64,000 nt of DNA from Centroscyllium fabricii (taxonomy: Eukaryota): contig JBNRSN020000004.1 in assembly GCA_051313645.2 (NCBI GenBank), forward strand, positions 258,912,001-258,976,000, given 5' to 3'. Below the pieces are notes generated by a model. The model searched no databases. It worked only from the letters and a program-made list of their open reading frames with translations, and had not been told where the DNA came from. The position numbers were made by a program, and so were the translations under genes. This document shows, piece after piece, positions 1-64,000 of this stretch (positions are counted from its first letter, which is position 1; every line of letters starts with the position of its first letter).

Positions 1-47
1 AACTTCAGAACTGGTTCCTCTGTGAGCAGTTTCTTTAGTTCGCTCCA

Positions 48-1322
48 TTACTTCTCATGCTCATGATTCCACTCCCATTGTATATTCTTTTCAGTTAGTC
101 TTCTCAGTGGCGACAGCTTTTCAGAGAGTTTGGATATGAATTTACCCATGTAGTTGACCATTCCATTAAACCTCTGCACATCCCTTTTGCATTGTGGCCT
201 TGGCATATTCTCAATGGCGGACACCTTTCTGGGATCTGGTCTGATGCCCTCACTGCTAAGGATATCTCCCACAAATGTCAGTTCTGTCACCCCGAGCTGG
301 AATTTCTCTCTATTCAGCTTCAGGTTTGTTTTCCTTGTTGCTTTCAGCACTTCTTTCAGTCTCTCGTCATGCTCAGTTCTCATGATTCCCCATACTATGA
401 TTTCATACCTTGAGGTATCAACTCCCTCCAGGTGCTCGTAGACCATATAGATAGTTTTGTGATACACTTCAGCAGCTGAGGCAATGCCAAATGGTAACCT
501 TAGGAATCTGTATCTGCCAAGTAGACCATTGAACGTGCACAGTCTTGAACTTGCTTCATCCAGTTTCAACTGCCAAAATCCTGATGATGCATCTTGCTTG
601 CTGAAATACTTTGCATTTGCAAACTGTGACATGATTTCCTCATGCGTCGGAAGCTCTCTCTTTATAGCTCTGTTTATATCTCTTGGATCCAGGCAAATTC
701 TGAGCTTTGCTTTCTTTTTGTCCACAACGACGATGGAACTCACCCACTCAGTTGGCTCATCTATCTTTTGAATCACGTTCAGGCTTTCTATCCTGTCCAA
801 CTCTGCCTTCAGTTGCTTCTGCCTAGCAAACAGAACTTTTCTGCATGGATGTATGATCGGTGGCACACTTTTATCTACTCTGATCATTTGTTCTCCTGGA
901 AGGCAGCCTAGACCCTGAAATAGGTTGTTGTACTCTTTCATGAGTTCATCATAGACTGTCTCTCCTTCGCTTTCCACAATGAGGACTCTCTTTACCAGGT
1001 TCAGTATCTCACAGGCTATTAAACCTAGGATGGCCTGCACATCCTTTGGCACCATGATGAATGCTAGCATGTATTCTCTGTCCTTGTGTGTCACTTTGAC
1101 AATGCATTTTCCTTGCACTGGTATATCGGTACCTGAGTATCCTGTCACTTTCACTTTTGTTCCATATATCTTTGGTTTGGGTCTAATTTTCTTTAAATCA
1201 GCCTCTGAAATCACATTAATTTGTGCTCCAGTATCAAATTGAAATGAAATGTGTATGTCATTCACTTTTAATCTCAACATGCAGTCTATGTTTTCTTTCT
1301 TGTTTTCAGACACAACATCCAC
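48..1322 (-). pseudogene. Gypsy A pol fragment (aspartic protease + reverse transcriptase), catalytic YxDD degenerated
   Basis: 424-aa ORF with DTGA, LRICLDP, DASSGFWQL and LPFG. The expected xxDD reads SRYEI, and there is a premature stop. Confidence 0.85.
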
Positions 1323-1462
1323 ATAGAACTCCTCTATCTCCCTTTCATCTACTGCATGGACCTTGCTTTGTTGCGCTTGGTACTTACTGCAACGGGCATA
1401 ATGGTTGTTTTTGTAGCAAATATTGCATGTTTTATCATATGCTGGACACTCTTTTGGTAGGT

Positions 1463-1988
1463 TTTTATAAGGGTTATACTATTTATTTTTTTGGTTACTT
1501 AATATTTATTTTCTTTAGTTTCTTTTCCTTTTTTTTGTGATGTTGGTGTTATATCGGTAATTAAATTGTAGTAATTATCTATATTGGCATATGATTGTTA
1601 TATATTTATTGTAACAATTATCTGTTAATATATTATATTGGCATATAATAATAATGTAATGCTGTATATGGATAATATAATGACAATGTAATATATTAAA
1701 ATAATAATATAGTATGTAATAATATAGAATATAAATTACTATATATTTGTGAGATGATGTAAGGAAGCTTGTAATTTTATTGATCTATGGAGAAGGGGTG
1801 GGAGTTAATAAGTTATACTTCTTCTCACTCCTTTTCAGATATGTAAATGTATTTTGTTCATTTTGATTGAAAAAATAGCTTGTTTTTTTTAAATATGTTT
1901 TTCTTTGTATCTTGTTTTCTTTTTTTTTAAACATATTTGAAATAAACATTATAGAATAATAATAATAATATAATAATAATAATAATAA
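1463..1988 (+). mobile_element. 5'-truncated non-LTR retrotransposon 3' UTR with (AAT)n tail, inserted in Gypsy A gag
   Basis: AT-rich block flanked by TAGGT direct repeats (1458-1462, 1989-1993). It ends in AATAAA-like signals and (AAT)n, and contains the hairpin GGGGTGGGAG...CTCACTCC. It splits the gag zinc knuckle. Confidence 0.65.
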
Positions 1989-2803
1989 TAGGTGTTCTGT
2001 ACCGCATTGACTACATGGCTTTCGATTGCCCCTTTCATTTTTGTTCACTGGCCATGCCTCTTTTTTCACGTTGGCGCTCTTTTTGTTAAATGGTTTGTAT
2101 CCGTTCTTTCTCACTGCATCCACGTTGCAGCTACTTTCACTGAACAACTCCTTTGCCTGCAACTTCACAGTCTCTGTTGCCCTACAGAGTGCTATGGCTT
2201 TTCCCAGATCAAGATTTTGCTCTTTTAGCAGTCTTTACCTTAGACTATTATCTGGAATACCACACAAAAGTCTATCTTTTATCAGTCAGTCTGTCAGTCC
2301 ACCAAATTCACACGATTTGCTTCTATTTCTCAGTTCAGTCACATACTGATCAATAGTTTCTACTGTTTTCTGTACACGTAAAAAATCTGTGCCTCTCAAA
2401 CATCACGTTCCATTTAGGTATGCAGTATGCCTCAAACTGTCCCATTATTTTATCCAGTTTCATTTTGTCTCCATTAGCACTGAATGTCAGGCTATTATAC
2501 ACCTCCAGCACTTCATCACGCATGACATGTAAGAACACTGACGCTTTCATTTTATCACTTTTCTCATCAGCTCCGACTGCCGCTAAATACAATTCAAAAT
2601 GTTGTTTGAATCTGTTCCAATTTTCAGCCACATTACCTGTCAATTGAAGTTTCGCCGGTGGGTGTAACCTTTCCATTTTTCACTTTGTTAGCTATTCTCT
2701 AAAGCTAAATAACGATGTTCTCTTTTTGCTTGCTAATATGTGGAGAACTGATTTCGCTAGTTAGTTGCTAACTTCAGATTTTTTCTTTTCATTTCCTCAA
2801 TCG

Positions 2804-2817
2804 CACTTCTGACACCA
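2804..2817 (-). promoter_or_regulatory. Primer binding site of Gypsy A (tRNA-Leu-like)
   Basis: Minus strand reads TGGTGTCAGAAGTG immediately after the LTR-terminal CA. It is complementary to a tRNA 3' CCA end. Confidence 0.75.
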
Positions 2818-3122
2818 TGTTTCGTTTTGTATTTGTGGGTTTCAAGACTACACATTAATGAAGGAGAATGTTGTTTAATTGAAAGTATATACAAGTAACT
2901 TACAGCTTTAACATAAGGCTTTTACACAGGCTTTACAGAGTCTCCATCTTAGAGATTCAACTTAAACTGAAACAAAAACTGACTCATACAGCACTGGCTT
3001 CTTGTCACATGACCTCTGCTGGCCAGGCATGGATAATCAAACAGGCAACAATGATCCTTCTGTTTGCAAGGCATAGATAGTCAAACAAGCAAACATGATC
3101 ACTGTTTGCTGATATCATGACA
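2818..3122 (-). repeat. 5' LTR of Gypsy A
   Basis: Minus strand starts TGTCATGATATC and ends ...AAACA at the PBS. The pol of a different element resumes at 3123. Confidence 0.7.
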
Positions 3123-5813
3123 GAAGGGGAGTCAGGTCTGACTGCAGTTTTAATCAAACATGCAGAACTCTTAAATGGTGAACTTGGGAGCATGAAAAAG
3201 ATAAGCGTGTGACTGTACATTAAACCTGACAGCAAACTGAAGTTTCACAAAGCCCCCTGTACCCTATGCAATTAGGCCAAAAGTTGAGGCTAACTTGGAG
3301 GCCTTAGTCGGGAAGGGAGTCCTGGAGCCTCTGAGCATGAGCAAATGGGCTACACCCATTGTTCCTGTCCTAAAAAAGGATGGATCTATTCGAATCTGCG
3401 GGGATTTTAAATTTACTATTAACCTGGTGCTGTTGGCAGAACAGTACCCTCTTCCCCTCATTGGTGATCTATTTACAGGCCTGGCTGGAGGGCAAATGTT
3501 CAGCAAAATCGACTTATGCCAGGCTTATCTACAAATGCATGTAGATGACAAATCAAAGGAGCTGCTGACAATTGTGACACACAAGGGGCTATACAGGTAC
3601 CGCTGCCTTCCATTTGGAATTACATCGGCCCCTGCTGTATTCCAAAGGGCAATGGATCAAATTTTGAGTGGACTGCCAGGAGTCCAGTGCTACCTGGATG
3701 ACATCCTTGTCACTGGAACGAATGAGGAGGATCATCTTCTGAATTTGAATCCGACACTACAGTGACTGAAAGAGTACGGACTCAGAATTCGTAAGGACAA
3801 ATGTGAATTCTTTCAGTCTTCTGTTGAATACCTGGGGCATGTGATTGACGCTACCGGCCTGCACAAGGGCCGTCAAAGGTCAAGGCGATCGTGCAGGCCC
3901 CAGCATCCCAGAATGTGAGCCAGTTACATTCATTCCTGGGGCTATTTAACTATTATGGAAAGTTTATTCCAAACTTAGCAACATTGCTGAAGCCATTACA
4001 CCAGTTGCTATGTCAAGGCAAAACATGGAAATGAACTGCGCTGTGCAATGAAACTTTCGCCCAAGCAAAGAAAGCATTGCTGAAGTCAGAAGTCCTGACA
4101 CACTTTGACCCAAAGCTACCCTTGCAACTAGCATGTGATGCATCACCATATGGGGTGGGAGCAGTCATATCCCACATCATGCCTTCTGGTGAAGAGCAAC
4201 CTATCGCCTTCGCATCACGCACCTTGAACAAGGCTGAGAGTAACTATGCACAGATTGAGTGCAAGGCATTGGGAATCGTTTTTGGAATTCGAAAATTACA
4301 TCAGTACTTGTTTGGGAGAAGGTTCACACTCCTAATGGAACATCGTCCCTTGACATCAATCTTTGGGCCCCACACCGGAATTCCGTCTCTTGCTGCAAGC
4401 AGGATGCAAAGATGGGCTTTGCTATTGTCGGGATACACATACGACATCAAATGTCGTAAATCAGAATTGCACGGCAATGCAGATGGTCTCTCGAGGCTGC
4501 CCTCGCCTATTACTCACCCAGAGCCTCATCAGATAGACATCTTCTACTTCAGACAAGTTGAAGGAGCACCTGTCACTGCAGCCCAGGTGTGAAGGCACAC
4601 CCACAACAATCCAGTTCTGTCTGAGGTAATGGACGATGTCATTCGAGGGAGAGCTATAGGAGATTCTCCTCAGTTGAAACCTTAGGTTTCAAAAAGAAAT
4701 GAGCTCTCTGTCCAGGCAGGTTGTCTTCTCTGAGGACACCGTGTCATCATTCTGCCACCTCTGAAGGAAACTGTACTGCAACAACTTCATGCAGGTCACA
4801 GTGGAATGGTTCGGATGAAGGAAATGGTCAGAAGCTACTTCTGGTAGCCAGGTCTCGATGGAAACTTTGAGGAGAAAGCCAAAAGATGTTCTCCATGTCA
4901 AAGGGTCTGGAATGTACCACAGCTGGGACACCTATACCCCTGGGATTGGCCTGAAGAAGTGTGGCAGTGCGTACATGTGGACTTCCCCGGTCCTTTCGAA
5001 GAGAAGATGTTTATGGTGGTTGTGGATGCTTGGAGCAAGTGGCCGGAGGTCGCTGTGATGAGGTCTACCACAGCAGAGAAAACAATTGAGAAACTCGGTG
5101 AGATGTTCAGCCGTTATGGCTCACCAGAGCAACTCGAAAGTGACAAGGGTCCACAATTTGTGTCACAGGAGTTTGCAATTTTCCTGCAAGTGAATGGTGT
5201 CCAACACATCAGGTCTGCACCCTACCATCCCTCTATTAACAGCCTGGCAGAAAGGTTCATGCAAACCTTGAAGCACGGCTTGAAGGCATCGCAAGGTCAG
5301 GGCTCAATCCACCAACGCCTGAACAGATTCCTGTTGTCCAGCAGGAACGAGCCGCATGCCAGTACCAAAACTTCCCCCGCTTCACTCATGATGAAGAGGC
5401 ATTTGCGGACTAGTTTTGACATACTCAAACCTCCAAGGACAGAGCAGGTTGTCCAACGTCAAGAAGAAGCTCAAGTTGAAAGAAGGGAGATAAGAACCAA
5501 GGAGAGACAGTTTCATCCTGGAGAGCAAGTCCTAGCTCGAAACTACAACACTGGACAGAAATGGGTTCCTGCTACGGTGATCATGCAGATGGGCCCTGTG
5601 TCGTACATGATTGAGACTGCTGAGGACATCATCTGGAGAAGACACACTGATCAACTGTTGCTAGGAGCAGAGACAGCCAACGAGGCTCCAAAGGCTGATC
5701 AAACTGAACTGTTTCCGGATGACACCACAAACAAGTATCCTTCTGCACAGTGCTCTTCTCCAACACAGGAAGTTAAAGAGACTGTTCCACCTGTACAAAC
5801 TCCTGACTTTTGA
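3123..5813 (+). pseudogene. Gypsy B pol (RT-RNase H-integrase) broken by stops and frameshifts
   Basis: Three ORF fragments in canonical Gypsy order with recognisable catalytic motifs. Confidence 0.85.
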
Positions 5814-6084
5814 CTAACACAGGCACCTTCTCCATCCAGTCCTGTGTCAATGTCTACTGTTGTTGAAGCCAGCGATGCTCGCCAGTATCCTGTCAGAGAG
5901 CGGTGGCCTCCAAGACGCTTGGATATGTAGGCTTAGCGACTTACCCACAAGAATGGACAGAATAAACCCCACGGTAAAGTCAGGGTTAGAGGCAGTCTAC
6001 CTCTACCCTTAGTTAGTTGAGTGCATTCGAAGTAATTTACTTGTTGAGGAATAATGTGTCATTTTATTTAAGGAGGGAGGAATA

Positions 6085-6278
6085 TGTTATGTATGATGTG
6101 TATGTATGTGTTATCCTCCCACCTGTGGTGGCGCTGCTACAGCACTGCACAGCCATGTGGTTCTTTTACTTTTTAGTTTCAGTTTCTCTTTTAACTGTTG
6201 ATTAAACTGGACAGCTTTTTATAGCTTGCTAGTTTGAATTATCTTTGTGTTTAAGTAGATAGACTTAGATACAATACC
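6085..6278 (+). repeat. 3' LTR of Gypsy B (~190 bp)
   Basis: Follows the PPT. It starts TGTTATGTAT, contains ATTAAA, and ends ~ATACAATAC where Harbinger sequence resumes. Confidence 0.6.
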
Positions 6279-8325
6279 AAGGACACCAACGCAGCCTGGT
6301 TGCACATTGCACAGGAGAGCACAAGTAGGGATGTCCTCAGGAGGACCAGGCTGCAGTGCCACAAACTTTTCAACAATCTCAGTAGATCATGAATCATTAC
6401 TGCAAAGCCACACTCAACTTCATTCTGCTGTGCCTCTCATCACATCCACATCACTGTGCCTTCCCTACCCTACTCCTGCACATCCTTACTCACACCAACT
6501 TACCTTGCACCTCCACCCATTGCTCTCTATCTACATTATCACTTCCCCATCTGACTCACCACCCCCCACACTCACCCTCATGTCACTAACAACACCCAAG
6601 AGTGGGCACTTGGGTGTTTTAGCCAATGTTCATGTAAAGTTTCTGTTAATGTGGTGTCAAACATTGAAACCTTTATTTTCAACCTCCTCCTCCTCCTCTG
6701 AAGAGGCTGTGCTCTCTGAGTCTTGTTTCTCATCCAGCGCTAATCCTTGCCGCATGGCAATGTTGTGCAGGGCACAGCAGACAATGACAATTCTGGAGAC
6801 ACTGGCCGGTGTGTACTGTAGAGCTCCACCAGATCTGTCCAGGATCTGAAGTGCTTTTTGAGCAACCCTATTGTTTGTTCTTTGAGACTTCTGGTGGAAA
6901 TGTGGCTTTGATTGTAATGCTCCTCAGACTCCTTTGATGGCCTCCTAAACAGTGTCATTAGGCACGTCTTCAGGAGATAGCCCTTATCTTCAAGGAGCCA
7001 GCCAGAACATTTGTTTGGTGGAGTGAAGAGCTGAGGGACAGTGGACTGGCGCAGGTTGTAAGAGTCATGGCAGCTGCCAGGGAACTTGGCGCACATATGC
7101 ATGATGCTCTTCCTATGGTTGCATACCAGCTACGCATTAAGGGAGTGGAAGCCCTTGCGGTTGACAAATACTGCTGGGTTCTGATGGGGTGCCCTGATGG
7201 CCACATATATGCAGTCGATGATGCCCTGCATCCATGGGAAGCCAGCCAGATTGACTAAGCTGAGCTCCCGCTCTGTGACACTGGCTTCATCAGTGGAAAA
7301 GTGGATGTAATTGGTGGACTTGTCAAAGAGGGCATCAGTGACCTGCATGATACATTTGTGTGCAGCTAACTGGGAGATGTCACTAATGTCTGCTGCTGAT
7401 CCTTGGAAGGAGCCTGATGCAAAGACATTGAGGGCGGTGGTGACTTTGACAGACACTGGTAAGGCATGTCCACCTGCTCCTCTGGGCTGCAGGTCTTAAT
7501 CTAGTATTGCACAAATGTCTGTGATAGCCTCTCGCAAAAGCCTCAGACTCCTTTGGCACTGCTGCTCAGTCATGTTGAGGGAGCGTATCCTCTGCCTGTA
7601 AACCCAGTGTTAATGGTATCTCCTGTGGTGCGGTGCAGCCGTGTGCTAATGGCCTCTGCCCTGTGCAGCATCGGGTGGTTGAGGAGAAGGTTGGCGCTCT
7701 TGTTGTTGGTGCTGCTGGTGGGCCTGGTTCTGCTGGTGCTGCGGTTTATCCTCTTCAGATTCTGAGATCCAGGATGAGAGAGTATAAATCATTCCCATTC
7801 TGCTGTTATATATGGTAGTTGAGGATGTGATGTTATAAGCATTCAATCAATGGGGTAGAGGTTATTCCAAGGAGGTGACAGTGCATATAGATTAGCACCA
7901 CACAGTTACAGCCTCAAGGCAGATTAAATGTGTCTTCCCAATCCTGAAATCAGCAACTTCTGACATTTGAAAGTGAACACATGTGAGAGTTCAGTTTTTA
8001 TACTGCAGTTGCATCTGTGAGCTATTCAGCTCGTTGGTACTCCTGACATACTCACCTGACATGATCTCCAAATGTCGTGAAACCCTTTCAACATGTGGGA
8101 AAATAGGAAAAGGCTGTCAAAATAGCAGTTAAGAAGCACTTAACAAGGAGTTAAGCATCTTAAATCCGTCACCCACTGCTTGGTGTCGGGTCTGTTCTGA
8201 AATCGCAGACCCAACATTTTGGAAACTCACACGAGGCGGGATCATGGCGGGTTCCCAACCCACCATCAATCAATTCAAATTTAACAGCTGACTCACCTAG
8301 AGAAATTTTTCAGAAAATTGTGGCA
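6279..8325. mobile_element. Harbinger/PIF DNA transposon copy 1 (Myb/SANT fragment on +, DDE transposase on -), left part interrupted by Gypsy B
   Basis: Plus strand reads DTNAAWLHIAQESTSRDVLRRTRLQCHKLFNNL (trihelix Myb/SANT-like). Minus-strand HARBI1-like ORFs are present. The 3' region is homologous to copies 2 and 3. Confidence 0.85.
6740..7700 (-). pseudogene. Harbinger DDE transposase (HARBI1-like), frameshifted
   Basis: Motifs [68 protein letters not shown]. Confidence 0.88.
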
Positions 8326-8522
8326 TCCCAGTGGCCAGATTGCACCATCAAAGTGATCAGCTTACACAGGCAAAATGCATTATAAATGTGGACATATAAA
8401 CTTATAATAGGAAAAATTACACAAAAGTATGACAAAAACATGACAACATGATGTTAATTAGCAAAGTCATAAAATACAGGCAGACAAACAATTTCAACAT
8501 ATTACAGATATAGAGATATATA

Positions 8523-10289
8523 GGTCGCGATTTCGCCTACCTCAGCCGCCTCAGTGTGGCTGAGGTAGGTGGCGGGTTGCAATGCCGCTCCCGGTTCCAT
8601 CCCACTCTGTGAGTAATTTTCCATTAATTGGGTTTGTTAAGCCCGCCCTGCAAGGTTCCCGGCCAATTAAAAGGAAGCAGATCTGATTATGTAATTTGAT
8701 GACAGGTCATCAGCCGGTTTCCTTTAAGGGACCATGTATACATTGATTTTAACAGTTGATCTGTCAATGTTCTGCAGCATTGACATGCAGCAAACACTGA
8801 CAAGCACTGCACAGAGGAGGACGGCTGCACCCGGGATCTTCCATGGCTCCCTCTATATACTTATGGAGGGAGTCACAGCACGCAGAGAGGTTCTGTTCCC
8901 TTCCAATGGGCGGAAGAAACCTCCCCAGGAGATCACCGCAGTCTGTTTGCACATTGCACAGGAGGACACAAGCAGAGATGTTGTCAGGATGACCAGGCTG
9001 TAGTGGCGCAAACCTTTCAATGACCTCAGTTGATCACGAAACATTACTGCAAAGCCACACTCAACCTCATCCTGTTGTACCACTCAGCACATCCCCATCA
9101 CTCTGCCTTCCCTACCCTACTCCTGAACATCCTTACTCACACCAACGTACCTTGCACCTCCACCCACCTCTCTCTCTCTCTACTTCATCACATCCCCATC
9201 TCACGAGCCACCCCACACACTCGCCCTCATCCTTGTCCAATCAAACCAACTAACAACACACAAGGATAGGCACTTGGGTGTTTTCACCAATGTTCATGTA
9301 AAATTTCTGTTGATGTGTTGTCAAACATTGAAATCTTTATTTTCCACGCTTTGCCTTCTTGGATAGATTTGTGTGCGCCTTTGGAAGTGGCTTAGTGAGC
9401 TGTAGTGAATGGTGAGACATAACGTTACCCCACGCAAAGGTGATGAGTATGAAAGGAATGGCGTGGGCACTGCAGTGATGTTTTATGGTGCTGGTGTGAG
9501 GTGGTACCAACTTGGCTCTTGATGTGGCTTCCAGGGTGTACAGCATCAAGTGAAGTAAATCTAGCCATGGTGAGGCCATCCCTGGCCCCCCGGGCAGCAA
9601 TTTTTTGGATGCCCTGTGTCCTGTGCAGCAACAGCTGATTGCGGAGGAGGTTGGTGCTGATTTTGGTGTGCCTGGTGATGTTGGGGCTCTACGTGTCGGG
9701 ATTCTGAGGACCAAGGTGATATTTTTTTCAAGGGTATCGATGCTGCTGGGCTAGATGGCAGCTGAAGTAGAGATGACAGAAGCAATCTGTCAATGGTGAG
9801 AGAGGTTGCTCCAAGGAGGGGACAGTGGATAGAGAGTTTACTCCAAATATTTTAAAACAGCATAAAGCTGAAAAGTGTATTCCAAATCCTGAAGGCTCCA
9901 GCTTCTAACAGTGGAACGTAAACAGCTGTGAAATTATAGATTTTATACCACTTTTGCAGCTGCCAACTATTCAGAGGAATGGAGTCATTGACAGCCTGAC
10001 CTACTTACCTGGCATGATCCCCGAGCACCTGGAACCTCGTGAAAAAGCTAGTAAAATGATAAGTACATGGTAGAATGGTGTTTAAGTACCTTCTAACAAG
10101 CTCTTAAGTATCTGAATTAGGTCAGCTGCTGCTTGGTGTCAGGCCTGTAAAGCGCAGACAGACCCGACACTTGGGAAACTGACATGGAGGCAGGTTGACA
10201 GCGGGATCCTGACCCACTGTCAATCTTTTCTATTTTGACAGCGGACCCGCCTCCAAACCCGCCCTCAGAGCGTTGGCAAAATTCCGGCC
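8523..10289. mobile_element. Harbinger non-autonomous deletion derivative, copy 2
   Basis: TIRs GGTCGCGATTTCGCC / GGCAAAATTCCGGCC with 3-bp TSD ATA. Myb/SANT exon at 8785-9030 (AAPGIF...REVLFPSNGRKKPP...LHIAQE). Extensive similarity to 6279-8300. Confidence 0.85.
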
Positions 10290-10814
10290 ATAGTTTCTCT
10301 ATCAGTAAACCAACCAAAACAAAATAAGTTATATCGGAAGTAATAATAAATTAGAAAGTGTTACAAACTATTACACTGAGGAGCCACTGTACATATGAAC
10401 ACATCACAATATAACTTGTACCAAATGATTCTGGACATTGAAGATCAGCAGCTCCAAAATCAGCTGAAATTCACATTACACTGTATGATGTCGCTCTCTC
10501 TCTTAGGTATGATGTAATTATTAGAACAATGATAACTTTCATTTATATAAAACCTTTAATGCGAGAAAATGTCTCAAGGCGATCCGTTGGAGTGTAATCA
10601 AACAAATATGATCACTGAGACAAAGCAACAGATATAACAAACTAAACAGACATCTGAGAGGTGGTCTTGTCAAGATGGGCAAGAAAGGGAATGGAAAAAG
10701 TACATCTGAAATATTACTTTAAACTAAATTGCAAGAATAAGAAAAGGGGACACAGCTTCAAACTACTTAAAGGTAAACTTCAGACTGGTATCTGGTTGTT
10801 CTTCTTCATGCAAA

Positions 10815-10962
10815 GGGGATATTTTTAATTTCTATCACCACATGAAAAATGTGTGATCGCAAATCGGCAGCCAATTTTGCACCAATAGGGCAAGGTGTAA
10901 AACGAGCTGCCATTTCGTTGTCACTTGTTTTTTGCCTGATGATAAAAGTTAATAATCCCCCC
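10815..10962. mobile_element. Small palindromic MITE inserted in an old CR1 fragment
   Basis: Termini GGGGATATTTT / AATAATCCCC with imperfect internal self-complementarity and AAA flanks. The flanking sequence rejoins as a CR1-like FFMQ|KVISTCN. Confidence 0.5.
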
Positions 10963-11199
10963 AAAAAGTGATCAGCACATGCAATGATGTTGCACTTAAA
11001 ATCATGGAGGCAATAACATTGGAATCATTTAAGAAATAATTGGATGCTAAACTGGGGGGACTTTAGAATCTTTCTAGATGGAAGATATTAAAAGTCGCTT
11101 CATGGCAACCTTGTTGATCATCAATCTGAAGGGATTTGGAACCAGAAGTGGAATCAACTTGGATTCCAAAACAGTATACATGAGTCAATGACTGAAATT

Positions 11200-12360
11200 A
11201 TTGTACTTTTTGCTGTTCACTTTCAATGTTTAGGTGATTTGGTAAAGCAATCAAAAAGCTAATAGAGTGCTAAATTATATAGTCAGCACAGTGGAATCCA
11301 AATCTCAAAAAGTTATTCTAAAACTTAATAATGTGCTGGTCAGACCACACTTTGCATGCTGGGACTTATACCCCAATTGGGCACCCGGTGGGAAGTAGCA
11401 CTCTCAGGAAGCGCAGGTCAGGATGTTATGTGACAGAAAATCAGGTTGTGCAGGCTTGCAGTTTCAAGAGTAGTGTTTCCTGTTAGTGCTGCTCCTTAGA
11501 AGGAGTGGCCAATTGGGGAAATCAGCTCTATTGTGTTCAGTTCTGGAATGCTGCACCATAAAAAAGGGTATACATGCAATGCAGTGCGTACAGAGAAAAG
11601 CAACCAATAGCAACAGCAACTTGCATTTATACAGCACCTTTGATGTAGTAAAAACCTCCCAAGGTGCTTCACAAGAGCATTATCAAACAAAATTTGACAG
11701 CGAGCCACATTAGGAAATATTAGGACAGGTGACCAAAAGCTTGGTCAAAGAGATAGGTTTTAAGGATAATCTTAAAGGAGGAGAGACAGATGGAGAGGCG
11801 GAGAGGTTTAGAGAAGGCCTAGGGCCTAGGCAGCTGAAAGCACAGCCCCCAATGGTGGAGCAATTAAAATCAGGGATGGGCAAATAGCCAGAATTGGAGG
11901 AGCACAGGGACCTCAGAGGGTTGTAGGGCTAGAGGAGGTTGCAGAGGTGGGGAGGGGTGAGGCCATGGAGGGATTTGAAACCAGACTGATGTCAAATCTA
12001 AATGGAATTAGTTATGAGACAAGATAAAAGTAGCTCAAGCTTTATATTCTAGCGAGAAGTCAGGTAAAAGAACTATACAAAATATTAAATGGTCTTGAGA
12101 AGGTAAACCCAGAATTCAACTTCAAAGGAAAATAAGGCCGAGGGACATAATTTCAATTGGTGAAAGTAATTTAAAATTGTTACTAGGGAGAAATTCTTCA
12201 CTCATACAAAGATAAATGTAGGAAATAATCTGCCTGGCTGGGTAGTAAGGAGAAAAAGATTAGAAATGTTCAAAATTCTAAGGCCAGAAAGTTAAGGTAA
12301 TAGAGAAATTAACTTCAATGGGCATAATGAGCATTTTATGCCCTTGACTTTTTCTTATAT
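11200..12360 (+). mobile_element. Old CR1 LINE 3' fragment, interrupted by younger insertions
   Basis: Degenerate CR1 ORF2 C-terminal motifs (KAIKKANRVL..., LVRPH, ..FFT..) and a CR1-like tail near 12320-12360. Confidence 0.55.
11609..11983 (-). mobile_element. L2 LINE 3' end
   Basis: Begins with the L2-type tail complement CAACAGCAACTTGCATTTATACAGCACCTTT...CCCAAGGTGCTTCACA. An older similar tail lies at ~10524-10680. Confidence 0.7.
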
Positions 12361-12404
12361 CCTTATTTGTTAGCATATTGTTAAAGAGTTCACAGAATCT
12401 AGTT

Positions 12405-12690
12405 TAAAAATAAAAACAGAAAGTTCTGGAAAGAGTATAACAAGTTTGTTAGCATTCAAAAGATTAGGACAGGTTAACATTTCAGTTCGGAACCTTCCGC
12501 AGAACATTTAAAAAACAAACTCTCAATGAAAAGATCAAGAAAAGGCAAGATGGAGGAGTCCAGAAGAGCAGGAAGGCTGGACCAGGAGAAGGGTTTCTAA
12601 TGAAAGGTCACACCTCAAATATTAACCTCTTTCACATGTTGACTGACCTGCTATGCATTCCAGCATTTTTTGCTTTTATTTCAGATTTAC
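12405..12690. mobile_element. Degenerate Penelope-like inverted pseudo-LTR remnant
   Basis: Inverted arms (AAATAAAAACAGAAAGTTCTGGAA ... TTCCAGCATTTTTTGCTTTTATTTCAGA) resemble the element at 22960-23150. Confidence 0.5.
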
Positions 12691-13050
12691 ACATATGTGT
12701 ATTTTTATTTCTATTTTCCATCAACCCCATTCCATTTTTATTTGTTTTCCTGAATTTTCACATTGTATATATGTTTATCCAAGGTATATACTTAGCAAGA
12801 GTCCATTTTAACTTTGCTGTAACATAAAAAGTTAAGTTTTATATTTACAGTAGTAAGAAGGTATAGTTACACTACAGTTATAAATAGATATACTTACTCG
12901 ACCAATAAATGGACTGGAAGACTGAACCTTTTAGACACAATGCATATTTTTCATTCAAAACTACAAAACCTGTTGCTTATCTTTCATATGCACAGATTGC
13001 AAAATACCTATATTTCTATACTCTTAAAATGACAGATTTAGAAGAATTAT

Positions 13051-14573
13051 GGCCCTGAATTAGCGGTCAGCAGCGTAACTAAGGAGTACGCCACTGACAT
13101 CCAAGTGAAATCCGCACTTACCTCGTGCAAACCTCACTTTGAAAAGTTGCTCTCAAACGCTGCAGAGTTGTGCACAGTGTAGTGGCCCATGGATCCCAGG
13201 GATGCACCGTTGTACATATGTGAACTTGGGATCACGTGGGGCGGTGCTCCTTTTACTTTCTGACTCTTAGCCAATCAGGAAACAGAGGAGATTGCTGATT
13301 TGCCCACAACTCATTTTAAATAATTTAGTAGCCAGAAATATTGCAATAGTATTTAATACACAAACCAAGATTATACTGCACAAACCTATAATTACAGTCT
13401 TATAAACCTATCAAATTAATTTCTCCTCTACTGGACAAACTAACTTTTGATTAATCTAAAATTGAGAGTTTACATGTCTGATAATATGAGGAAGTCATGA
13501 AAACGAGTTAAATCCTATCTAAATAGAAGTTGGGAATTAAACTTAAATTAAAAAGGCTTTTGGGCACCAAGACAATGACACAAAAAGGCCCTGTTTTCAA
13601 ACCTGAAGCAATTAAAGTTTCTTTCAAAGTCTGTAACCACTCAGACACAAACCAGTGCCTCATTGTAATGGGCTGTAGCATAAACAAATACAATTTTCTC
13701 ATCCCACCTGCCCTTACGCTGTGCGATAGGCTCCTGCACCTGTTTGTATTAGATGTAAAACTTTTCAGGTTAATTAATGTATACAGCCCGTAGTAGGTGG
13801 GCAATTAGCCCAACTTTTCGCCAGCACATTGATTTGAATGGGTAGGTGAAACATGCAACAAAGCCGATGTGCAGTCAGAACTTGACAGATCATAAGGTTG
13901 GGATTTAGCGCATACGGAAATCCCAAATTTGCAGTCAATTTCAAAGGCTGTATGACATAAAAACATAGAAGATAAGAGGAGTAGGCCATTCGGCCCCTTG
14001 AGCCTGCTCCGCCATTCAATGAGATCATGGTTGATCATCCAAATTCAGTACCCTGTCCCTGCTTTCTCCCCATATCCCTTGATCCCTTTAGCCTTAAAAA
14101 ATACATCTAACTCCTTCTTGAATATATTTATTGAATTGGCCTCAACTGCCTTCTGTGGTAGAGAATTCCACAGGTTCACTACTCTCTGGGTGAAGAAATT
14201 CCTCCTCCTCACTGTCCTAAATGGCTTACCTCTTATCTTTAGACTATGACTCCTGGTTCTGGACTCCCCGGCCATTGGGAACATCCTTCCTGCATCTAGT
14301 CTGTCTAGTCCTGTTAGAACGTTATAAGTTTCAATGAGATCGCCTCTCATTCTTCTAAACTCCAATGAGTATAAGCCCAATCGACCCAATCTCACCTCAT
14401 ACATCATTCCTGCCATCCCTGATATCAGTCTGGTGAATCTTTGCTGCACTCCTTCCATGACAAGAACATCCTTCCTCAGATAAGGTGACCAAAACTGCAC
14501 ACCGTACTCCAGGTGTGGTTTATGACGATGTACTCTGAGAGCACGCTGTCATACCAACTGCAAATTTAGGGCC
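13051..14573. mobile_element. Harbinger-type MITE containing a CR1 insertion
   Basis: TIRs GGCCCTGAATTAGC / GCAAATTTAGGGCC with 3-bp TSD TAT. Confidence 0.75.
13957..14520 (-). mobile_element. 5'-truncated CR1 (HER1-like) LINE
   Basis: ORF 14045-14500 has CR1 ORF2 C-terminal motifs ([39 protein letters not shown]). (TTCTATG)-type tail. TSD TATGAC at 13951-13956 and 14521-14526. Confidence 0.92.
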
Positions 14574-14639
14574 TATGTTTCCGTTATTCTGGTTTTACAC
14601 TGGCACTAAATTGCTGCAATATCATCACAGTATACTGAT

Positions 14640-15345
14640 CATAGAAACATAGAAACATAGAAACTAGGAGCAGGAGGAGGCCATTCGGCCCTTCGCGCCT
14701 GCTCCGCCATTCAATGAGATCATGGCTGATCATCCAAACCCAGCACCCCGCCCCTGCCCTATCCCCATATCACTTGATCCCTATCGAGCCTGCATCAACA
14801 CATATCCCACCCTATCCCCGTAACCCCACATATTCAATCCCCCTAACACTAAGGGTCAATTTATCCTGGCCAATCAACCTAACTCGCACATCTTTGGACT
14901 GTGGGAGGAAACCGGAGCACCCGGAGGAAACCCACGCAGACACGGGGAGAATGTGCAAACTCCACACAGATAGTACCTGAGGCTGGATTTGAACCCGGGT
15001 CTCCAGTGCTGTGAGGCATTTTTTTTTTTTTTAAACTCAGCACTCCGTCCCTGCCCTCTCCCCATATCCCTCGATCCCTATCGAGCCTACATTGACACAT
15101 ATCCCACCCTACCCCCGTAACCCCACATATTCAATCCCCCTAACACTAAGGGTCAATTTATCACAGCCAATCAACCTAACCCGCTCATCTTTGGACTGTG
15201 GGAGGAAACCGGAGCACCCGGAGGAAACCCACGCAGACACGGGGAGAATGTGCAAACTCCACACAGATAGTACCCGAGGCCGGATTTGAACCCGGGTTTC
15301 CAGTGCTGTGAGACAACAATGCTAACCACTGTGCCACCGTGCCGC
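14640..15345 (-). mobile_element. Head-to-tail dimer of tRNA-derived SINE (HE1/V-SINE-like, CR1 tail)
   Basis: tRNA-like head GCGGCACGGTGGCACAGTGGTTAGC...GGGTTCAAATCC, V-domain-like core TGTGTGGAGTTTGCACATTCTCCCCGTG and a CR1-shared tail. Two copies are joined by an A-run at ~15019-15032. Confidence 0.9.
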
Positions 15346-15685
15346 AATCGTTCCGGATTTGGTGCCCTTTTAAGTTAAGACATTGACTGGGCATCCATGT
15401 TATGTTGGCTGCTTGATAACATTTGAAACCAACAGAATGTAGATAAGCTCTGATCAATTTTCTTACTGGTTACCTTCAAAAGTTGGCGCACCTGTGCACA
15501 TTAGTAGGCCAAACCATGCGGAGTGATTCTCTGAGTGTTGGAGAAAACTGGAGCCCCAGGAAACATATCCCACAGGTGTGAGTGCAGTGATACCATCTCA
15601 TTCGGAGAGCATCAGCGCTGATACTGCTGTTTTAGATGTAAAAATGTCTTTAAAATGGAACCACATCTCCTCTGCCAGACAAATT

Positions 15686-16435
15686 GGGGGAAAAATGAGG
15701 TGCCTTGCGTTCCATTAGCAGCCCTCTTGCGGTGCTAATGGCTGGCGCAAGCAACCTCCCACGATATTAAGCGAGGCATTGGCAGTGGCGGCAACCGGTA
15801 GTGCCCCGTGGCACCGCGCCACTGGTGATTACATCATCGCTGTGCGCAGCGCCCCGCATGTATCCTAGCCACGATCTTGAGTCCTGCCCGCTGACATACC
15901 ACTGGACGCTGTCATCAACAGGGTCAGGGGGGCGTACTTGCAGCCGGGGCAGCGCTATTTAAAGGGGGGGTGCCAGGCGGCCATTTTTCTTGCTGACCGA
16001 CTGCCAGCATTTTCCCGCTCTGCTGTTCCCGGCCTTCCCCGATGCCCCCCTCCCCCCCGCCGGGAGTGCTGGCTGTGCTCCGTGAGCCCGGCACTTACCT
16101 CGAGTGCCGGGCTCATTTGGCGGCATTCCGAGTCCTCGTGGTCCAACGGGTCTCCGGGCCGTGTTGCGCTAGGCCACTCTCCTTTAAGAAGGGGAGTGAG
16201 GCCTGCAGTACCGCGGCAAGGCGCTCTGCGGAGCGCTGCGCTCTGCGGAGCATGGCGTGCGGCAAGCAGTCGCCCGAAATTGAGTGGTAGCACCCAAAGA
16301 ACGAGGTGGGGTGCCTGCAGTAGTGCCCCACCTCCTACTTGGGGTGCTAAAACCCAATTTCAGGCAGTCCGGCGCTAACTTTAGCGCCCCGCCGAGGTTA
16401 GCGCCCCAAACAGGGCGCAACCCAATTTTTCCCCC
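15686..16435. mobile_element. GC-rich MITE-like non-autonomous DNA transposon
   Basis: Termini GGGGGAAAAATG / CAATTTTTCCCCC with a sharp GC/CpG-rich boundary against AT-rich flanks. No credible protein. Confidence 0.65.
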
Positions 16436-19400
16436 TTGGTCTTTAAGGAGTATTCACAACATTCATGTATCTTTATTTGGGAGATCAAATTTTATTTTGT
16501 TTTTTAAACATGGACATGAAAGCAATTGTGAAGTGTGGGGAAGAGGAGGTCATGAATTAGTACTTAATAATTTATTCAATTAAAATAAAATGTGCTTAGG
16601 CTCATAATTACTCAGAAAACAGTTGAATTATGACATTGACTTACCGTCAGCATCAAATATTGTATTTTTAGTTCCAACCATACCAAGGAAAAGTTTTACT
16701 TTGTACAAGGCTGGCTGCTTATAAAACTGAAGAACTTTGATGAAAGCAACCTCATTGTTAAATGCATCGTAACTCCATTTGTTGAGTTCATCCATCCTAG
16801 GATTTGGTGCTGCACATGAATTGAGAAGTCTTAAAATGTAACCCTATCCAATCTGCCTGCCCCTTTTTTTCACTAAATAATCTCAAAAAAAGTTTGCAAA
16901 GACCACCGCAGCGTGTCAAGGGTCACCTGAGCTTTCCTTTATTTTCTATATTTTTTTCCTTTTGCAGCTTTCACATAAGATTACAGTTATATTGTGCTTT
17001 GGAGTAAGATGCACCTAAATACAGCTGAAAGTTGTGTCAAGCATCGGTGGGTGTGTCTGCTGAACTCTGCGACTTGCTGTTCCCAGCTGGGCTATGCCAT
17101 TGTGCAGATATTCACCCAATGCACTCGTGAAACTGGATAAATGGATTAGGGGGATCAGAGACACCGCCAGCATCTTGAAAAGGAAAGCAGCAGCTTACAA
17201 AAGGGATGACATTTGTGTACCAGGGCAGAGGGTGTGTGAATACTCTGCCTCTGCCAAAGGGACAAGACAAGTGATAAACTTTTAACAGTAGCCACCTCAA
17301 TCTGGTCCATTACTCCAACCAGATGAAAGATTTCTTATTGGAGAATTATTTGCAACCTGTGTGGAGTCATCAGCAGTCGAAAGTGATAAATTAAATGGGC
17401 CCATAAAGTTCACATAATTGCACTTTGTTGTATATGGGTCAGCAGTGTGCTTTGAAATGTGAAATACTGTCTATCGTTAAATGACTTCTGTAACCCCACA
17501 ATATAAAAGGATCCTAGTTTAAAATAACACAGTACTCAACTGCACAATGTGAAAGGAAGGATTTAAAAACTGAAATTAAGCACATTTGTAGAAAACACAC
17601 CATGTATCCAGGCTGCTATATTCAGTGTTCAATTGTATGCAATCATACATTTATGGAACTAAATTATCTGTGTGTAATTATTGTTTTGTTTCTATTTGGG
17701 CTGCAAAAATATGGGTTGTGTCAATCATTCAACATACACTTTCAGGTTGGTACAAACAGAATGCATTCTGCACTGAAGATCCACAAGCTAAAAGCACCTT
17801 AGAAATGGACAAAAATCCCAGTTTACAATGCAATACATTCTCAAGTAAACAATGTACAAGAAAGTCTATATTATACTTTAGCATTAGTGAAGTTGTTTTA
17901 TTTTAGTTGCAATTAACATCAATTTACTTACCTTTAGCCCATTTTTAAACGCAATTTAACTGTTCTAAACATTTTTACCAGAACACAGCTCTTAACTTCA
18001 CAGAACCAGTGCTGCTACTGACCAGCGACCTACGTAGGTGGCCTATAACTTACTTTCACAAAATTTTCATGATTACGTCAACAAAACTATGGCATTTTGG
18101 TTTATGATATTTCAACGAGTTTGGATAATTATGTGTATCTTGTAAGTTAACGATGAGCTTTTTATTTGGTTTATTTATAGTCTGGCTACTCCCTTGTTGC
18201 ACAATGGTGGGTCACCAACAAGCACAAAGTTGCATTCTTCCGCTGAGACATGTTAGCTGAAGCTGGACTTTTTCGTAATTCTTCCTCACCCGTTTCGTGT
18301 CGGATTGTTTAGGAACACATTATACCCTTGCTTATGAACATGTGCTTATGAGCGATTATTAATGATAAAAGTACCTGACAGTTGTAACTCACTAACCAGA
18401 ATCTAGAGAGATGCCTGGTATACATAAATACATTGGGTATTTTATAACCTTCATTTCTGTGGATCGGCTAAATTTCAGGCTCTGTAAAAATTCTCTCAAA
18501 GACCAAGATGTTTGGCGCCATTGCGGGGTCATGAAAGCAGTGAGTGGCCATGTCTCAAGGAGCAGATATCCCAGGCGGTGCGGTGACAGACCCTGTTTAC
18601 CTCCCTCTCCCCTTCATCCTTTCAGTTGGGAGACTTTATTTTCCACTTTCTATCATAGCCCTTTTATCAATATCAAGACACACATCTTTTAACCATATGA
18701 CTTTTTTTCTGTGTGGCCCTGTCCTCTCTTATTTCCTTTCAAATAATAATTCTTATGTACACATGCAAGGTCTTTTTTTTTAACTTGACAGTATAAATTA
18801 TTAGTCACTAGTTTTCCAACACTGGGCCAAAGCTGCTGCTATAAAGAAAAAAAACACAAACCGCTTTTAGTGGTACCATTTGGTTTCAGAAGGTAATATT
18901 ATTTATGCATAGAACAGTTACTGTAGTTCTAATTATTGTTAAAATTAATAATTTAAAACATTAGACAGTCAGCCTCCCTGAGGCAGCTTGCAGTTATTGT
19001 GCGTGTATATTATCTTTGGTTCCACTATTTTGGATAATGCTATTGATATTCATTCATTAGCCATTTATTATGATTATTAATAATGATGTGTTTATATGTG
19101 TTTATTATAGCGTCGTGGAATGACTAATGCAGTGTTCCATTAACGGTTGTTATCTAGTGTTTGCCATTCCCCACATCCTGGCGGGATGCAATAAAATATC
19201 GCTGCAAGGAATAGAATAATGAGGGATTCAACCGTGATTATTGCTCATTAGACACTTCACTGTACATTTATTACTAAATGAATAATTATATCCATATAAA
19301 ACCATAGTATTGTAGCTCACGGCCAAAATAAGTTACTAATCTCAAGCTGGCTTGTAACAGTACAAACAACTGTGACACCAGGAGGTTATTTTATGCGACA

Positions 19401-22400
19401 CTGTCTTGCAAAACGTTGTGTGTGTGTGTAAAAGGTGAAAAAATAAGCAAATTTGATTTGTTGAAGTGAATGTGTTTCAGTGAGAGATTCTTAATGGCTC
19501 TGGCTGTAATATTGAACTAATCGGCCTCGTTTTATTAATAATCATTCATCAGTTGTTTAAGTAAGAGTCTGTTTGACATTTCAGTGTTGGGCATGACTGC
19601 AGGGACTTCTCTCGAGTCATTTACAAGGACGATTGGAACTTTATAGCGTATGATTCATAGAGTCTTATAGTACACAGGAGCCGCGGTGCCTGTTACATTA
19701 ATCAGTCAGAGTAGTAAAACATAGAAATGAATATGAATTCACCACTTTCTGCAGGAGATAAATGTGCTTGTGAATCATTGATTAATGCTTAAAAAGTGGG
19801 CAAAACAATAAATGAAACAGCCCCCGCCCCCCAAAAAAAGTGAATGAAACTTGCAAGAGCTTTACAACGGATCCACAGCGCTTTGGTAAGGCGTTTGACT
19901 CCCTTCATACGCTCAGCTGCTTTCCTGTATTTATCCAAAAATAAACTTCAGGAATAACTCCGCTCAATGTGCAGGAGGGGGTGGGGGACGAGGGAGGGGG
20001 CTGGAGGAAACTAACTAGCAAATCGGTTGATCTGGATGCACTGAGCTTTAACAAGAGTTCGTTTGTTATACAGCTATTTGGTAGTTCTGAGGAGGTTGCA
20101 TTATCTTTAATTTAGTCGTCAAAAGTATTTACTCAAAAGTCAATAGAGGTGAGTTCATGTTTTTTCTGTTACAGAACACATCTATCTATAGGTTGTCATC
20201 TCACTGGAGTATTCTGCCATGTGTCGGTCTGTTCACTCGGCGGGACAGTCGCATTCCGCCACACTGGTCCAGGCAACTTGTGTTCCCGGTATTTCCACAA
20301 CCGTAAAAAACTAGCAAACAATAAATGACCGCGGAGCGAACTGTGTATTTATGAAATATCACCATCACATGGTAGTTGCCTTACCTCAAAAATGTTTCTA
20401 TACAGCTGCTCGCGGCGTGTCTGCAAGCTAAAAGATGTTGAGAATAGGAATGACTGTTTACCGAAACTGGTCCGATTCTCTTCCCACATTCAGATGAGAA
20501 CGGCAGCGCCGGGCAGCATTGTAATGTCGACAAGTGCTGTTAGTATTAACATTGTGGGGTTAAACGCGGTTCTTGGGGGAGGGAAGGGGAGGGAGCATTT
20601 TGCTGAATATCTTTTTCACTCTTAACCCCGGATTATTGACTGTCGAGGTGGCTCATTCGCTGACCCGCAGGAGGAGACTCGAGGCTTTTTCACCTCATCT
20701 CCTCCCCAGCTCGCTCGAAAATTCCTTCGCATCACTTGGCCGTCCTCTGACTTATAGATTTATTTATATTAAAAACAGCGGTGAAGATTTGTAAAACATA
20801 TTTTTTTAATCAGTTCCTTAATTCGACGCTTGACCGAACAGTTTGAATCTTGTTTGGAGCAACACTGGCTATTTCCAGTCTACCGACCAATGTTCTGCAC
20901 AAGCTGCGCTGCTGCGGCTTCAAAAGTGCCTTCGTGGGACATGAAAGGCGGATCCTTAGTTTGGTAAACTGTCATTGCAGTTTGTTGAGTATTTGTTTAA
21001 GTGCCGTTATAACATTACCAAGCTGTATTTAAAGTTACCGTGAGACGAGTGGCACAGACTCCCAATGTGCGCAGAATCTGCAGTAGGATTAGTTTTCACC
21101 AGCGAAGGATTTAACTATAAAGATTTTTTTTTTAATTTTAGTGGATTGTTCTTTAAAGGAACAATTCACTCTCAGCCAGATTTCAGTATTATCTCCTGGA
21201 AGTCTGCAGCTGTAGCATTTAATAAACTTACTCATCGCACGGATTCGCCTTTGCTGTACTTTACAGAAAATAAATCTGCTCTACAGTTGTTGAGTAACTT
21301 GCCGCTTTAATGTGTTCCGCCGTAGTGTCTTTATTTCTATCTATCTATTTACATCACAAACTCAGATGGACGGTGGGATGACCCGGGCGTGTCTCTGTCA
21401 GTCTGTCTGCTCCGGCCTCTCTGAATGGCTGCGACAGGAAGTGTTGGAAAATAACAGGAGAAGGGAGAGGGGGCAGCACATGGGTGGGTGGGGAACGGAT
21501 CTATTTTGCAGCAGGCAATTATTTGAAATTGGTGGTGAAGGATTAGTCTTGTGTGATTTCGATGTGTTGCAAGAATTCGAAGTTTCCCCATCAGTTTTGT
21601 TGTAAAGTCGGAAAATTGTGCGGCTGGTAAATGAATCCATACAATTTGGGGATGGATTAAGTGGGGGGCAGACACCAAATGGAACTTCGGTTCATTTAAA
21701 GCGAATCAAATTCCAAAACTCATTTTCAAAATGCAAGCTGTATCTTCTGACTTCAGTACAAGTGAGATGGTTACAATCCTCCCAGAGCCTGCTTTTTCTG
21801 AAAGGCCCCGGGACTGAGAGAGTGCTTTATCTGTTCCCAGACTCTCCTTTCGCACTCGGCAAACCGTTTCTGTTGCTGGTATTATTTTAATGAATGTCTA
21901 GAAAAGAAAGCAACAGCAGCAACAAAAATCCACAGGATCCATTCTACACCTTTCTGAGATGACGCTTCGCCTTTGATGATCTCGCAGTTTCTCGCGCTTC
22001 ATTCTTTGTTATCCTGATTATTTTTTGAGAAGAATTGACGTAGATTTAGACACGCTCAAAACCTCTATAAAAACCTGCAATCAACACATGAGCAAAGCTG
22101 GGGGCGGGGTGGGGGTTTATTCTAATCAAATAAATCTGAACGTGCAGTATACAAAAATCTCAACTGGTTAAAAGCAAGAAATCCCTATTCAAAGGGCATG
22201 ACTGGATTAAAAGATTCCCAGTGCGGTGGGGCAAGGTTGCGGCACAGCAGTGATGTGGCGTTGTGTGCTCAAAAGGGCTGCAATGTTCCTATGGGTGGCA
22301 GCCTGTGATTGAGTTCTCCACCTCTCTCTAGGAGAGTGTGGAAAACGCCGGAAAACGCTGAGTCTTAGTTCAGTGTGTGTAAAATGCGCGATTCCTCTGG

Positions 22401-22556
22401 CTGCGTGTGTGGCTGCGCGTTTCCTCCGTCTGCAACTTAAAAGTGTGAGATATAAGGCTGCAGCTCGGAAACCTTTCGGCTGAAATCATACGCAAAGTAA
22501 CTAAAACAGTAAAACCGCGGAGTGCGCGACCGAGAGTTACTTCCGCGTCCAGCATT

Positions 22557-22617
22557 ACAAATGTAAGAAGTCACACAACACCGTCCAGCCCAGTCCAACA
22601 CCGGCATCTCCACATCA
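22557..22617. mobile_element. Internally collapsed Penelope-like pseudo-LTR copy
   Basis: Contains the arm start AATGTAAGAAGTCACACAACACC joined to the reverse complement of the extension at 22654-22686. It is flanked by the near-duplicate CAGCATTACA / CAGCACTACA. Confidence 0.65.
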
Positions 22618-22740
22618 CAGCACTACAAAGACCGAGGCCCTTCCCTATCCTTAATGTGGAGGTGCCGGTGTTGGACTGGGGTGGACAAATGCAAGAAGTC
22701 ACACAACACCAGATTATAGTCCAACGGTTTTATTTTAAAT

Positions 22741-22775
22741 CACAAGCTTTCGGAGCGCTGCTCCTTCCTCAGGTG
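22741..22775 (-). ncRNA. Minimal type I hammerhead ribozyme motif (minus strand)
   Basis: Reverse complement of the 22798-22832 motif. Confidence 0.65.
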
Positions 22776-22797
22776 GACAGACAGACTTCTGTCTGTC

Positions 22798-22832
22798 CAC
22801 CTGAGGAAGGAGCAGCGCTCCGAAAGCTTGTG
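22798..22832 (+). ncRNA. Minimal type I hammerhead ribozyme motif
   Basis: CAC-CUGAGGA-A-GGAGC AGC GCUCC-GAAA-GC-UU-GUG: CUGANGA and GAAA boxes, 5-bp stem II and a palindromic AGCU stem III, as in Penelope-associated hammerheads. Confidence 0.68.
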
Positions 22833-22959
22833 ATTTAAAATAAAACCGTTGGACTATAATCTGGTGTTGTGTGACTTCTTGCACTTCCCTATCCTGTGTG
22901 TAAGTGCGCTGAGGGTATGGCTGGCCTCTCCCATGTGTGAAAATAGACACGTTGCATGG

Positions 22960-23150
22960 GTAAAAAGCAAAATATTGCGGATGCTGGAAATCTGAAATAA
23001 AGACAGAAGATGTTGGAAACACTCAGCCGGTCAGGCAGCATCTGTAGAGAGAGAAACAGGGTTAACCATAGGGTTATAGAGTCCTGACGAAAGGTCAACG
23101 ATCTGAAAAGTTAACCATATGTTTCTGAGTATATCCAACATTTTCTATTA
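22960..23150. mobile_element. Second Penelope-like repeat family remnant with degenerate hammerhead core
   Basis: GATGCTGGAAATCTGAAATAAAGACAGAA...GGCAGCATCTGTAGAGAGAGAAACAG. The core CTGACGA-AAGGTC-AAC-GATCT-GAAA lies at 23084-23108. Confidence 0.6.
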
Positions 23151-24698
23151 TTACTTCACATGGGAAACTGCGAAACCCTCTGTACCTAGGTCTCTAAACA
23201 CTGTAAAGATTGTGAATGCCTGTGAGCCTCCTTCACACTTTGTATAGACAGTGATCTCCATCAGATGGGTTTAAATATACCGGGAGGAGCACTGCGAGCC
23301 TCCTGGGTGATGGTGTGGAAGTTGGCCTGTGATGGGCGAGCTGCCTCCCCCACGTCTGCTGGTGTCCATAGGGGGAGCTCGAGTCCCACAGTTTCCACAC
23401 GCTTCACTTCCAGCTGCTCCAACACAACACTCGGCTCCTGCAACCAGCACGCCACGTCAAAATTAGCAAGCTCTCCTCCGAAAGAGATGGGTTTCCTTTC
23501 AGTGTGAAGTGAAACTCCGTCTAACTGAACCAACCTGTGACAACGTGGAGTTGAGGAAATCAGCGACACAAGGCTAGCGTGTTCGTTTTAAACAAAATAC
23601 GAGATTACAGCCAGGCAATATTTCAGCCTCACAATATAATTGATAAATATTGCTGTTAAAGAAATGAAAAGAAAGTTAGGGTCTGATAACTTGATGCCAT
23701 ATATATTTAAGTTACTATTTAAAACGTACTTTGGAAACGTCTTTAACGTTTCACCTCTTTAATAGCTGACATATGCAACATGTTTTACTTTGATTCAATT
23801 TTTTGAAGATCCGAACAATATCATTTAAATACATTTAGAATTATTTCAAATCTTGTAAAATGACCAAGTCATTACTCTGGAGTCAACGTCAATGTTTTTT
23901 TAATTAAATATTCTGCCACACCCCGACATTTTCGTTAAATAGCATTATTTAAAAACGCGTCGTATATAAAGACATCAGAATCAAATATAATCTTTCTTTT
24001 TCATAATCTTATACAAATGACAAACTGTGTTCTCTGTGTCTAAATACCACTGATAATGTAACTGTATCGCTCGGGAGGAAGAGCTGTTTTTTGTGCTTGT
24101 CAGACAGCAGCAGAAGCGTTATTCCCAATGAAGTGAGATCAGCCAAACAATCGATACATGGTGCCCTGATGCTTTGTTAATATTTTATTTCACAGTTGCT
24201 ATTATTTCCGATACGTGATGAGCTTGACTTTTTTTCTCCCCCACCTCCCTGTTTGAACACAGCCTTCCCATATTATTTTTTAATTGCTTTAGCAGCTGTT
24301 TGCTTCACAGAGCTCCCCCTTTTCCACCAGGAGCAGCCATCTGTCGAGTTAGTAGCACCTTAAAGGTCACTGATTGGTTTCATTGGGGACCGGCAGAATA
24401 AACACTGCAACATTTACTTTGCTGAGCCCCCAACCTTGTTTGGAACCATTTTCTGTCTCTCCCTCAGCCTCCCCTTTTTTGTCAACGCTACATTTTAAAT
24501 AAAAGAATCCTGACAGCAGCAATAAAACTGTGACTACAAAAATACGCTCAGACTGTTTTTTAATGTCCCTCCCACCCCCCCCCCCCCCCCAATACACTGA
24601 CATTCTTTTAAAATCTCTGTAAAATGTGAATTTCTGAAAATTAATACAAGTTCGCGTAAGGTTATATGGAGATGGGAGTTCGTTCTAATTTCTTTTAG

Positions 24699-24704
24699 TT
24701 TATT
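24699..24704 (-). terminator. Candidate polyadenylation signal of irx1
   Basis: AATAAA on the minus strand ~320 nt after the stop codon. Confidence 0.5.
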
Positions 24705-25023
24705 AGACAAAAATATATGATTTTGACAAGTTCTGCTCACGCGCTTATTTACAATTATAATCACTCTATATACATAAAAACACGGGACGTGGGAAAAATA
24801 ATTACCAAACCAATAATAATTGCGTCAGGAAAAAATCAATTAGAATAACACGTGCTGATATGTTACAATGTCAAATAAATCGTTACATATTTGTCAAGTT
24901 TTTGAAAGGGTTTTTGCATTGCCCGACACTGGCGGCGGGAAAAGATGAAGTAAATTAGCTTTTTTTTTAATTTTCCTTTCTGTTTTCTTCTTTCTTTTCA
25001 TATTTTTTTCCCGTAACCCTTCC

Positions 25024-25078
25024 TCAGACGGAAGAGATGGTTGCTAAAACTCGTGTTCCTTCCTGCTGAGGCCGTGAG
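25024..25078 (-). CDS. irx1: irx1 coding exon 4
   Basis: Acceptor TTCTTTCAG|[24 protein letters not shown]. Confidence 0.82.
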
Positions 25079-50989: not shown

Positions 50990-51754
50990 GGCCCAGAAAT
51001 TGCAGTGGAGCCTTTCGTGCGGGTGCAGTGCTGCTAGTTGCACTTACCCAGCGCATCTGCCGGTTTGCTTTTTTGCACTCAGTCATTCCTGTTAGCCCAG
51101 CTTGTCAGAGCTCTGTGCGAGCTTCATGGGCAACTGAACGGTGTAATTAGTGCGAGATGGCTTTTGAGACCACGTGATTGGCAGCGAGCCAATCAGTGGA
51201 AGCAATCCTCCGTTCAAAACTTCCACAGAGAAATCTGTGTAAGTTTTGAAAGGAGAGATTACCCAAAAGACATCTAAACTCAAAAATAAAATTTTAAAAA
51301 CACCACATTTTTTAAACATTACTCCAACTAACATAAATAACCTATTGTAAAGAAAAAATAAAAATTTACAGAATTTTTTTTCATCTTCTAACAGGCCTAA
51401 AAAAATACTTACCTGTCTTTAAAGTTAACAACAATTAAAAAGCTTAAAAAACAACACTTAAAATCAAAAAAATATACACTTACCAGATAAAAACGGGTAC
51501 TTACGACTCCTTTTTTCCAGCGTACAATCTTCTGCTCTTGGTCCGTAGAAAAACTTTAAAAAAAACACGGAATGACTGAACACACCCCGTAGTTCGATGG
51601 TTCCTGAGAGAACCATCGCAGGAACTCTGCCTCCCCTACTGGCCGCCACAGGAAAACCTGAAGCAGCGCAAACGGCTGCTTCCTGCGCGTTTAAGCGCTG
51701 GTGCGCTCGAACCAGAGCTCAAACGCGATATGGGCAGACTGCAATTTCTGGCCC
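50990..51754. mobile_element. Harbinger-type MITE (family X, copy 2, inverted relative to copy 1)
   Basis: TIRs GGCCCAGAAATTGC / GCAATTTCTGGCCC. Reverse-complement homology to 43258-44038. Confidence 0.88.
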
Positions 51755-51791
51755 AACATGATTTTCTAAGTGCCCTCTGACCACTTCCCTA

Positions 51792-51935
51792 ATTCAATTC
51801 AGTTCAATTCAATTCAAGTTTTATTGTCATTGCAGAGTACCAGTACAATACAACGAGACGAAGACTCGACTCTCCCATGAGTAGTGCAAATAAAATAAAT
51901 AAATTACATGCAAAATGCATACAGTAGAGTACATT
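51792..51935 (-). mobile_element. Short LINE 3' end with (TTGAA)n tail, inserted in CR1
   Basis: (TTCAA)n followed by TTTATTGTCATTGCAG. TAAT flanks both sides and the CR1 sequence rejoins across it. Confidence 0.6.
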
Positions 51936-52383
51936 AATAATAGATTCTAACATTTTCCCTGCTGCTGATGTCAGACTAACTAGTCTATAGTTCACTATTT
52001 TCTCTTTCCCTCCTTTCTTGAATAGTGAGCTAACATTTGCAACGATCCAAATCATGGGGACCATTCTAGAATTCAGGGAATTATCTCTGTAGCCACCTCT
52101 TTTAAAACCCTGAGATGTAGGTCATCAGATCCTGTGGATTTGATGGCTTTTAGTCCCATTAATTTCTCCAGGACTATTTCTTTACTATTACTAATTTCTT
52201 TCAGTTCCTCATTCTCACTAGTCCCTTGGTTCTCCACTATTTCCGGAATGTTTTTTGAGTTTTCTTTCATGAAGACAGCCACAAAGGCCGCGATTTTACC
52301 ATCGGCGCCGGGTTGGAGTTGGGTTGGCTGGTCGGTGTCTTCCCTACCCACTCCCAGTTGCCGTCGCTCCGCAGATGAGATTT

Positions 52384-52790
52384 TAGAAACATAGAAACAT
52401 AGAAGATAGGAGCAGGAGTAGGCCATTCAGCCCCTCGAGCCTGCTCTGCCATTCAATGAGATCATGGCTGATCATCCAAACCCAGCTCCCCGTCCCTGCC
52501 TTGTCCCCATATAACTCGATCCCTATCGAGGCTGCACTGACACATATCCCACGCTATCCCCGTAATCCCACATATTTAATCCCCCTAACACTAAGGGTCA
52601 ATTTATCCTGGCCAATCAACCTAAGCCGCACATCTTTGGACTGTGGGAGGAAACCGGAGCACCCGGAGGAAACCCACGCAGACACGGGGAGAATGTTCCA
52701 ACTCCACACAGATAGTACCCGAGGCTGGATTTGAACCCGGGTCTCCAGTGCTGTAAGACAACAGTGCTAACTACTGTGCCACCATGCCTC
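52384..52790 (-). mobile_element. tRNA-derived SINE (HE1-like) nested in Harbinger copy 3
   Basis: Same family as 42763-43169, in reverse orientation. Confidence 0.92.
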
Positions 52791-52949
52791 ATTACGGCCA
52801 ACAGGGTGCGTTTCCATCCAGGCAATTGCTTGCTGAGTGTCAGATGCTCGCATCTGATGACACGTTGTTTCAGTGAAGATTTAAAGTGGCCATGTCCCCT
52901 TTGCAGAAACATTAGCTTTTTTCTGTCTAAAGTGCTGGCTGCTGCAGGA

Positions 52950-54800
52950 ATGGAAGTGCCAGAAACTAAGGCTGCACCCAGGTTCAATGAGGGCTTTCTC
53001 CATGCTCTTGTGGGTGGAGGTAGAGGATGTCAGGTGGTCCTCTTCCCTGGAAATGGAAGGAGGAGGCCTCCTCAACAAACCAAGGCAGCTTGGTTGCAAA
53101 TTGCTGAGGAGGTGAGTTTGAGGTCTGTGTGCAGATGCACATGGGTTCAGTGTCGATAAAGGTTTAATGCTCTGTGAGATCAGCTAAAGTGAGTATAACA
53201 TCACACTTACCTTCAATCTGCCTTCCATCTCATGATCCCCATCAATCTGCATTGGGAACCTTCACTTGCGCATCCCAACTCACTGTAATATCCCTTGCAC
53301 CCTCACCCATCCCTCTCTCTGTAAAGAATCACATCCCCATCTTGATATGCAACACTCACACCCTTATGCAATGCCTGCAACTTAAAATGTACAGGGTGGG
53401 AAGATGGTAAGCACACCTCACTCCTTCACAGTTTGCCTCTAAACATCTATGTCATTCATTCTTAACACTCACTCCATCGGTCTCTCTCAAACTCAACTTG
53501 TGTCCCTCACTACAGGAGAAGAGAGCCCACAATAAAAGGAGAGGGGGATGACAAGAGGAGGACCACTATCCCTGGCTCACCTTAGGATCACTGAGGAGGC
53601 AGCCCTGGAGATCACTGGAGATGCAGAGGAGTTCGTAGTGGGGGAAGGAGAGATGGGCAAGCTAGTGAGAGAATTGATTTCCAACCTTCTGAGTTAGCAA
53701 TCATGAGTGCCTAAAATGGGATATGATGTTCATAGAGAAGGAGTACTGAACATCTGCACAATGGCATGTATGTGTAACCTATATTTCACTTGTCTAACTC
53801 ATGCATTTACTCCCCCACAGGACCTTTGAGAGCCTTGTTCCCCATTGTACAGGAGCACTCCTCAGAGGAGCTACCAACCTCTGAGGAAGCAGCGTCACCA
53901 GCTCTCAGTGCACCCAGCGCCAGCGCGGGGACGTGCACCTCGGTGGGTTTTGTGCGAGATAGAGTAGTGTTGTTACCTGGTGTATCACAGCTCACAGGTG
54001 AGCAGGAGCAGATGTTGTGGACAGGTACAGCAGTGGAGAGTCCTCGTCGGAGGATGCTGGGCTCTCCAAGCTCTGCTCAGCTGTATGTAGACGTTGAGCC
54101 TCTGGGGCCATCCAGTAGGAGAGCCATGCTGGAGCTTCAGGAACAAGTGCAGGAGGCTCTGAGTGGGTTTTTATCAATGGGAACTGCAAGTGTGCAGAGA
54201 ATGGAGGAGTCCAAGCTAAGTATGAGCAATGCCATGGTGAATGCTATGGGCAATATATGTACTGCAATGGGAAGGATGGCAACCTCCATGGAGCACATAA
54301 GTCGACAGACTCAGGAGAACATGGTAACACTTCTAAATAGATGGTCATCCATTGAAGATAGATGTGCATCTATTGAGGAGAGAAACCAGAGGTTCATGGA
54401 CATTCTTGTCATGAGGAATGTCAGTACAGTGACGGGTCCACATGGCCCCACCAATGTGCAGCAGCGTGCTCTCCAGCAACTTGCTAGCAGTGAAGTGCAG
54501 GTGACACATGAGAGGGATGGTGCTGTATGAGCACAAGGGAGCGGGGGCTCCGCTGGAAATGCTCATACTCCCTTGCAACTGCTGAACCCTCAGTCAGAGC
54601 CCCATCTGTTTGAGGTAACAGGAATGGCCAAGACTGTCACTGCACAGCTGCAGGAGGAGCAGATTTTGGTGGGGCCCACAAGGCTCCCGAAACCAGAGGA
54701 CGGCCGCCAAAGGAGTCTAAGAAGGAACAGCAGGGAAGTGAGCAGGGTGCCTCCACATCTGCTGAAACCACATTGGTGTCACAACGTAGAAGCATAAGTA
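52950..54800 (+). pseudogene. Harbinger Myb/SANT-like DNA-binding protein gene, three exons, with stops/frameshifts
   Basis: Exon 1 MEVPETKAAPRFNE...VLFPGNGRRRPPQQTKAAWLQIAEEV...TWVQCR*RFN, donor GTGAGT ~53189. Exon 2 after CTACAG ~53516 (EKRAHNKR). Exon 3 after CCCACAG at 53821 (ORF 53790-54530). Confidence 0.72.
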
Positions 54801-55462
54801 AGACAAAGATGTCACGTTAGTTATCACAAAGGTTCTCACTTAGGTGGTATGATATAATTATTTGAGAAGTTTTTGTTCATAGCGATGTTAGTAATAAATT
54901 TATGTTGAACCAAGGTTTGGCATCGTCGTGGTAACAACTTGAGGTGGCACAGTTCAGGGTAAGTGTCCCTTTATAATCCAGCAATGCTGCCTACAGTGCA
55001 TCTATAATGCCCAACACAGACTTGCAGAATAAAAACAGAATCTGCCCCCCAAATGACTCAATCACCAAGCTTAGAGATTTCTAAATGACTAGATTAAGAC
55101 TGCAGCTCTTACACGGCACTTGCAGCTCTGAAGTCTTCAGCTCGCTGGTGTTCATGCCACACTGCCTGGTGTGTTATCCGGACATCATAAAGCCCAACCC
55201 AGGAGCTAGAAAATCAGAAATGACCCTGAAAATTGCTTCCAAGTACCCTATAATAGGCAGTTAATTGCCTTTAATCCGTTTTCCGCCGCTAGGTGTTCGG
55301 TCCATTCACAAATCGAGGATCCGACACTTGGGAAGGTTGTGTGGAGGTGGAATGACGGTGGGTTCGCAACCTGCCGTCAATCATTTAGATTTTCACTCCT
55401 GACCCGCCTCCAAACCCGCCCTCTGACCACTGGCAAAATCGCGGCCATAGTATTTGTTTAAT

Positions 55463-56295
55463 GGGCCAGAAATTCCGATGCCTAAAGCAGATGCCCACGG
55501 AGATGCCCACGAAAAATGCCCACGGATCCGAGATGCCCACGGATCCGAGATTTCAAATGCTGAGGGAGAAGGGCCCTCAGCATCAAACGCACGAGTGAGT
55601 TGCACCCAGAAATTGGGCTCCAAAAGGGTGCTTTTTTTCCTGTGATTCTGTGGGCAACGGAGCCCTCAGATGCACATGAAACAAACTGCAGTAACTCGTG
55701 GGTGAGGTGAGAGAAACGTTCTTAAACAAGGTAAGTTACTTTTTTACCTTTAATTTTAAGTTTTAACAGTTTTGGGGAGTAATGTGGCCAGATCGGTAGT
55801 GTTAAATTTTTAAGTTAAAGTTTTTTAAAAAAAATTACAAATCGATTTTAAGTTAATTTACCTGTTTCAAATCGCTAATTTTGAAAGTTAAATTTCTGAA
55901 TTTTTTAACTATCTAGCTATAATAAAAAATCTAAGAATAAAAATGGCAGACTTACTTAGCGTTTCTTCCTCTGAGAAGCTGCTGTGCCCGCGCTGCTCCC
56001 CGCCGAGTCTGTGAGTGCAGCTCCGCACGTCCCTGCTCTCACAAAGGTCCGACTCGGGATCTGTGCACATTTTAAAATTTAAATTAGGGATCTGGGGCAT
56101 TTTTTATTTAAATTTGGGATCTGTGGGCGGGGCATACACTGCACACCTAGCGTGGCTGGACTGCCACGTTGCGAACGAAGGGGGCGGAGCCAATCGGAAA
56201 TTCAGAGCATAAAAAAAGTCCGATGTTGGTGGGCTTCTTAAGTGCTCCACATGGTCCTCGTTGCCCTCCAACCGGCAAACCTGAATTTCTGGCCC
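55463..56295. mobile_element. Harbinger-type MITE (family Y)
   Basis: TIRs GGGCCAGAAATTC / GAATTTCTGGCCC with TSD AAT. The interior differs from family X. Short subterminal repeats AGATGCCCACGG. Confidence 0.85.
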
Positions 56296-59200
56296 AATAT
56301 CTCTACCATTTCCTTATTCCCTATTATAATTTATCCTCTCTCTACCTGTAAAGGACCCAGGTTTATTAAGCTTATCTTTTCCCTTTTTAAATACCTATAG
56401 AAGCGTTTACATCTTTCTTCATTGTAGTGTGCATATTCCCATTCCATTATATAACCAACATATTGTTGTCAATTTTAAAACACTAATTTATCATGGTACA
56501 TTATAAAGCACCAAAAACTACCTCTAATGTACCATGTATATAAGCTTGAAGAAAGGGAAAATACTGGAAATCACACAGGCTGAGGCTTGGAGATGTATTA
56601 CATGATACAAACGCGATCTAAGATATCATATGTGCTACGTAAAATAATATTGTAACACAATTTTATATAAAATTGATTTGAAGTGAGTTACAAGCCATAA
56701 CACAATCTTGTGTTAACAATGACTCACGTAAATCAGTTGATTTCACGATTGTGATCGATGACATCATAAGTACCCTTTGGTTGCATTGCAGCCTATAGCA
56801 CATTATAATCTAGATGTGTATGTGATCTACAAACTACATGGAAAATCCTAGTAAACTTTTTTATTTCCCATTCTGGTCATGTGACACAGCCACTACACAT
56901 ACTTTCAGCAGGGTGACACTGCAGATTGGAGCACTAGCATGCTGTATCATGGTAGTGATGGGACGTGAAATCAATTTCTCCCACATGCTACTGACTTCTC
57001 ACTCTCAGTCATGCAACCTATGGGGAGTGCTAAGCAGAGGCCAGGTGCCTTTCCACAGGGAGAGGGAAAAATTAGTGGAAGAGATATCCACAGGCTGCTC
57101 TCACATTACTTCCGGTGATTAGCTCAGAGCCTCATCAGCAGAACCCTGGAAGCAGGTCAATTATCCACCTGGGAAAAAAATATTGGAATTTCATACCCTC
57201 AAAACAAAAAAAAACAACAAACACCTTAATCAGGATGCTGATAATGTATCCCTCTGTTCTGTCACATAGCACACACACAAAGGCTTTTTAAATTAGCATG
57301 CAACTGTGGGCTCAGCAGGCTGAAGTGACAGCAACAAGACATTCAGCTACAACAGACACCAACAAAGGAAAAAGGTCACAGAAATGTTTTTAAAAAATAG
57401 CTGAGTGGCACAGTTCTGGTCTGTAACATACTCAGTCGTCTGAGCTAAGTGATTGTTGCATATTACATCATCAGAGCATTTCATATGAGCTGCAGTCAAA
57501 CACTCTAACTTGCCTTTTATTCTGGAGATAACACATGCATCATATCAAGCACACTGTTTTGGGAGGAGAAATAACATGATAATTTTTCCATTTTGATATC
57601 ATAACAAGCCTTGTCTTAATTTGAATCCTGCGATGTCCTGCGTACATTGTTTTTAGTACAATTCTTGTTACTATCTCCTGTCGGGATAATCAGATTATTA
57701 TACACTTCAGTAAAACCATCAAATTTCATCAACGTAAGCAGGTTGTATATGCACAACATAAACAACAAATAGTTATGAATAGTTTAATAAATTATATGTA
57801 GCCACTCATTGGTTCTGGCATGGAAGCAACTCATGAATTTATCAGCCCCCAAACCAATTCAGGACCACTTCTATGTTTTGCATTACATTGCAACTTTTGA
57901 TTATAATCATCAAAGTCCAACACATATGTATTGAAACATATTTTTTGTATCTACTTATCCATCATGCTGCATAAGAATCAATACTATATGCAACCTGAAT
58001 TGATAGGCAATTACAAATATGTTTTTAAAACAAAAAGCATGCACAAATTAAGGTAACTCTGAGCCTTTTTTGTGAGCATAGCATGGGCAGAATAGAGCTG
58101 AATTGGCTTTAACTTTTTCAGGTCACAAATCTGATTCTAAAGCTCTGTGTGCGAATCACTGAAATGAATTTAAAATCAAGCACAAACAAATCCAGATGAC
58201 TCAAGATGTCTATGTAGCATGCTATGTAGAGAAATAAAGACTTAGTGTATTTAAAACCTTTAGCCACCCCTTCCTTTGCTTGTCTTGCTGTGTTCTGTTA
58301 AACAAGAGGTGTTATGACCCATAATTGGGGCCAGATTCACAGCAGGTTTTGTGCTGCTTTCTGCCAGGGTGTCCACTCTGTCTCCATCTGCTGCTGTCTT
58401 GTGCACTTCCCACTGGGGGAACCGGCTCATTCTGCAGTCAATTAGCAGAAGACCTGCCATTGTTCTGCAACTGCCCCCATGGGCTGCTCTCCAGTCTGTC
58501 TCACACTCTGGACACTGCATTCAGACGATTGGAGATTTTAAAAAGCATATCATGTTTGATGCATCGTGACTTTGTGGACAAACCCTGTCTCCTCTGATTA
58601 CAACTGCAGCAGTAAAATAAAACTTTTTTTTTACGCTGTGCATTAGAAAAGTTTTGTTGGCCATTTCTCATTTTAAATTTCACTCACAGATCCCATTCCA
58701 CACATTTTCTCTTAGTTTCTTCCATAAGTAGTATTTGTTTATATATATTTATAAAAATCCCCACGCTTTCAAATTATTTTCTCCTCTCTTTTAGGTCATC
58801 TGTGTCACACATCATTCCCTGACTGAGAGGGCGATTCAGCAACCTGCTCTTGAACCTCTGCAATGACACCCTTGAGCTTTCTGCTGGGAGGTCCACAAGC
58901 ATGGCCCGATAATGATGCCCTCTGATTATTTCCTCCTCCTCCTGTGGGGAAATGGTTGCCCTCTACTAGGGCGAATCCTTCTTTTGGTCAGCTGAGATCA
59001 GTAAGTTGCTGTGTGGGGAATTAAAGGCACAAAACCTCTGCCCTACCACTCTAGACACAGTAGTGTGTTTGGGACTCTACCTGCGATGCACATCTGGGCT
59101 GTGTGTCCTAGTTCATTTTTATAACATACAAGAAAGTATAGATAACATGTACCTCTATGAACATTAATCACTGCTCACAGGGTCAATAGTTAAAACACAG

Positions 59201-59504
59201 AAAAATAAAAATTGATAATACTCATACATTAAGTTATCAGAAGCAGCAAATGTCACTCCAGGAGTCATGAGGATGAAGGATTCGATCACAATGTACCTGT
59301 GGAATAAAGTAAATAGCTCACATTTGATGGTAAATTAGAAGCACACAGAAGACCATCAGATCAAACTTACTCCCGTGCTGCTTGTGAGCCATGGGTCTTT
59401 CCCACTAGTAACTCACCATTATAACACATCCTGTATATAACATCAGTGATTGTGGCAAAGAATATTTCATTTTTTTAAATAAGTGAAAATGAATCTGAAT
59501 CTGA

Positions 59505-59622
59505 ATATGAGCAGGGCTGTGGGGAAAGGTCAAGGGAGTGGGACTAATTGGATAGCTCTTTCAAAGAACCTGCACAAGCATTATGGGCCAAATGGCCTCC
59601 TTCTGTGCTGTATCTTTCTATG
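59505..59622 (+). mobile_element. CR1 3' tail fragment
   Basis: GGGCTGTGGGGAAAGG...GGGCCAAATGGCCTCCTTCTGTGCTGTATCTTTCTATGA, a typical CR1 terminal hairpin. Confidence 0.7.
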
Positions 59623-59898
59623 AATAATTAATTTGTCTTCCTTTCCTGTGTTGTCTGAATTGTTTTATTTTGATTTTGGGAAATAGTTTATCCATTGCTG
59701 CAAGAGTTAATATTTGCTCAATTTATATAATGTATTAAAATATATTTTTATAAGTTTTATTTTAATGCACCACTTTTAGCATATAAATTTAATGGGCAAA
59801 CTGCAATGTTTAAGTTGATGCTTAAATTTTTATGTTGCTTGATTCATCTTTATTCAATTATGGAAATCACTGCTGTGAACTATTATGCCTGTGTTTAA

Positions 59899-60229
59899 TG
59901 TTGTAATACTGTCATGAGCCTATAATATTGCTGATTGGTCTATGGACCAATCAGATCTCCAGAAAAACAGGCAAGACTGCCAGGTTGGATTTTGTGTCTA
60001 ATTCAAATTATTCACTAAATCACATTTGTGGTAATATTGAACAGACGTCCGGGGGAAGGCTAAGGGGTGAACTCTGTACATGTCACTTCCTGTTTTCTAT
60101 TAGTATAAATACTGGAACTGCTCAGTATGGGGGAACGCTTCACCTGGAAGCATGGTAAAACCCGTCTTTGTACATAGTGATAATGTAGTGGATTAAGTTA
60201 TTGATGTATCAGACTCCATTATTACATCA
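59899..60229 (+). repeat. 5' LTR of Gypsy D
   Basis: Inverted termini. The last 11 nt (TTATTACATCA) are identical to the end of the element C LTR. Confidence 0.75.
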
Positions 60230-60836
60230 ATTTAATCCACTAAAAACTTCACTCTCAAAATCCTTAAAACTTTTGGACAGCTTGAGGATCCAGGGACCAA
60301 CCCATCATGGAAAGCCTCCTCAAACCGACTCACCTGGATCTGGACCCAAATGCACCAGCAGCTGCCAAGGTATGAAAGCATTGGTTCCATACTTTTGAGA
60401 ATTTTCTTGAAGAATGTTGTGAGGATGTCTCTACCAAACTATGATTACTTGTGAATTATGTGTCCGCAAACGTATATGAATATGTTGATAAATGGGATAA
60501 CTAATGAGGTAATCCAAGCACTGAAATAACTATATACAAAGGCCCCAAATGAGGTCTATGCGAGACATTTACTGTCCACGGCCCAACAAAGGCCAGGGCA
60601 ATCGATTCAGGAGTTCCTTCAAGAACTTCGCAGTCTCAGTGTAGATTGTAATTTTAAGGCAGCCTCGGCTGAGGTGTACCACGAAGAAATGATTCGAGAT
60701 GCGTTCATCTGCGGGATCACCTCTCCATTTATAGGCCAGCGTCTGCTAGAGAGAAAAACGCTTAAGCTAGCAAAGGTTTTTGACCTGGCTTGTGCTCTGG
60801 ACATGGCAAAAAATAATTCAGACCTCTATCAGCTGC

Positions 60837-62504
60837 CCAGAACTCTTTTATTTTAAACCAATTAGAAAAACACCATTATTTACAACATTCACAAAAGAAA
60901 CAAAACCCCCCACATTACCGCGCTTGAGCCGTGGCAAACACCCAAGCCCCAATGCCCACAAGGTAGGGGTCAAAGTTTCAAGCCCTCCTGCCTATGAGGC
61001 AGGGGTCAAAGTCTCACGTCCTTATGTCCACAAGGCAGGGGTAAAAGTCACAAGCCCTCATGCCCACAAGGCAGGGGTCACGACCACAAGTCCTCATGGC
61101 CGCAGGCAGGGTCCAAACTCGCCAAGCTTCCTGGTCATCGTCGCCCACCCATCCGGACAGCGGGTCTCCGGGAAAACACACAGACGAGGGTCGGCACTCC
61201 CAGCGAACGGCTGGTGCAGATCCGGCAGTCTCCCGTTGACATTCCACTCCATCCACAGGGCCCTCCACATCGCCGAGCAGATCCTCCCACTCTCCTGGAC
61301 AAACGGACTGAAAGGAAGCTCAAAAACACTTAATTAACGTTATCAAATTAAACCAAGATCACCCCGGCCGGGGTGACGATGCACTCCAGTCCAGAACTCT
61401 TTTATTTAAAACCAATTACAAAACACCATTACTTACAATATTTACAAAAGAAAATAAACCCCCCACATTACCGGGCTTGAGCCGCGGCAAACTCCCAAGC
61501 CCCAATGCCCACAAGGTAGGGATCAAAGTTTCAAGCCCTCCTGCCTACGAGGCAGGGGTCAAAGTCTCAAGTCCTTCTGCCCACAAGGCAGGGGTAAAAG
61601 TCACAAGCCCTCATGCCCACAAGGCAGGGGTCACGACCACAAGTCCTCATGGCCGCAGGCAGGGGTCCAAACTTGCCAAGCTTCCTGGTCTTCGTCGCCC
61701 GCCCATCCGGACAGCGGGTTTCCGGGAAAACACACAGACGAGGGTCGGCGCTCCCAGCGAACGGCTGGTGCAGATCCGGCAGTCTCCGGTTGTCAATCCA
61801 CTCCATCCGCCGGGCCCTCCGCATCGCCGAGCGGATCCTCCCACTCTCCTGGACAAGCGGACTGAAAGGAAACTCAAAAACACTTGATTAACGTTATCAA
61901 ATTAAACCAAGATCACCCCGGCCGGGGTGACGATGCACTCCAGTCCAGAACTCTTTTATTTAAAACCCAATAGAAAAACACCATTATTTACAATATTTAC
62001 AAAACAAAATAAAACCCCACATTACCGCGCTTGAGCCGCGGCAAACTCCCAAGCCCCAATGTCCATAAGGTAGGGGTCAAAGTTTCAAGCCCTCCTGCCT
62101 ATGAGGCAGGGGGTCAAAGTCACAAGTCCATATGCCCGCAAGGCAGGGGTAAAAGTCACAAGCCCTCATGCCCACAAGGCAGGGGTCACGACCACAAGTC
62201 CTCATGGCCGCAGGCAGGGTCCAAATTTTCCAAGCTTTCTGGTCTTCGTCGCCCGCCCATCCGGACAGCGGGTCTCCGGGAAAACACACAGACGAGGGTC
62301 GGCGCTCTCAGCGAACGGCTGGTGCAGATCCGGCAGTCTCCGGTTGTCGATCCACTCCATCCGCCGGGCCCTCCGCATCGCCGAGCGGATCCTCCCACTC
62401 TCCTGGACAAGCGGCCTGCAAAGAAAACTCAGAAACACTTGATTAACGTTATCAAATTAAACCAAGATCACCCCGACCGGGGTGACGATGCACTCCAGTC
62501 CAGA
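60837..62504 (-). repeat. Three tandem ~554-bp units (probable Tx1/L1-clade LINE 3' end) inserted in Gypsy D gag
   Basis: CCAGA at 60837, 61391, 61945 and 62500 separates three similar units. Each has 33-bp subrepeats and an 18-bp palindrome. The minus strand reads (G)LECIVTPAGVILV* followed by a UTR ending in AATAAAAGAGT. Confidence 0.85.
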
Positions 62505-64000
62505 TCTCAAACTGCTGTTGCAACTGCAATCAGACCATTCAAGGGGCCTCAGGTGGACCCTATCATGGAAGAATCTAGTCCTGATGAGTTCAGTGATGAG
62601 GAGGAGGATGACCCCACTTTAGCAGCCTCTTGGCAATCTAGGAAGAAATGCTTCTTTTGTGGAGACTCTTTCCAACCTAGGAAATTCTGCCCTGCTCGCA
62701 ATGCAATCTGCAGTCATTGCAGTATAAAAGGACACTTTGCAAAAGTTTGCCAATCAAGAGCCTCTACGAGGGCCTATCAAGCTAAGGCCTACCGAGCTGC
62801 CCCAATTAGGGCCTATCAAGATGCTCCAGCTATGACCTATCGAGCTCCCTCCCGAAGAAAGACACCTAGAATTACAGCCTCCCTCTGTGCAACCACACCG
62901 ATTACAGCTGCCTGCCCTCAAAATTTATTTCATGCAGGTACAAAAGTCTCGATTAATGGGCATACCTTTGATGCCTTTATTGACTCAGGAAGTACTGATA
63001 GCTTCATTAGAAAACAGATTGTTGAGAAATTGAAACTACATGTCTTCCCATCGGACCAGGCAATTGCAATGGCTCAGTCATCACTTAATACCAGAATCTC
63101 CGGCTTTTGTATTATTGACATGACACTTAATGGCCGCATGTATCCCTCCACTCAGCAATCAGTGCTCAAGGACTTATGTTGTGATCTTATCCTAGGGCTG
63201 GATTTTCAAAAACAGCATAAAAAACTCATCATTGAGTTCAGCGGATCCAAACCTGGACTTACTATTTCTAATATACCATCTAAATCACCATTTTGTGCAC
63301 TGTCAGCAGCCTCACTTGATGAACCCTCATTATTCGCCAGTATTCCTCCTCAATGCAAACCAATAATAACCAAATCTCGACGCTTCTGTCAGGAAGATCA
63401 GTCTTTCATTGAGACAGAAATCTCTCGTCTTTTAGCAGAGGACATCATCGAACCATGTTTATCGCCCTGGCGGGCTATGCATTGATTGCTCTCAAACCAT
63501 CAATCAATATACTGACCTGGACACCTGCCCATTGACATGCATTGATGACATGGTTAATAAACTGGCTGAATACAAAGTGTTCTCAACCTATGATTTAAAG
63601 AGTGCCTATCATCAGGTATCCCTACGGGTCTCAGATAAGAAGTACACGGCATTTGAGGCTAATGGACGGCTGTATCAATTTTGTTGCCTTCCTTTCGAGG
63701 TCACTAATGGAGTGGCTGTTTTCCAACGGGCAATGGATGGCCTCGTTGAGCAGGAAAACCTAAGCGATACTTTTCCCTACCTTAATAACATTACTGTTGC
63801 AGGCCACGACCAGCAGGAACATGATGCCAACCTCCAAAGATTTAGGGATGCTCTCCATCACCGTAACTTAACTTTAAATGAATCCAAATCTGTGGAGTCG
63901 CAACCGACCATCAACATTCTTGGCTACTGCGTAGGCAATGGTATCATTAAACCAGACCTGGAAAGACTTCACCCGCTCCAGGAGCTCCCTCCACCTAACA

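Follow-up and report, generated by a model that had tools for sequence, protein, structure and literature searches.

A predicted self-primer ending in the poly(A) hexamer in an animal Gypsy clade outside the chromoviruses

Two LTR retrotransposons of Centroscyllium fabricii, elements C and D, which lie in the 64,000-nt stretch of DNA analysed here (the window), belong to a Gypsy clade outside the chromoviruses and probably prime reverse transcription with a piece of their own LTR. As in Tf1, the primer would be part of the element's own transcript, here an LTR segment that ends in the poly(A) hexamer and is freed by a predicted RNase H cut just after it. LTR elements must prime adjoining the 5' LTR, and since the priming site in this clade varies in sequence between families, yet in every case matches the repeat of its own element, that repeat is most likely the primer. 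To our knowledge, self-priming is proven in yeast Tf1 only and predicted for a few other lineages. What is likely new is a variant of this known mode, in a widespread non-chromovirus clade of animal Gypsy elements and with primer and poly(A) signal merged in the layout.

Results

Element D and the end of its 5' LTR

Element D has TG...CA LTRs, a 5-bp TSD, a polypurine tract and the order gag-PR-RT-RH-IN of a Ty3/Gypsy LTR retrotransposon, and the closest solved-structure match is the Ty3 RT. The family is abundant: a 19-nt word of its LTR occurs 8486 times, without mismatch, in the 7.2-Gb genome. The following features were assigned to element D.

60022 to 60026, forward strand: TSD, 5 bp, ACATT; second copy past the 3' LTR at L031:7198-7202
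60027 to 60229, forward strand: 5' LTR, 203 bp, from alignment with the 3' LTR (L031:6981-7197); family norm 216-217 bp
60104 to 60110, forward strand: TATA-like box about 82 nt upstream of the arm, common to element C; putative promoter
60186 to 60196, forward strand: 5' arm, the predicted self-primer; 11 nt remain, intact LTRs having 12 nt that end in ATTAAA
60193 to 60197, forward strand: site of a 13-nt deletion; side hairpin and predicted cut site are gone from the window copy
60200 to 60229, forward strand: inner U5 stem-loop, retained in D/E-type families only
60230, forward strand: spacer, 1 nt after the CA of the LTR; A in 36 of 37 families
60231 to 60242, forward strand: primer-binding site, exact complement of the arm, without TGG
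60307 to 64000, forward strand: broken gag-PR-RT with stops and frameshifts; RNase H and integrase lie past the window end

The initial annotation had placed the LTR end at 60229. This position is now set by the 3' LTR outside the window and by ACATT on both sides of the element. At 21 further or same-family loci, the TSD at the same LTR end was exact in 11, agreed at 4 of 5 positions in 5 and was unjudgeable in 5. In the catalytic motif of RT (window 63778-63792), YLDN or YxDN replaces YxDD in most clade members, and a minority have YLDD. The gag of element D contains a 554-bp unit three times in tandem (60847-62516) that is partly unlike the gag of its family. The window also holds, at 25543-26691 on the reverse strand, what we take, from its motif, to be an exon of an Iroquois-type homeobox gene.

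The hairpin in the window is a deletion allele

The pairings first described for element D are present in its sequence as written, and it is true that no TGG follows its 5' LTR. The region 60170-60260 folds at -26.5 kcal/mol (z -6.15), which was equalled by none of 200 shuffles. The stem of about 20 bp with a 3-nt bulge exists in the window copy but is the product of a 13-nt deletion and not a family trait, and the ATTAAG seen in its paired LTR segment reads ATTAAA in intact copies. The 13 nt are missing at the arm end of the 5' LTR and present in the 3' LTR of the same element. Among 30 unselected family LTRs, 25 retain them, five have other deletions at this place and none has the exact deletion of the window. 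In intact copies the leader folds as a junction made of a 12-bp outer helix that starts from 60231 and ends in ATTAAA, a small side hairpin, which stands where the window copy has its bulge, and the inner U5 stem. This inner stem (60200-60208 with 60223-60231) is found in element D but has been lost from element C, and no more than 13 of 36 families are predicted to form it. The feature is real and the general idea behind it right; the structure given for it is that of a deletion allele.

Exact counts across the genome gave 383 deleted and 3726 intact LTRs. The deletion is commoner in 5' LTRs (171 deleted and 720 intact in LTRs preceding a primer site, 212 and 3006 in the remaining LTRs; odds ratio 3.4). 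In eight elements with a 5'-LTR deletion and a readable 3' junction, the 3' LTR was intact in six and had a different deletion in two; the deletion was common to both LTRs in none. Because it is absent from the 3' partners, the change that gave the 3-nt bulge and ATTAAG either followed insertion or affected a single strand. A role for the deletion as a 5'-LTR-specific part of the mechanism was rejected, as it is also found in 3' and solo LTRs and never in both LTRs of an element. The side hairpin of family D LTRs is a deletion hotspot with several distinct alleles.

A perfect helix in a fixed register across the clade

We surveyed the clade using own-genome families found by a gag-motif search (30 loci taken of 4540 matches) and relatives found by gag alignment in metagenome contigs (80 loci, of which 70 were scanned and 10, whose match began well inside gag, omitted). 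At least 95 nt of upstream sequence was available for 68 of the 70 metagenome loci, which together with 31 own-genome loci gave 99 scanned elements. A blind search near any CA identified a perfect helix of at least 9 bp in 80 of them, starting exactly 1 nt past the CA in 74 of the 80. In a shuffle control, 6 of 297 sequences reached 9 bp and none exceeded it. LTR pairs and TSDs verified the CA as the LTR end in long invertebrate loci. The 80 positive elements fell into 42 groups, of which eight were dropped (mutated copies of represented families, or another offset); with families D and E2 added, the set comprised 36 families, later 37 with L216. Counts over these families are not counts of independent events, the families being of common ancestry.

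The conserved feature is a perfect helix, mostly of 12-18 bp, between the bases that start 1 nt after the CA of the LTR and a segment within the LTR. The 36 de-duplicated families have 29 different 11-mers at the site, and swapping arms and sites between families gave perfect 12-nt pairing in only 12 of 1260 combinations. Helix positions 1-9 are Watson-Crick by construction of the search and positions 10-14 are free; the latter are paired in 34, 36, 34, 28 and 26 of the 36 families, with swap rates of 0.72, 0.54, 0.28, 0.42 and 0.51. None of the 23 unpaired cells at positions 10-14 is a G-U, as would be expected if the site is copied and not only selected, while G-U accounts for 45 of 231 cells further out and, in the side hairpin, for 17 of its 103 pairs. 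We rejected the idea that helix length compensates for low GC (rho -0.02). Relatives by gag are found in cnidarian, crustacean, insect, nematode and hagfish records; a search of viral contigs found none, and a search of the ESM Atlas gave gag clusters without a name, so that no clade name was gained. Three of the metagenome contigs (L102, L113 and L155) read as collapsed circles or as whole elements in tandem.

The complement might also have arisen incidentally, when DNA synthesis switched templates at a quasi-palindrome, and have no role as RNA. The locus is indeed a rearrangement hotspot, with the 13-nt deletion enriched 3.4-fold in 5' LTRs, a 16-nt deletion and loop inversions. However, the rearranged alleles are not common to both LTRs of an element, no alternative primer site is present, and the register and flanking motifs are the same in families whose gag-PR is only 32-54% identical to that of D. 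The clade-wide register largely refutes a template-switching origin, which we regard as highly improbable.

No tRNA-type site in the relatives examined

Related families with an ordinary tRNA primer-binding site, named in the initial annotation as the contrary case, were not found among the relatives examined, and a TGG-type site occurred in none of the 42 groups. Those examined among the 19 helix-negative loci were mutated copies of positive families, 5'-truncated or cut by a contig end, and had no tRNA site at the LTR end. One locus considered as a tRNA-primed basal relative (L109) was rejected, since the arm is visible in its 3' LTR. The best match to a tRNA half was 7 nt, against Cys and Lys tRNAs only, and the free variation of the site letters argues against a constant tRNA-half site. 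As a prediction from sequence, the tRNA-independent priming proposed from C and D is well supported, and far beyond this pair, by the proportion of elements with the helix and the absence of tRNA-type sites.

The arm ends in the poly(A) hexamer

In 30 of 37 families the arm closes with the canonical poly(A) hexamer as its final 6 nt; the hexamer is shifted by 1 base in two families and absent in five. These five families keep the fixed register, and four of them have no hexamer within 150 nt. Directly after the arm, a purine-C-C opens the small side hairpin in 26 of 36 families; the energy of this hairpin is -2.6 kcal/mol, compared to -0.67 kcal/mol in shuffles (p 2e-5).

The helix might serve to hide the poly(A) signal of the 5' LTR, with the primer being something else, such as a tRNA fragment. 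The place of the hexamer at the arm end in most families favors this possibility, as does the pairing partner, which is found only downstream of the 5' LTR. There is also a precedent in HIV-1, where the polyA hairpin holds the hexamer in a helix near the RNA 5' end and masks the 5' LTR signal. In HIV-1, however, both strands of the helix lie inside the repeat and a tRNA primes, whereas in the C/D clade the partner is the primer site and exists at the 5' end only. The partner sits at the position of a primer site at a fixed offset, the 29 different 11-mers leave an outside primer no constant site to bind, and G-U pairs are absent from the main helix. Because five of 37 families pair in register without an arm-end hexamer, masking is not the whole story, and we consider a helix for masking with an outside primer quite unlikely. 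With the arm as primer, poly(A) masking is plausible as a second role that follows from the layout.

An AG precedes the arm end by exactly 11 nt in 25 of 37 families, and keeps this place in four more families in which the hexamer is shifted by 1 base. As the AG does not move with the hexamer, the distance is counted from the arm end. This fixed AG suggests an 11-nt primer. On the other hand, the distant TATA box (75-94 nt upstream of the arm in 5 of 7 own-genome families) and the helices longer than 11 bp suggest an internal primer. A TATA-like word 25-35 nt before the arm was found in none of the 37 families. By contrast, five sushi-like loci of the same genome (L205, L208, L209, L214 and L218), from the set that bears the Tf2-type SH3 domain, have a self-complement of 9-11 nt, and in all five a TATA-like word precedes it by 30-32 nt; the primer in the C/D clade may therefore not be the start of the RNA, as it is in Tf1. 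A search for a downstream promoter element relative to the AG gave no peak, and a canonical initiator at the AG was rejected (CA at -1/+1 in only 6 of 37 families).

Matched changes between elements C and D

Element C lies on the reverse strand, with the following features.

49923 to 50186, reverse strand: 5' LTR of element C
49970 to 49983, reverse strand: arm of element C, ending in AATAAA
49908 to 49921, reverse strand: primer-binding site of element C, a 14-nt complement of its own arm, 1 nt past the LTR
45638 to 45902, reverse strand: 3' LTR of element C

Consistent with the covariation first reported, the outer helices of C and D differ at three of 12 positions, each change being matched on the opposite strand. 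The two-strand changes had been taken as a sign of selection; the paired changes are real, but matched changes can also arise by copying in a self-primed element. This is possible because the primer site would, as predicted, be recopied from the primer in each cycle. Within family D, none of 17 changes in 61 copies was two-sided and none of eight variant primer sites was mirrored in the arm, so recopying has no within-family support. The one-sided changes in the family are as expected for the decay of dead copies.

Integrated palindromes use the same register

To find products of the pairing, we searched the genome for primer sites that run on into a complement of the sequence lying upstream of the arm, and examined all 57 matches. 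An unrelated 16-nt deletion allele read on the other strand accounted for 46 of them. In three (L327, L328 and L344), LTR bases 1-172 run up to the arm end, where they meet the complete LTR and spacer in reverse complement. These palindromes, 390 bp long in L327 and L328, have two U3 ends and perfect direct 5-bp TSDs (CCTCC, CTCAC and TAGAC). A chromosomal template switch would invert the flank and not repeat it, and the palindromes therefore look like integrase insertions of palindromic cDNA. They require a strand end that paired the arm to the primer site in the same register, and they support use of the pairing in reverse transcription. The palindromes are symmetric and cannot tell an RNA primer from plus-strand DNA folded onto the arm; two successive DNA rearrangements may also have produced them.

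It is also conceivable that the arm of the 3' LTR primes: the RNA would circularise and be cleaved behind the hexamer close to its 3' end, which would then prime at the site. The palindromes can be read in this way, as U3-R-arm joined to a minus-strand copy. Two loci, L344 and L340, have 40-45 nt of the polypurine-tract region ahead of the arm, indicating that a 3'-LTR arm was involved there. Furthermore, the minus-strand copy in L326, which has no TSD, reaches precisely to the predicted cut, at the base following the hexamer; this is one of five truncated products, of which the other four end elsewhere (chance end point about 0.1). On the other hand, the 5' arm, at only 46 nt from the site, would be expected to pair before a distant one, the products are rare (three of 57 matches in a family of thousands), and fold-back of plus-strand DNA onto the 3' arm accounts for them too. 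We judge priming by the 3' arm to be rather improbable. Also unlikely, in our view, is that animal Gypsy elements invented self-priming a second time and independently, with a primer that is not the start of the RNA but the poly(A)-signal segment supplied by the RNA 3' end, the genome being circularised and cut after the hexamer. Priming by the 5' arm is the reading that we prefer.

Variation is unusually high at the first base beyond the helix (243 variant copies compared to 1682, from two search patterns that differ slightly). Among single-change forms at this base, C exceeds T by 29 to 6 (p 1e-4, from a hand count among 100 matches listed, which kinship may inflate), and it is C that would pair with the next base upstream. 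Ty1 is known to make errors where a template ends. Primer-like copies of 16-17 nt (L296/L350 and L332) were rejected as a gauge of primer length, since a brief fold-back gives the same. Elsewhere in the window, 22583-22886 contains nested near-perfect inverted repeats with arms of 33 and 99 nt; L340 carries an insert of related sequence at its fold-back junction.

A branch separate from the Tf1/sushi chromoviruses

An intact 891-aa pol gave no Chromo or SH3_Tf2-1 hit. We built an unrooted RT tree of 35 rows, with 24 near-duplicate or short rows omitted and with long-branch warnings, in which six chromovirus-like rows bearing SH3_Tf2-1 group together (100/99), apart from a branch of 27 clade rows (95/93). 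Two other Gypsy elements of the window (48-1478, reverse strand, and 3241-5813, forward strand), whose RT we take to be Mag-like, served as outgroups. Pairing of the loop with bases after the site, which would form a third duplex, showed no excess in 31 families (4.45 compared to 4.17 nt).

Discussion

We propose that the leader folds during synthesis, with the arm pairing to the primer site and the small hairpin stacking directly after the arm. The cut in the RNA would then fall between the final A of the hexamer and the purine that follows, like the Tf1 cut after its primer. Minus-strand DNA would begin at the spacer base, extend about 46 nt to the cut, and jump to the part of the 3' repeat that lies between cut site and poly(A) site. 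Plus-strand synthesis would recopy the primer, and the primer site would thereby follow changes in the arm. The same helix may also conceal the poly(A) signal; this would apply to the 5' LTR alone, since the 3' LTR lacks a downstream partner.

In Tf1, the RNA's initial 11 bases pair with the primer site and RNase H cleavage falls between bases 11 and 12, as described in the sections of PMC7175516 on priming. Self-priming is listed for Tf1/sushi, Tcn1 and TAR copia elements in the relevant passages of seven papers taken together (PMC6317226, PMC3601003, PMC4600332, PMC6934838, PMC10085805, PMC5341516, PMC7175516). Like the C/D clade, Tf1/Tf2 of Schizosaccharomyces pombe, Tj1 and the Tf1/sushi chromoviruses have a site complementary to their own LTR and no tRNA site, and Tf1/sushi elements have the 11-nt spacing and extra helices beside the primer duplex, according to the parts of PMC10085805, PMC4600332 and PMC7175516 that deal with these leaders. 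In contrast to Tf1/sushi elements, the C/D clade has no chromodomain or Tf2-type SH3 domain and forms a separate RT branch. Its arm ends in the hexamer 23-71 nt before the LTR end, whereas the sushi-type self-complement lies 124-218 nt before it. The helix is mostly 12-18 bp, compared to 11 in the Tf1 group, and there is neither a TATA 30 nt upstream of the arm nor the third 'pretzel' duplex of Tf1.

For the TAR lineage of plant Ty1/copia (Houba, Osr-1) and the Tcn1 clade, self-priming is predicted from complementarity between LTR and site alone; these are copia elements or chromoviruses, in plants, and overlap with a poly(A) signal is unmentioned in the passages of PMC6317226 on them. The Cigr-1 clade of Ty3/Gypsy is compact and metazoan, with members in a tunicate, molluscs and annelids (sections of PMC6238403 and PMC8556966 on this clade), and resembles the C/D clade by description only, as a compact metazoan Gypsy clade; the main texts of PMC6238403 and PMC8556966, in the parts concerning Cigr-1, leave primer sites unmentioned. 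Our literature search gave no report of self-priming in a non-chromovirus animal Gypsy clade or of a primer overlapping a poly(A) signal, and a prior mention is possible.

Self-primed elements would not need a host tRNA, and tRNA fragments could not be used to control them. Where annotation tools make a tRNA site a requirement, such elements will be overlooked or misjudged. The integrated palindromes offer a route to priming intermediates from the genome alone, and the sushi-type elements of the same genome provide a built-in comparison. If self-priming from the 3' end were true, a single 12-bp switch would decide between polyadenylation and replication.
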